Part shown: positions 1 through 34,932 of the stretch, one piece after another
Numbering within the stretch: the first letter of the stretch is position 1
How the letters are laid out: every line of letters begins with the position of its first letter
Assembly: GCA_037440325.1 (NCBI GenBank)
Contig: JBBIUG010000002.1
Span: 1 to 34,932 of the forward strand
Direction: 5' to 3'
Length of the DNA stretch: 34,932 nt
DNA from: Candidatus Nomurabacteria bacterium
GTDB lineage: Bacteria; Patescibacteriota; Minisyncoccia; Phycocordibacterales; UBA9973
Notes under the pieces: model-generated
Seen by the model: only the letters and a program-made list of their open reading frames with translations
The model's database searches: none
Told to the model about the DNA's origin: nothing
Position numbers and translations under genes: made by a program

Positions 1-28
1 CTAAAAGCAGACATTGAAAAGTCAAAAG

Positions 29-961
29 CTATCTTTCTGACAAACCTAATTGGTCGAGTGGCTTGACTCCCCTTTCTGAATCCAGAATACGCATTACTAC
101 TTTTTCTCCATAGTATGCTGGCATAGTAGAAACACGAAAATCTATCTTGCGTCCATCAATGTTTGCACTGAAAGATCCATCTTGCGGCTTGCGTTTTTCG
201 TCTAGACGTAATTTCGCCAAGATTTTTACACGCGCGATAATCCCACCATAAACATTCGGTGGCAACACTATTGTCGTATGCAACACTCCATCTACTCGAA
301 AACGTACTTTCACCTTTTCCCCGGTAAACTCGATATGAATATCCGAAGCATTTCCTTCGATCGCGTTACGCAAGATGACGGCGACGATTTTTATTACCGG
401 CGCATCTTCTACAATCTTTGTTTCTTCTCCTTTTTTTATGCCTTCAATTTCTTTACTTAGATTTTTCTCATTGATACCCTTTGCGTCTGTTTCATCCTTA
501 TTTAATTCATCCAGAGCTTCTTCCACCTGAATTCCCAAACCCTTGTAGGCTCCCATGACACTTTCGTATCCGCTTTTGGAAATAAGAAAAATTTTGAAAG
601 GAACACCTATTTTGGTAGAGATGAACTGCAGCGCGTCCATCGCCTGCATATTTTCCGGGTCCATCACTCCCACTTCAAGCACATTGTCCACTAGTTCAAT
701 CGGAACAAAATGGTAGTGGGCCGCAGAGTCTTCCGAGATATATCGAAGAGTATTAAAAGATATTTTTTCTGGGATCACTTGCTTGACCGGAATACCCAAA
801 TATTCTCCCTTCACTGTAAGAATTTTTTCTTCCGGAACACCAAATTTCAAAAGGGTTTCTGTAATATCACCGTTGAATTCCTCATTAGCACGGTTTTTTA
901 TTTCGCCTATTTGGCTATCTTTGATTATTCCTTTTTGGGCTAGTTCTTCTAAAAAACTCAT
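29..961 (-). CDS. pilB: PilB/GspE-family pilus/secretion assembly ATPase, N-terminal 310 aa only; frame closed by TAG at 29-31 before any Walker A box
   Basis: N-terminal GspE_N-like region. The C-terminal ...VVMRILDSERGVKPLDQLGLSER resembles the segment that precedes GPTGSGKT in PilB/GspE. It is the last gene of the pilM-N-O operon (2-nt gap). No P-loop lies inside the ORF. Confidence 0.7.
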   Translation of the reverse strand: MSFLEELAQKGIIKDSQIGEIKNRANEEFNGDITETLLKFGVPEEKILTVKGEYLGIPVKQVIPEKISFNTLRYISEDSAAHYHFVPIELVDNVLEVGVMDPENMQAMDALQFISTKIGVPFKIFLISKSGYESVMGAYKGLGIQVEEALDELNKDETDAKGINEKNLSKEIEGIKKGEETKIVEDAPVIKIVAVILRNAIEGNASDIHIEFTGEKVKVRFRVDGVLHTTIVLPPNVYGGIIARVKILAKLRLDEKRKPQDGSFSANIDGRKIDFRVSTMPAYYGEKVVMRILDSERGVKPLDQLGLSER

Positions 962-963
962 AA

Positions 964-1410
964 TTAATTAGTGGCGGGATTAACACAGGTATTCGTCGAA
1001 GTATTCAAAACTTGAGGAGGAGTACATACAGGAGCCGCTGGTGGAGGAGTCACGACGGCGTCATTTCCAAATTGAGCAAATGGGTTTGGCCTTCCTTGAG
1101 TACCGTCTTGGACAAGAACAATGCTTGAGTCATGTAAACTAATAAAACTTGGATCAGAAAAGATGGTGTCATCCAATTTTATTCTTTTTACACTCAACAA
1201 TAAGGCCAAAAAGTCTTCCGTCGCTGCATTGGCATTGGACGTATCCACGCTAACAGGAAGCGAGCCATCTATGTTCGGTAATGTTGTGTTGTTTGATGTT
1301 GATACTAAGTTCGGCTCCGCTGGAGAAGGTTTAATAAAAAAAATGTATATCAAAATGAAAACTACCGCAATTGTTGTAAATATTAAGATGTTTTTAATTT
1401 TGGGAGTCAT
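964..1410 (-). CDS. Membrane-anchored pilus-operon protein, possibly PilP-like
   Basis: Single N-terminal TM helix, an RPNPF motif (PilP proteins carry an RxPF-type motif), and a Pro-rich C-terminus with a Cys pair. Gaps of 1-2 nt to both neighbours. Confidence 0.45.
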   Translation of the reverse strand: MTPKIKNILIFTTIAVVFILIYIFFIKPSPAEPNLVSTSNNTTLPNIDGSLPVSVDTSNANAATEDFLALLLSVKRIKLDDTIFSDPSFISLHDSSIVLVQDGTQGRPNPFAQFGNDAVVTPPPAAPVCTPPQVLNTSTNTCVNPATN

Positions 1411-1411
1411 T

Positions 1412-2023
1412 TTAATTTTTTAGCCAATAAGTTTTAATTTTAAAATCATATGAGTAGATTTCCGGAGAATTTGTTTTTGCGCCAAGTCCAGTAGTTCCGG
1501 TCACGGCAAGGTTGTTGGAAGAAAACGTAATAGAGGATATATCTACCATTCTAAGATTGCTTTCTAGGGTTTTGGTGAAGTTAATGAAATTATCGTAGGT
1601 TCCCGATGTAGAAAACTCCAAATCAAAAGTTCCGTAATCTTTCGGTTCCGCGAGAGCCCCTCCCCCTTGTACGACTGTTCCGGTGTTTCCAGTGGTGTCT
1701 TTGTTAACATTATATTTTATATCTTTTAGAGTCATGCCAAAGGGTCTAGCCATTTCTTCTATCTCAAGAATTAAACGAATGTTATCAACATTTTGTGGTA
1801 AGAATTTTTCAATTTTATCCAAATTTTCAACACTGATAGCGTTCGCTTTTGCCACCAACTTGTCGCGCTCGCTCTCTAGCGCTTTTGAATTGTCAAGCGC
1901 CGTATTATAAGAAGCAGCCTGAGCTTTCAGTGCAGTTATCTCATTGTAAATAGGATTGGTAAGTACAAAAAAGACACTGATCGAAATTAATATTAAAATA
2001 ACTGGCATTACAAATCTCATCAT
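1412..2023 (-). CDS. pilO: PilO-like type IV pilus assembly protein
   Basis: N-terminal TM helix, then a coiled-coil (ITALKAQAASYNTALDNSKALESERDKL), then a globular domain. Start moved to ATG 2023 because the longer ORF overlaps the pilN stop at 2028-2030. Confidence 0.6.
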   Translation of the reverse strand: MMRFVMPVILILISISVFFVLTNPIYNEITALKAQAASYNTALDNSKALESERDKLVAKANAISVENLDKIEKFLPQNVDNIRLILEIEEMARPFGMTLKDIKYNVNKDTTGNTGTVVQGGGALAEPKDYGTFDLEFSTSGTYDNFINFTKTLESNLRMVDISSITFSSNNLAVTGTTGLGAKTNSPEIYSYDFKIKTYWLKN

Positions 2024-2027
2024 AAAT

Positions 2028-2630
2028 TTAACTTTGGCTCTGGACTGAAAGTATTTGTTTATAATTAACAAAATTTGGATCGACCGAAAAATCTAAATCA
2101 AAAAGAACATTCCCGCTGTTATCCAGCGTCAGATTCGAAAAAACGGGATCGATAATATTTTTATTCTGCCCAAACAGATCAGACTGTAAGGCAACGGCAC
2201 GGTAGCCAATAGCCACACCAGATAGCTTGATATTTATTGTCGGGCTATTACCTGTCCCAATTTCATAACCAAATTTCGTGTAACGAACAGTCTTCATTGT
2301 TAACTGTTGTAAAACATCAAACACAGGAACAATGGTAATGTGTTTGGACAAAAGTTCGTTCGCGGCATAGAGTCTTTTTCCTAAAACTTGCAATTCGGTT
2401 ATTTTGGCTGGTTCAAAACGATTCTTCGCCTTGTTTAGGTTGTCCTGCAATCCTGCGATGTTTTTTGTTTGGACAACTTTATAAAAATAAAGTCCGCCAG
2501 TTGCTAGAAGAATCGTAAATAAAATAAACAACGAAATAATAATCCAAATACTAACCGACCGCGAAGCGGTAGCGGTTTCTTTTACAATTGGTTTTTTGGG
2601 TATAAACGATGTTTGAAAGTTTTGATCCAT
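2028..2630 (-). CDS. pilN: PilN-like type IV pilus assembly protein
   Basis: Short cytoplasmic N-terminus, one TM helix, a coiled-coil and a periplasmic-type domain. Lies between pilM and pilO. Confidence 0.55.
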   Translation of the reverse strand: MDQNFQTSFIPKKPIVKETATASRSVSIWIIISLFILFTILLATGGLYFYKVVQTKNIAGLQDNLNKAKNRFEPAKITELQVLGKRLYAANELLSKHITIVPVFDVLQQLTMKTVRYTKFGYEIGTGNSPTINIKLSGVAIGYRAVALQSDLFGQNKNIIDPVFSNLTLDNSGNVLFDLDFSVDPNFVNYKQILSVQSQS

Positions 2631-2724
2631 AATCCGCTATTTAATTATATTACAAAAACAACTTTTTATGAAGTAAATTGTGTATAACTTTATTCGCACG
2701 ACGGATGATTGTCTCTGATTAGTA

Positions 2725-3864
2725 TTATTGCAATTTTCTTAAGGCCAAACCGATGGCAACGGCGAATTCTGGACCCATCGTTAGGAGTACTTTCTCTAAA
2801 AATGCCGGCGCTTCCACCTTCGAGAAGGGTCGTCCTACCTCCACTTCAGCTTGAAAATTGTTCATAGCAACTTCTTTTAATCCCTTAAGGGAGGAACCGC
2901 CTCCGGTAAATATTATTTTGCTGACGGCTTGGTTGTATTTTTTCTCATATCCCATAAGTACGCTGTTCGTTTCTGAAAAAATATAGTCTACATGTACTCT
3001 GATAATGTCGGCCAAACTTTTTTCGCTTGGATTTTCAAAAAGTCCATAATCTTTTTTCATTTTCTCTGCCTCCGCAAAAGAAATATTCAAAGACTTGGAA
3101 ATAGAATTGGAAATGTCCGCTCCTCCCCTATCGATAGTGTGATAACTTTTTATCATTCCGAATTCTACGATTGAGAGTTTGGTACGGGCTGCACCGAAAT
3201 CTATGAGTAGGACTGGGGATAGTTCGTGTTCAAAATTTGCTCGAACAGAAGAGAACACTTCTATCTCAAGAAAGGATGCGCTCAAGTTGCATTGCGAAAC
3301 GATTGAGCGATATCTGGAGACTGCGTCATTTTGAGTCGCAACAACTAAAATGTTTGTCTTGTTCTCGGTCTTGGGAGATTGGCCCGCTCCTTCTGTGTCT
3401 AAATTCATTTCAACGAAAGATGGCTCCTTCTCCGGCAAAACAAAATAATCTATCGATACTTCGTTCATCGGAACAGGGATATATTTGCGAGCCTCTGTCG
3501 GCACAATCGTGGCCATATCAGACTCTTGAATGTTGGCTGGAAGATCAATCGAAAAAATCAAACTTGATTGGATAGGAATAGCTAAAGCAAGATCCGTACT
3601 GGTAGATCCTGATTGCTTCAACACTTCTTTGAGGGCTTCTACTGTTTTTTCAACTGGAAGATTTGTCACTCTTCCTGCTTCTGTATCGGCATATGGGCCA
3701 AGCGCGATTGCACCGTATGTTTCAAGCACTGCTTTTCCGCCCTTTTTTTTGATTTCCACCACCTTGATAGACGAAGACCCAATATCTACCCCGATAGCGC
3801 TATTGCCCTCTCCTCCTCCGATTTTACTAAGGCCCGAAAAGATATTTTTTAATAAATCATTCAT
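2725..3864 (-). CDS. pilM: PilM, actin-like ATPase-fold type IV pilus assembly protein
   Basis: GVDIGSSSIKVVEI phosphate-1 motif, LIDFGAARTKLSIV, and IIFTGGGSSLKGL, typical of the PilM/FtsA-like fold. First gene of the operon. Confidence 0.85.
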   Translation of the reverse strand: MNDLLKNIFSGLSKIGGGEGNSAIGVDIGSSSIKVVEIKKKGGKAVLETYGAIALGPYADTEAGRVTNLPVEKTVEALKEVLKQSGSTSTDLALAIPIQSSLIFSIDLPANIQESDMATIVPTEARKYIPVPMNEVSIDYFVLPEKEPSFVEMNLDTEGAGQSPKTENKTNILVVATQNDAVSRYRSIVSQCNLSASFLEIEVFSSVRANFEHELSPVLLIDFGAARTKLSIVEFGMIKSYHTIDRGGADISNSISKSLNISFAEAEKMKKDYGLFENPSEKSLADIIRVHVDYIFSETNSVLMGYEKKYNQAVSKIIFTGGGSSLKGLKEVAMNNFQAEVEVGRPFSKVEAPAFLEKVLLTMGPEFAVAIGLALRKLQ

Positions 3865-3970
3865 TTTGGTTTTTGGGGATTATGCTAAAATTATAACATA
3901 TACCTGTCCCGTTAGAAATACACATGATTTTAATAAACCAAAAAACATTTTTAATAAAATTTCTAATGGG

Positions 3971-4630
3971 ATGCGTTTTTTAAACACTATATTAGACATA
4001 TGTTTCCCTGCAAAATGTGTCTCGTGTAAAAAGTCCGGATCCGACTTATGTTTAGAATGCTTGAAAGAGGCTCGAGCAGCTGAACGCGAAAGCGCAAGGT
4101 GGATTTTCCCTCTATACGACTATCGAAACCCGATTATTAAAAAATCATTATGGTTGCTTAAATATAAGGGCAGAAAAGGACTAGCAAACGTTTTCGCAAA
4201 AATCGTCTACGAAAAAATTCTGGAAGAACTTTCGGAACTCAGCATAATGGAAAATTTTATTGATCCGATTTTAGTTCCTATTCCCCTCTCCTCTAAAAGA
4301 TACCGCGAACGTGGTTTCAATCAAGCTGAACTAATCTGCCGAGAAATAATAAAAATTACTCATTTACGCCATGGCGTAAATATGGAATTAGAAAAGAATG
4401 TCTTGATTAAACCAAAAGAAACAGAACATCAAGCGCTCATCCGAGAACGCAATGTAAGATTAAAAAATATTGTTGGCTCTTTCGCCGTAAAAAACAATGA
4501 AAGAATTGCGAATAGAAATATAATTTTGATAGACGACATCACCACGACTGGAGCTACCCTAAGCGAAGCAAAAAAGATTTTAAAACAATCCGGGGCACGG
4601 AAAGTAATTGCTTTTACTGTAGCTCATTAA
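3971..4630 (+). CDS. comF: ComF-family competence protein (phosphoribosyltransferase fold with N-terminal zinc finger)
   Basis: CFPAKCVSCKK...CLECL double CxxC motif and PRT motif IILIDDITTTGATL. Start set at ATG 3971; the upstream part of the 366-aa ORF is antisense to pilM. Confidence 0.85.
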   Translation: MRFLNTILDICFPAKCVSCKKSGSDLCLECLKEARAAERESARWIFPLYDYRNPIIKKSLWLLKYKGRKGLANVFAKIVYEKILEELSELSIMENFIDPILVPIPLSSKRYRERGFNQAELICREIIKITHLRHGVNMELEKNVLIKPKETEHQALIRERNVRLKNIVGSFAVKNNERIANRNIILIDDITTTGATLSEAKKILKQSGARKVIAFTVAH

Positions 4631-4650
4631 AAATATGCTAATATTCAAGC

Positions 4651-5217
4651 ATGACCATAGTTCAACTAATACTGACCTATAAATATTTAATCCTTATTCC
4701 CCTCGCTGTCGCAGAGGGGCCGATCGTGAGCGTAATCGCGGGTTTTTTGGTAACACTTGGAGTTTTTAATTTATTTGCTGTTTACATAATTATGGTCCTG
4801 GGGGATATTCTCGGGGACGCGATTTTTTACTATATAGGCTATTCGGGCAAAACCTTGTTTCATTATTATTTCAAAATGAATGAAGAAAAGATCGCGAAAG
4901 CAAAATTATATTTTGAAAAAAATCACAATAAAGCCATCGCCGGTTCCAAAATAATGTGGGGCATAGGAACAGCAGGGCTCATTGCCGCGGGGGTACTGCA
5001 CGTGCCGTATAAAAAATATTTTAAAACTTGCGCCATGTATTCTCTTGCTCAATCGTTTATCATGATGCTCCTTGGTGTCTTTTTTGGGCAAGCCTATGAA
5101 ATTATCGGAAAATACATCAACTACTACGCGTCGATAGTAAGCATTTTAGCGGTGGCGATAATTATATATTTGATTTTCATCAGAATATTTAAAGAGAACA
5201 AGGAAGAAAATTTATGA
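4651..5217 (+). CDS. DedA/VTT-domain membrane protein
   Basis: Multi-TM protein with a DedA-like GDILGDAIFYYIGY segment. Its stop overlaps the next start (ATGA at 5214-5217). Confidence 0.65.
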   Translation: MTIVQLILTYKYLILIPLAVAEGPIVSVIAGFLVTLGVFNLFAVYIIMVLGDILGDAIFYYIGYSGKTLFHYYFKMNEEKIAKAKLYFEKNHNKAIAGSKIMWGIGTAGLIAAGVLHVPYKKYFKTCAMYSLAQSFIMMLLGVFFGQAYEIIGKYINYYASIVSILAVAIIIYLIFIRIFKENKEENL

Positions 5218-6410
5218 CTCCCGGTCAGAGAAAAAAATTAAATATTGCCATGATTTGTGATCCGCTCGGAAGCAATAATTCAGGTTCAGTTTTTTCCACA
5301 ATTCGGTTTGGAAAGCTACTTAAAGAACGCGGGCATCATGTAATTTTCATCACCGCTAAAACAAAAGGAAATCCGGACGAAAGTCATAATCACGGAGTAA
5401 AAACTTTTCGCTATCGAGGCATTCCCCTGCCGAAAGGTGGTGGTTGGAAGTTAGCTCTTCCAACCGTAGGAGAATTAAAAAAAGTTTTTAAAGAGGAAAA
5501 AATTGATGTCGTACATATAACTTTGCCGATGTCTGGTGGAATAGCTGCGCTCCGCGCCGCCCGAGCCCTTGGCATAAAAATAGTTGCTCATTCACACTCT
5601 CAACCCGAAAATTTATTTATGGATTTACCGAAATTTATCCAACCCACGATGAACAACCTCTGGAACAAATACCTTGCTTGGATGTACAGCAAGGCTGAGT
5701 CTTTGATTTATCCTTCCGAATTTGCTCATAGTTTGCTGCATCAGTTGAGCGATAAAAACCAACCATATACAGTTGTGAGTAATGGCATTAGTTTAGAGCA
5801 TTTCCAACCAAGGGAAGTTGGCGACTTTCATGAAAGATTTAATATCCCGAAAGATAAAGTGAAATTGTTGTTCGTCGGACGAATATATCCAGAAAAATCT
5901 ATCGACACTTTAATAAAGGCTGTTCCACACATTGTAAAAAAACACCCACACGTTCATGTAATGATAGTCGGTGGCGGTTATTTAAGACCAAGACTAGAAA
6001 AGCTCGTAATTGATTTAAAAATGGAAAAACATATAACTTTTCTTGGATTGGTTAGTGAAGGGGATAAAATTCTTGCCTACAACGCAAGCGATATTTTTGT
6101 TTTACCTTCTCTGGCAGAACTTGAAGGAATGGTGGTGCTGGAAGCGATGGCCATCGGTAAACCTATCATCATTGCAGACGCAGAGATGAGTGCTTCTCGT
6201 TTCTTTGTGGACGGCAATGGATTTTTGTTCAAAAGCGAAGACCATCTTGATTTAGCTAGTCAGGCTTTGAAGTTGATTCAAGATGCTGATTTGCGCGCAA
6301 AAATGGGAGCTCTCAGCCTCGAAAAGGTTAAAAACTACGACATCAATAGAAGTATCGAACTCTTAGAAACCGTTTATTACTCGGCAATTGAGGGCAAAAA
6401 TAGGGGTTAA
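5214..6410 (+). CDS. GT-B fold glycosyltransferase, family 4 type
   Basis: Retaining GT4 hallmarks: FVGRIYPEKS and the E(x7)E region PSLAELEGMVVLEAMAIGKP. AAGGAAG SD upstream. Confidence 0.85.
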   Translation: MTPGQRKKLNIAMICDPLGSNNSGSVFSTIRFGKLLKERGHHVIFITAKTKGNPDESHNHGVKTFRYRGIPLPKGGGWKLALPTVGELKKVFKEEKIDVVHITLPMSGGIAALRAARALGIKIVAHSHSQPENLFMDLPKFIQPTMNNLWNKYLAWMYSKAESLIYPSEFAHSLLHQLSDKNQPYTVVSNGISLEHFQPREVGDFHERFNIPKDKVKLLFVGRIYPEKSIDTLIKAVPHIVKKHPHVHVMIVGGGYLRPRLEKLVIDLKMEKHITFLGLVSEGDKILAYNASDIFVLPSLAELEGMVVLEAMAIGKPIIIADAEMSASRFFVDGNGFLFKSEDHLDLASQALKLIQDADLRAKMGALSLEKVKNYDINRSIELLETVYYSAIEGKNRG

Positions 6411-6454
6411 ATTCATCGTTTATATTTGATTTTTTATTTGTTATACTTGACTGT

Positions 6455-7093
6455 ATGCAGACTTACAAAAGATACTTTTCAGATAAATATTTTCTTATCT
6501 CTTTTTTGGGTGGCGTCGTGCTTTTGGGAACAAGTTTGGTAGCTCAGTTTTTTGTGAGCGGTTATGTGAATAGCCTGCCCGACACTCCAGTTCCCGATCT
6601 CATTTTGAGCAATACAAGAGTTTACGATGTGGATTTAATTTTCGTTTATGGGTCCGTGTTGCTTTTGCTTGTCGGCATTTTTATCGGGGCAAAACACGTG
6701 AGGTGTGTCCCCTTCGCATTCAAAAGCGTTGCTCTTTTTACTTTAATCAGATCAGTTTTTGTGAGCATTACTCACATAAGTGCTTTTCCAACCCACGTAG
6801 TGATAAATTCTCCTTTTTTTAACAAGGAAGTCTTCAATGGAATTTTTACGGGAAATGATTTATTTTTTTCCGGACATACCGGATTACCATTCCTTCTCGC
6901 TTTAATGTTTTGGGAACACAAAACAGTCAGAACAATTTTCTTAGGATTTTCTATCCTCTTTGCAATTGTTGTACTTTTAGGACACATTCACTACTCCATA
7001 GATGTACTATCCGCTTATTTCATCACTTTTAGTATTTTTTATCTTTGCAAATTTTTGTTTAAAAGCGAGTGGAAGCTTTTCCAAAATAAATAA
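6455..7093 (+). CDS. Sphingomyelin-synthase-like / PAP2_C phosphotransferase membrane protein
   Basis: All four SMS-family motifs can be read: SLPD (D1), R-x6-T in LIRSVFVSIT (D2), D-x3-SGHT in NDLFFSGHTG (D3), and HYSIDVLSAYFITFSIF (D4, HYxxDVx3Yx6F). Confidence 0.7.
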   Translation: MQTYKRYFSDKYFLISFLGGVVLLGTSLVAQFFVSGYVNSLPDTPVPDLILSNTRVYDVDLIFVYGSVLLLLVGIFIGAKHVRCVPFAFKSVALFTLIRSVFVSITHISAFPTHVVINSPFFNKEVFNGIFTGNDLFFSGHTGLPFLLALMFWEHKTVRTIFLGFSILFAIVVLLGHIHYSIDVLSAYFITFSIFYLCKFLFKSEWKLFQNK

Positions 7094-7098
7094 AAGAT

Positions 7099-7188
7099 TG
7101 GCGGAGAGAGAGGGATTCGAACCCTCGGTCCTTTTTGGGGGACGACAGTTTAGTAAACTGTTGGTTTAAACCACTCACCCATCTCTCC
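7099..7188 (-). tRNA. Type-II (long variable arm) tRNA-Ser-like gene with anticodon ACU; CCA encoded
   Basis: Reverse complement folds as GGAGAGA-TG-GGT-GAGTGGTTTAA-ACC-A-ACAGT-TTACTAA-ACTGT-CGTCCCCCAAAAAGGACC-GAGGG-TTCGAAT-CCCTC-TCTCTCC-G-CCA. All stems are Watson-Crick and the discriminator is G73. Confidence 0.75.
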
Positions 7189-7304
7189 GTAAATTCGCTC
7201 CGCTCAAACGGAGCCGCTACTGCGAATCGATGGGTTCGTGGTCGGCACTTTGTGCCGGCTTGGAGGCAAGCAGTTGCCTCCTCGCCCATCTCACCCATCT
7301 CTCC
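7189..7304 (-). other. GC-rich structured leader upstream of the ACU tRNA; it starts with a 15-nt copy of the tRNA 5' end
   Basis: GGAGAGATGGGTGAG occurs at 7304-7290 and again as the tRNA 5' end (7188-7174). Between the copies lie an 8-bp hairpin GGAGGCAA-CTGC-TTGCCTCC, the hairpin CGGCAC-AAA-GTGCCG, and ATTCGC...GCGAAT enclosing GCTCCG-TTTGAG-CGGAGC. Confidence 0.35.
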
Positions 7305-7386
7305 AAAAGTTAGAACTAGTATAGCAGAAATAATGGAAAAAACGCAGTAATATGCTAGAGTAATAAAGTTATCAGATAATGCAAAA

Positions 7387-7475
7387 GGAGCCGTGTCAGA
7401 GTGGTCTAACGTACCTCTTTGCTAAAGAGGCAGGGGCTTCAAAACCCCTCGACGGTTCGAATCCGTCCGGCTCCG
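7387..7475 (+). tRNA. tRNA-Ser(GCU), type II
   Basis: Acceptor GGAGCCG/CGGCTCC, anticodon arm CCTCT-TTGCTAA-AGAGG, long variable arm AGGGG...CCCCT, T arm GACGG-TTCGAAT-CCGTC, G73. The D stem (TCA/CGT) pairs poorly in my fold. Confidence 0.8.
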
Positions 7476-7489
7476 CATTTTATTAAAAC

Positions 7490-7846
7490 TTAGGCTCTCT
7501 TTTTTGCTGTATGGACGGCTTTCTTAACCACCCTTTTTGCGCCACTCCATTCGCTTTTTACTTTTGCTGCTAGAGCTTTGACGTCTTTTTCATGCAATTT
7601 ATACTGCTTTGCGTAATTCTTTGAAATAGCATCCACTGTTTTATGATACAAAGGCACGGTCACTGCTTTGGCTTTCTTCACTTCTTTTTCTACTTCTTTT
7701 TTTACTTTTGCTACGATAACCTTCGCTTTTTTCTGATGCGCTTTTGAGTTCGGTCCTAAAAAATAATACATACCCGCTCCGACGACGGCCAATCCTACCC
7801 CAGCAGCGACTTTTTTTCCAACTCCACTTTTTTTGTTTTTTTGCAT
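7490..7846 (-). CDS. Lys-rich small membrane-anchored protein, unknown function
   Basis: ATG start. One Gly/Ala-rich TM segment (AAGVGLAVVGAGMYYFLGP) followed by Lys-rich helices. Confidence 0.5.
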   Translation of the reverse strand: MQKNKKSGVGKKVAAGVGLAVVGAGMYYFLGPNSKAHQKKAKVIVAKVKKEVEKEVKKAKAVTVPLYHKTVDAISKNYAKQYKLHEKDVKALAAKVKSEWSGAKRVVKKAVHTAKKRA

Positions 7847-7874
7847 AATTTTATTTATTTAATAATGATAATGA

Positions 7875-8129
7875 TTATTGATTCTTGCGACTCTTCTTCT
7901 TTTTTCCAAAAAGAAAACTAAAAATTTTGTTTTCTTTTATTTCTTCGATTATCTCTTTAGTCGTTTCTCCAAGATCGTTTATATCTTTTTCTGCTTTTTC
8001 TAAAATTCTAGAGAGGGTGCTCGTGGCGCGAATGAGATAAAACAGAAATATTGCCGTAAAAATCCACAACACGACAAAACCCACCGAGGAGATAAAAAAG
8101 AAAATTTGCGTTTGTATTTGTGTATCCAT
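7875..8129 (-). CDS. Small membrane protein, DUF948-like (TM helix plus coiled-coil)
   Basis: One N-terminal TM helix, then LSRILEKAEKDINDLGETTKEIIEEIKE. Confidence 0.45.
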   Translation of the reverse strand: MDTQIQTQIFFFISSVGFVVLWIFTAIFLFYLIRATSTLSRILEKAEKDINDLGETTKEIIEEIKENKIFSFLFGKKKKSRKNQ

Positions 8130-8166
8130 AAATGTATTATATTCTCTTTAGTTATATAATTCAAAC

Positions 8167-10389
8167 ATGGAACTTCACGAAAAAATAGAAACAAAATTTC
8201 GCCTAGACATAAATCAGAAAAAAGCCCTGCACCGACTGAAAATTTTTTCGGTGGCAGACTTACTTTTTCATTTTCCCCTCCGGTATAGCGATATTAGTGA
8301 AGTCAAAAACATTTCAGAACTGGTTCCAGGGGATATGGCAACGGTTTACGGGAAAATCTCAAAATTAAAGACAAAGAAATCTTTTCACACAAAAGTTCCA
8401 ATGGCTGAGGGCGAAATTGAAGATTTGTCAGGGAAAATAAAAATCACCTGGTTCAATCAAGCATATTTGGCCAAGATGATAAAGAATGAGGAAAATGTAA
8501 AACTAACCGGGAAGGTCACCCAAGGAAAAAATGGTATTTATTTGGCCAACCCCGAGTTTGAAAAAATGCCGGATATGCCGATAGACAAGCACGACACTCT
8601 TTTTACGGGAGAAAATGCACCAAACACCGGTTTCTCGTATCCCATTTATGCCGAGACTCGTGGCATCACTTCAAAATGGTTTTATCATGCAATAGAAAAA
8701 ATATTTAAAGAACACACGTTGGATCGAATCGAAGATTACATTCCAGATGATATATTAAAAAAATACCACCTCCCCACCCTAAAGACAGCCCTGGTTTGGA
8801 TTCACAAACCAAAGAACAAATACGACGCAGCATCCGCACGCAAAAGATTCGCTTTTGAAGAAGTTTTTTGTATTCAACTTGAGCGTCAGCATGATAAATT
8901 TGAATATAGAAAAAATAAATCTTTTCAAATAAAAACCGACAAAAGGGTTGTGGAAGACTTTTTGAAACGTTTTCCATTTTCATTAACCAACTCACAAAAG
9001 AAATCAACTGAAACAATTTTGGAAGACATGGGAAAGAGTTTTCCGATGTCTAGACTGCTTGAAGGCGATGTCGGTTCCGGAAAGACAGCCGTGGCGGCCA
9101 CCGCCACTCACGTAGCCATCAATCAGCGACCAAACGGACAAAGTTTCGGTAATCTGCAAGTAGCATATATGGCGCCTACTGAGATTCTGGCGACTCAACA
9201 TTTTGAATCATTCATCCAATACTTCAAACACCTGCCGATAAATATCGGGCTCATTACCGGATCTGGTTGTCGTAAATTTCCTTCAAAAATAAACCCGGAT
9301 GGTTGGACCACTATTTCTCGTGCCCAACTTTTAAAATGGACAGCAAATGGAGAAATACCAATTTTAATCGGCACCCATGCACTTATCCAAAAAACTGTGA
9401 AGTTTAAAAATCTGGCCATGGTAATAATTGACGAGCAGCATCGTTTTGGCACAGCCCAGAGAAGAAAACTAGTCCGCAAAGATGGGGTCGCTCCGCACTT
9501 ACTCTCCATGACCGCCACCCCCATTCCCCGCACACTAGCTCTCACTATTTATGGAGACCTAGACCTATCTTTGCTTTTAGAAATGCCCGCCGGACGAAAA
9601 CAAATAATTACTGAAATAATTACTCCAAACAAGCGAGAAGAAACTTATGAAAAAATAAAAGAAGAATTAAAAAATGGTAGACAGCTTTATGTCATTTGTC
9701 CGAGAATATTTGAAGCCGAAGCGGAGACTGCCCAAGTTTTTGGTCCCCGAGGGTCCCACTCCAAAGGAGAAGGGCGCAGGGGGCAAAAATTTGGGCAGCT
9801 GGAGCTCAAGGCGGTCACAACAGAGGCAAAACGACTGAAAAAAGAAGTTTTCCCGGAGTACGAAATAGGTATTCTGCACAGTAAAATGAGCAAGGAAAAA
9901 AAAGAAAAAGTAATGCAAGATTTTACTGAAGGAAAAATAAATATTTTGTGCGCCACCTCTGTAGTGGAAGTCGGAGTGAACGTTCCGAACGCCACTGTAA
10001 TCATTATCGAGGGGGCCGAACGTTTCGGGCTCGCCCAGCTTCACCAACTTCGTGGACGCGTCATCAGAAGTAATCATCAAGCATATTGTTACATTTTTGC
10101 CGAAGCAAAAAGTGAAAAGACGATGGAGAGACTGAAGGCAATCAAGACTGCCAAAAATGGTTTTGAGTTGGCGGAGCTTGATCTAGCGCTTCGCGGACCA
10201 GGAGAATTGGGTGGTACCAAGCAATGGGGCATCACTGATCTAGGAATGGAAGCAATAAAAAATATAAAAATGGTTGAGGCAGCCAGAACAGAAGCAATTC
10301 GCCTGATTGAAGAAGATTCGGAACTAATAAAATATCCACTTCTTAAACAAAAAGTGAAACAAAAGACGTCTGAATTCCATTTCGAATAA
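8167..10389 (+). CDS. recG: ATP-dependent DNA helicase RecG
   Basis: Wedge/OB N-terminus, motif I GDVGSGKT, DEQHRFG, SMTATPIPRT, and QLHQLRGRVIR. It carries an extra segment of about 24 aa between the helicase lobes (see repeat 9728-9798). Confidence 0.9.
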   Translation: MELHEKIETKFRLDINQKKALHRLKIFSVADLLFHFPLRYSDISEVKNISELVPGDMATVYGKISKLKTKKSFHTKVPMAEGEIEDLSGKIKITWFNQAYLAKMIKNEENVKLTGKVTQGKNGIYLANPEFEKMPDMPIDKHDTLFTGENAPNTGFSYPIYAETRGITSKWFYHAIEKIFKEHTLDRIEDYIPDDILKKYHLPTLKTALVWIHKPKNKYDAASARKRFAFEEVFCIQLERQHDKFEYRKNKSFQIKTDKRVVEDFLKRFPFSLTNSQKKSTETILEDMGKSFPMSRLLEGDVGSGKTAVAATATHVAINQRPNGQSFGNLQVAYMAPTEILATQHFESFIQYFKHLPINIGLITGSGCRKFPSKINPDGWTTISRAQLLKWTANGEIPILIGTHALIQKTVKFKNLAMVIIDEQHRFGTAQRRKLVRKDGVAPHLLSMTATPIPRTLALTIYGDLDLSLLLEMPAGRKQIITEIITPNKREETYEKIKEELKNGRQLYVICPRIFEAEAETAQVFGPRGSHSKGEGRRGQKFGQLELKAVTTEAKRLKKEVFPEYEIGILHSKMSKEKKEKVMQDFTEGKINILCATSVVEVGVNVPNATVIIIEGAERFGLAQLHQLRGRVIRSNHQAYCYIFAEAKSEKTMERLKAIKTAKNGFELAELDLALRGPGELGGTKQWGITDLGMEAIKNIKMVEAARTEAIRLIEEDSELIKYPLLKQKVKQKTSEFHFE
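9728..9798. repeat. GC-cored hairpin element, copy A, in-frame inside recG
   Basis: A 15-bp stem CTGCCCAAGTTTTTG / CAAAAATTTGGGCAG encloses the core CCGAGGGTCCCACTCCAAAGGAGAAGGGCGCAGG (9747-9780). The core is 33/34 identical to 16600-16633. Confidence 0.8.
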
Positions 10390-10406
10390 TCAGTTCACAG
10401 TAAATT

Positions 10407-10964
10407 TTATTTATAGTCGGGTTTTATTTCTTCTGCCCCCTTAGAATAACTGAAAATTCTCGCCAACGCATACAACAAACTAGAAAGCCTATTTAAATAA
10501 GACAAGGTATCGTCACTCACAGGAATCTTTCCTTCTTCTTTTACCTCCACTACTCGTCTTTCTGCTCTTCTTGCCAAAGTCCTAGAGAAATCAAAAATGG
10601 CGGAAATCTCTGTGGCACCAGAGAGGAAAAAACTTTTTATTGGCGGCAAAACTTTTTCTATCTCGTCAACGATTTTTTCTATTTTCACTGTTTTGTCTTT
10701 AGAAATACTTAGGGTTGCTCCGGCAATTTCTGCTTGAACAATAAATAAATTCTGTTGTACCTCTAAAACCAAATCAGCGTATTTAAGTTTTTTGTCTTTG
10801 ATTTTGAAATCTATCTCCGCGGTTTTAGCACGAACCAGGCCTAGAAAAGAATTCACTTCATCAAGCGCACCCAGGGCTTCCGCTACCGCCGAACTCTTGG
10901 AGATACGCTGGTCGCAACCAAAAGTCTTTGTGGTTCCATCATCCCCCTTTTTAGTGTAGAGCAT
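10407..10964 (-). CDS. ATP:cob(I)alamin adenosyltransferase, PduO type
   Basis: N-terminal YTKKGDDGTT motif and the helical-bundle pattern typical of the PduO/MMAB family. Confidence 0.85.
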   Translation of the reverse strand: MLYTKKGDDGTTKTFGCDQRISKSSAVAEALGALDEVNSFLGLVRAKTAEIDFKIKDKKLKYADLVLEVQQNLFIVQAEIAGATLSISKDKTVKIEKIVDEIEKVLPPIKSFFLSGATEISAIFDFSRTLARRAERRVVEVKEEGKIPVSDDTLSYLNRLSSLLYALARIFSYSKGAEEIKPDYK

Positions 10965-10988
10965 AACTCTTATATTTTAGCACTTTTC

Positions 10989-13283
10989 CTATATTTCGCA
11001 GACACCGGAGACACAAGCGAATTCTTTCGCTCCGATAGTATTGTCTGCCGCTTCGTACTGAGAGAGTTTGGAAAAATCAATCTTACCAATGGCCTTTACT
11101 CGTTTTTCATACTCTTCTTTGGTGATTGCCTCGTAGGGAGCCAGTTGATAAACGTGTTCTGAACGAGGAAGGAAGGAAAGCCCGCCTATCCAGTCCCAAT
11201 TTTCATATACAAAATTCCCGACAGCTATCCATTCATCCGGACCAACATAAATCGTGGCTGATGGATTGTGTTCCACAAAATGCTCTTTCAACCTTTTCCA
11301 TTCTTTTATCAAATCTAAGGCAGAGACTTCGTCTTTAAATACCGCTCCTTCTGGTGCCTTTACCGGAAATTCTAGAACGAAAGTTGTCGCTGTTTCGACA
11401 GATTGACCAACTTCCGGGAGACACGGCACTCCTTGATCTTTCGCCATTTGCAACAAGGTATCGGTGTGAGAGATACGTACTCGACGAATGAAATATGGGG
11501 CATACCATGGGTGCATACCGGAACCAACGCCCAAGAGTTGTCCGGAATTACCATGAGGTTTTACACAAGTAATCGCGGTAGATGGATTAATACCAAAACG
11601 TTTTGCATATTTTTTATTTGTTTCAATCGCGTCTAATCTTAGAGTATCCAATACTTTATCATTTCTAATAACCGTATTGTCATAATATCCAGTGAGAGAC
11701 ACTCCGAGCAATCTTTCTTCTTCACAGTTATCTTTCCACTTCTTTGAGAGATAGCCGAAATTGGTCAAGGTTGATTGATAGGTTCCGAGAAGTGTAGCCA
11801 ACTCCATTTTTCTTTTTAGAGTTGCCACCGTATCTTTCGGGCGAATAACGATACTGGTCAAATTACAAAATTGTCTGGAACGCAAATAAATTTCTCCACA
11901 CGGATTAAGTCCGACTTGTCTTTCGTCTTTAATTTTTTCCCATCGACGAGCTGGTAATTGTTTTTCTAATCCTCCACGGTTGAAGATTCCACGTTCACCT
12001 GACTTGGACTTAACCAAGGCGGTCCATTCATCCAGAAATTCCTCAGCAGACGGTTTCGCACTGTAAACGGCAGAATTGTTTGCCATTGCGCGCTGGCCTT
12101 CGGTTAAATAAAATTGTCCTTTCTTTGCATCACGCATTTCTGTGTCTTCAAGCTCAGAGAGAGAAATGAGAGCGCTCCTTCTCACTCCGCCAGCAACAAC
12201 AATCATTCCGATCTGGCAAATGATATCATGCATGTCCAAATTAGAGAGACGACGTCCTTGTTTGGATAAAATTTTACGTCTGGAAAACTCTATCAAATCT
12301 ATCAAGGGTTGTGGCCCGGAAGCTTTTCCTCCGGCAGTTTCTAAACGAGATCCCGCTGGTCTGATTTTTGAATAATCAAACTTTACATCTTTGCCGCCGA
12401 ACCAAGCATCAAGCCCCATAATATAAGCATCTGCCCAGCCCTCTTTGCTGTCTTCTATGACATGGGTAATAGGCTTTTCTTTCCCTTGTTTCTTAATCTG
12501 TGGGAATTGTTGAACATTTTCCCATTCCACAGCGAAACCAAGCCCTGCGCCACACATAAGAATGTACATAATTTCCCCCAAGTCCTGGGTGGTAGTAGGA
12601 GCAACGTAGGAACAATTGTATGCCCAAACGTTTGAATTCCTGGCTGCCTTACCCGCAGCCCAAAGGAGTCGCATAGACGGACAAATGTCTTGATTAAGGA
12701 TTGCCTGTCTCACTTCTTCGTATTCAACTTTGGTTAATTTGTCACCCATGTTTTCCTTCATGAAAGCCATGTAGCGATCAATCGTTTCTACCCAAGTTTC
12801 GCGGCGACCAAGCTCTGGAACCCAACGTGAATACATTTGATAAAAAATATATTCCGAATAAGAACTGGAAAAATATTTACTGGATTCTTCTACTGCTTTT
12901 TTTACTGCCTCAGGAATCGGTCCAAAGGTTTCTCGCAACTCCGTACGTTTACTACGATAAAGAATATATTCTTTCGCGGTGTCCGGAAAATCAGCGGTCA
13001 TCAATTCTTTTTCTACAAAGTCTTGCACCATTTCAACTGTCGGCAAAAATTTTGCCCCCTTGTGGGCACTTTGAAGCTCTACTTGAAATTTTAGAAGATT
13101 TCTAAAAACACGCTTTGCTACTTCTTGTGCTTCGAGCTCCCCTCCCTCTTTCGTCACCTCAAAGGCTTTGAAGACTGCGCGTGCGATTCTTTCCAAGTCG
13201 AACGGGATAACTTCTCCGGTTCTTCTTCGGATTGATTTAATTTTTTTCAATTCATTTTTTAAAATTTTTTTTGTTTTCTTCAT
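10989..13283 (-). CDS. nrdJ: Class II (adenosylcobalamin-dependent) ribonucleotide reductase with N-terminal ATP-cone
   Basis: ATP-cone (IRRRTGEVIPFDLERIARAV), active-site NPCGEI...CNL, GGVRRSA, and a C-terminal Cys pair CVSGVC like monomeric RTPR-type enzymes. Confidence 0.88.
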   Translation of the reverse strand: MKKTKKILKNELKKIKSIRRRTGEVIPFDLERIARAVFKAFEVTKEGGELEAQEVAKRVFRNLLKFQVELQSAHKGAKFLPTVEMVQDFVEKELMTADFPDTAKEYILYRSKRTELRETFGPIPEAVKKAVEESSKYFSSSYSEYIFYQMYSRWVPELGRRETWVETIDRYMAFMKENMGDKLTKVEYEEVRQAILNQDICPSMRLLWAAGKAARNSNVWAYNCSYVAPTTTQDLGEIMYILMCGAGLGFAVEWENVQQFPQIKKQGKEKPITHVIEDSKEGWADAYIMGLDAWFGGKDVKFDYSKIRPAGSRLETAGGKASGPQPLIDLIEFSRRKILSKQGRRLSNLDMHDIICQIGMIVVAGGVRRSALISLSELEDTEMRDAKKGQFYLTEGQRAMANNSAVYSAKPSAEEFLDEWTALVKSKSGERGIFNRGGLEKQLPARRWEKIKDERQVGLNPCGEIYLRSRQFCNLTSIVIRPKDTVATLKRKMELATLLGTYQSTLTNFGYLSKKWKDNCEEERLLGVSLTGYYDNTVIRNDKVLDTLRLDAIETNKKYAKRFGINPSTAITCVKPHGNSGQLLGVGSGMHPWYAPYFIRRVRISHTDTLLQMAKDQGVPCLPEVGQSVETATTFVLEFPVKAPEGAVFKDEVSALDLIKEWKRLKEHFVEHNPSATIYVGPDEWIAVGNFVYENWDWIGGLSFLPRSEHVYQLAPYEAITKEEYEKRVKAIGKIDFSKLSQYEAADNTIGAKEFACVSGVCEI

Positions 13284-13288
13284 AAGCC

Positions 13289-13837
13289 TTAGATTGTTTT
13301 GGGATTAAAAATATTAATGGAGACGACTTTTTTCTTTTTTTCTTTTTCTTTAATCATAAAATTGTATATTGCGGGAGAAAGAATGACAGCAAACACGGTG
13401 TTTCCAAGCAAGTGAAGCATGGTAAACGGGATTTGTCCGATTAAAGTATTGATAAATGATTGATGAAAAAAAATCGGACCAACCGTCAAACCGGTAGCTC
13501 CGTCAAAAAATAATGTTCCGATAATGGCAAAACGTAGATAACTCCATTTATTTGCCTTTTGTTTTTTAAAATAACTCGTAGCCCACAACCCGATTACCCC
13601 ATACACCCCGGCAGTAAAAATTGTCTGTACTCCGATGGTCCCAGTAATGGCGTCATAGATTAAAATAGAGAAAACAGCGAAAGAAAAACCAGCGAACGCT
13701 CCATAGGCACGACTCACGGGCATCACGCTAGCGAAAATCGGCTCCACATTAGGAGCGCGAAAAGGAATCAAACGAGCAAAAAGACATAAAAGAAAAACTA
13801 GGGCAAGTTTCAGATAATTTTTTTTGTTCGTTCTCAT
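13289..13837 (-). CDS. Small polytopic membrane protein, ECF S-component-like; possible vitamin (B12) transporter
   Basis: About six TM helices in 182 aa and an N-terminal RLIPFRAPNVEPI motif. It is the first gene of the operon with nrdJ and the PduO-type gene. The function is inferred from context only. Confidence 0.4.
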   Translation of the reverse strand: MRTNKKNYLKLALVFLLCLFARLIPFRAPNVEPIFASVMPVSRAYGAFAGFSFAVFSILIYDAITGTIGVQTIFTAGVYGVIGLWATSYFKKQKANKWSYLRFAIIGTLFFDGATGLTVGPIFFHQSFINTLIGQIPFTMLHLLGNTVFAVILSPAIYNFMIKEKEKKKKVVSINIFNPKTI

Positions 13838-14039
13838 GGGGCTTTATTATACACGAAATTATTTTTTTGAGTAAAGTGTTTTTTTGTTAATTTCGTGACA
13901 AAAAACGTTAAGCAACAGAAAAAAAATAAAACAAGACGGAAAGGAAAAATCTCAAGACAGGCAACAAGAATTTTCACAAAAAATTTTCTTTTTTTTGTAA
14001 AATTATCTCTTGACGAAGCAGATAGAATGATTTTTAATG

Positions 14040-14113
14040 TCCGTCCTCTTGGATTCGAACCAAGGACCCCAGAGGTATAAGCTCTGTGCTCTAACCAACT
14101 GAGCTAAGGACGG
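14040..14113 (-). tRNA. tRNA-Ile with anticodon UAU
   Basis: Reverse complement: CCGTCCT-TA-GCTC-AGTTGGTTA-GAGC-A-CAGAG-CTTATAC-CTCTG-GGGTC-CTTGG-TTCGAAT-CCAAG-AGGACGG-A. The cloverleaf is fully paired, the discriminator is A73, and CCA is not encoded. Confidence 0.85.
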
Positions 14114-14176
14114 TTACGGTTGGCTAATACCGAAAGATTATCTTATTTTTATAAAAAAAACAATAAAAAAATTATC

Positions 14177-16096
14177 TTATGCTTCAACTGGAGCAGTAAT
14201 TTCTTTCTTCTTTAGAAGAATACCGTGGGCAGTAAGTATTTTCTCGTATTCTTCTTGTTCTAGGGTCTCTACTTCAATCAATTTTAAAGCAATAGCAATA
14301 AAGGCTTTTTTGTTCTCAGCCAAAACTTTTTCCGCTGATTTTAAGCCATCGTTGATAATTCTCGAAACTTCCGCATCTACTTTAGTAGAAACGGTTTCTG
14401 AAAATTCTCTTTCCGAGATTTCTCCGAATTGAGGTCTACCACCGGAGTCCACAAGAGCAATCGGACCTATAACATCCGACATCCCCCATCTTGTGACCAT
14501 CGCTTTCGCCAAGTTGGTAGCCATTTGTAAATCACTGGATGGTCCGGTCGTGATGTCACCAAAAATAACTTTCTCCGCAACGTATCCGCCGAGCGACATC
14601 GCAATGTCGTCGATGAATTCTTTTTTCGATTGCAAACGTCTTTCTTCGAGAGGCAACTTCAAAGTATATCCACCCGCATTGCCACGCGCGATAATAGAAA
14701 CTTTGTGCACCGGATCAGCGTGTGGAAGTACTGATGCGACTATCGCGTGTCCGGCTTCGTGGTAAGCAGTGATTTCTTTTTCTTTTTTGGAGAGCAAATG
14801 ACTTTTCCTTTCGGGGCCCAACATCACTTTTTCAATCGCGCGAATCAAATCAAATTGAAAAACTTTTTTACGATTCTCTCGCGCCGCCAAAATTGCACCT
14901 TCGTTCATGAGCGAGTACAAATCAGCTCCAGAAAAACCTGGTGTGCGTTCTGCCACTAATTTTAAATTAATATCTTCAGCTAGAGGTTTGCGTACCGCAT
15001 GAATTTTTAAAATTTCTTCGCGGTCTGTTCTATCAGGAAGATCGAGCATTACTTTTCGATCGAAGCGCCCTGGGCGAATAAGCGCCGGGTCTAATACGTC
15101 CGGCCTGTTTGTCGCTGCCATTACTATCACCTTGTCGTTTGGTTCGAAGCCATCCATTTCCACCAATATTTGGTTTAAGGTTTGTTCCCGTTCATCGTTG
15201 CCACCACCGAATCCTCCTCCACGGGTGCGCCCAATGGCGTCTATTTCGTCCACAAATATAATGGCCGGAGCGGCTCTTTTGGCCATTTTGAACAAATCCC
15301 TTACGCGAGAAGCTCCCACCCCCACGAACATTTCTACGAATTCAGAACCGGAAAGATGAAAAAATGGCACAGATGCTTCTCCTGCAACAGCCCTGGCAAG
15401 CAAGGTCTTCCCCGTACCCGGGGCGCCCGTCAGCATTACTCCTTTCGGAATTCTCGCACCAATATCCAAAAACTTCTTTGGGCTTTTCAAAAAGTCTACG
15501 ATCTCTTTCAATTCTTCTTTTGCTTCTTTACAACCGGCAACATCCTTGAAGGTTACGCGATTGTTTTTGTCATTCGGGTCGGTGATACGCGCCTTAGATT
15601 GTCCGAAGGTAAATGCTTGCATGCCGGCACCCTTCACTTGCCGCGACAGATACCAGAAGAAAACTAAAATGAAAACTATCGGCAAAAGAAACGGCAAAAT
15701 ATTTACGAGCCAAAACATGAAGCCCGTGTCTTCCTTTATTTGAATTTCTGTTTTCGCCAACTCAGCGCCCGTCACTCCGTAATTAAAAAGTGTTTGCGAA
15801 AGCGCCGCACCGACTTCTTTCTTCGATGTTTTCACATCGTTATTTTGATAAGTGATGGTGAGTTTGTCGCCTTCTACTAAAATATTTTTTACATCTCCGG
15901 CAATAACGCTCTTCGCCAAATCGGAAACCGGAATTTCAGGAATTACTTTTCCATCACCGGACACAACTAAATAGAGTGCTGTAATTAGCATGAAGAAAAA
16001 TATTGTAGCTGCAATGTTCACCCCGAACCTTGATTTCTTCGGCGCCTTTTTACCCTTCCCTTGCGGGTCTTTTTGATTAAGAAAATTAAAATCCAT
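14177..16096 (-). CDS. ftsH: ATP-dependent zinc metalloprotease FtsH
   Basis: Two TM segments, AAA+ Walker A GAPGTGKT, Walker [12 protein letters not shown], and HEAGH zinc motif. Start set at ATG 16096 (MDFNF...). Confidence 0.95.
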
Positions 16097-16173
16097 CCCG
16101 TGATAATAGCACAAAAAAGATTAAATGTTAATGAGAAAACTTTATCGGAAAATAAAACTTTTTGCGAATCGAG

Positions 16174-16561
16174 TGGAGATGGGGGAAATCGAATCCCCGT
16201 GCAGAAGGTTATTGTAAAGAAGTCTACATACATAGCACGCTTTTTTTGTTTAGATTAAAAAATTCTTAAGCGAGCGAAATATTTTTTAATCGAGTCCCTT
16301 TGTTTCGGATATTGTCAGGACATTCAATAATCCTATCCCGATAATATTATGCCTTAATCCATATATCGGAAGTCTATGGACAAGACACCAACCTCAGGCT
16401 TACGCGAGGGCTGGAGCGAATGCGAACACATTACCGAAGTAAGGTGAGCGGATTGCTGAAGTTAATTTTGCAATTAACAATTGAACGAAGTTTAACGAGA
16501 TTACGTTCATACTCGGCATGCATCAATAACAATAGGCCAACTGTCTATGCCTTGCATCCCC
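16174..16561 (-). ncRNA. ssrA: tmRNA (SsrA), one-piece
   Basis: The 5' GGGGATG pairs with the 3' CATCTCC-A, including a G3:U pair. T arm is GGGGA-TTCGATT-TCCCC. An internal frame ends ...GCT CCA GCC CTC GCG TAA (tag ending APALA). It lies next to smpB. CCA is not encoded. Confidence 0.85.
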
Positions 16562-16571
16562 AAATTTGTTT

Positions 16572-16660
16572 AAGCGAAGTTTCCTAAAAATTTTTTAGTC
16601 CGAGGGTCCCGCTCCAAAGGAGAAGGGCGCAGGACAAAAAATTATTAGAAAACTTCGCTT
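16572..16660. repeat. GC-cored hairpin element, copy B (smpB-ssrA spacer)
   Basis: A stem of about 25 bp, AAGCGAAGTTTCCTAAAAATTTTTT / AAAAAATTATTAGAAAACTTCGCTT, encloses GTCCGAGGGTCCCGCTCCAAAGGAGAAGGGCGCAGGAC. Confidence 0.8.
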
Positions 16661-16664
16661 CTTG

Positions 16665-17111
16665 TCAACGTGCCTTGTATTCTCTGCGGATCTCGCGATC
16701 CGTTTCGCGCTTTTTAATAGTTTCACGTTTATCAATTTTTTTCTTTCCTTTCACCAAAGCGACTTCTACTTTTATTTTTCTTCCTTTATTATACACTGAA
16801 ATCGGGGCAATTGTCAAACTCTTGTTTTTCTCGCTATCGGCGAGCTCTGCAATTTCTTTTTTCGTAAGCAAAAGTTTTCTATTCCTGAGTGGATCATAGT
16901 CTTTCGGCGCGTTTAACGGTTGATATGGCGGGATATTGGCGTTAATCAGAAAAGCTTCTCCCCCACGAATGATGATAAAGGCGCCGTCTAAGGACATTCG
17001 CCCTCCCCTTACCGCTTTCACCTCTGTACCCAAAAGCTCAATACCTGTTTCGTATTTTTGGAGTATTTCGTAGTTAAACCGAGCTTTTCTGTTTTCCGCA
17101 TAATTTGCCAT
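16665..17111 (-). CDS. smpB: SsrA-binding protein SmpB
   Basis: NRKARFNYEI...GTEVKA...G, the typical SmpB signature, with a basic C-terminal tail. Confidence 0.95.
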   Translation of the reverse strand: MANYAENRKARFNYEILQKYETGIELLGTEVKAVRGGRMSLDGAFIIIRGGEAFLINANIPPYQPLNAPKDYDPLRNRKLLLTKKEIAELADSEKNKSLTIAPISVYNKGRKIKVEVALVKGKKKIDKRETIKKRETDREIRREYKAR

Positions 17112-17141
17112 TTATACATATTATCATAGTTTCTTCGGTAT

Positions 17142-17199
17142 TTGACTTTAACCCATAATTACGCTATTATCTACGGTAGTTAAGCCCTTTTCGGGGCTT
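17142..17199 (+). promoter_or_regulatory. Putative infC promoter (TTGACT-17-TATTAT) and short leader hairpin
   Basis: TTGACT at 17142-17147, TATTAT at 17165-17170, and the hairpin AAGCCC-TTTTCG-GGGCTT at 17182-17199, just upstream of the TTG start. Confidence 0.4.
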
Positions 17200-17211
17200 T
17201 CTATATATACA

Positions 17212-17715
17212 TTGCGTGAAAGAATAAACAACCAAATACGAGCCAAAGAAGTTCGGGTTTTAGATAGTGAAAACAAAAATCTTGGAGTTTTAAGTATAAA
17301 AGATGCTCTAGAATTAGCACAGAGCAAAAACTTGGACTTAATAGAGATCTCCCCGAATGGCAATCCACCGATTGCCAAGTTGATGGATTACGGTAAATAC
17401 CAATACGAAGCCGCCAAAAAAATGAAAAAAGCTAAGGCCGGCGCAAATAAAACCGAAACCAAATCCATTCAAATCAAAATAGGCACCGGAGACCATGACT
17501 TGGAGCTGAAAGCGAAAACCGCTTCGAAATGGATAAAGGAAGGACACCGTATCAAAGTTGAACTTTTCCTTTCCGGTCGCGCGAAGTATATGGATGAGAA
17601 ATTTTTGCGAGAACGTTTAGACAGAGTGTTACATTTGATTTCGGAAGATTATAAAATATCAGATCCGTACAAAAAAGGTCCAAAAGGTTTAACAACAACA
17701 ATAGAGAAAAAATAA
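17212..17715 (+). CDS. infC: Translation initiation factor IF-3 (non-ATG TTG start)
   Basis: RINNQIRAKEVRVLDSENKNLGV N-domain and the conserved C-domain. infC-rpmI-rplT order. Confidence 0.9.
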   Translation: MRERINNQIRAKEVRVLDSENKNLGVLSIKDALELAQSKNLDLIEISPNGNPPIAKLMDYGKYQYEAAKKMKKAKAGANKTETKSIQIKIGTGDHDLELKAKTASKWIKEGHRIKVELFLSGRAKYMDEKFLRERLDRVLHLISEDYKISDPYKKGPKGLTTTIEKK

Positions 17716-17716
17716 T

Positions 17717-17914
17717 ATGTCCAAGGGAATGAAAACAAACAAATCATATAGTAAAAGATTGAAAATGACCAAAAGCGGAAAGCTTCTTTCTCGCAAACCT
17801 GGCTTCAATCATTTCAATGCAAAACAATCACGCGGAACCCAGCTCGCTAGTCGTAAACGCGCAAGTTTCGTTGTTAAAAATAAGCCGAAAAGTCATTTGT
17901 TGCCTTTTAGTTAA
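17717..17914 (+). CDS. rpmI: 50S ribosomal protein L35
   Basis: Small basic protein (MKTNKSYSKRLKMTKSGKL...) between infC and rplT. Confidence 0.9.
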   Translation: MSKGMKTNKSYSKRLKMTKSGKLLSRKPGFNHFNAKQSRGTQLASRKRASFVVKNKPKSHLLPFS

Positions 17915-17936
17915 TTTAGAAGTTTAATCAACCAAT

Positions 17937-18311
17937 ATGACCAGAGTAAAAAAGGGAGTACATGCATTAAAAAGAAGAAGAAGTGTTTTGAAACAAACTA
18001 AGGGTTTCCGCCATGGCCGAAGCACCAAGGAACGTCTAGCTAAGGACGCGCTCCTTCATGCTGGAAGCTATTCTTTCGCCCACCGCAAAGATAAAAAGTC
18101 ACACAATCGAAAGCTTTGGAATATCAAAATCAATGCTGGATCTCGCGAGCTCGGCATGTCTTATTCCAAACTTATCGGCACGCTAAAAAAGAATAAAATT
18201 GATTTAGACAGAAAAATTCTTGCCGACCTAGCCGAACACAATCCAAAAACCTTCGCTAAGGTCCTGGAAGCTTTAAAACAAAAACCCACCACAACAAAAA
18301 CCACCTCCTAG
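17937..18311 (+). CDS. rplT: 50S ribosomal protein L20
   Basis: MTRVKKGVHALKRRRSVLKQTKGFRHGRS is the canonical L20 N-terminus. The gene ends in TAG inside the terminator hairpin. Confidence 0.95.
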   Translation: MTRVKKGVHALKRRRSVLKQTKGFRHGRSTKERLAKDALLHAGSYSFAHRKDKKSHNRKLWNIKINAGSRELGMSYSKLIGTLKKNKIDLDRKILADLAEHNPKTFAKVLEALKQKPTTTKTTS

Positions 18312-18323
18312 AGGTGGTTTTTT
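18301..18323. terminator. Bidirectional intrinsic terminator shared by rplT (+) and the LOG-like gene (-)
   Basis: CCACCTC-CTA-GAGGTGG followed by TTTTTT, with an A-run on the other side. Confidence 0.7.
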
Positions 18324-18942
18324 AATTTGTATCAGAGGTTGAGTCTTTGGAAACCTTATACTCCAGTTTGTCTTTTTCTACCAGGGCAACAATTCCTTCT
18401 AGGAGTTTCTTTGGATCAGAGCCGGTAACAATTTTAGGGTTGAATCTATGCGCATTATTTATTATTTGCTCAAGCTCTTCGTGCATCTTCCATGGTCCTT
18501 CAAACACTCCTATCGGCTTCTTGTCTTCAAAGGCAACAGTGAATTCATGAATCGTGCCAATGCGTCCGCAACCACAGATAATGGCATCTGCTGCACGAGT
18601 CATAAGCAAATCACGGCCAGGATAACCAAAACCGGTATAAATAATCAAATCCATATAATCAAGCGGGAGTTTGTAAACTTCCACGTGCTCTTGTTCCGAG
18701 GCTGCTGGAGAAATACCAATACAAATACCTCCTTCTTCTTTTGCTCCCATCGCTGCCCAAAAAGGAAAACCGGTCGTTGCTCCGTTAACCAATACAGCTC
18801 CCTGACGAGCAATTTCTCTTCCAAGTTCTTTCGCTAAATCGAGTGCGCCCAAACCACAGTGCCCTGTCTCGGCTGCGCCAGAAACACAAATTTTTATTTT
18901 GTTGTGAGCATGTTTTTCGGAAAGATTTAATTGCGAATTCAT
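18322..18942 (-). CDS. LOG-family / TIGR00725-like Rossmann nucleotide-binding protein (SLOG superfamily)
   Basis: LVNGATTGFPFWAAMGAKEEGG and GCGRIGTIHEFT correspond to the LOG GGGxxGxMG and PGGxGTxxE motifs. Start set at ATG 18942; a TTG at 18975 is an alternative. Confidence 0.65.
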   Translation of the reverse strand: MNSQLNLSEKHAHNKIKICVSGAAETGHCGLGALDLAKELGREIARQGAVLVNGATTGFPFWAAMGAKEEGGICIGISPAASEQEHVEVYKLPLDYMDLIIYTGFGYPGRDLLMTRAADAIICGCGRIGTIHEFTVAFEDKKPIGVFEGPWKMHEELEQIINNAHRFNPKIVTGSDPKKLLEGIVALVEKDKLEYKVSKDSTSDTN

Positions 18943-18981
18943 AGTTTTAATTGTAGCAAAAAATAAGGAGCACAAGCAAAT

Positions 18982-20394
18982 TTATTTGCTTGATGTCCGA
19001 GTGCTTTTGCTATATGGTACTCCATCTATATTACAATCCAAGATTACACTATCCCCCGCGCTTGGTGTAAAAGCTTCCAGTCCTAAATTATCTCTTAATT
19101 TTTGAACTAGAAACATTGAAGACTTCGGTTCGCCCATTACCACAAAGATTTTTCTAACCGAATCTTGCATATCTTCCACGAAACCGAGCAGACCGTCAGA
19201 GTCCTTGTGCCCAGAGTAGCCGGAGATGGTCACCACATGCGCCCGGACCGGTACATCCTCACCGGAAATATGGACAGTTTTTAATCCTTCTCGGATAAAA
19301 CGCCCTGGGGTGTTCAAAGACTGATACCCGGTCAAAAGAATGGTGTTGTTCGGATCCGGCAAATAGTGCTTTTCGTGGTGCACGATGCGTCCCCCGGTAG
19401 ACATTCCGCTTCCTGCAATAACGATTTTAGGGTTAGCTACCTGTCCTATCATTTTTGACTCTTTTGACTCCAGAGTATTGTGTAATCCTGGGAAATCAAA
19501 CAAATACTTGTCGTGGGACATTGCTTTTTGCGCTGCCTCATTGAAATAGTTCTTAAATTGTCTAAATACGTCAGTCAATCTAATGGCGAGGGGTGAATCT
19601 AGGAAAATCGGCATGACTGGAATCCTGCTATTTTCCACCAAATCGTTAAGTTCGAAAAGTAATTCCTGAGAACGCTCCAAGGAAAAAGTCGGGATGATAA
19701 GAGTCCCTTTTCTTTTGTAATTATCTTCTATCGCCTCTTCCAAAAACCTTCTGCGGTCTTCTCTCGACTCGTGATTTCTATCACCATAAACAGATTCCAT
19801 GACTAAATAATCCGCATCCGTAATTTTCTCGGTATCCGGCAAAAGCATCGAGGGGCTATTTCCTAGGTCTCCGGTAAAAAGAATTTTTTTGCCGTTATAA
19901 ACAAATTCAACCATCGCGGAACCTAAGATGTGTCCAGCATTCAAAAGAGTGACCTCTACGTTATCAGAAATTTTTATTTTTTCTTTGTAAGTAAATCCGT
20001 GCCAAAGAGACAATGCAAGTTTTATACTTTCCTCGGTATAAATTCCGCTCAAGTCGAATTCCTTGTTTTTACTCAAGATGCCGAATGTGTCCTCAAGCAT
20101 CGGGCCAGCAAGCGCTTTGGTCGGTTCGGTAGAATAAATTTTTCCACGAAAACCGTCATAAAGTAATTTCGGAATACGCCCCAAGTGATCCACGTGCGCA
20201 TGAGTAACAAAAAGAATTTCTATGTCTTTTGGATCATATATAAAAGGTTCCCAGTTTACTTCATCCGTCATTTTATCCCCCTGGGTTAGACCGCAATCAA
20301 CTAGAATTTTTTTGCCGTCAATTTCCAAAAGAAAATTTGCGCCCGTTACCGATCCGGCGCCTCCACAAAATGTTATTTTTGCATTTTTTTCCAT
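18982..20394 (-). CDS. Metallo-beta-lactamase / beta-CASP family RNA-metabolising nuclease
   Basis: VTHAHVDHLGRIP (HxHxDH) plus downstream beta-CASP-type segments and the GH...H C-terminal motifs. Confidence 0.85.
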   Translation of the reverse strand: MEKNAKITFCGGAGSVTGANFLLEIDGKKILVDCGLTQGDKMTDEVNWEPFIYDPKDIEILFVTHAHVDHLGRIPKLLYDGFRGKIYSTEPTKALAGPMLEDTFGILSKNKEFDLSGIYTEESIKLALSLWHGFTYKEKIKISDNVEVTLLNAGHILGSAMVEFVYNGKKILFTGDLGNSPSMLLPDTEKITDADYLVMESVYGDRNHESREDRRRFLEEAIEDNYKRKGTLIIPTFSLERSQELLFELNDLVENSRIPVMPIFLDSPLAIRLTDVFRQFKNYFNEAAQKAMSHDKYLFDFPGLHNTLESKESKMIGQVANPKIVIAGSGMSTGGRIVHHEKHYLPDPNNTILLTGYQSLNTPGRFIREGLKTVHISGEDVPVRAHVVTISGYSGHKDSDGLLGFVEDMQDSVRKIFVVMGEPKSSMFLVQKLRDNLGLEAFTPSAGDSVILDCNIDGVPYSKSTRTSSK

Positions 20395-20399
20395 TACAT

Positions 20400-20810
20400 T
20401 TATTCTACTTCATTTCCACGAGAAAACATAATCCTTTTAAAGAAAAATATAATAGCAAAAAGTCCTCCACTTAAATCAAAAAAAATATCGTGGATGGTGT
20501 CGAGAGCATTAAATGGACTATCTGCAATTATTTGATAAAAAACTATTTCAAAAAGTTCCCACAGAACTCCAATCAACAAAACACCCAAAAATATTTTTAA
20601 TATTAAATCCCAAGACAAACGAAGAGAAGTCTCCTCGGAAGTTAAAAACCAAATACATACAAGCCCGATGAATAATCCACCCAAAAAGTGCATCGGCATA
20701 TCGAACCACCAGATAGAGTAGTACCAATAAAGCTTAGTAGCAATAAAATTAATTAAAAAAATAAAGATTACGAGATAGGCGGAGGTTTTAAAAAGCTTTT
20801 TTCTGTCCAT
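20400..20810 (-). CDS. Small 4-TM membrane protein, unknown function
   Basis: ATG start and four hydrophobic segments. A 5-nt gap separates it from the beta-CASP gene. It is preceded by a structured leader. Confidence 0.5.
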   Translation of the reverse strand: MDRKKLFKTSAYLVIFIFLINFIATKLYWYYSIWWFDMPMHFLGGLFIGLVCIWFLTSEETSLRLSWDLILKIFLGVLLIGVLWELFEIVFYQIIADSPFNALDTIHDIFFDLSGGLFAIIFFFKRIMFSRGNEVE

Positions 20811-21037
20811 CGGTATATTCTACCCGTTAAAAAAGGAGTTGTCCAAGAAAAAATCCGCCTTCGCGGAGTTCTTCTTAGGACTATCTCTGATGTATTACCA
20901 TAGCTTTTTACGCTTAGGTGGGTGTTAGACGTGTGCGACCAAGGCCGCATCCGATCGAAACTCCCATAAATTAGTGTTCTAGGTAATAATCGGAAATAAC
21001 CCTACTGTAAGTATATTCGTTCAAAGAAATTTTGCAA
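20811..21037 (-). promoter_or_regulatory. Promoter (TTGCAA-16-TATACT) plus a structured leader of about 190 nt ending in an intrinsic-terminator hairpin; riboswitch/attenuator or sRNA candidate
   Basis: -35 at 21037-21032 and -10 at 21015-21010. Terminator UCCGC-GAAG-GCGGA plus U6 at 20867-20848. An upstream GGAGUU can pair with AACUCC, which overlaps the terminator 5' arm. Confidence 0.4.
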
Positions 21038-21078
21038 GAGCTTTGCTAAAAAAACACGAATTTAAAATAAAAACAAGC

Positions 21079-21615
21079 TTAATTATTTTTTTTCAAGTGG
21101 GCTCTGGTTGTTTGCGTGAACTTTTCGTGCGCTGTTTCATATTCAAAAAGTTCATTTTCGGAAAACCAATGAGCAACTTCGGCTTTTGCTTCTTCCGGAT
21201 CGCCCGAAGCGTGAATCAAATTAGGAATACCGATTTCGTTCATGTCCCCGTGAGCATAACTCATGTGCGCGTAGTCTCCTCTTATCGTCCCGGGTAGAGC
21301 GGACTTCGGTTCGGTCCCCCCCACCATTTTACGCACGAGAGAAACAGCTTCAATCCCCTCCAAAACGAAAGCGATCACTGGGCCCCCACTCATCATCTCT
21401 AGAGTTACATCAAAAGTTTTCTTTCCGCGGCGAGAAATCATCTTTCCAATGTTTTCGTAGTGATAAAAAAAATGATCGTAGTCGGGTTTCAACATTTTTG
21501 CTCCGATGATTTTGAGCCCAACTTTCTCAAATCGCGTTAAAATTTCTCCCGCCAGGCCCCGCTGTACTGCATCCGGTTTTAAAATTATAAGTGTTTTTTC
21601 TTTTGTGTTTGTCAT
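21079..21615 (-). CDS. ndk: Nucleoside diphosphate kinase
   Basis: TLIILKPDAVQRGL, NLIHASD-type active-site region (NLIHASGDPEEA). Start set at ATG 21615. Confidence 0.9.
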   Translation of the reverse strand: MTNTKEKTLIILKPDAVQRGLAGEILTRFEKVGLKIIGAKMLKPDYDHFFYHYENIGKMISRRGKKTFDVTLEMMSGGPVIAFVLEGIEAVSLVRKMVGGTEPKSALPGTIRGDYAHMSYAHGDMNEIGIPNLIHASGDPEEAKAEVAHWFSENELFEYETAHEKFTQTTRAHLKKNN

Positions 21616-21659
21616 ATAAAAATATCCTAACAAAAATTAGAGCCTTTGTAAAATCTATT

Positions 21660-24428
21660 CTACTCCATCGTTTTATATCGATTTATTATCTCAGTTTCCA
21701 CTTCTTCCCTATCGCGACCGTATTTTATGTAGGAAAGTTCCTTCAAATTTTCCACAATGCTTGGATTGCCGATCTCTGGCGCCAAGGTGCGCAGATTAAA
21801 TGGTTTTGTTGGTTGCCCTTTAACCAACATACTCATATAAGCGTTGTAATTGTCGAGTTTGGTAATATCCGCTGCGGTGAATTGTGGTTTGAATTTTGGT
21901 TCCAAAAATACCGCGTCTTCGGTACCTACTCGGAAAACCGCCATCGAACCGACATTGCCAAAGACGGCGTTCTTGATACCCTCTTCAAGCTGGCTGATGT
22001 ATTGATGCGCAATGTTGAGAGACAATCGATATTTTCTCGCCTCCGAAAGAATTGAAGCGATCGAATCGGTGGTGACATTCTGAAACTCATCAATATAAAG
22101 ATAAAAATCATTCATCGGTTTGCCGAACATGTCGACACGCGACAGGGCCGCCATTTGTATTTTCCCCACGAGCACAAGACCGATCAAATTTGCGTTAATG
22201 TCTCCTAGCCTCCCCTTGGACAGATTTACCAAAAGAATTTTCTTCTCGTCCATAATCTTACGGAAATTAAAAACAGAATTTTGCTGAAGCACTACCGGGC
22301 GCATGATGTCGTTCGAGATAAAATTATCGAATTTGGATGAGATATATGGAACAAAGTTCGCAAGCGATTGATCTCCGGAAGTTTGTTCGGCCGCAACCCA
22401 GAATTGCTTAATAATCGGATTTTTACATTTGGAAAGTTTGTAATCACGGAACTTTTTGTCTGCCAATACTCGAGTAATCTCGAGCAGAGTGGAGCCGGAC
22501 TCCGGGTCCTCCATTACCAAGAAGGCGCTATTCCTAAAGTACTGTTCGAACATAGCTCCGCCACCGATTTTCATATCAAAAAGCTTATTAAAAATACCCA
22601 TCATTTCATTTACCACGAAGGTTTTTTGCTCCGGATATTTCGGATCATATTCAAGCATATTAAGACCCATTGGGCGCGCAATATATGCAGGGTCAAAGTA
22701 AATAACATCATCTATACGTTCCTTTGGAATACGAGATAAAATGGTCTGGATATCCGTGCCGTGCGGATCAATATAACAACAGCCGTCCCCGTTTTTGATG
22801 TCCTGGGTAATCATGTTGAGCATAATGTTTGTCTTCCCTGTCCCTGTCTGGCCGATAACATAAAAATGTCTCATGCGGTCTTCGCGAGCAAGGTGAATTT
22901 CTGTATCTTTACCCCGATAATTGTTTACTCCTAAAATTATTCCCTCATTCCCCATTTCAATCGGAGCAGGACCAATGCCGGCTCGTGCTTCTTTGAGCTG
23001 CGGCTGACTGCCAATGCCAACCGGAAAATGAAACACCGAAGAAAGTTCTTTCAAATTCATCGGCAACACCTTGTCGCCCAAAAAGGTGCGGTAGGAAAAA
23101 TCATGAAATAGTTTTTTCAAATCCCCTCCGGAAACTCGTTCGAAAACAAATGAATTGCTGGCTGCTTCGGAAAACTGGTTGAAGGATGATTCTATCTCGC
23201 GCAAAATCGCCTCCGCACGTTCTTTGCTTTCTCCGGAGGCTATCACCCGAATATTCGCTTTCATGATGGTACTTTTTATTTTATTGCCGATTTTTTCTGC
23301 CGCTCCTTCGTCTACCGCTCGCCTGCCTTTCATATATTTCTCTTTTACTTCGCTGTCTTCTTTTTCCTTCTTGCCGAAAAGCAGCTCTTTACCAACGCTA
23401 ATGAAGGCTCTGTTAAATTTATAATAATTATCCGCCGCGTTTTTAACAGACATGCCGTCTTTTACGTCGTCTAGAATTTTATGAAATTCATTAATAAATT
23501 TGTCGCCGGACGGGACGATAACAAGTTGAATCGCTGCCCCCTCCCCTGAAGTTTTTAATTTTGAAAACACATTCAGAATCGGGTTCATCGGATCATGATC
23601 AATATTGTCATACGTTTTTATCGGCATGACTGCTCGCTCGGAAAAACTGGCGTACGCGCCGACCGAGCCGCCTTTTTCATTGAAGATATTGTAATCATCG
23701 GAGACTTCTTTAATTTTCGCATCGTGGTAAAAAGCTAAAACCTGTTTTTCAAAAAGAGAAAGATATTTGTTGGGAACTGCTGCGTACACCACCACTTCGT
23801 CACTTTGATTTCCTAGCGCTACTTCTAGAGTAAAATAATTTTCTTTTTCATTATATTTTCCTTCTCCGATAGATTGCATGCCTGCATAAAATTGTTCCAT
23901 TGCCCCGATGAATTCTTTGAAATTCTTTGATTCATCCGCTTCATCTTGAGGTGGCGGTAAGGTAATTTCAAAAAGCGTCATGTTTAGAGATTTGTAAAAA
24001 GGAGTACCTTCCTTTAAATCAAAAATAACTTGCCCAGTTTTAATATATTGAATAAGAATGCGGTGAAAATCATCGTCTACATGTGGGTTGTTCATCGCCC
24101 CCACCACAGAAAGTGCATTTCGAATTCCTTTAGTGACAACAATTCCCAAAAGCTCTTCCATAACGACATCGTGCGTCTCTGGTTTAAGCGCAAGCACAAT
24201 CCCCTCTGTCTCTTTTTTGCTGATTAGACTGTCTTCATGAACCAGTTTTTCGGCTGGAATATTTTTGTATCCGACAATAACGTCCTTCGCGGCATTTTCC
24301 TTTGTGTGTTCAATGTGTCCGGCCTTGATAAGTTCTTCTTCTCTGGCTTTAACGTGTGCACGCAAATAGTCTAGCTCCTCTTCTGGGCTTTTGAACTTCG
24401 GCATCTCTTTAAAGAATGACGGTTCCAT
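21660..24428 (-). CDS. Large VirD4/TraG/TraD-like (FtsK-HerA superfamily) P-loop ATPase with an unassigned N-terminal half of about 500 aa
   Basis: Walker A GQTGTGKT, Walker B FYLYIDEFQNV, and the TraG/TraD C-terminal-type motif EARKYRLSLNIAHQYISQL. Confidence 0.7.
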   Translation of the reverse strand: MEPSFFKEMPKFKSPEEELDYLRAHVKAREEELIKAGHIEHTKENAAKDVIVGYKNIPAEKLVHEDSLISKKETEGIVLALKPETHDVVMEELLGIVVTKGIRNALSVVGAMNNPHVDDDFHRILIQYIKTGQVIFDLKEGTPFYKSLNMTLFEITLPPPQDEADESKNFKEFIGAMEQFYAGMQSIGEGKYNEKENYFTLEVALGNQSDEVVVYAAVPNKYLSLFEKQVLAFYHDAKIKEVSDDYNIFNEKGGSVGAYASFSERAVMPIKTYDNIDHDPMNPILNVFSKLKTSGEGAAIQLVIVPSGDKFINEFHKILDDVKDGMSVKNAADNYYKFNRAFISVGKELLFGKKEKEDSEVKEKYMKGRRAVDEGAAEKIGNKIKSTIMKANIRVIASGESKERAEAILREIESSFNQFSEAASNSFVFERVSGGDLKKLFHDFSYRTFLGDKVLPMNLKELSSVFHFPVGIGSQPQLKEARAGIGPAPIEMGNEGIILGVNNYRGKDTEIHLAREDRMRHFYVIGQTGTGKTNIMLNMITQDIKNGDGCCYIDPHGTDIQTILSRIPKERIDDVIYFDPAYIARPMGLNMLEYDPKYPEQKTFVVNEMMGIFNKLFDMKIGGGAMFEQYFRNSAFLVMEDPESGSTLLEITRVLADKKFRDYKLSKCKNPIIKQFWVAAEQTSGDQSLANFVPYISSKFDNFISNDIMRPVVLQQNSVFNFRKIMDEKKILLVNLSKGRLGDINANLIGLVLVGKIQMAALSRVDMFGKPMNDFYLYIDEFQNVTTDSIASILSEARKYRLSLNIAHQYISQLEEGIKNAVFGNVGSMAVFRVGTEDAVFLEPKFKPQFTAADITKLDNYNAYMSMLVKGQPTKPFNLRTLAPEIGNPSIVENLKELSYIKYGRDREEVETEIINRYKTME

Positions 24429-24446
24429 TTACTGTATTATAACACA

Positions 24447-24524
24447 AATATCTCGGAAGGAATTTTAAACGTCGTGGGTCCCCTGCCCTTTTGTCTCCGA
24501 GGGCGAAGACGCAAAAAATTCTTT
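24447..24524. repeat. GC-cored hairpin element, copy C (between map and the VirD4-like gene)
   Basis: Arms AATATCTCGGAAGGAATTTTAAAC / GCAAAAAATTCTTTCCGAGATATT enclose GTCGTGGGTCCCCTGCCCTTTTGTCTCCGAGGGCGAAGAC. The core aligns with copy B at the GGGTCCC and AGGGCG blocks. Confidence 0.65.
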
Positions 24525-24535
24525 CCGAGATATTA

Positions 24536-25303
24536 TTATATTTTAGTTAATACTTCTGGCTCGCCCCCAGTAATCAAGAGAGTGTGTTCAAAATGAGCGC
24601 TTTGCTTACCGTCTGCAGTGCGAAAAGTCCACCCGTCTTTATCCAAAACCACATTTTTTGTTCCGTTGTTCACCATCGGCTCTATCGCGATAACCATTCC
24701 TGGAACCAATTTTGCTCCAACGTGTGCTTTTCCAAAATTCGGAATATATGGATCTTCGTGTATTGCCCTGCCGACTCCATGACCTGCTAAAATTTCTACT
24801 ATTCCATATTTGTGTGGACGAACGAAACTCTCCACCGCATGGCTGATATCCCCTATTCTGTTGCCTCCTTGTGCTGCTTCTATGCCAATCTTCAAAGACT
24901 TCTCAGTGATTTCCAAAAGTTTTTTGGAAGCAGGACTGATTTCTCCGACCCCCACTGTAATAGCCATGTCGGTAAAAAGATTTTTGTGTTTAAGCCCTAG
25001 GTCTAAAGAAATAATATCTCCCTCCTTTAGAATTTTTTCTTTTTTGGGTATCCCGTGAACCACTTCATTATTTACCGAAATACAGATTGATGCCGGATAT
25101 GGAGAATCTGCGCCTTCAGGTTTGTAATTTAAAAATGCCGGAGTGTCACCCATTTCTTTTATTAGCTTAAAAGTATAATCATCCAGATCTTTAGTGGAAA
25201 TCCCTGGCTTAACCATATCTTTAACTTTATAAAGAATGGCGGCCAATCTCTTGCCTCCCTCTCTTAATATTTCTATTTCTTCCGGTGTTTTTATTATTAT
25301 CAT
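24536..25303 (-). CDS. map: Methionine aminopeptidase, type I
   Basis: Metal ligands in context: DIISLDLG, DMAITV, GHGVG, IEPM, and EHT. Confidence 0.95.
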   Translation of the reverse strand: MIIIKTPEEIEILREGGKRLAAILYKVKDMVKPGISTKDLDDYTFKLIKEMGDTPAFLNYKPEGADSPYPASICISVNNEVVHGIPKKEKILKEGDIISLDLGLKHKNLFTDMAITVGVGEISPASKKLLEITEKSLKIGIEAAQGGNRIGDISHAVESFVRPHKYGIVEILAGHGVGRAIHEDPYIPNFGKAHVGAKLVPGMVIAIEPMVNNGTKNVVLDKDGWTFRTADGKQSAHFEHTLLITGGEPEVLTKI

Positions 25304-25320
25304 AATCCATTAATCATGTT

Positions 25321-26001
25321 TTAATTGATAACCGTTCCTAAAAATTTTTTTCCATTTAAATAATTCGCCAGATTATCTATCGGTTTACCATTCATGATAA
25401 CCACCTCAAGACCATCTTGTTCTGCTATTTTCGAAGCGACTGGATCAAACGGAGAATTGAGCCCTGGGTCCCACTCTTTCGGAATTAGTTTGCGATATTC
25501 TACCCAAGATATTTTTTCAATTTTCTTAGCATTAGAATTAATTTTAGGATCAGAGTCATAAACATAATCGGTATTGGATAAATTAATTATTTTTTTAGTA
25601 CCCAATTTCTTTGCGCCTTCTACCGCATCCCAGTCAGTACTACGCCCCGGCCCGAAAGCAGAACCAACAACTATCGGTTTATCAAAAGAAAAATTGGAAG
25701 ACGGGTCAGCAACGACTCTATCATGCGCATATTTACCAAAAATCACTCGCAGAAGCTCGGCGTTCAGTTTTAAAGAAGCTATCCCTATCCAATCCAGATC
25801 TTCTGCGCTGGGATCGGAAAGTAGCTTGGCCACACCCTGATACTTTCTACAAATTTTTCCTCCGCCAGTAATAATCATGAACCTCTTTCCTTTTTCAACC
25901 TGCGAGACAATCAATTCTTTGAAATCTTTCAAAAACTGCGCGTCTATTTCTTCCGGAATAATGAGTGATCCTCCTAATGAAATTATGATTGTCTCTTCCA
26001 T
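25321..26001 (-). CDS. pyrH: Amino-acid-kinase-fold UMP kinase, archaeal type
   Basis: About 225 aa. ISLGGSLI...ITGGGKICRKY and the overall layout resemble archaeal PyrH rather than the roughly 240-aa bacterial PyrH. Confidence 0.7.
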   Translation of the reverse strand: MEETIIISLGGSLIIPEEIDAQFLKDFKELIVSQVEKGKRFMIITGGGKICRKYQGVAKLLSDPSAEDLDWIGIASLKLNAELLRVIFGKYAHDRVVADPSSNFSFDKPIVVGSAFGPGRSTDWDAVEGAKKLGTKKIINLSNTDYVYDSDPKINSNAKKIEKISWVEYRKLIPKEWDPGLNSPFDPVASKIAEQDGLEVVIMNGKPIDNLANYLNGKKFLGTVIN

Positions 26002-26002
26002 T

Positions 26003-26587
26003 TTAAAATCCTAGGGCTTTAATGATATCTTTGTGCACGTTTTCTATAGTCTGTTCTCCATTAATTTCAATAAAATTATACCCGGGTGTTTCTCGAAAGT
26101 AATTGATAGACGGAACAACATCTTTTTCGTACCAATCTAATCTATTTTGAATTTTTTCTGGCGTATCATCGGATCTTTTTCTGCCCATCATTCTATCGTA
26201 AGACCAATCTTTTGAAACATTCATCAAAATAACATTCGGTTTATTTATTTTGTAAAAATCAAAAGCAGAGCCAAGAGCAACTGCTTCTTCTTTTCTTCGG
26301 CAAACTCCATCTAAGATGATATCTTCTGTGCCGGTGAATTTTTTTATCATTAAATCTGTCCACGTCCAGATAGGCAAAAAAACCGGTATCAGATATCCAT
26401 TTTTTAATATATCTTGAACATTTATGCCGGTTAAATTTTTTTCTTCTGACAATTTTCTGAAGGTAGAACCAGTTTCCATATACAAAACGTCCCTACCTTT
26501 TTCCTTTAAATAGTCTGAAAGAAGTTTAGCCTGAGTACCCTTCCCGCAACCAGATCGTCCAAAAAAAACAAAAGCTTGTGAATTCAT
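26003..26587 (-). CDS. adk: Adenylate kinase-like nucleoside monophosphate kinase (short form)
   Basis: P-loop FFGRSGCGKGTQ and its position directly after secY. Confidence 0.8.
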   Translation of the reverse strand: MNSQAFVFFGRSGCGKGTQAKLLSDYLKEKGRDVLYMETGSTFRKLSEEKNLTGINVQDILKNGYLIPVFLPIWTWTDLMIKKFTGTEDIILDGVCRRKEEAVALGSAFDFYKINKPNVILMNVSKDWSYDRMMGRKRSDDTPEKIQNRLDWYEKDVVPSINYFRETPGYNFIEINGEQTIENVHKDIIKALGF

Positions 26588-26622
26588 ATCACAAGCTTAC
26601 CTGTTTTTTCATCAAAAATCAA

Positions 26623-27894
26623 TTAATATTCTCTCATTGACACCTGCGCATCTACTTTCTTAATCAGGTCAAGAACGACGGAAACAACGATGAGAATAGA
26701 AGTACCTCCAATAGCAAAAGATTTGTTCCCGGTAATGAATTGCATTATAAGCGGCAAAACAGCCACAAAACCCAAGAAAACTGCTCCCAAAAGGGTGATA
26801 CGGCTTAATACTTTGGAAATATATTCCGAAGTAGATAATCCTGGACGAATGCCGGGAATAAATGCTCCGTTTTTTTGCAGATTTGTAGAAAGCGCTTCTG
26901 GATCAAAAGTAACTGCGGTATAAAAGTACGTAAACATAAAGACAAAAGCAAAATAAAACACCGCATAATAAACCGAGGTTTGATTGAAAGCGACCAGGAT
27001 ACTGGAAATTTTTGCAAGAATTACATTGCTGAATCTAGACAAGAAAGTACCTATCATCTGGGGGAAAAGCAAAATAGAAAGGGCAAAGATTATCGGAATA
27101 ACTCCTGCTTGGTTAACTCGAAGTGGTAAATAAGTAGAACCTCCTCCATACATTTTGGTTCCGCGAACTTGTTTTGCATACGTCACCGGGATAGGTCGTT
27201 CTGCTTCAGTGACAAGAACGATACCCGCCAAAATAAGAATACCCACAACTGCGAAAACTAAGTATAAAGGAATTTGAGAAACGTCAAAAGTAAAGACACT
27301 CTGACTAACCCAGGAAGGGAGTCTAGATACAATACCAGCGAAGATGAGCAGGGAAACCCCATTGCCAATACCAAACTCCGAAATCAATTCACCTATCCAC
27401 ATTATAAGGATAGAGCCAGCAACAACAATAAACAAATTTGAAATACGATCAAAGACAGTCAGAGTACCAAGAATGTTTTGCTGTTCAAGAATATACATAA
27501 GACTGTAACCCTGGATAGCAGCGAGTGGAACAGTAAGAAGTCTTCCGTATTGGGCAAATTTTTTTCTGCCGGCCTCTCCTTCCTCATGATAAATCCTCTT
27601 TAGGGAAGGAACCATGATAGTCAAAAGCTGCATGATGATAGAGCCTGTGATGTATGGACCAACTCCGAGCATAATGATAGAAAGATTTGAAAGTCCGCCA
27701 CCAGAAAAGATGTTCAAAATTCCAAAAAACTGGTTATTGGAAAGAAATCGTTCTAGCTGAACAGTATCAATACCGGGAATAGGGATCGCGGCAAGTAATC
27801 TGAAAACAACTAACGCAAAAAAAACAAATAAAACCTTTTTTCGCAAAATCTTATCTGTCCAAATTAATTTTATTTTATTCCAAAAATTATCCAT
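26623..27894 (-). CDS. secY: Preprotein translocase subunit SecY
   Basis: 10-TM pattern with conserved SecY blocks (IFSGGGLSNLSIIMLGVGPYITGSIIMQLL, NQAGVIPIIFA). Confidence 0.95.
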   Translation of the reverse strand: MDNFWNKIKLIWTDKILRKKVLFVFFALVVFRLLAAIPIPGIDTVQLERFLSNNQFFGILNIFSGGGLSNLSIIMLGVGPYITGSIIMQLLTIMVPSLKRIYHEEGEAGRKKFAQYGRLLTVPLAAIQGYSLMYILEQQNILGTLTVFDRISNLFIVVAGSILIMWIGELISEFGIGNGVSLLIFAGIVSRLPSWVSQSVFTFDVSQIPLYLVFAVVGILILAGIVLVTEAERPIPVTYAKQVRGTKMYGGGSTYLPLRVNQAGVIPIIFALSILLFPQMIGTFLSRFSNVILAKISSILVAFNQTSVYYAVFYFAFVFMFTYFYTAVTFDPEALSTNLQKNGAFIPGIRPGLSTSEYISKVLSRITLLGAVFLGFVAVLPLIMQFITGNKSFAIGGTSILIVVSVVLDLIKKVDAQVSMREY

Positions 27895-27920
27895 GATACT
27901 GTGTGGCGTTAAGCTTGTAG

Positions 27921-28223
27921 TTACTTAATCCTTATTTTCTTTCCTTTTATCCCCAAGCGCTTTCTTATCTCTGAAAATTTTTCTCCCTTTGTGGCAAGTT
28001 TATCTTTTTCTAGAGTATAAACTTTTTGAATAGATTTGAACTGATATCCACGATTCTTCGGCAACTTCTTAATAATATCACGAAGTTCTGGGCGACGTTT
28101 GTTGCCTGCTCGAGCGGTCTGCCCCTTTCCCCCACGACCGGAAGTCTTGGCGTGCTTACCGCCACGTCCTACGATTCTATCTTTTTTATTCTTATGTACT
28201 CTTTTCAAATTGTGTATTTGCAT
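27921..28223 (-). CDS. rplO: 50S ribosomal protein L15 (short, about 100 aa)
   Basis: GRGGKHAKTSGRGGKGQTARAG motif. Start set at ATG 28223, 4 nt after the rpsE stop. Confidence 0.8.
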   Translation of the reverse strand: MQIHNLKRVHKNKKDRIVGRGGKHAKTSGRGGKGQTARAGNKRRPELRDIIKKLPKNRGYQFKSIQKVYTLEKDKLATKGEKFSEIRKRLGIKGKKIRIK

Positions 28224-28227
28224 AAAA

Positions 28228-28821
28228 TTATTCTTCTTTTTCAACTTCCGGGATAATCACTTCTTTATTCGCAACTACCACGCTCTCTGGAACTATCTTC
28301 TCGTACTTTGAAGAGATGGTGGAAAGAGCGGACATAACTGCCTTGGCATTGTTTAATTTGTTTTTACTATTAGACAAAATTTTCCCGGTAATATCTTTGA
28401 TCCCTGATAGCTTAATGATATCGCGCAAAACAGATCCTGCGACAAGTCCACGTCCTTTGTTTGGTCTTAACATCACAGAAGAGCTGGAATATTTAGCGGA
28501 AAGTTCATGAGGAATCGACATTGTTTTCGTAAGATTCAGCCTAACCATGTTCTTCTTTGCGTTTCGAAGAGCTTTGTTTATCGCAAGTGCAGTATCTCCG
28601 GCCTTTCCTAGACCAAGACCAACAGCTCCCTTTCTGTCTCCTGCTACTAGCGCAACGGAAAAAGAAAATCTTCGCCCACCGGCAACCACACGAGTGACTC
28701 GACGGATATTCAAAATTTTCTGATCGAATTCAGGTTTTACTCTATTGAAAGATGGTCCTCTGCGGCCACTGTTTCTCTTTTCTCTTGTACCTGTATTTTC
28801 TTTTGCTTTTGTGTTTTCCAT
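28228..28821 (-). CDS. rpsE: 30S ribosomal protein S5
   Basis: RRVTRVVAGGRRFSFSVALVAGDRKGAVGLGLGKA. Carries a basic N-terminal extension. Confidence 0.95.
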   Translation of the reverse strand: MENTKAKENTGTREKRNSGRRGPSFNRVKPEFDQKILNIRRVTRVVAGGRRFSFSVALVAGDRKGAVGLGLGKAGDTALAINKALRNAKKNMVRLNLTKTMSIPHELSAKYSSSSVMLRPNKGRGLVAGSVLRDIIKLSGIKDITGKILSNSKNKLNNAKAVMSALSTISSKYEKIVPESVVVANKEVIIPEVEKEE

Positions 28822-28825
28822 AAAA

Positions 28826-29167
28826 TTAAAATTCTAATCCGGAAGCTCTGGCTTCGTCAGCTACTAATTTTATTCGTCCGGTATATTTAAATCCGTTGCG
28901 ATCAAAAACCACTTTTTTGATTTTTGCTTTTGCGCAAGCTGCACCTATCGCTTTCCCGACTTCTTTGGCTCTTTCTGTTTTAGTGCCCTTAGTTGTTTTT
29001 ACGTCGCTGGCTTGCGCTAGGGTTTTGCCCGTTGCGTCATTGATGATTTGCGCATAAATAAATTTGTTGGAACGAAAAACCGTCAAACGAGGGCGTGCGT
29101 CTGTGCCTTTGATTTTCACTCTGATTTTCTTCTTCAGCCTTATTCTTTTGTCGTTTTTGTTAATCAT
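28826..29167 (-). CDS. rplR: 50S ribosomal protein L18
   Basis: RPRLTVFRSNKFIYAQIIND...FDRNGFKYTGRIKLVADEARASGLEF. Confidence 0.95.
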   Translation of the reverse strand: MINKNDKRIRLKKKIRVKIKGTDARPRLTVFRSNKFIYAQIINDATGKTLAQASDVKTTKGTKTERAKEVGKAIGAACAKAKIKKVVFDRNGFKYTGRIKLVADEARASGLEF

Positions 29168-29172
29168 ATTAT

Positions 29173-29706
29173 TTATACGGTTTTCTTACCTTGTTTGCGT
29201 CTGATAACCTCATCTTCATAACGCATTCCTTTCCCCTTATAAGGTTCTGGTTTTTTGAGTGCTCGAACCGCAGCGGTGAAACTACCAACCAATTCTTTAT
29301 CAATACCGGTAATCGTAATAACGTTTTTCTCTGCAGTAGCAGTAATTCCTTCTGGAATCTTGACAATCACTGGATGAGAGAAACCGAGAGCAAAATGAAA
29401 TTCCTTGCCCTTCACTTCTGACTTGAATCCAACTCCTTCTAAAATTAATTTTTTTTGGTATGGGGTTTCTACTCCCTTAATCATATTTTTTATGTGTGAA
29501 GCATAAGTGCCCCAGAGAGATTTGGAGAATTTATCATTTCTTTTTATGTTTAAGGTTATCAACTTATCAGTAATGGTAATAGCGATATCATCTCTGAAAT
29601 TTTTTGTGAGTGTCCCTTTTGGACCGGCAACGGTAAGAGTGTCGCCACTTTGAGTGACTTTTATTCCGGCTGGTATTAATATTCCTTGTTTACCGATTCT
29701 ACTCAT
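29173..29706 (-). CDS. rplF: 50S ribosomal protein L6
   Basis: MSRIGKQGILIPAGIKV...EPYKGKGMRYEDE. Confidence 0.95.
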   Translation of the reverse strand: MSRIGKQGILIPAGIKVTQSGDTLTVAGPKGTLTKNFRDDIAITITDKLITLNIKRNDKFSKSLWGTYASHIKNMIKGVETPYQKKLILEGVGFKSEVKGKEFHFALGFSHPVIVKIPEGITATAEKNVITITGIDKELVGSFTAAVRALKKPEPYKGKGMRYEDEVIRRKQGKKTV

Positions 29707-29713
29707 ATAATTA

Positions 29714-30100
29714 TTACCAAATTCTAAATAATGCTTCGCCTCCGACTTGTTCCTTCCTGGCTTCTTTGCCGGACAAGATACCTTTTGGAGTTGAAAGGAC
29801 CAGCAAACCTGAACCGTTACGAACAGAATGGATGTCTTTCATCCCGAAATATACTCGCTTGGATTGTTTAGAAATTCTTTCTACCTCGGTAATTTTTGGC
29901 TTCTTATCGACATAGATAAGACCGACTTCAAGCATGGGCTGACCTTTTTTTACTTTCTTGGAAATCTCGGAAATGTATCCGGCCTTCTTCAAACACTCCG
30001 CAATGGCGTTTTTCATTTTTGAATAAGGAAATGAAACAGACTCTTTGCCTGCTAGGCTTCCATTCTTCATTATGATGATCATGTTTGAAATTGAATCCAT
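29714..30100 (-). CDS. rpsH: 30S ribosomal protein S8
   Basis: DSISNMIIIMKNG...GLLVLSTPKGILSGKEARKEQVGGEALFRIW. Confidence 0.95.
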   Translation of the reverse strand: MDSISNMIIIMKNGSLAGKESVSFPYSKMKNAIAECLKKAGYISEISKKVKKGQPMLEVGLIYVDKKPKITEVERISKQSKRVYFGMKDIHSVRNGSGLLVLSTPKGILSGKEARKEQVGGEALFRIW

Positions 30101-30105
30101 GTAAT

Positions 30106-30291
30106 TTACCAGCTTGATTTACGAACGCCTGGAAGCATTCCTTCGTTTGCTAATTCTCTGAAACAAATACGACAAATACCGAAATCTCTCATGAAAGCGT
30201 TACCACGACCGCAGCGAAAACATCGGTTCTTCTGCCTGGTAGAAAACTTTGGTTTTTTCGCCGCTCGGGCTTTGACTGATGTTTTTGCCAT
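30106..30291 (-). CDS. rpsZ: 30S ribosomal protein S14, zinc-binding type Z (61 aa)
   Basis: CFRCGR...CRICFRE (CxxC-x-CxxC) in 61 aa. No recognisable SD upstream. Confidence 0.95.
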
Positions 30292-30316
30292 AAAAATAAT
30301 GTCGGGAGAGTTTTAC

Positions 30317-30384
30317 AATATCTCGTTTTTTTTCTTTTAGGGCTTATCCCAAAAGGAGAAAAACGGATTGATTAAAACGATATT
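30317..30384. repeat. Degenerate GC-cored hairpin element, copy D (rpsZ 5' leader)
   Basis: Arms AATATCTCGTTTT / AAAACGATATT share ATATCTCG with copy C. The core TAGGGCTTATCCCAAAAGGAGAAAAACGG retains the CCAAA(A)GGAGAA block. Confidence 0.5.
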
Positions 30385-30396
30385 CCCTTGCGTTTC

Positions 30397-30425
30397 ATAC
30401 TAGCAAATAATTACAAAAGAGTCAA
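30397..30425 (-). promoter_or_regulatory. Putative restart promoter for rpsZ-rpsH-... (TTGACT-17-TAGTAT)
   Basis: Read on the minus strand: -35 at 30425-30420 and -10 at 30402-30397. Confidence 0.45.
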
Positions 30426-30440
30426 ACATTGCTTATAATG

Positions 30441-30469
30441 TTGACAAAATCTATTTTTTCTGTTAATTT
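30441..30469 (+). promoter_or_regulatory. Putative promoter of the 75-aa ORF (TTGACA-17-TAATTT)
   Basis: TTGACA at 30441-30446 and TAATTT at 30464-30469. The two -35 boxes are back-to-back within the imperfect palindrome GTCAAACATTGCTTATAATGTTGAC. Confidence 0.45.
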
Positions 30470-30490
30470 ATAAGCGAAAGGAGGTTCCCC

Positions 30491-30718
30491 ATGAAAAGAT
30501 ACATCGCATTTGTGTTCACCTATCGCTTCGACGTGGAACACGGATGGAACAACGTACTTCGCAACAAAAGAACGGAAGAGGTCGCATCGTGGGACGTGAG
30601 ATGGCGCGCCAACGCTGCGGCCAAGAAAGAACTGCGGGAGCGGCAAAAACGAGGAGAAGGACGGCAAGAATCCCAGGTGGTAGACCTTCACACAGGAGAA
30701 ATGCATCAAGTCGGCTAG
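30491..30718 (+). CDS. Small (75 aa) GC-rich ORF of unknown function, antisense to the ribosomal operon
   Basis: AAGGAGG lies 7 nt upstream of the ATG. Codon choice is rich in C/G-ending codons, unlike the neighbours. The ORF is followed by strong terminators. No family recognised. Confidence 0.5.
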   Translation: MKRYIAFVFTYRFDVEHGWNNVLRNKRTEEVASWDVRWRANAAAKKELRERQKRGEGRQESQVVDLHTGEMHQVG

Positions 30719-30736
30719 TATCCACCATACAATCTT

Positions 30737-30768
30737 GGGCCCCCGCCGGCAAAAGCCGGCGGGGGCCC
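30737..30768. terminator. Perfect 14-bp GC palindrome GGGCCCCCGCCGGC-AAAA-GCCGGCGGGGGCCC
   Basis: Read directly from the sequence. No immediate U-tract on the + strand; an A-run follows. Confidence 0.55.
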
Positions 30769-30777
30769 AAAAACAAA

Positions 30778-30800
30778 ACACCCTTACGGGTGTTTCTTTG
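30778..30800. terminator. Bidirectional intrinsic terminator ACACCC-TTAC-GGGTGT with T-runs on both strands
   Basis: The + strand is followed by TTCTTTGTTT. The - strand is followed by TTTGTTTTT. It lies 17 nt downstream of the rplE stop. Confidence 0.65.
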
Positions 30801-30816
30801 TTTCATTTTTATTATT

Positions 30817-31365
30817 TTATTCCTTTTTAAATGGAACGCCGAGAATCTCAAAGAAGGCGGTGCCTTCTTTTTTATTTTTTGCTGTTGAAACTAAAGTAAT
30901 GGACAAACCGAAAACATCGCGGATATCTTCGTCAGCTGTCTCTGGGAAAATGGTGTGCTCTTTAATGCCGACAGTTAAGTTTCCAATGTCATCCACTGCT
31001 TTTCTATTAATACCGCGGAAGTCTTTTGTACGAGGAAGCGCAACGTTGATTAATTTTTCCAAAAAAGCATACATTCTTTTTCCGCGAAGAGTAACCACTA
31101 CCCCGACAGGATCTCCTTGGCGAATTTTGAAAGAAGAGATGGATTGCTTGGCGCCTCTTAGAGCCGCCTTCTGGCCAGAAATTTTAGCAATACGATCAGC
31201 GATGGCATCATTCTTGTTCTTGTCTTTCTTCATCGCTGTTCCAGTACCAACGTTGATTACGACTTTTTTTAGTTTTGGGGTAGCCATAACATTTTTAAAA
31301 TGAAAGGCGTCTTTCATTTTTGAAAATGCTTCTACTTCTTTTTCTTTTACGGTTAGGTGTTTCAT
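30817..31365 (-). CDS. rplE: 50S ribosomal protein L5
   Basis: VVINVGTG...RGKRMYAFLEKLINVALPRTKDFRG. Confidence 0.95.
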   Translation of the reverse strand: MKHLTVKEKEVEAFSKMKDAFHFKNVMATPKLKKVVINVGTGTAMKKDKNKNDAIADRIAKISGQKAALRGAKQSISSFKIRQGDPVGVVVTLRGKRMYAFLEKLINVALPRTKDFRGINRKAVDDIGNLTVGIKEHTIFPETADEDIRDVFGLSITLVSTAKNKKEGTAFFEILGVPFKKE

Positions 31366-31378
31366 AAAAATATCTTAA

Positions 31379-31597
31379 TTAATCAGCTTTTTTAACATTG
31401 GAAATGTGAATAGGCATAGCCATATTTACCATTGAACCTTTTTCGCCAGACTTTCGTGGGCGTTGATGTTTTTTCATTATGTTCAAGCCCTCAACAATCA
31501 CCTTGTTTTCTTTCGGTAAAGCGCGCACGATTTTGCCGGACTTTCCCTTGTCTTTCCCGGTGATTATTTTTACATTGTCTCCTTTTTTTAATTTCAT
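31379..31597 (-). CDS. rplX: 50S ribosomal protein L24
   Basis: MKLKKGDNVKIITGKDKGKSGKIV (KOW motif). Start set at ATG 31597; the ORF-track start at 31609 is TTG. Confidence 0.9.
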   Translation of the reverse strand: MKLKKGDNVKIITGKDKGKSGKIVRALPKENKVIVEGLNIMKKHQRPRKSGEKGSMVNMAMPIHISNVKKAD

Positions 31598-31614
31598 ATG
31601 TTTGTTCAAAAATA

Positions 31615-31986
31615 TTAAATCACTTCTTGCGCCAAAGAAATTATTTTCTGGAATCCTTTTTCCGCCAATTCTCTTGGAATCGGTCCAAAGATACGGCCGG
31701 CTTTTGGATCTTTCTTTCCTTTTTCCAAAATAACCACGGCGTTATCATCAAAACGGATGTATGATCCATCTTTTCTTCTGTAGGCTCCACGAGTTCGCAC
31801 TACGACCGCCTGGTGCACATCTTTCTTCTTTACCGCTTTTCTGGGAGAAGCGACCTTCACAGAAATAATTACAATTTCACCTAAGGTGGCATATCTCTTT
31901 TTTGAAGAGCCTAAAATCTTGAACACCTTTCCTACGGTGCCTCCGGCGTTGTCTGTTATTTTTACTAATGTTTCGTTTTGAATCAT
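31615..31986 (-). CDS. rplN: 50S ribosomal protein L14
   Basis: MIQNETLVKITDNAGG...IRFDDNAVVIL...GPIPRE. Confidence 0.95.
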   Translation of the reverse strand: MIQNETLVKITDNAGGTVGKVFKILGSSKKRYATLGEIVIISVKVASPRKAVKKKDVHQAVVVRTRGAYRRKDGSYIRFDDNAVVILEKGKKDPKAGRIFGPIPRELAEKGFQKIISLAQEVI

Positions 31987-32001
31987 AAAATTGAATTAAT
32001 A

Positions 32002-32280
32002 TTACTGAACTACTTTGAACTTTTTATCTTTAGAAATAGGCCTGGTTTCAATTATCTCTACTTTGTCCCCCACCTTGCAAGCGTTGTTTTCGTCGTGAGC
32101 CTTGTATTTCTTGCTAATCTTATAAAACTTTCCGTATAAAGGATGCTTCACGAACCGAGAAACAGATACGACAACAGTTTTGTCCATTTTGTCGGAAACA
32201 ACTACTCCTTTCAAGAGTTTTCCTGCCTGCGCAGGTAGGCCTTTGTTTTCCTTATTCTTTTCTTGTATCTTTTTTGCCAT
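32002..32280 (-). CDS. rpsQ: 30S ribosomal protein S17
   Basis: [16 protein letters not shown]...[25 protein letters not shown]. Confidence 0.95.
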
Positions 32281-32283
32281 ATA

Positions 32284-32484
32284 TTATTGCTTTTTATTAT
32301 TTTTGTTCAATTCTGTCAATATTCTTGCTATCTGTTTTTTAAAAGTTGTTTGCTCTTTGACATTCTTTGATCTTGAGCCTTCTGATTTGAAAAGAATTGT
32401 CCTTAAGCTCTCTCGCAGGGTGGCAAGCTCTTTTTTGAGCTCTCCTTCTCCCATTTCTTTAAAATTTACTTTTTTCTTTGCCAT
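32284..32484 (-). CDS. rpmC: 50S ribosomal protein L29
   Basis: 66-aa helical protein with LKKELATLRESLRTILFK, between rplP and rpsQ. Confidence 0.9.
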   Translation of the reverse strand: MAKKKVNFKEMGEGELKKELATLRESLRTILFKSEGSRSKNVKEQTTFKKQIARILTELNKNNKKQ

Positions 32485-32491
32485 AAAAATT

Positions 32492-32917
32492 TTATCCGTT
32501 TATTCTTCCAACGATTCTGGTTTTAACAGGTAATTTTGACCCGGCCTTACGAAGAGCTTCATGCGAAGTCTTTTCATCTGCTCCATCTACTTCAAAAATA
32601 ATGCGTCCTGGGAGAACATCAAAACAATATCCCTGTGGATCTCCCTTTCCTTTTCCCATGCCCACCTCAGCGGCTTTCGCAGTGTATGGTCTGTCGGGAA
32701 AAATGCGAACCCAGTATTTTCCGGTTTTGGTGAGAGTACGAGAGATAACTTTTCGAGCAGCCTCTATCTGTGTTGATTTCACGCGAGCCTGAGACTCTGC
32801 CTTGAGTCCGTAAGAACCGAAAGAAAGCTTGATACCACGCGTATCGGCTGTTCGCTTTTTGGGGTTAGCGCGTCCCGACTGCCATTTTCTAAATTTTACT
32901 TTTTTGGGTACTAACAT
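32492..32917 (-). CDS. rplP: 50S ribosomal protein L16
   Basis: MLVPKKVKFRKWQSGR...IEAARKVISR...WVRIFPD.PYT.K..E..MGKGKG. Confidence 0.95.
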   Translation of the reverse strand: MLVPKKVKFRKWQSGRANPKKRTADTRGIKLSFGSYGLKAESQARVKSTQIEAARKVISRTLTKTGKYWVRIFPDRPYTAKAAEVGMGKGKGDPQGYCFDVLPGRIIFEVDGADEKTSHEALRKAGSKLPVKTRIVGRING

Positions 32918-32921
32918 AAAA

Positions 32922-33647
32922 TTAATCCGTTTTTAATTGGTTATCTTTCTCATTTTTCGGCGCAGTGCTGTAAGCGCTCTTGGCATTTTTCTTTTCAGCA
33001 AAAATCTTACCACGATAAATCCACACCTTGATACCTACGACCCCGTAAGAAAGAGTTGCTCGTTCTCGTTTGAAATCTATATCCGCGCGGAAAGTCTGAA
33101 GCGGAATACTTCCACGCTTAAGCTCTTCCGTACGAGCAATTTCAGCTCCACCTAGTCGGCCTGAGAGCACGATTCTAGCTCCTTCTACCCCATGCGCTTG
33201 CATAACTTTTTCAATAATTTGTTTGATTACTCGACGATATGGCATTCTCTTTTCGAGAGCTTCGGCGATCATGTATGCGACGATAGCAGCATCAGCTTCT
33301 GGGTTTGAAACTTCCATGATTTCGAGCTTAAAGTCCTCCGGTCTTGGAAGCTTTAAATAATCCATTTTCTTCAAGATATCTTCTTTGAGTTTGGTGGCCC
33401 CCTCTCCGGATCTGCCGATAATAAGTCCCGGACGAGAAGTTTTAATGATAAAACGAGTAGCTTTTCGGCTTCTTTCGATTTCAATACTGGACACATACAT
33501 CGCGCGCAGTCTCTTTTCCAAATATTGACGAATTAAAACATCCCCCTTTAGATAGGTTAAATATTTTTTAGGATCAGCAAACCAGCGGGACTTCCAGTCT
33601 CGAAGGATTATCAATCTATGCGCATAAGGGTGAACTATTTTACTCAT
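32922..33647 (-). CDS. rpsC: 30S ribosomal protein S3
   Basis: KH domain (IIGRSGEGATKLKE) and the C-terminal S3 domain (RLGGAEIARTE). Carries a C-terminal extension. Confidence 0.95.
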   Translation of the reverse strand: MSKIVHPYAHRLIILRDWKSRWFADPKKYLTYLKGDVLIRQYLEKRLRAMYVSSIEIERSRKATRFIIKTSRPGLIIGRSGEGATKLKEDILKKMDYLKLPRPEDFKLEIMEVSNPEADAAIVAYMIAEALEKRMPYRRVIKQIIEKVMQAHGVEGARIVLSGRLGGAEIARTEELKRGSIPLQTFRADIDFKRERATLSYGVVGIKVWIYRGKIFAEKKNAKSAYSTAPKNEKDNQLKTD

Positions 33648-33648
33648 A

Positions 33649-34041
33649 TTATTTCTTCGCTACTTTTTTAACCTTTTTTACGACTTTTTCCTTTGTGTTT
33701 TTGGCTGCTTTTTTAACAATCTTTTCTGCCAAAAGAAGATTTAAATGACTTGTACGTTTGTTGATTCGATGTCCTGAACCCATAGCAGCTGGCATCATTC
33801 TCTTCATCACAATGCCTTTGTCCACCCGCAATTCTTTTATAAATAAGTTCTCTGCTTCTATCCCCATCTGCTTTGCATTCGCTACAGCAGAGAGCAAAAG
33901 TTTCTTAATCGGCAATCCTGCGCGCTTCGCCAAAAAATCAAGCTCGGCAATAGCTTCCGATACGCTCTTACCTTTGATCAATCCAGCGACTAGGCGGACT
34001 TTTCTTGGTGATTGTCTGTAGTTTTTTAAAAATGCTTTCAT
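33649..34041 (-). CDS. rplV: 50S ribosomal protein L22
   Basis: YRQSPRKVRLVAGLIKGKSV.EAI..L. Has a Lys-rich C-terminal tail. Confidence 0.95.
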   Translation of the reverse strand: MKAFLKNYRQSPRKVRLVAGLIKGKSVSEAIAELDFLAKRAGLPIKKLLLSAVANAKQMGIEAENLFIKELRVDKGIVMKRMMPAAMGSGHRINKRTSHLNLLLAEKIVKKAAKNTKEKVVKKVKKVAKK

Positions 34042-34050
34042 ATATTTAAA

Positions 34051-34404
34051 TTATTTCTTTGCGCCTTTTGCATCCGCAGCAGCAGCCGTAGCGGCCTTAG
34101 CTTGAGTGATTTCAGCCTCCTTCTTCTTTTGTTCAAGCTCCTTCTGCATCTTACCTCCGTGTTTTATAAATTTCTTAGTCGGGGAAAATTCTCCGAGTCT
34201 GTGTCCAACCATATCTTCAGTAACTAAAACTTCTATGTGATTTTTACCGTTATAAACGCCAAAAGTAAAACCGAGCATTTCCGGAGAAATAACACAAGCT
34301 CTTCTCCAAGTTTTTACTACTGGAGCCTGCAACGGGTTTTTACCGGCAATCTTTTTCAAGAGCCGTTCATCAACATTTAATCCTTTTTTGATTGATCTTG
34401 TCAT
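34051..34404 (-). CDS. rpsS: 30S ribosomal protein S19
   Basis: MTRSIKKG...TWRRACVISPEMLGFTFGVYNGKNH..V.VTEDMVGHRLGEFSPT. Has an Ala/Lys-rich C-terminal extension. Confidence 0.95.
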   Translation of the reverse strand: MTRSIKKGLNVDERLLKKIAGKNPLQAPVVKTWRRACVISPEMLGFTFGVYNGKNHIEVLVTEDMVGHRLGEFSPTKKFIKHGGKMQKELEQKKKEAEITQAKAATAAAADAKGAKK

Positions 34405-34420
34405 AAATTATGCAAACAAA

Positions 34421-34471
34421 AAGCTCCTAACGAGCTTGGTTTTATAATAGCAAATTCAGTTTAAATGTCAA
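34421..34471 (-). promoter_or_regulatory. Putative rpsS promoter (TTGACA-16-TATTAT) and leader hairpin AAGCUC-GUUAG-GAGCUU followed by a U-rich tract
   Basis: -35 at 34471-34466, -10 at 34449-34444, and the hairpin at 34437-34421, all read on the minus strand. Confidence 0.45.
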
Positions 34472-34486
34472 ATTGGCAAGTTAAAA

Positions 34487-34504
34487 GGGGGCCGATCGGC
34501 CCCC
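34487..34504. terminator. Perfect GC palindrome GGGGGCCGATCGGCCCCC with T-runs on both strands
   Basis: The - strand hairpin is followed by TTTTAAC. The + strand hairpin is followed by TTCTTTTG. It lies 23 nt downstream of the 47-aa ORF stop. Confidence 0.65.
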
Positions 34505-34526
34505 TTCTTTTGATCCTGATCTCCCC

Positions 34527-34670
34527 TTAGTTGGGGGTGGCTGCCCTTCGCCCAGGCGTCTCTATCTCCTTGGCAAAGAGCGCCCGCTGAACGCTCGCGC
34601 TCGTTGGCGGATGCTTCGGGCCCGCCTTGTGCTTCTTCCCTCGGCCTTTCTTCCTGTGGTTCTTCGGCAT
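34527..34670 (-). CDS. Small (47 aa) very basic GC-rich ORF (MPKNHRKKGRGKKHKAGPKHPP...), below the ORF-track size cutoff
   Basis: Hand-translated. AGGAGG lies 5 nt upstream of the ATG. A TAATG stop/start overlap links it to the upstream ORF. The third-codon positions are strongly G/C-biased in this frame. A terminator follows. Confidence 0.4.
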   Translation of the reverse strand: MPKNHRKKGRGKKHKAGPKHPPTSASVQRALFAKEIETPGRRAATPN

Positions 34671-34831
34671 TACCCCCTCCTCGCAGGCAGATACGGCCCG
34701 AACGTTGGCGTCACGCCGGGCGGAAAAGTGGCCGGAAGCGAATAGAGCCGAGGGTGATCCTCCGTGGTAGAGCTTGGGGTTGGTTTCTTTTCCTTGGGTG
34801 CCTCTTTCTCTTTCTTCACGGATCCCTCCAT
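34670..34831 (-). CDS. Small Pro/Lys-rich GC-rich ORF (49-53 aa) of unknown function
   Basis: ATG at 34831, or GTG at 34819 preceded by GGAGG with a 5-nt spacer. G/C-biased third positions. The ORF-track version (61 aa) starts at a TTG with no SD. Confidence 0.35.
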   Translation of the reverse strand: MEGSVKKEKEAPKEKKPTPSSTTEDHPRLYSLPATFPPGVTPTFGPYLPARRG

Positions 34832-34894
34832 AAAACGACTGTCCGCCAGTGACAACGAGCTATTCCGCTTTTTTCTCTCTCCTTTCTAGGGTAT

Positions 34895-34922
34895 ATTATA
34901 ACATATCAAGGAAATAAAGCAA
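34895..34922 (-). promoter_or_regulatory. Putative promoter of the GC-rich two-ORF cassette (TTGCTT-16-TGtTATAAT, extended -10)
   Basis: -10 TATAAT at 34900-34895 with TG at 34903-34902. -35 TTGCTT at 34922-34917. Confidence 0.4.
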
Positions 34923-34932
34923 GCATCAAAAA

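Follow-up and report, generated by a model that had tools for sequence, protein, structure and literature searches.

The genomes of CPR bacteria (Patescibacteria) are regarded as small and streamlined. The REP sequences of other bacteria, imperfect hairpins rich in GC and about 35-40 nt long, have fixed mismatches, lie just past stop codons in a set strand orientation and show no classical target duplications; by definition they lie outside genes, and they lack long AT-rich arms, bear GTAG or CGTC tags and are found together with a RAYT gene. MITEs usually have conserved terminal inverted repeats, target-site duplications and a parent IS. The GC clusters of yeast mitochondria are mobile, GC-rich palindromes in a very AT-rich genome that occasionally lie in coding sequence (var1), and we know of no strand rule for them. 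Rickettsia palindromic elements (RPEs) were reportedly described by Ogata et al. in 2000 and 2002, and to our knowledge the mobilising mechanism is not known even for these. RPE-1 to RPE-10 are short dispersed palindromes, many of them in frame in unrelated housekeeping genes, where the copies add a conserved peptide presumed compatible with the folding and function of the protein; other copies are intergenic or lie beside RNA genes, and no transposase is known for them (PMC10969869). Coxiella QMITE and similar small, non-autonomous inverted-repeat hairpins sometimes form in-frame fusions as well (PMC10969869; excerpt of PMC5896051).

The window, that is, the whole stretch of 34,932 nucleotides analysed here, carries a recG gene whose product had 120 homologues with 78-100% identity, contained the RecG Pfam domains and matched the RecG of T. 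maritima (1GM5) with E = 7e-127. The 1GM5 sequence aligned to residues 13-518 and 544-717 of the window protein, and its residues 592 and 593 were contiguous across the gap, which left 25 residues of the window protein with no counterpart. The 120 closest homologues (Paceibacterota, Parcubacteria and Nomurabacteria by their source names) were used as the orthologue set. Among these, 82 lacked the segment and read ..FEPDPEKELALNVKSAV.. at this position (site 1), resembling ..SDKLNVKSAV.. of T. maritima, and the nearest insert-less orthologues were 20 aa shorter there. The initial annotation had proposed an extra segment of about 24 aa between motifs that are contiguous in other RecG proteins, and this proposal was confirmed: the peptide was absent from the unrelated RecG of 1GM5 and from the 82 close orthologues. 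The other 38 orthologues had alternative flanks (FEAE...LE[LM]K), and all but about four of them held inserts of variable length at exactly the insertion point of the window. Judged by these alignments, the extra RecG peptide is an insertion and not an ancestral domain. In an AF2 model of the window RecG, strand 506-510 and helix 549-561 of helicase domain 2 were separated by coil (residues 514-547, pLDDT < 50). The whole model was poor (mean pLDDT 59); it predicted that the recG copy falls in the loop opening helicase domain 2.

At the nucleotide level, the segment (translated as ..EAETAQVFGPRGSHSKGEGRRGQKFGQLE..) forms a long hairpin around a GC-rich core (Table 1). The 15-bp stem reported by the initial annotation was found, with 14 Watson-Crick pairs and one G-T pair. 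The hairpin proposed there at 9728-9798 therefore stood, but not as the limits of the element, as pairing reached about 9720-9806. RNA folding of the element with its inner helices gave -50.4 kcal/mol (z = -5.3), and none of 200 shuffles folded as well. A covariance model was built from 22 copies of the family; it matched 9714-9813 with 87.9 bits, a span with 61% GC compared with about 40% for the window.

The second copy in the window is intergenic, starting 4 nt past the smpB stop and lying 10 nt upstream of the tmRNA 5' end. Its fold was equally stable on either strand (-42.2 kcal/mol, z = -6.0). As noted previously, its core is identical to the recG core at 33 of 34 positions, with one base different; the arms of the two copies are dissimilar despite the shared apex. 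A search for the 32-nt core with up to 3 mismatches gave exactly two occurrences in the window, and 100 shuffles gave an expectation of 0.00. The covariance model also revealed a third, related hairpin with a variant core, beginning 1 nt past the stop of the methionine aminopeptidase gene (map) and folding with -40 kcal/mol, and an in-frame copy with a similar core in the ligA gene of another contig (L001, 1911-2010). The window thus contained three hairpins, one fewer than the four initially counted.

Table 1. Hairpin elements of the window, their parts and the genes that hold or adjoin them
Feature	Position	Strand	Remarks
recG	8167-10389	+	intact 740-aa ORF; hosts hairpin element
RecG residues 519-543 (25 aa)	codons 9721-9795	+	no counterpart in T. 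maritima RecG; 1GM5 alignment
Whole hairpin element in recG	9720-9806	+	outer 3-bp helix, internal loop, long AT-rich arms, GC-rich core
Stem plus inner helices of recG element	9728-9798	+	15-bp stem, 9728-9742 / 9784-9798
GC-rich core CCGAGGGTCCCACTCCAAAGGAGAAGGGCGCAGG of recG copy	9747-9780	+	three short stacked helices with triloop
tmRNA gene (ssrA), neighbour of second copy	16171-16561	-	Rfam RF00023, 111.7 bits
Second copy, 89-nt intergenic hairpin	16572-16660	+	covariance model, 94.7 bits
Core of second copy	16600-16633	+	33/34 match to recG core
smpB, neighbour of second copy	16665-17111	-	ORF; syntenic genes in L028 and L029 carry PF01668 SmpB
Third, related hairpin with variant core CGTCGTGGGTCCCCTGCCCTTTTGTCTCCGAGGGCGAAGACG	24447-24534	+	covariance model, 41.4 bits, E = 1e-5

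The distribution of the element beyond the window was examined using exact core matches. An exact 24-27-mer of the recG core was present in 24 other contigs from Paceibacterota genomes and metagenomes (L001-L024; three GTDB species genomes and 21 metagenome contigs), and the same search in viral contigs gave 0 matches. The copies are hairpins of about 85-105 nt, in which AT-rich complementary arms surround a GC-rich neck and apex with the layout CCGAGGGTCCC-apex-GGGCGCAGG. The arms, the most variable part of the copies, form inverted repeats that follow a loose consensus (about GAASTTCTTTnAATTTTTTG ... CGAAAAATTnAAAGAASTTC). Most arms fit this consensus, and the idea that the outer arms are an inverted duplication of the target was dropped. 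In-frame copies were found within intact ORFs at a second site of RecG (after ..FQIKT), in LigA (two exact-core sites and the variant-core copy at a third site), and in Tgt, Dus and UvrC. The family also had ten intergenic copies. Short spacers that held copies were the one between rplD and rplW (two lineages) and those after rplL, after the L25 gene and after atpF. No Rfam family was matched at the gathering threshold, and even at E <= 10 the only matches were miRNA-precursor (generic hairpin) models far below threshold. Readings of the core as a kink-turn, an SRP-like motif or a UUCG tetraloop were unsupported by sequence or Rfam and were dropped. When 50%-identity protein representatives were queried with the antisense peptide, the only matches were three unrelated tandem-repeat proteins, although such representatives need not carry the insert; a word-index search with a concatenated peptide query of 44 aa gave no candidate words.

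We propose, with a probability of roughly 0.6, that the recG segment is a copy of a dispersed, non-autonomous hairpin repeat of Paceibacterota (CPR), which acts at the DNA level through strand-specific insertion, templating between its arms and exchange of its core. We interpret these copies as members of a new, RPE/MITE-like family of palindromic, protein-coding repeats of CPR bacteria, whose mode of movement we infer. No Rfam family, transposase or paper was found that accounts for the element. The literature search, with its incomplete coverage, returned no description of such elements in CPR bacteria, in agreement with the initial annotation, which knew of none. In one CPR lineage, essential genes for repair and tRNA modification house this repeat family, which makes their products longer; it explains part of the odd variation in CPR protein length and can mislead alignment, phylogeny and structure prediction. 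Together with that of Rickettsia, this makes two independent natural examples of protein-coding palindromes, which opens their origin and tolerance to comparison.

The comparison with RPEs made previously was supported as far as behaviour goes, since the element occurs in frame in RecG, LigA, Tgt, Dus and UvrC as well as in spacers. Like RPEs, it is a repeat with a long hairpin, lies in several unrelated genes and between genes, and has orthologous genes that lack the insert. In contrast to RPEs, its host phylum is unrelated, its copies are about 85-105 nt long rather than about 100-150 bp, and a GC-rich core is set in an AT-rich frame, with a conserved centre and co-varying arms; evidence for core swapping and a strong strand bias also set it apart. 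The likeness claimed here concerns behaviour only, and the family, hosted by Paceibacterota and not by Rickettsia, was not filed as an RPE.

Other repeat classes resembled the element in part. Its core resembles the hairpins of REP/BIME-RAYT systems (excerpt of PMC3733652) and the ends of IS200/IS605 elements, and mobilisation through single-stranded DNA would explain the orientation bias. Many copies are intragenic, however, in contrast to REP sequences, and type-A copies carry no GTAG or CGTC tag; only the variant core of the third window hairpin starts with CGTC. A phmmer search of 287 kb of collected loci with IS200 and IS608 TnpA queries detected no Y1 (HUH) transposase, and no other transposase or mobilising gene was found in these loci. 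The element shares with bacterial MITEs (Coxiella QMITE, ERIC, BOX, Correia and cyanobacterial elements) the small, non-autonomous inverted-repeat hairpin and the in-frame fusion, whereas its termini are the least conserved part and no parent IS was found in the collected loci. It also shares with yeast mitochondrial GC clusters a GC-rich palindrome that sometimes lies within coding sequence, although those clusters are organellar and eukaryotic and have no long AT-rich arms.

The conservation of the stem was evaluated across the family copies. Compensatory change was found at 20 of 33 stem pairs, 91% of cells paired (42-58% in slid controls), and the covariation score of 0.41 (0.09-0.14 in controls) was reached by none of 500 shuffles. 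Moreover, the arm changes between the orthologous RecG copies of L013 and L017 were non-synonymous yet compensatory, which points to constraint on the nucleic acid and not on the peptide. Between the window and L026, recG showed 75% nucleotide identity and 48% identity at third positions, whereas the aligned element region was 83% identical (76% at third positions), with 3 differences by hand count in the approximately 66 nt of arms plus neck. This comparison, which is free of selection by core match, shows either constraint or recent exchange.

Arms and apex at recG site 1 were grouped differently among lineages. By arm type, the window and L026 belong together. By apex, the window falls with L031 and L033, which have a short apex (CTCC-RAA-GGAG), whereas L026 and L032 have a long one (CTTTGAGCCC..GCGCCC). 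In addition, the recG copy and the smpB-ssrA copy of the window, which belong to one genome, share their apex. No copies were found whose whole element is identical at two sites. Exchange of the core from copy to copy, by gene conversion or template switching, explains the different grouping of arms and apex best; recent transposition of whole elements explains it less well.

Filled and empty sites were also compared among orthologues. In the window RecG, site 1 is filled and site 2 is empty, and the opposite holds for the RecG of L013, L017 and L022. The smpB-ssrA spacer of L029, a syntenic relative, has just 11 nt and is empty, and that of L028 holds a different, shorter hairpin. No such hairpin was present in 22 syntenic kb of L029, compared with three in the 35 kb of the window. 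The initial annotation had argued for a mobile or gene-converting element, which fits both the filled and empty sites in either direction and the shuffling of arms and apex at recG site 1. No clear target-site duplication was detected at the recG sites, and a possible TTGT around the smpB-ssrA copy was a single case.

The element also showed a marked orientation bias. All three window copies have the core on the plus strand; GC skew is negative across nearly the whole window, whose genes lie mostly on the minus strand. Both copies in L001 are on the same strand. With the core written on top, GC skew was negative in all but two loci. Furthermore, the cores of all ten intergenic copies are antisense to the flanking genes, except for one convergent ORF at L007; six of these copies start within 4 nt after the stop codon upstream of them, two of the six overlapping it. 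The sense-oriented copies in recG lie in a host gene that runs opposite to its neighbours, and for this reason a rule of chromosome strand (replication) fits slightly better than a rule of transcription, although the two are confounded.

Under the proposed reading as a dispersed DNA-level repeat, spread and upkeep of the element would occur in two layers. In the first, a putative trans-acting enzyme would rarely insert the element in a strand-specific manner; the orientation bias fits a mechanism that, like those of REP/RAYT and IS200/IS605 systems, works on the single-stranded DNA of the replication fork. In the second, after insertion, the arms would template each other so that the stem is kept via compensatory change, and the core would be swapped among copies by short-patch gene conversion or template switching. 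Such swapping would account for the 33/34 match between the recG and smpB-ssrA cores and for the orthologous recG element of another lineage, which agrees in its arms but not in its apex. Secondarily, copies between genes may act as putative 3' stabilisers or terminators. The strand bias and the arm/apex shuffling offer testable clues to the mobilising or converting mechanism. We speculated further, as a tentative and rather unlikely extension, that a strand-specific DNA transaction linked to replication, run by a REP/RAYT-like or new enzyme system of CPR bacteria, recognises the GC-rich core, and that the core is actively copied from hairpin to hairpin. If so, old cassettes in essential genes would be continually re-seeded, and the family would be a modular "core-hopping" repeat and not a decaying MITE.

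The main rival explanation is that the hairpin is a cis-acting RNA or DNA motif of the host, whose core binds a cellular protein in 3'-end protection, termination, processing, or as a replication or segregation signal, and that the coding copies are by-products. The uniform orientation of the intergenic cores and their start right after stop codons agree with such a role, as do the copies that lie within operons (rplD/rplW) or ahead of the promoter-like TGTTATAAT, and the higher conservation of arms plus neck than of synonymous sites. The core is also nearly invariant, with arms that merely keep pairing; however, L001-L024 were collected by exact core match, which in part accounts for the invariance seen there. 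Among the RecG genes, a set selected through the protein, the neck (PRGS..EGRR) is frequent but the apex is variable. A host motif is further disfavoured by the presence within ORFs of copies that run either with or against the mRNA, by the empty orthologous sites in close relatives and by the lack of an Rfam family among the matches with E <= 10, apart from the sub-threshold miRNA-precursor models. We consider this explanation possible but improbable.

Much less probable is an immobile surface loop of RecG that became locally palindromic, for example by a template-switch mutation, with the intergenic match as a single conversion or chance. The at least 6-8 different hairpin inserts at recG site 1 among 38 of the 120 orthologues are compatible with a hairpin-prone loop, and template switching can generate hairpins (excerpt of PMC10710096). 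The dispersed copies contradict this explanation, since the same 27-nt core is found in five other gene families and many spacers on 24 other contigs, most copies have the common arm consensus, and the chance expectation for the core match in the window was 0.00.

The reading frames of the coding copies bear on a further explanation. All coding copies are read either in the sense frame ..PRGSHSEGEGRRGEKF.. (RGSHS) or in the antisense frame ..FSPLRPSPSEWDPRGQK.. / ..LRPSPSEWDPRGQK.. (LRPSP), and with mean hydropathies of -1.45 and -0.88, respectively, these are the two most hydrophilic of the six frames. Although 15 of 22 copies have an open APFSF frame, none is read in it. The exclusive use of two hydrophilic frames, with other open frames unused, argues that the coding copies are translated and their peptides filtered for compatibility with loops. 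It is therefore scarcely plausible that mature RecG lacks the segment owing to its removal from the transcript or the protein, be it as a tiny intron, by arm-triggered RNA excision or as a mini-intein. Paired termini would juxtapose both junctions, and an animal RNA system that removes inverted-repeat transposons from mRNA is described in an excerpt of PMC11870413. Yet every copy with a readable host ORF keeps the frame, is free of stops and uses the hydrophilic frames alone, whereas the intergenic copy in the window has stops in all six frames. This frame argument is weakened because a copy that breaks its ORF would be classed as intergenic, but where flanking ORFs were checked, they came from different genes. 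Moreover, at 20-25 aa or 87 nt the segment is far too small for an intein, and a search of the insert against Pfam and Rfam for splicing domains, introns or a ribozyme core gave nothing beyond the RecG domains. The window is a metagenome-type contig, but an assembly or binning artefact or contamination can be dismissed, as it is contradicted by the presence of the element in independent NCBI, JGI, ENA and Logan assemblies, always in intact ORFs or tidy spacers.

A RecG tree and distances were used to see if the insert-bearing genes form a clade. The neighbour-joining tree was star-like, and insert subtype did not track RecG protein distance; the mean distance was 0.151 within insert-bearers, 0.136 within insert-less proteins and 0.148 between the groups. 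With such a tree and such similar distances, one ancient insertion is indistinguishable from repeated events or recombination. At the Tgt site, the two LigA sites, the rplD/rplW spacer and recG site 1, distant lineages hold elements with other arms or cores, which could mean that each of these sites received one ancient insertion and that there was little mobility later.

The RecG and LigA proteins of relatives contain further GC-rich hairpin inserts with different cores and at different sites, exemplified by the ..LFRPPRPSGTPPSQGE.. site and CCGCCAAAGGCGGATCCGCCTCYGGCGG. Several families of hairpin inserts probably coexist in this clade. Mobile-element genes were also observed near recG in relatives: an HTH_Tnp_1 gene together with a large serine recombinase next to a tRNA-Ser; a gene for a reverse transcriptase (RVT_1) was seen as well.

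Two ORFs antisense to recG span the in-frame element of the window. They arise because the GC-rich core of the element contains no stop codon in any of the six frames; both are most likely spurious.

Coordinates of the features (L numbers, contigs of relatives; L001–L024 carry the exact element core)
Feature	Contig	Position	Strand	Context
Hairpin insert	L026	10426-10535		
Hairpin insert	L022			RecG
Hairpin insert	L016			RecG
Hairpin insert	L027	1870-1910		
Hairpin insert	L016	1880-1915		
Hairpin insert	L014	1501-1610		
Hairpin insert	L028	11120-11150		
Mobile-element genes	L025	3-1858		near recG
Mobile-element genes	L026	6984-8006		near recG
Antisense ORF, 137 aa	window	9667-10080	minus	overlaps recG
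Antisense ORF, 105 aa	window	9687-10004	minus	overlaps recG
Extended -10-like motif	window	24430-24446	minus	directly after hairpin 3, ahead of 922-aa gene
922-aa ORF	window	21660-24428	minus	downstream gene of hairpin 3
GC-rich, strongly folding segment	window	7189-7300		flanked by two divergent tRNA-Ser genes
Near-identical motif	L025	1981-2090		adjoins tRNA-Ser
Near-identical motif	L026	3736-3845		adjoins tRNA-Ser
Terminator-like hairpins	window	30735-30795		intergenic

Hairpin 3, the variant-core copy following the methionine aminopeptidase gene, is bordered by the extended -10-like motif TGTGTTATAAT; a similar TTTGTGTTATATTT was seen just after the hairpin copy of L003. The 922-aa ORF gave weak TrwB/TraG-D_C/HerA-like ATPase matches, in the manner of a type IV coupling protein.

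The segment between the tRNA-Ser genes of the window folds at -52 kcal/mol per 110 nt, and its near-identical counterparts were found in two relatives. An Rfam search with this segment matched no family even at E ≤ 1; it could represent an undescribed small RNA or the remnant of an integration site. Elsewhere in the window, a GC hairpin with a perfectly paired 16-bp stem (TTGGGCCCCCGCCGGC/GCCGGCGGGGGCCCAA) precedes a second, small hairpin; its sequence is unrelated to the recG element.

Follow-up and report, generated by a model that had tools for sequence, protein, structure and literature searches.

A hairpin repeat with a conserved tip and covarying arms in the smpB-ssrA spacer and in housekeeping genes of Candidatus Nomurabacteria

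Several families of small palindromic repeats offer points of comparison for the hairpin element described here. The RPE palindromes of Rickettsia (RPE-1 to RPE-10) are often found in frame within open reading frames (ORFs), and each of these families is described as encoding a conserved peptide (PMC10969869). In Neisseria, the hairpin RNA of the Correia elements (CREE/NEMIS) can be a substrate of RNase III and the ends of these elements can create promoters (PMC2649163). Correia elements are furthermore numerous and intergenic, and possess terminal inverted repeats, a TA duplication and an IHF site. REP sequences are 20-40 nt long, extragenic, present in high copy number and flank a RAYT gene, the conserved parts of a REPIN being its ends. 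The attC sites of gene cassettes, recognized by IntI, have conserved ends and a variable middle, ERIC/IRU sequences are extragenic imperfect palindromes of about 100 nt for which selection has been argued to act on the RNA, and a classical MITE derived from a DDE-type IS is expected to have terminal inverted repeats, a target-site duplication and an autonomous parent IS whose ends match its own. The CPR/Patescibacteria have tiny, gene-dense genomes that are thought to be poor in selfish DNA.

The window analysed in this work, a stretch of 34,932 nt, is contig C2 of a Candidatus Nomurabacteria genome (hereafter G000), a 555-kb assembly of 57 contigs that is 95% complete. The element found in this window and in related genomes is an RPE/MITE-like coding palindrome of CPR bacteria whose tip is invariant and whose hairpin is strand-specific. 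No published description of such an element was found for a CPR lineage. The copy located between smpB and ssrA (copy B) is, in our judgement, likely to be a member of a non-autonomous and selfish family of hairpin repeats of Candidatus Nomurabacteria, resembling RPEs and MITEs, and such a repeat would persist in tiny CPR genomes by occupying essential genes and RNA leaders. Two covariance models were used throughout, R1, built on the genome's own seven best copies, and R2, a broader model.

On the minus strand of the window, smpB is followed by a spacer of 103 nt and by the tmRNA gene. smpB was taken from the ORF list (16665..17111, stop codon at 16665-16667); the identical gene of L217 matches Pfam SmpB, and the SmpB of the window shares 72-88% identity with SmpB of 30 genus genomes. 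The tmRNA gene ssrA was assigned with Rfam RF00023 (16171..16561, minus strand, 111.7 bits), and no tmRNA was called by ARAGORN at 16171-16561. Copy B (16573..16659, plus strand), an 87-nt type-1 element matching R1 with 93.0 bits (E 2.9e-21), occupies the spacer between both genes with its core in plus orientation, antisense to smpB as well as to ssrA. It is flanked by AAACAAATTT on the minus strand and CTTGTCAACG on the plus strand. According to the initial annotation, 4 nt separate the smpB stop from this hairpin and 10 nt separate the hairpin from the 5' end of the mature tmRNA, a geometry that is borne out by the ORF list and the Rfam match. The annotation had also proposed a perfect stem of about 25 bp; the stem is indeed long, about 28 bp, and is near-perfect rather than perfect, with 16 bp, one mismatch and 12 more pairs interrupted by one bulge on the transcribed (minus) strand. 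The ends of the copy (AGCGAAG...CTTCGCT) pair perfectly. Its predicted fold energy is -42.2 kcal/mol on the plus strand and -41.4 kcal/mol on the minus strand, with a z of about -7 compared to dinucleotide shuffles, and an Rfam search for a known RNA family gave only insignificant matches to miRNA-like hairpins. Between near-identical strains, no presence/absence polymorphism was seen at the B site, a comparison for which the independent sample SRR11582171 is the sole other one with the SmpB of the window; it holds an identical copy B at the same filled site. A metagenome scan for the leader/tmRNA junction, made to the same end, gave no match.

A sigma-70-type promoter, TTGACA-18-TATAAT (16788..16817, minus strand, 12/12 consensus matches), lies within the smpB coding region. 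This promoter is found at the same smpB codons (Leu-Thr ... Tyr-Asn) across the genus, with an exact TTGACA and TATAAT in 24 of 31 genomes and a variant of one or two bases in the other 7. The codons that make up the hexamers are strongly biased, since the Leu codon is TTG in 31/31 genomes (19% of Leu codons elsewhere in smpB), the Thr codon ACA in 25/31 (29% elsewhere) and the Tyr codon TAT in 31/31 (61% elsewhere), and this constraint at synonymous sites identifies it as a real promoter. The native smpB-ssrA spacers being of only 2-23 nt, an intra-smpB promoter can only serve ssrA. Thus, the TTGACA-18-TATAAT element within smpB, which is reported here for the first time, probably drives ssrA, and would give a pre-tmRNA leader of about 120 nt or more consisting of the smpB 3' end and the spacer. 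Judging from the position of the promoter, copy B is almost certainly transcribed within this pre-tmRNA 5' leader. Leaders of up to about 480 nt appear to be tolerated in relatives. A second promoter-like site, TTGACA-16-AATAAT (16641..16668, minus strand), has 11/12 matches as a consensus match only and spans the junction, its -35 hexamer TTGACA being provided by the smpB end, where it overlaps the stop codon, and its -10 hexamer AATAAT by an arm of the element. Its equivalent in a second genome with a filled spacer (G013) is TTGACA-16-AAAAAT, with 10/12 matches, again a consensus match only. The TTGACA and AATAAT at 16641-16668 recall the creation of promoters by Correia elements, with which the Nomurabacteria element also shares its nature of small inverted repeat, a conserved core and a location between co-transcribed genes; on the other hand, none of the further Correia features listed above, from terminal inverted repeats to intergenic abundance, is seen here.

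A long stem in a transcribed leader raises the possibility, already put forward in the initial annotation, that copy B acts as an RNase III-type processing or insulation site in an smpB-ssrA transcript, either by separating the smpB mRNA from the pre-tmRNA or by shielding the folding of the tmRNA. The predicted fold of the leader keeps the hairpin of copy B intact, its stem exceeds the length of about 20 bp of double-stranded RNA expected of such a substrate, an RNase III gene is present in the genome (rnc homologue at C1:35499-35894, 132.7 bits), and the Correia elements of Neisseria, which bind RNase III and can create promoters, provide a precedent (PMC2649163). RNase P RNA of type A was not found in the incomplete G000 assembly. 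The spacer was compared in 31 genus genomes, read in tmRNA orientation. In 15 genomes the spacer is 2-23 nt long, unstructured and typically AAATAAAATAT; in 3 genomes it has 34-51 nt and is weakly folded; in 11 genomes it has 63-141 nt and forms strong hairpins (-17 to -47 kcal/mol); and in 2 genomes it holds an insert of 345-358 nt encoding a small GIY-YIG protein. Although a strong hairpin of -17 kcal/mol or lower in 11/31 spacers would be in line with a processing site, these hairpins are of several unrelated kinds and the Nomurabacteria element is found in 2/31 spacers only, those of the window and of G013, in opposite orientations. The larger spacer inserts of the relatives matched neither a ribozyme nor any other RNA family, and a leader that tolerates a GIY-YIG gene, together with the unstructured spacers of about half of the genomes, speaks against a required signal. 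Furthermore, copy B is not followed by a U-tract and does not coincide with a terminator-like site, and the same long stem occurs within at least 9 housekeeping ORFs of G000, in both orientations. Consequently, the hairpin being unconserved in the spacer, reversed in G013 and present as a stem in so many ORFs, no dedicated function is needed to account for it. From this comparison, copy B is not a conserved processing signal; cleavage by RNase III would be physically possible, the comparison lending it no support, and we regard a processing or insulation site as improbable. For annotation, this means that a hairpin ahead of a tmRNA gene should not be taken as a conserved processing signal. As a separate observation, the occurrence of a strong hairpin in 11 of the 31 genus spacers could reflect some benefit of a leader hairpin as such.

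The G013 spacer (L055) also documents how the element lies in its target. Its element matches R2 with 96.4 bits and has its core reversed relative to the tmRNA when compared to the window, while the left arms of the two copies are 86% identical. The junction is the same in both, reading TTGACAAT joined to AAGCGAAG in G013 and TTGACAAG joined to AAGCGAAG in the window, and no target-site duplication of more than 2 nt was found at these two spacer junctions. Comparison of the empty relatives with the filled spacer indicates that both arms are part of the insert. The final 10 nt ahead of the tmRNA of the window (AAACAAATTT) are similar to the native short spacer, which places the insertion between the stop codon of smpB and the native leader. 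On these comparisons, the smpB-ssrA spacer is an insertion hot spot with a native length of 2-23 nt. In the proposed scheme, copies would persist only at permissive places of gene-dense genomes of 0.5-0.9 Mb, one kind of such places being untranslated stretches. Copy B would then reside in the pre-tmRNA leader and presumably be discarded when the mature 5' end is made, leader removal being presumed in this step, so that the smpB-ssrA spacer would represent a safe harbour for the element and not a site that requires it as a signal.

Two further copies are present in the window. Copy A (9720..9806, plus strand) is an 87-nt type-1 element in frame within recG (8167-10389) and matches R1 with 92.6 bits, and copy C (24446..24535, plus strand), a 90-nt type-2 member (R1 26.7 bits, E 1.6e-4; R2 34.2 bits), fills the gap between the ORFs 24536-25303 and 21660-24428, both on the minus strand. 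The 32-nt core is nearly identical in A and B (GAGGGTCCCRCTCCRAAGGAGAAGGGCGCAGG) and that of copy C is related to it (GGGTCCCCTGCCCTTTTGTCTCCGAGGGCG). Fold z against shuffles was -5.8 for A, -7.2 for B and -5.8 for C. Four copies had been claimed in the initial annotation, all on the plus strand; A, B and C hold as model matches, and all three match R1 on the plus strand, in one orientation as stated. The fourth, hairpin D (30314..30384, plus strand), is a local hairpin (fold z -5.1) that reaches 15.8 bits with R1 (E about 0.1) and is absent from the matches of the broader model R2, by which A, B and C are found. Its membership in the family is therefore not supported and it was discarded as a member, its kinship being unproven; the 8-mer ATATCTCG common to C and D is within chance expectation. 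For the remaining copies it could be argued that gene ends in AT-rich genomes often carry hairpins and that B and its kin are just unrelated chance hairpins or ordinary intrinsic terminators. Such an explanation has to face E values of 1e-18 to 1e-21, a 32-nt core shared almost exactly and the location of most copies within ORFs; copy B is not followed by a T-run on either strand and no terminator-like site overlaps it. It was thus rejected, and its probability is considered negligible.

The initial annotation had suggested a genome-wide census, and additional copies do exist in G000 and in its relatives. About 15 copies were counted in G000, namely 7 of type-1, 2 of type-1b (C27:3440, in leuS, and C34:4894) and 6 of type-2 including copy C. 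The seven type-1 copies are each 87 or 90 nt long and score 85-99 bits with R1, and about 8 members were found by model search to be more distant than type-1. Within the genus, 1-9 R1 matches per genome were obtained in 18 of 36 species genomes, and outside of it a single one among 24 further families of the order had any R1 match. A scan of 185,579 species genomes with an exact pattern of the core returned at least 114 stretches, and among the matches listed nearly all were from MAGs labelled Candidatus Nomurabacteria, Paceibacterota, Parcubacteria or Patescibacteria. R1 applied to the fetched loci gave at least 103 matches, and the family thus comprises more than 100 copies in about 40 Candidatus Nomurabacteria/Paceibacterota MAGs. 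No core match was found among viral contigs, and a phage as vector was rejected on this ground.

The majority of these copies reside in genes. Among 105 non-identical copies, 65 (~60%) lie within ORFs that stay open over 40 codons or more to either side of the copy, and the length is a multiple of three in 55/65 coding copies vs 15/40 non-coding ones (Fisher p 1.3e-6). In G000, the hosts of in-frame type-1 copies are tgt, recG, fmt, an uvrD/pcrA-type helicase and uvrC (twice), and those of type-2 and type-1b copies are mnmA, leuS and two other ORFs. The host genes recur between species: 14 copies were found in an rluD-like pseudouridine synthase, 13 in uvrC (at two sites), 10 at the 5' end of prfA, 8 in uvrD, 5 in tgt, 4 each in recG, dus, a cysteine desulfurase and leuS, and 3 each in ligA and mnmA. 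Open frames and lengths of 3n suggest that the coding copies are read through in translation. Thus, the recG ORF is open across copy A, the element being read as ...AEAETAQVFGPRGSHSKGEGRRGQKFGQLE..., and a predicted peptide spanning the insert in the RecG of the window is ...GPRGSHSKGEGRRGQK...; the insert, of 25 aa, maps precisely between residues 592 and 593 in the T. maritima RecG structure (1GM5), with contiguous flanks. Of 30 genus loci, 26 lack an insert at the same site and read ...FEPDPEKELALNVKSA... In the loop of the rluD-like protein, 14 loci have an insert, which replaces a short turn, and 15 have none; at these coding sites a few codons are replaced. Unrelated hairpin inserts were seen in the same loops of other species (L188-L190 for recG; L230, L233 and L235 for the rluD-like gene), and this presence of several hairpin families at the same positions indicates that the loops are permissive landing sites. 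Loops of housekeeping proteins would constitute the other kind of permissive place in the proposed scheme, with copies there being 3n long, free of stop codons and read through. In-frame copies of the element are the explanation of 25-35 extra residues in many CPR housekeeping proteins, and the element therefore bears on the origin of new surface loops in core enzymes.

In these respects the family is close to the RPEs: both are dispersed palindromes without a gene of their own that form a stable hairpin and reside in small genomes, and in both a large share of the copies is in frame in unrelated housekeeping ORFs and read through while the rest lies between genes. The two nevertheless differ in host (Rickettsia vs CPR/Patescibacteria) and in size, with about 100-150 bp for RPEs compared to 87-103 nt here. 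A conserved peptide characterizes the RPEs, whereas the Nomurabacteria copies are found in all frames and both orientations and it is the tip, as nucleic acid, that is conserved. As all three frames are used in either orientation and the peptides differ (e.g. RGSHSEGEGRR, LRPSPSERDPR and CALPGVPGGTL), no single peptide is conserved. In the Nomurabacteria element, the hairpin is also under active maintenance; its arms covary and it has a G·T bias that is specific to one strand. Compared by description, not by sequence, and considering the Candidatus Nomurabacteria host, common descent with the RPEs is unlikely.

The element, 87-103 nt in length, is organized around a near-invariant, asymmetric and GC-rich tip, CCGAGGGTCCC-apical stem-GAAGGGCGCAGG. 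Beyond the tip follow a collar made of a T-run and an A-run and then arms of 15-20 bp that are free in sequence yet paired, and the ends usually form a GRA/GRA internal loop closed by AGC/GCT. The initial annotation had noted that the arms differ between copies and pair within each copy, and this is amply confirmed by covariation. In the seven copies of the genome itself, 20 of 34 predicted pairs have changed on either side and still pair. Across 98 distinct copies, paired cells amount to 94.4% vs 69.9% after column shuffles and 40-55% with slid partners, the alignment being fitted to the model, which somewhat favours the pairing figure. Double changes were found in 27/34 pairs of these 98 copies, all four Watson-Crick pair types occur at every arm position, and a T·G of the core is kept in 95 of the 98. 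At the rluD-like site of 13 species, where the flanks are conserved, the arms are wholly different yet paired in each copy and the core is nearly constant. Pairwise identity at orthologous sites is 70-79% in the coding flanks, 55-70% in the arms and 83-98% in the core. The arms thus appear to drift about as weakly constrained sequence subject to pairing, and a hypermutation of the arms, considered as an alternative, is not needed. The tip exceeds host coding DNA in conservation in any orientation, frame or coding status, implying that conservation acts on the nucleic acid. Dispersal of the family, covarying arms and a kept core support the earlier suggestion of an old palindromic element that undergoes compensatory change, with its structure under selection. 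Derivation of the arms from the target flanks was also considered and rejected, as the rluD-like arms differ despite conserved flanks and the comparison with G013 shows both arms to be inserted.

How the arms are kept matched can be approached from their similarities. Between sites, arm identity reaches 0.81-0.84 (prfA vs the rluD-like site, and two copies in one uvrD), and near-identical arms at different sites were not found among the copies; the former shows that whole elements did transpose in the past, whereas the latter gives no sign of a recent burst. Among 13 rluD-like copies, 3 have their core flipped with respect to the host gene, and such flips at one site are consistent with recombination between the arms. 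In copy B, the GRA/GRA internal loop usual at the ends is fully paired (AGCGAAG...CTTCGCT), as would be expected from arm-to-arm copying. Arm-to-arm copying or recombination would thus probably help both arm matching and core flips. ERIC/IRU sequences are similar to the Nomurabacteria element in being imperfect palindromes of about 100 nt that occur in transcribed regions in either orientation and show compensatory change.

In a palindrome, a transition mismatch that is G·T on one strand is A·C on the other. The left arm was aligned to the reverse complement of the right one with a scoring neutral to G·T and A·C, the strand being set by the core alone. In 95 copies, which as in all strand and orientation statistics given here are not independent of each other, 88 G·T were found against 12 A·C (p 2e-15), with more G·T in 51 copies and more A·C in 6; a model-based alignment gave 100 G·T vs 16 A·C. 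Counted in variable arm columns only, the G·T and A·C numbers were 57 and 6 in copies opposite to the host gene, 19 and 7 in non-coding copies, and 6 and 2 in copies of the same sense as the host gene, a small class yet the decisive one for the strand test. Selection at the mRNA level as the source of the G·T bias was rejected, since it predicts a reversed sign in the sense copies and the ratio of 6:2, in small numbers, is in the same direction. Orientation is biased as well: of 65 coding copies, 49 are opposite to the host gene vs 16 in the same sense (p 5e-5), and in 89 of 109 copies the core-defined plus strand coincides with the flank strand (±6 kb) that is rich in C and T (p 1e-11), GC skew being confounded with gene orientation. 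Stop-codon content does not account for this orientation bias, the proportions of open frames (47% vs 57%) differing too little. The G·T bias on the core-defined strand and the antisense placement on the C-rich strand are both reported here for the first time.

As the strand that pairs better usually runs antisense to the host gene, the relevant hairpin is mostly not that of the host mRNA, and in this the element departs from ERIC, where selection has been argued at the RNA level. The simplest reading is that the selected form is probably a single-stranded DNA hairpin of the element's own strand; in the scheme proposed, pairing of the arms would be kept on this core-defined strand, usually antisense to the local genes. 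Leading strands are usually G-rich and genes co-oriented with replication. If the usual skew holds here, the foldable strand would mostly be on the leading-strand template, which fits a better survival where folding is rare. There is a resemblance with attC sites, in which structure is kept and sequence is not, a folded single strand is recognized with asymmetric features determining the choice of strand, and the foldable strand is preferentially located on the strand less often single-stranded. In contrast to attC, it is the tip and not the ends that is conserved here, copies lie within ORFs, and neither cassette nor integrase is associated, so that the likeness is one of analogy only. The tip, the covarying arms and the mismatch spectrum together provide a testable handle on how the element is recognized and maintained.

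The same observations could be read as signs of a host-useful hairpin, a strand-specific single-stranded DNA or RNA structure whose tip binds a cellular factor of replication, recombination or regulation and which is selected at each site. A core that exceeds the flanking coding sequence in conservation at orthologous sites across species, pairing that is kept while the arms drift, the strand-specific G·T bias and the strong orientation bias are all compatible with this. However, the distribution is patchy, half of the genus genomes being without the element, and most orthologous sites are empty in relatives; at the same loops, decayed or replaced inserts are found, the copy number is low and variable, and no partner protein is known. 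A host function selected site by site is hence judged unlikely, and a selfish repeat that survives at permissive places remains the preferred reading of the family.

ORFs of the Y1 type (IS200/RAYT-type, PF01797) of about 210-260 aa are abundant in the genus; 33 of 41 genomes have them, a single genome containing as many as 11, and one of them is located at C3:23375-24052 in G000. Y1 genes were found in 16/18 genomes with the element vs 13/18 without it, G013 contains nine elements and zero Y1 genes, and at the six Y1 loci examined (the own one and five others) no element was adjoining. A link of the element with Y1/RAYT was rejected, there being neither adjacency at these loci nor correlation. 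Neither G000 nor the loci examined yielded an autonomous parent IS sharing the ends of the element, in disagreement with the expectation for a classical MITE, and no mobilizing enzyme was identified among the candidates examined. As neither a target-site duplication nor, among near-identical strains, a presence/absence polymorphism was seen, current mobility is not demonstrated. The element as a whole is a single inverted repeat. It resembles REP/REPIN-RAYT and IS200/IS605 systems by the imperfect hairpin formed by single-stranded DNA of one strand, the lack of a visible target-site duplication, the strand and orientation bias and the abundance of Y1_Tnp genes in the genus; it departs from REPs and REPINs, on the other hand, by its conserved tip, its few and mostly intragenic copies, and the Y1 genes being neither adjacent nor correlated.

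Taking these resemblances further, the family might be a new kind of single-strand hairpin element, in which the tip would be the recognition module and the arms a clamp matched by arm-to-arm copying, with the foldable strand retained in antisense, C-rich position and probably as the leading-strand template. It would be mobilized by a CPR enzyme or be domesticated, and would stand nearer to attC or IS200-type systems than to MITEs with TIRs or to RPEs. We put this forward tentatively, as a possibility that is rather doubtful at present; if true, such an element would, as a by-product, be a steady source of new loops in essential CPR proteins and of hairpins in RNA leaders, that of pre-tmRNA included. 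Apart from the question of mobilization, the invariant core and the pairing kept in the long term at orthologous sites go beyond what is expected of a decaying selfish repeat, and could mean that the element has a host function.

Within the smpB coding sequence, on the minus strand at positions 16788-16817 of the window, a perfect sigma-70 promoter (TTGACA-18-TATAAT) was found, and a comparison of 31 genomes of the genus shows its synonymous positions to be conserved. Because of this conservation, transcription of ssrA appears, judging from sequence, to be driven from within smpB. A further promoter-like site lies at the insertion junction of the type-1 hairpin repeat (window 16641-16668, minus strand), with its -35 TTGACA overlapping the smpB stop codon and its -10, AATAAT or AAAAAT, supplied by the arm of the element; an equivalent is found at L055, the smpB-ssrA locus of genome G013, so that the site is present in both genomes (2/2) with the element in this spacer. 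The tmRNA at window 16171-16561 was missing from the ARAGORN output, and the Rfam match there scored 111.7 bits. A search of the whole assembly (95% complete) gave no match to bacterial type-A RNase P RNA (RF00010).

The smpB-ssrA spacer also holds other inserts in the genus. In G034 (locus L053), it contains a small GC hairpin, CCCTCTCCTT-N3-5-AAGGAGAGGG, which was also observed in frame in the rluD-like protein loop at L230 and L235; it is a second hairpin family occupying the same kinds of sites as the type-1 element. At L063 (G018) and L072 (G032) the spacer is filled by palindromes of a different family, each roughly 140 nt long (-42 to -45 kcal/mol) and with no Rfam match, and at L046 (G027) and L050 (G026) it carries an insert of 345-358 nt with a small GIY-YIG nuclease-like ORF, which lies within the putative pre-tmRNA leader.

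The RecG loop of copy A, the in-frame copy in recG, holds three differing hairpin inserts in G006, G007 and G005 (L188, L189 and L190, respectively). None of the three was matched by either covariance model of the hairpin family, R1 or the broader R2, and their ends have AGCGRAG/GGAGC-like motifs in common with type 1.

The genus is rich in Y1_Tnp (IS200/RAYT-like) ORFs, each about 210-260 aa long; a single 0.6-Mb genome can carry as many as 11, and one lies in the window's own assembly (G000:C3:23375-24052). They showed no adjacency to the hairpin family at the loci examined and no correlation with it among the genus genomes.

Two full-length copies of the element, both in frame (L104 and L152), were also observed on JAMPXW010000001.1, a 276-kb contig labelled Burkholderiales, which is probably mislabelled or misbinned.

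Follow-up and report, generated by a model that had tools for sequence, protein, structure and literature searches.

The 525-nt spacer that separates rplE from rpsZ in the analysed window, a 34,932-nt stretch of a Candidatus Nomurabacteria (CPR) genome, probably comprises two layers: (i) a native layer formed by the rplE terminator, the rpsZ promoter and the rpsZ leader, and (ii) a foreign insert that carries a moron-like acquired accessory gene of 75 codons, located in an insertion hot spot and retained under purifying selection since its acquisition; this grading applies to the explanation as a whole. Both flanking genes lie on the minus strand. The rplE gene (uL5; 30817-31365), recognised from the ORF list and from homologues with Pfam Ribosomal_L5, is the final gene of the upstream transcription unit, and rpsZ (uS14, Zn-ribbon form; 30106-30291), encoding a four-Cys protein of 61 aa recognised from the ORF list and from Pfam Ribosomal_S14 on identical proteins, opens the downstream one. 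The 75-aa ORF (30491-30718, plus strand) runs antisense to both ribosomal-protein genes and encodes a predicted small cytoplasmic α/β protein. A previous sequence-only reading had described an antisense 75-aa unit with promoter, Shine-Dalgarno (SD) sequence and terminators between rplE and rpsZ, and all of these features were recovered to within a few bases. The insert, comprising promoter, SD, ORF and a GC hairpin, would extend over ~345 bp (30427-30770, plus strand), as judged from cargo-free relatives and from the GC island; its borders were placed against 16 short spacers, where at most a terminator stands between the rplE stop codon and the rpsZ promoter. Inspection by eye disclosed no flanking direct repeats or target-site duplication at ~30427 and ~30770. 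Ribosomal-protein genes surround the 75-aa gene for more than 6 kb on either side, the window showed no phage genes, and the gene does not lie within a phage or prophage.

On comparative sequence evidence, the 75-aa ORF is a real protein-coding gene. A HMMER search of 1.84 billion representative proteins retrieved a homologue with 54% identity (P0002, E = 4e-13) together with P0004 and P0005, and profile searches added P0006-P0021; one further match, P0003, a eukaryotic LRR/TIR-like repeat protein of 1,472 aa (E = 3e-6), was rejected as spurious and inflated by its repeats. In six contigs (ENA and JGI) of a sister species, the L012 lineage, the gene for P0002 occupies the rplE-rpsZ spacer in antisense orientation; this homologue shares 51-54% identity with the window protein and matches it in site and orientation. 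This lineage is the closest known relative of the window organism, with 91.9% amino acid identity over RpsH, RplF, RplR and RpsE; a candidate closer relative, L023, was discarded, as its 96.7% RplE identity covered 30 residues only and the four complete proteins favour the L012 lineage. Between window and L012 the cassette is colinear, all indels are multiples of three, the ORF displays a pN of 0.31 against a saturated pS of 0.77, and different codons are used at 24 of the 38 identical residues. The same-site homologue, the in-frame indels and a pN below pS bear out the previous proposal that the spacer unit encodes a real protein, and the ORF, which might have proved broken in close relatives, is intact at the same site in the closest one. 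Other searches returned little: (i) a word-indexed protein search with the 75-aa protein gave only the self-match; (ii) the family alignment found nothing in genome contigs, and in metagenome contigs nothing beyond the already known JGI contig; (iii) the cassette DNA had no meaningful match in phages or plasmids, the one hit being 28 nt of a Salmonella record (E = 9e-3); and (iv) a scan of viral contigs gave no match. AF2 modelling from a 7-sequence alignment (pLDDT 87.4, pTM 0.76) predicts a small soluble single-domain α/β protein; the single-sequence model was poor (pLDDT 61).

The abrupt compositional switch at the cassette could also be read as an assembly chimera, or the GC-rich stretch as a structured non-coding RNA instead of a gene, and the Logan contig L011 (SRR11582171) stops within the ORF, at ~30669. 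This independent assembly is, however, 100% identical to the window across the left AT-rich/GC-rich junction and 179 nt of the ORF, and the cassette was assembled again in the six sister-species contigs. Given, in addition, conservation at the protein level, the existence of more than 20 homologues and the absence of any Rfam family match to the cassette, an artefact or RNA explanation is extremely improbable.

Composition and translation signals mark the 75-aa gene as foreign to its genome and horizontally acquired. The GC content reaches 0.55-0.57 over 30500-30800 compared with ~0.32-0.43 around it, and the GC3 of the ORF is 0.58 against 0.28-0.44 in all 42 other genes of the window, in agreement with the earlier description of a self-contained, compositionally foreign unit. 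The ORF is also the only one among the 43 window genes preceded by a strong SD, with a weak AGGA in just two of the 42 others; the genome is essentially SD-less. The anti-SD motif is reported to be missing in about half of Parcubacteria (PMC9297842). The lack of an SD at rpsZ, singled out in the sequence-only reading, is correct, but it follows the rule of this genome and constitutes no exception. Contigs bearing other family members show 41-53% GC overall, compared with 40% in the window, and the donor would have been GC-richer than the host and SD-using.

The most parsimonious timing would place the acquisition in the common ancestor of the window organism and its closest known relative. GC3 has nevertheless stayed high, at 0.58 and 0.51 in the two lineages, despite saturated synonymous sites, which is unexpected for an ancient single acquisition under neutral amelioration and points to either selection for GC or two independent acquisitions. 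The second option, in which both lineages acquired related cassettes at the same hot spot, would also accommodate (i) the cassette proteins being just 51-54% identical against ~92% in the neighbouring ribosomal proteins, (ii) an ORF pS (0.77) that no flanking gene exceeds (0.52-0.70), and (iii) a promoter-side junction that differs in sequence and length between window and L012. Against it, the window organism and the L012 lineage are mutual closest known relatives, the site and orientation of the cassette are identical, the terminator-side junction is nearly identical within a colinear architecture, and secY and rpsH display pS values similar to that of the ORF (0.67-0.70). Independent acquisition is thus considered unlikely, and a single ancestral acquisition is preferred.

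Judging by gene order, the spc operon is split at rplE|rpsZ in Nomurabacteria and related Paceibacteria, and the gap between terminator and promoter is, from its contents, a landing pad for foreign genes. Among 80 related species the rplE-rpsZ spacer measures anywhere from ~145 to over 2,900 nt, and its contents form at least 77 unrelated ORF clusters, including RVT_1 with bAvd (a DGR; L023), MazE with PemK (L025), pilins and an aspartyl protease. Many relatives display cargo-free spacers of 145-250 nt, in which the rplE stop codon is followed directly by the rpsZ promoter. The cassette had been thought to interrupt a contiguous operon, a view at odds with the presence of the split, the promoter and the leader in the majority of the 80 related species, whether or not the gap carries cargo. 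Similarly, the suggestion that the minus-strand promoter 'restarts' rpsZ after the cassette finds no support, since the same promoter is native in relatives without cargo. In the window, a promoter scan located this presumably strong promoter as TTGACT-17-TAGTAT (30425-30397, minus strand), back-to-back with the cassette promoter; among 86 distinct related leaders, 69 carry a promoter-like site, TTGACT appearing in 48 leaders and TAGTAT in 44. The locus resembles genomic-island hot spots, such as tRNA/tmRNA-adjacent islands and integron-like sites, in that one conserved intergenic site receives variable cargo, selfish elements included. It differs from them in its position within the spc ribosomal-protein operon, where a terminator and a promoter flank it, and in that the window revealed no integrase, att repeats or integron features.

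The native layer also includes a 5′ leader of ~105 nt (30292-30396, minus strand) that precedes rpsZ, rpsH, rplF and the following genes, with a core hairpin at 30316-30371. The predicted fold has a minimum free energy of -24.9 kcal/mol (z = -2.5), and the alignment of related leaders discloses strong covariation: 94.9% of cells are paired and 13 of 18 pairs show compensatory, both-side changes, a level reached by none of 500 shuffles and compared with 36-60% in slid controls. A covariance model scores 62.7 bits at the window leader and matches 33 held-out loci. No Rfam match to the leader or the cassette was found, either at gathering thresholds over the whole window or in a permissive search of 30200-30900, which gave chance-level hits only. 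What had been labelled a hairpin-element copy D is not repeated within the window, where a repeat search found no further copies of leader or cassette; it corresponds instead to this clade-conserved structured leader. The leader is native and clade-wide, and is a candidate ribosomal-protein autoregulatory leader. It resembles known ribosomal-protein leaders, such as the S8-binding site of the E. coli spc operon and the r-leaders of Eckert & Weinberg 2020 (PMC7247131), in its conserved covarying hairpin with an invariant internal loop and in its position directly 5′ of a ribosomal-protein transcription unit that includes rpsH (S8); it differs in matching no Rfam family. No S14 or CPR leader figures among the ribosomal-protein leaders of PMC7247131.

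The expression signals of the cassette are consistent with an autonomous moron-like unit, which would comprise a σ70-type promoter, a strong SD, the 75-codon gene and a very stable GC hairpin. The promoter-like site TTGACA-17-TAATTT (30441-30469, plus strand) combines a perfect -35 box (30441-30446) with a weak -10 box (30464-30469); the promoter scan omitted it because the -10 box matches at only 3 of 6 positions, and proposed an alternative plus-strand candidate, ATTACA-18-TATAAT, at 30410-30439. A TTGACA followed by a -10-like hexamer is, however, kept 5′ of the homologues in L012, L018, L020, L021 and L103. The SD, AAGGAGG (30478-30484, plus strand), is present as previously described, but lies 6 nt, not 7, before the ATG at 30491; its counterpart in L012 is AAAGGGGG, and strong SDs also occur in L018, L020, L021 and L103. 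Downstream, 18 nt 3′ of the ORF stop codon, a perfect 14-bp all-G/C stem closed by an AAAA loop (30737-30750/30755-30768) has no T-run of its own and may stabilise the transcript or block read-through; in L012 the equivalent hairpin has a stem of 12 bp, one of them G-T, and its loop differs. A second, terminator-like hairpin, AAACACCC-TTAC-GGGTGTTT (30775-30796), was detected by the terminator scan on both strands, with T-runs on either strand, and is nearly identical in L012; analogous rplE terminators occur in the cargo-free spacers of L024, L046 and L044 and are absent in those of L059 and L063. This bidirectional hairpin is predicted to terminate the rplE and ORF transcripts alike. The overall architecture of TTGACA, SD and terminator hairpin recurs in L012, L018, L020, L021 and L103. 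Transcription of the cassette would converge with that of rplE and stop at the shared bidirectional terminator, and therefore, it is proposed, would not overlap any ribosomal-protein mRNA: the unit begins 15 nt past the rpsZ -35 box, two hairpins precede rplE, and no antisense overlap is predicted.

This layout bears on the earlier suggestion of a regulator that exploits or controls ribosomal-operon transcription. In such a reading, rplE termination or expression of the rpsZ operon would be controlled either by the convergent or divergent transcription of a dedicated regulatory cassette or by its protein. The back-to-back promoters, with -35 boxes 15 nt apart and an arrangement retained in the sister species, are compatible with such a role, as is the complementarity between the cassette SD and an invariant UCUCCUU of the rpsZ leader. 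Complementarity to a CU-rich stretch is, however, a property of any SD, and the rpsZ promoter, the leader and the operon split occur in dozens of cassette-free species. Moreover, family members were found in none of 80 other spc loci and elsewhere adjoin unrelated genes, namely groES, rpoD, atpB, RNase Y and tRNA-Gly, and the two hairpins that separate the ORF from rplE speak against an antisense overlap. A dedicated regulatory role is accordingly quite improbable.

The sequence-only reading had recognised no family for the protein, and direct comparisons agree: P0001, the window protein, has no PHROG match at E ≤ 1, none in the Pfam copy searched, which lacked PF26894, and no significant match in NCBIfam or PADLOC, a direct library scan giving only a weak match to DUF2188 (E = 0.058). 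The protein is nevertheless not a true orphan, as profile searches reach a phage-associated superfamily. The window subfamily aligns with seven PF26894-annotated proteins over 56 columns (hhalign; probability 98.6%, E = 9.6e-16), the intermediates P0010, P0011 and P0012 match phrog_1411 at 1e-7 to 1e-4, and intermediate members match phrog_1411, phrog_17649 and phrog_4811. The 75-aa protein is thus a divergent member of PF26894/PHROG 1411, through a link that is transitive and runs through profiles. An alignment of 21 sequences displays R3, F7, G18, W19, A40, T68 and G69 as invariant and K2, S33, D35, D65 and L66 as nearly so, all of them preserved in the window protein, which also carries the superfamily motif set KRYxxF, G-W, S-[FW]-D and xVDLHTGx.

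Comparison with PHROG 1411/17649/4811 and PF26894 proteins, for instance gp64 of Burkholderia phage Bcep1, highlights a similar size (50-100 aa) and the same motif order, KRY-x-x-F, GGW, S[FW]D[TS]xEEA and [IV][IV]DLHTGE. The differences comprise (i) 8-16 extra residues after GW and a longer central helix in the window subfamily; (ii) HGW in the window protein, and WDVRWRA in place of FDTxEEA; and (iii) the chromosomal location of the window gene, in a CPR-type genome. Searches with tblastn identified relatives in phages (Bcep1 gp64, BcepNY3 gp63, RcXuper, and Staphylococcus and Pseudomonas phages), located in early or replication regions, and Foldseek ranks small, uncharacterised phage proteins highest; in the PDB, neither a Foldseek comparison (best E = 2) nor a profile search of the sequences yielded a match. 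The 75-aa gene probably represents a rapidly evolving branch of this superfamily, whose other members come mostly from early or accessory regions of phage genomes. By analogy with other small phage accessory proteins, and with low confidence, its product might bind and modulate a macromolecule of the cell or of a phage, as could happen in phage-host conflict.

Two other roles were considered for the product. A selfish module of the addiction or toxin-antitoxin type, or else a gene for anti-phage defence, would fit a foreign, phage-related gene at a hot spot that carries a MazE/PemK pair in L025 and a DGR in L023. The cassette, however, holds a single gene without a partner, overlapping ORFs in other frames have no family match, no PADLOC model matches any of seven family members, and the protein is neither hydrophobic nor toxin-like; the sole locus with two family copies contains tandem paralogues, not a toxin/antitoxin pair. 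This role is highly unlikely. CPR bacteria are thought to be episymbionts, and a secreted or host-directed peptide might be imagined from the moderately hydrophobic N-terminus (MKRYIAFVFTYRF) and from expression signals atypical of the genome. Residues 4-10, however, are confidently predicted to form the first β-strand of a compact fold, the KRYIxF motif varies little or not at all across the family, phage-encoded relatives included, and the protein displays no cleavage-site-like motif or transmembrane segment, so that the probability of secretion is very remote.

The preferred reading, an acquired accessory gene, draws on the concept of phage 'morons' introduced by Hendrix and colleagues: autonomous promoter-gene-terminator modules located between two otherwise adjacent genes. 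The cassette resembles them in comprising one small gene with a predicted σ70-type promoter 5′ and predicted hairpin terminators 3′, in its distinct composition, in flanking genes that are adjacent and insert-free in relatives, and in its phage-associated family. It departs from them in its setting, a ribosomal-protein operon of a bacterium instead of a phage or prophage, and in being oriented against its flanking genes. A wider proposal is that the family constitutes a new recombinase-less, self-expressing micro-cassette spreading among small-genome (CPR-type) bacteria. In the five loci with both neighbours known (rplE/rpsZ, groES/wzy, HU/RNase Y, x/rpoD and atpB/x), the gene stands alone on the opposite strand between co-directional housekeeping genes, and most loci with readable flanks combine a TTGACA promoter with a strong SD and a terminator hairpin. 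The proposal is improbable; if true, the unique SD in an SD-less genome would imply privileged or conditional translation, and the product might act on the expression machinery beside its landing sites.

The direct biological significance of the cassette itself appears modest. As an acquired moron-like gene, it would provide a clean, datable case of a phage-family small gene kept under selection in a CPR genome, and a natural test case for the expression of SD-bearing foreign genes in SD-less hosts. At the level of the locus, the otherwise ultra-conserved spc operon would be permanently split at rplE/rpsZ in Nomurabacteria and related Paceibacteria, and the rpsZ-rpsH leader, with its strong covariation and no Rfam match, is perhaps the more useful lead for RNA biologists.

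The S10/spc ribosomal-protein cluster occupies the minus strand of the window, a complete NCBI contig of 34,932 nt and ~40% GC, with a 525-nt spacer separating rplE (30817-31365, −) from rpsZ (30106-30291, −), which encodes a 61-aa four-Cys uS14. The cassette described in this spacer by the sequence-only reading is present with all its features and small corrections; the spacer contains (i) a plus-strand promoter-like site, TTGACA (30441-30446), 17 nt and TAATTT (30464-30469); (ii) the SD motif AAGGAGG (30478-30484, +), placed 6 nt, not the claimed 7 nt, upstream of the ATG at 30491; (iii) a 75-codon ORF (+) running from that ATG to the stop codon TAG (30716-30718); (iv) a perfect 14-bp all-G/C hairpin with an AAAA loop (30737-30750/30755-30768); (v) a terminator-like hairpin with T-runs on both strands (30775-30796); and (vi) the rpsZ promoter-like site TTGACT-17-TAGTAT on the minus strand (30425-30397). 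The cassette promoter was not listed by the promoter scanner because its −10 element, TAATTT, matches just three of six consensus positions. An assembly artefact at the cassette junction is ruled out, since the Logan contig L011 (SRR11582171) is 100% identical from rpsH across the left junction into 179 nt of the ORF, and the cassette was also assembled in six contigs of another species.

The 75-aa ORF is a real gene. A word-indexed protein search with its product returned the self-match alone, and HMMER against 1.84 billion representative proteins matched P0002, P0004 and P0005; a further candidate, P0003, is a spurious match to a eukaryotic repeat protein. The gene for P0002, a protein also of 75 aa and 54% identical to the window protein (E = 4e-13, HMMER), lies in the groundwater contigs L012-L017, antisense to its neighbours in the rplE-rpsZ/rpsH gap. 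No known lineage is closer to the window than this one, which shares 91.9% aa identity with it in RpsH, RplF, RplR and RpsE combined; all others reach ≤90.2%. The two spacers are colinear, sharing the rpsZ leader, the rpsZ promoter, the TTGACA promoter, the SD, the ORF, the GC hairpin and the bidirectional terminator. Frameshifts or stops were sought in this close relative, which keeps the ORF at the same site with indels that are multiples of three in every case. The ORF displays pN of 0.31 versus a saturated pS of 0.77 (Nei-Gojobori, window against the L012 orthologue) and different codons at 24 of 38 identical residues, with dN/dS of 0.03-0.06 in the neighbouring genes, values that point to a protein evolving fast yet under purifying selection. 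AlphaFold2, using a seven-sequence alignment, predicted a confident compact fold (pLDDT 87.4, pTM 0.76) comprising β 4-10, helix 15-21, helix 37-53, β 59-65 and β 71-74.

The sequence-only reading recognised no family for this protein, which holds for direct scans of Pfam (a set without PF26894), PHROGs, NCBIfam and PADLOC, all negative with the window protein, and fails on the profile route, which links it to PF26894 and PHROG 1411. With iterated profile searches the family grew to over 20 members, several with a prior PF26894 annotation, and hhalign of the window subfamily against the PF26894-annotated set gave 98.6% probability (E = 9.6e-16). Members match PHROG 1411, 17649 and 4811, all annotated as of unknown function, with scores of 3.9e-16 for the homologue P0017, 1.2e-7 for P0010 and 1.5e-5 for P0011, the latter from a Patescibacteria MAG. 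By tblastn with P0017, relatives were found in sequenced phages, including Bcep1 gp64, flanked by genes for an HTH protein and DNA polymerase I, BcepNY3 gp63, RcXuper, Pseudomonas phages and a Staphylococcus phage relative that belongs to a run of small hypothetical genes. Residues R3, F7, G18, W19, A40, T68 and G69 are invariant across 21 members. A sequence search for solved structures found none, and Foldseek with the predicted fold found no match in the PDB; its matches in BFVD were weak and confined to phage proteins that are small and uncharacterised, the best having E = 0.02 and TM 0.66. The 137-aa homologue P0016, from a 524-nt ENA contig, displays 50 family-like N-terminal residues followed by an RNase H domain (PF00075, E = 1.4e-29), an arrangement that could reflect either a genuine fusion or chimerism of the short contig.

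In all five loci with both neighbours known, the family gene stands alone on the strand opposite both flanking genes, namely (i) rplE|rpsZ; (ii) groES|Wzy_C; (iii) HU|RNase Y, where the gene is present as two tandem paralogues and a tRNA-Gly and serine recombinase lie ~1 kb off; (iv) x|rpoD; and (v) atpB|x. Elsewhere, the gene is convergent with def in L104 and begins 70 nt past a tRNA-Gly in L018. A TTGACA-type putative promoter, an SD and a terminator hairpin accompany it in L012, L018, L020, L021 and L103, and not clearly in L104. In L020 (920-4728), a 550-aa large serine recombinase, preceded by several ORFs of no known function, ends on a tRNA-Gly(GCC) gene, a region with the appearance of an integrated element, ~1 kb away from the two tandem family genes.

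The claim that the ORF is foreign to its neighbours is borne out by composition. GC reaches 0.55-0.57 across 30500-30800 versus 0.32-0.43 in the surroundings, confirming the sliding-window expectation, and the ORF has the sole GC3 above 0.44 (0.58) and the sole strong SD among the 43 window genes; even a weak AGGA within 20 nt of the start occurs in just 2 of 42 native genes. An essentially SD-free genome fits the reported absence of the anti-SD motif in many Parcubacteria, in which it is missing from about half of the 16S rRNAs (PMC9297842). The L012 orthologue has a GC of 0.50 versus 0.36 for its flanks; other members lie on contigs of 41-53% overall GC, where the ORF is not consistently above its surroundings. 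These features fit acquisition from a GC-richer, SD-using donor. GC3 is elevated in both lineages despite saturated synonymous sites, a persistence that suggests selection for GC or independent acquisitions.

An RpsZ probe provided 80 species-representative genomes labelled Nomurabacteria, Paceibacterota or Patescibacteria, with some records labelled Saccharibacteria, in which the rplE-rpsZ spacer spans ~145 to >2,900 nt. In spacers longer than 350 nt the ORFs form at least 77 clusters with no relation to one another, with Pfam-confirmed cargo including type IV pilin-like proteins (11 loci), an aspartyl protease, MazE and PemK in L025 (2233-2828) and a diversity-generating retroelement with RVT_1 and bAvd in L023 (291-2793); this retroelement, which also has a TR-like repeat and a 202-aa target, looks complete. 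No cassette-family member occurs in the spc loci of these 80 species. Cargo-free species display the rplE stop, sometimes a terminator, then TTGACT-17-TAGTAT, a ~110-nt leader and the rpsZ ATG, and the promoter-like site is present in 69 of 86 distinct rpsZ leaders, so the window insert can be placed at ~30427-30770. The earlier claim that the cassette separates normally adjacent genes does not stand, since the split, the putative promoter and the leader also occur in cargo-free relatives. By this comparison of loci, the split of the spc operon is native and the rplE|rpsZ junction a clade-wide insertion hot spot. Separately, L012 has an extra ~120-nt rpsZ-rpsH spacer with CTGAT-rich repeats (4208-4327); the corresponding gap in the window is just 5 nt.

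The rpsZ 5′ leader (30292-30396, −; core 30316-30371) is a clade-conserved structured RNA; in the window its predicted fold is an extended, irregular hairpin (−24.9 kcal/mol, z = −2.5). Across 50 species, an 18-pair structure has 94.9% of cells paired versus 81% in shuffles and 13 of 18 pairs changed on both sides; none of 500 shuffles matched the observed values, and slid controls gave 36-60%. Little or no variation is seen in the internal loop (CUC/AAA), in the AUC/GAU closing pairs or at a bulged A. With the covariance model, 30316-30371(−) scores 62.7 bits, no further copies appear in the window and the leader is detected in 33 spc loci outside the training set. No Rfam family matches, and no such leader is described in PMC7247131. 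In Paceibacteria the element may well represent a new ribosomal-protein leader, through which S8 or S14 might exert feedback.

Other elements of the window include a 62-nt direct repeat (77% identity) at 9719-9780, inside a 740-aa ORF (8167-10389), and at 16572-16633, directly upstream of the tmRNA gene (16171-16561, −), the latter copy also forming a 25-nt inverted repeat with 16636-16660. ARAGORN reports a tRNA-Ile with anticodon UAU (14039-14113, −), rare in bacteria, which would decode AUA without lysidine, and two divergent tRNA-Ser genes (7099-7188, −, and 7387-7476, +), one with the unusual anticodon ACU.

The addiction-module, operon-regulator and secreted-peptide roles suggested earlier are each contradicted by specific results. 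On the best-supported reading, the cassette carries an accessory gene, moron-like and acquired horizontally, of a phage-associated superfamily; it would have entered a terminator/promoter gap that was already there and then been kept under selection. More novel than the cassette itself are two by-products of its analysis, the native rpsZ leader and the hot spot.

Follow-up and report, generated by a model that had tools for sequence, protein, structure and literature searches.

A GC-rich block upstream of rpsS in a Nomurabacteria contig: a likely strain-variable micro-operon of orphan small-peptide genes

The GC-rich block located at the rplB/rpsS junction of a Paceibacterota/Nomurabacteria bacterium (island B) is rather likely to be a micro-operon that varies between strains and holds two orphan genes for small peptides, placed in a resident promoter-terminator slot whose payloads are swapped between strains. 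The mini-genes occupying this slot differ completely between near-identical sister strains, an observation suggestive of a small and previously undescribed hotspot for exchangeable peptide genes; no earlier description of such a slot was found in literature searches. The window, that is, the whole stretch of DNA analyzed here (34,932 nt), is the entire contig, and it ends 6 nt upstream of the conserved promoter block of island B. A second GC-rich block, located at the rplE/rpsZ junction, is referred to as island A.

A scan based on RpsS placed the window in the Paceibacterota/Nomurabacteria part of the Patescibacteria, where the closest genomes showed 88-93% RpsS identity. The Ala/Lys-rich tail of uS19 is a Parcubacteria trait (PMC9297842). 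The neighboring genes on the contig encode ribosomal proteins, SecY, Adk, Map, RecG, RNR, FtsH, SmpB and similar proteins.

The features of island B and of the adjoining rpsS gene are collected in Table 1. The extended -10 element, the two candidate starts of ORF1, the TAATG overlap, ORF2 with its AGGAGG, the palindrome and the TTGACA-16-TATTAT promoter were all found on the minus strand where the first-pass annotation had placed them. The GC-rich block that it described was also confirmed, with a GC content of 0.61-0.63 across positions 34500-34800 compared with about 0.40 for the contig, and a length of about 350 nt. When the minus strand was read directly, the TAA stop of ORF1 (34672-34670) was seen to overlap the ATG of ORF2, giving TAATG. 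The GTG at 34819 is more convincing as the start of ORF1 than the ATG at 34831, because of the GGAGG located 5 nt upstream. The palindrome GGGGGCCGATCGGCCCCC (34487-34504) scored as a terminator on both strands, and TTGACA-16-TATTAT (34471-34444) was the top promoter match within a 5-kb region.

Table 1. Coordinates of island B, its signals and the adjoining rpsS gene in the window (L116 is one of the two sister contigs described in the text).
Feature	Position	Strand	Remarks
Cassette promoter, resident	34895..34926	-	ATGCTTGCTTTATTTCCTTGATATGTTATAAT; extended -10 TGTTATAAT at 34903-34895, after an AT-rich stretch
Start of 5' UTR	34875..34891	-	CCCTAGAAAGGAGAGAG; common to L116 only; likeness to the sisters stops here (alignment)
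Variable GC-rich payload	34528..34874	-	GC about 61%; no relation to sister-strain payloads
ORF1 (putative)	34670..34819	-	MKKEKEAPKEKKPTPSSTTEDHPRLYSLPATFPPGVTPTFGPYLPARRG; 49 aa from GTG 34819; 53 aa from ATG 34831
ORF1 SD, GGAGG	34829-34825	-	5 nt ahead of GTG 34819
ORF2 (putative)	34527..34670	-	MPKNHRKKGRGKKHKAGPKHPPTSASVQRALFAKEIETPGRRAATPN; very basic; 47 aa; SD AGGAGG at 34681-34676
Intrinsic terminator	34483..34506	-	GGGGGCC-GATC-GGCCCCC + T run; resident; homologues in the sisters
Native rpsS promoter	34444..34471	-	TTGACA-16-TATTAT, TG-extended; match 11/12
rpsS leader hairpin	34421..34437	-	AAGCTC-GTTAG-GAGCTT, then T's; conserved; as a probe it retrieved 45 clade members
rpsS (uS19)	34051..34404	-	Ala/Lys-rich C-terminal tail typical of Parcubacteria

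The rpsS leader, used as a probe, recovered two sister contigs (L116 and L117). Their RpsS was 95-96% identical to that of the window and their rpsS DNA 88-91% identical, with almost all of the differences located at third codon positions, of which 22-33% differ. At this level of divergence, unconstrained DNA should still be about 70% identical and readily alignable. Nevertheless, both contigs matched island B at positions 1-58 and 427-528 only, and no likeness was detectable between the interior of island B and those of the sisters (local-alignment z of 0.7-1.4 against shuffles). Since the interiors score at a z of about 1 though neutral DNA would still align, the payload has been replaced and is not a diverged copy, while the promoter and the terminator on either side of it are resident.

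The flanking signals, by contrast with the interior, are shared. The island B promoter was about 90% identical in the two sisters (ATGCTTGCyTTATTTTwTTGATATGTTATAAT), compared with 67-78% at neutral sites, and this higher conservation implies selection for transcription of the slot. Of the 125 loci compared, only L116 and L117 shared with the window the 15-mer at the core of the promoter. The terminator was found at the same position in both sisters with paired changes in its stem (GGGGGCC/GGCCCCC versus GGGGTCC/GGGACCCC), and the rpsS promoter and leader were the same as in the window save for one base (about 99% conserved). The promoter and the terminator of the island are considered resident because sisters with different payloads have them too.

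Each of the sisters carries a GC-rich, SD-led payload of its own, consisting of a 99-aa ORF in L116 and a 60-aa ORF in L117, and the latter contig also has a second cassette upstream, with a 40-aa very basic peptide encoded directly after rplB. A similar situation was observed in an independent sublineage, in which the promoter and an initial tiny ORF (MSKRHMEEK(A/S)RRDK...) are common to L126/L128 and L127, followed by unrelated second ORFs and terminators.

The rplB/rpsS boundary is a clade-wide hotspot. Fourteen r-protein genes were mapped onto 46 related genome loci, in which the rplB>rpsS and rplE>rpsZ junctions were repeatedly widened by hundreds to thousands of bases, whereas the other junctions were tight. 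The premise of the first-pass annotation that rplB should abut rpsS did not survive this comparison, as the short rplB-rpsS spacer of a canonical contiguous S10 operon was not the rule across the relatives: the gap exceeded 150 nt in about 27 of the 46 genome loci and in 28 of the 31 metagenome loci holding both genes (range 112-2652 nt, and below 135 nt in just 3). The contents of these gaps were diverse and included pilin-like and membrane proteins, a HicAB-like pair, a Fic-like protein and a 23S-5S rRNA unit, as identified by inspection of the translated ORFs and by one Rfam match.

Whatever stands upstream, rpsS retains a promoter of its own, in which a 17-nt spacer separates TTGACw from TAnnAT, and a leader hairpin (AAGCTC and GAGCTT on either side of a loop, followed by T's), and the TTGAC and the -10 box were invariant in 9 relatives irrespective of the upstream content. 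Therefore, the promoter that had been described as a "restart" element of the cassette is the native rpsS promoter of the clade, present together with the leader in loci with or without an insert, and was not brought in by the insert.

The two GC-rich islands of the window sit at exactly the two junctions that are expanded in the relatives. The proposed mirroring of the rplE/rpsZ island by island B holds in part only, since the best ORF of island A (30491-30718, 75 aa) lies on the strand opposite to the operon. The only database match of this ORF was its own NCBI record. No repeats common to islands A and B, and no att-like repeats, were detected. The possibility that GC-rich blocks are confined to the junctions in the relatives was also considered and rejected, because Gly/Arg-rich parts of r-protein genes exceed the threshold as well.

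The arrangement of ORF1 and ORF2 was then compared with chance expectation. The sense strand of the island contained two ORFs of 30 aa or longer that are led by GGAGG (96 codons in all), and the antisense strand contained none. None of 5000 shuffles contained two GGAGG-led ORFs and only 0.04% of them reached 96 codons, so that the arrangement is non-random for the base composition of the island, and the anatomy of promoter, two SD-led coupled mini-ORFs, terminator and rpsS promoter proposed in the first-pass annotation is real. Together, the two GGAGG-start pairs cover about 80% of the interior of island B, which the shuffles do not. With GGAGG located 5-6 nt ahead of the GTG and of the ATG, both ORFs have a candidate ribosome-binding site and a length beyond chance, as a coding gene would, and their codon usage is not that of the host.

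The strong third-position G/C preference previously claimed for both ORFs was moderate in ORF2 (GC1/2/3 of 0.56/0.54/0.77) and just weak in ORF1 (0.56/0.56/0.65). Codon statistics, which had been proposed as a check, did set the two ORFs apart from the host: AAG accounted for 10 of their 14 Lys codons (71%) versus 26% in host genes, and GAG for 6 of their 7 Glu codons (86%) versus 25%, the host genes favoring AAA and GAA. Their Arg codons were mainly AGG and CGG, which are rare in the host. In addition, GGAGG preceded none of the 36 host genes on the contig, and any 4-mer SD-like motif was found in just 3 of them. According to a published survey, the anti-SD motif of the 16S rRNA is missing in about half of the Parcubacteria (PMC9297842). 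Since the host genes are essentially SD-less and about half of the Parcubacteria have no anti-SD, the GGAGG sites may not be functional as ribosome-binding sites in the host. No 16S 3' end, from which the anti-SD could be read, was present in any of the retrieved loci. Two explanations would fit the contrast in SD motifs and codons: the cassette ORFs may belong to a separate or foreign gene pool, or selection may have favored SD-assisted initiation where the mRNAs are GC-rich and structured.

The payloads of the relatives were also analyzed as a class. In the GC-rich parts of their rplB-rpsS gaps, SD-led ORFs amounted to 752 codons in the sense strand, versus 179 in the antisense strand and 229 in shuffles. 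A total of 42 pooled cassette ORFs showed, in their predicted frames, a GC3 of 0.64 versus 0.55 and 0.53 for GC1 and GC2, and AAG represented 72% of their Lys codons. These ORFs have a canonical GGAGG, favor AAG and GAG, and use AGG and CGG for Arg, while Arg, Ser, Lys, Pro, Ala and Gly are abundant in the predicted peptides. The succession of SD, start codon and ORF recurs in most of the cassettes. One payload family, F1 (..PVVV(A/S)PS.W.GW.R..KTI(L/F)G; found in L126/L128, L085 and L119), shows conservation of the peptide sequence, and in its core synonymous codon changes were at least as frequent as non-synonymous ones, the L126/L119 count having been re-registered by eye. The evidence for coding is thus good at the class level, as judged from these sequence patterns, and at least the F1 family is under peptide-level constraint. 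By their likeness to the sister cassettes, it is plausible that ORF1 and ORF2 are coding, in which case both would themselves be translated.

Additionally, homologues of the putative peptides were searched for. A six-frame query with island B gave zero matches against 5.8 billion protein clusters, and an exhaustive HMMER search with ORF2 against 1.84 billion representatives matched TPR-repeat proteins alone. The identification of ORF2 as a TPR homologue was rejected, since the matches came from one weak motif (LGPDHPxTAxSL) multiplied over up to nine repeats and the Pfam TPR models were unmatched (E<=1). Nothing was retrieved by peptide-pattern scans of metagenome and viral contigs for the island B peptides, and blastn of the block against phages and plasmids detected the terminator hairpin only. 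ORF1, ORF2 and the ORFs of the sister cassettes had no family match in Pfam, PHROGs, NCBIfam, PADLOC or the PDB sequences, and neither ORF1 nor ORF2 matched an anti-phage defence or toxin-antitoxin component in PADLOC or Pfam. When the concatenated ORFs of the sister cassettes were compared with the protein database, zero matches were obtained, not even to themselves, which indicates that they are unannotated anywhere.

In the same way, no gene record with the exact product was on record for ORF1 (from either start), ORF2, RpsS, RplV or the island A ORF, and a look-up with RplP returned just a 1.6-kb identical fragment that stops short of the rplB/rpsS junction. ORF1 and ORF2 were missing from all of the 134 related loci. 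The AlphaFold model of ORF2 consisted of a single short helix (residues 24-36) with the rest extended (pTM 0.28), and no fold was predicted.

Several other explanations of the block were weighed against these data. A recently acquired coding fragment from a high-GC donor, such as an actinobacterial host, arriving as a foreign cassette with its own signals, would account for a GC content of 61% versus 40%, for the non-host codons and for strong SDs in a genome whose genes lack them, and some Patescibacteria are indeed episymbionts of high-GC hosts (PMC9297842). However, the block was unmatched in the 5.8 billion clusters and the 1.84 billion representatives except for repeat artefacts, and no DNA or peptide match was found in the metagenome, viral, phage and plasmid collections; with all frames unmatched in these searches, the claim of the first-pass annotation that this is genuine coding sequence from a high-GC donor gained no positive evidence. 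Moreover, the promoter and terminator are resident and not imported, and dozens of relatives carry different and equally orphan payloads of the same composition, a pattern that indicates a dedicated pool rather than captures at random. We therefore regard a donor of this kind as a rather unlikely source. It is unlikely, to a slightly greater degree, that the block is functionless filler, that is, a decaying remnant or selfish DNA at a permissive boundary with fortuitous ORFs. Orphan ORFs that are poorly adapted to the host codons, lack a predicted fold and are absent from the records of called genes are what such filler would yield, at a junction that accepts many kinds of insert, but the promoter is kept well above the neutral level (about 90% versus 67-78%), patescibacterial genomes are compact, the SD-start-ORF pattern is present in most cassettes, and at least one payload family is constrained as a peptide.

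A small non-coding RNA gene, encoding a structured RNA of about 370 nt whose ORFs would be by-products of a GC-rich and purine-rich sequence, is distinctly unlikely. A GC-rich island with a promoter and a terminator, in an otherwise AT-rich genome, is what an RNA gene typically looks like, protein homologues are absent, and the folding of the minus strand is somewhat more stable than that of its shuffles (z = -2.6). This z value is modest, though, and includes the strong terminator hairpin (the plus strand gave z = -0.3), and in the sisters the promoter and terminator are retained around a different interior; no structure is therefore conserved, and paired changes are seen in the terminator stem only. 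In addition, the shuffles did not match the GGAGG-start pairs extending over about 80% of the interior, and both the class-wide enrichment of sense-strand ORFs and their frame-specific GC3 excess argue against an RNA gene. At the gathering threshold, Rfam 15 detected a tmRNA and three tRNAs only in the window and none at the island; a permissive scan of 34380-34932 gave sub-threshold matches only, centred on the terminator, and ARAGORN found nothing at the island. The conserved structured RNA that the first-pass annotation had named as a possible refutation was thus not encountered, with no Rfam family matched and an interior not conserved in the sisters. Another of its concerns, that the junctions are assembly artefacts, is not borne out either. 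An assembly or binning error by which GC-rich reads were chimerically joined onto a contig end would fit a block lying <=430 nt from that end with a composition sharply off the rest of the contig, but the AT-rich flanks on both sides are homologous and in the same order in independent assemblies, assemblies of relatives from JGI, Logan, ENA and NCBI show the same architecture, and a second island is located mid-contig. Such an error is therefore extremely improbable.

In the preferred explanation, that of a micro-operon with exchangeable payloads, the slot at the rplB/rpsS boundary would consist of a conserved extended -10 promoter and an intrinsic terminator, located directly upstream of the rpsS promoter and leader. 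Island B would be transcribed independently and be strain-specific, its 49-aa Lys/Pro-rich and 47-aa very basic ORFs being translationally coupled. The payload would be swapped wholesale between close strains, with homologous recombination in the conserved flanks as the most probable route, and the payloads would come from a diverse pool of GC-rich orphan mini-genes with a common non-host codon signature. The predicted products are small, basic and largely disordered peptides, which, judging from their composition and hypervariability only, might act on nucleic acids or ribosomes, or take part in conflict between cells or with phages. A wider proposal, which we consider a long shot, is that the Paceibacterota possess a recombinase-free "expression slot" system at the boundaries of ribosomal operons, serving a rapidly exchanged library of GC-rich, SD-dependent mini-genes with a codon dialect of their own. 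The pool would perhaps be made or kept by a dedicated mechanism, or else its translation would take place in a partner cell or call for special conditions, with a possible role in host-symbiont or phage conflict.

Genomes of Patescibacteria are very small and densely packed with genes, and knowledge of strain differences and of host interactions in this group is limited. If the explanation preferred here is true, two boundaries within the most conserved gene cluster house fast-turning small peptide genes on fixed, selected promoters, forming a class of accessory genes that standard gene callers and homology pipelines largely miss. The conserved flanks could act as PCR or probe sites for strain typing, and the cassette peptides would be candidates for tests of small-protein function. 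The cassettes, being SD-led where the host genes are SD-less, also bear on translation start in lineages reported to be without an anti-SD.

Finally, island B was compared with known systems. Integron platforms resemble it in having a fixed promoter that drives short, exchangeable payloads at a fixed site, whereas the payloads of the island carry their own SD and its shared 3' element is a simple terminator with a 7-bp stem. No integrase/IntI, transposase or RT was found among the ORFs of at least 90 aa on the 35-kb contig, and inspection by eye for attC/attI revealed no GTTRRRY core at the boundaries, the shared 3' element being an 18-nt perfect palindrome followed by a T run. Tiny, very basic, lineage-specific ribosomal proteins exist, such as bS21 and the actinobacterial bS22 and bL37, and the predicted peptides are like them in being about 40-50 aa long, extremely basic, probably disordered and encoded in a ribosomal-protein gene cluster. 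This identity was rejected, as no PDB, Pfam or NCBIfam match was obtained (E<=1 to 10), and a lineage-specific ribosomal protein is excluded because the island B peptides are not conserved even between sisters. Island B is outside every defined mobile-element, RNA or protein family tested.

The closest likenesses are to phage morons and to replacement genomic islands. Like a moron, island B is a self-contained unit of promoter, ORF and terminator with deviant composition, located between conserved co-oriented genes; however, a moron moves as a whole unit, whereas in island B the promoter and terminator stay and the ORF changes. A phage moron in the strict sense was rejected, since no prophage context was present among the neighboring genes and the peptides had no PHROG match. 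With the replacement genomic islands, or HVRs, of SAR11 and Prochlorococcus, it shares a slot bounded by conserved core genes with unrelated content in close strains, a plausible exchange through the flanks by homologous recombination, and the tendency of contigs to break there. Both the conserved flanks (in L116 and L117, with rplB upstream in L117) and the non-homologous content in close relatives that mark such islands were observed, the latter also between L126 and L127. Replacement islands measure 10-100 kb, compared with about 0.35 kb for island B, which also differs from them in having its own conserved promoter and terminator, in its location inside a ribosomal-protein gene cluster, and in a payload of one to three orphan mini-ORFs with a common GC-rich, SD-led signature. 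Island B is thus best described as working like a miniature replacement island, or like a moron with a changing ORF and fixed signals.

The rpsS promoter and its leader hairpin (AAGCTC-loop-GAGCTT-TTTT) were found to be about 99% identical between strains in which the third codon positions of rpsS itself differ by 22–33% (the element is also present in the related loci L001–L008 and L081–L125). No Shine-Dalgarno (SD) motif was present before rpsS. Together, the promoter and leader hairpin are a candidate for regulation, or attenuation, of the transcription unit that runs from rpsS to rplE. In one relative, L008, a 23S-5S rRNA unit was observed directly upstream of the rpsS promoter, replacing rplB, which shows that the rplB-rpsS junction rearranges freely.

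The small ORFs carried at this junction by other relatives were also analyzed. Three of these loci, L126, L085, and L119, encode small peptides of one conserved family, ..PVVV(A/S)PS.W.GW.R..KTI(L/F)G, found only in the rplB-rpsS gaps of diverged Paceibacterota. The substitution pattern of this family was of the coding type, and no matches to it were detected with Pfam and PADLOC. The ORFs of the sister contigs L116 and L117 were unrelated in sequence outside a short Cys motif, CGGDP..C, common to both near their C-termini, for which the match was marginal (E ~0.01).

The rplE/rpsZ interval holds the other GC-rich island, whose 75-aa ORF is preceded by AGGAGG. This ORF was present in the protein collection as a called NCBI gene, and it matched only itself there, with no homologues. 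The coordinates of these and other features are collected below.

Features of the window and of related loci
Feature	Locus	Position	Details
Peptide family, 43–62 aa	L126	7284-7412	
Same family	L085	2440-2511	stored locus, minus strand
Same family	L119	624-776	
Sister-strain ORF	L116	272-571	oriented
Sister-strain ORF	L117	717-899	
23S-5S rRNA unit	L008	1-2602	
rpsS promoter and leader hairpin	window	34414-34473	
rplE/rpsZ island, GC-rich	window	30440-30800	opposite to operon
75-aa ORF of island	window	30491-30718	plus strand; begins MKRYIAFVFTYRFDVEHGW...
16-bp GC hairpin	window	30735-30770	downstream of 75-aa ORF
rpsZ own promoter	window	30425-30397	conserved
922-aa protein gene	window	21660-24428	right after map
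tRNA-Ile, anticodon TAT	window	14039-14113	ARAGORN
tRNA-Ser, anticodon ACT	window	7099-7188	ARAGORN
tRNA-Ser(GCT)	window	7387-7476	convergent with adjoining tRNA-Ser(ACT)
Repeat copy	window	9719-9780	in-frame in RecG helicase gene (8167-10389), between DEAD and Helicase_C domains
Repeat copy	window	16572-16633	intergenic, immediately 5' of tmRNA gene
25-nt inverted repeats	window	16572-16596, 16636-16660	flank tmRNA-side copy

The 922-aa protein showed weak matches to TrwB/TraG coupling proteins and HerA-like proteins. A 920-aa gene with DUF8128 and faint TrwB/TraG matches was found at the matching position in both L126 and L127, an independent sublineage pair; judging from this shared placement, the gene is a conserved neighbor of the ribosomal protein cluster in this clade. 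Additionally, a 62-nt GC-rich direct repeat was detected in two copies with 77% identity, and could possibly be a miniature repeat element able to sit within coding sequence. The TAT (tRNA-Ile) and ACT (tRNA-Ser) anticodons are both unusual for bacteria.

The host genes of the window were nearly devoid of SD motifs: with every ORF of 110 aa or longer counted, GGAGG was found in 0 of 36 and any 4-mer SD-like motif in 3 of 36, counts that are approximate because the first ATG was taken as the start site. This scarcity is consistent with the absence of the anti-SD reported for many Parcubacteria (PMC9297842).
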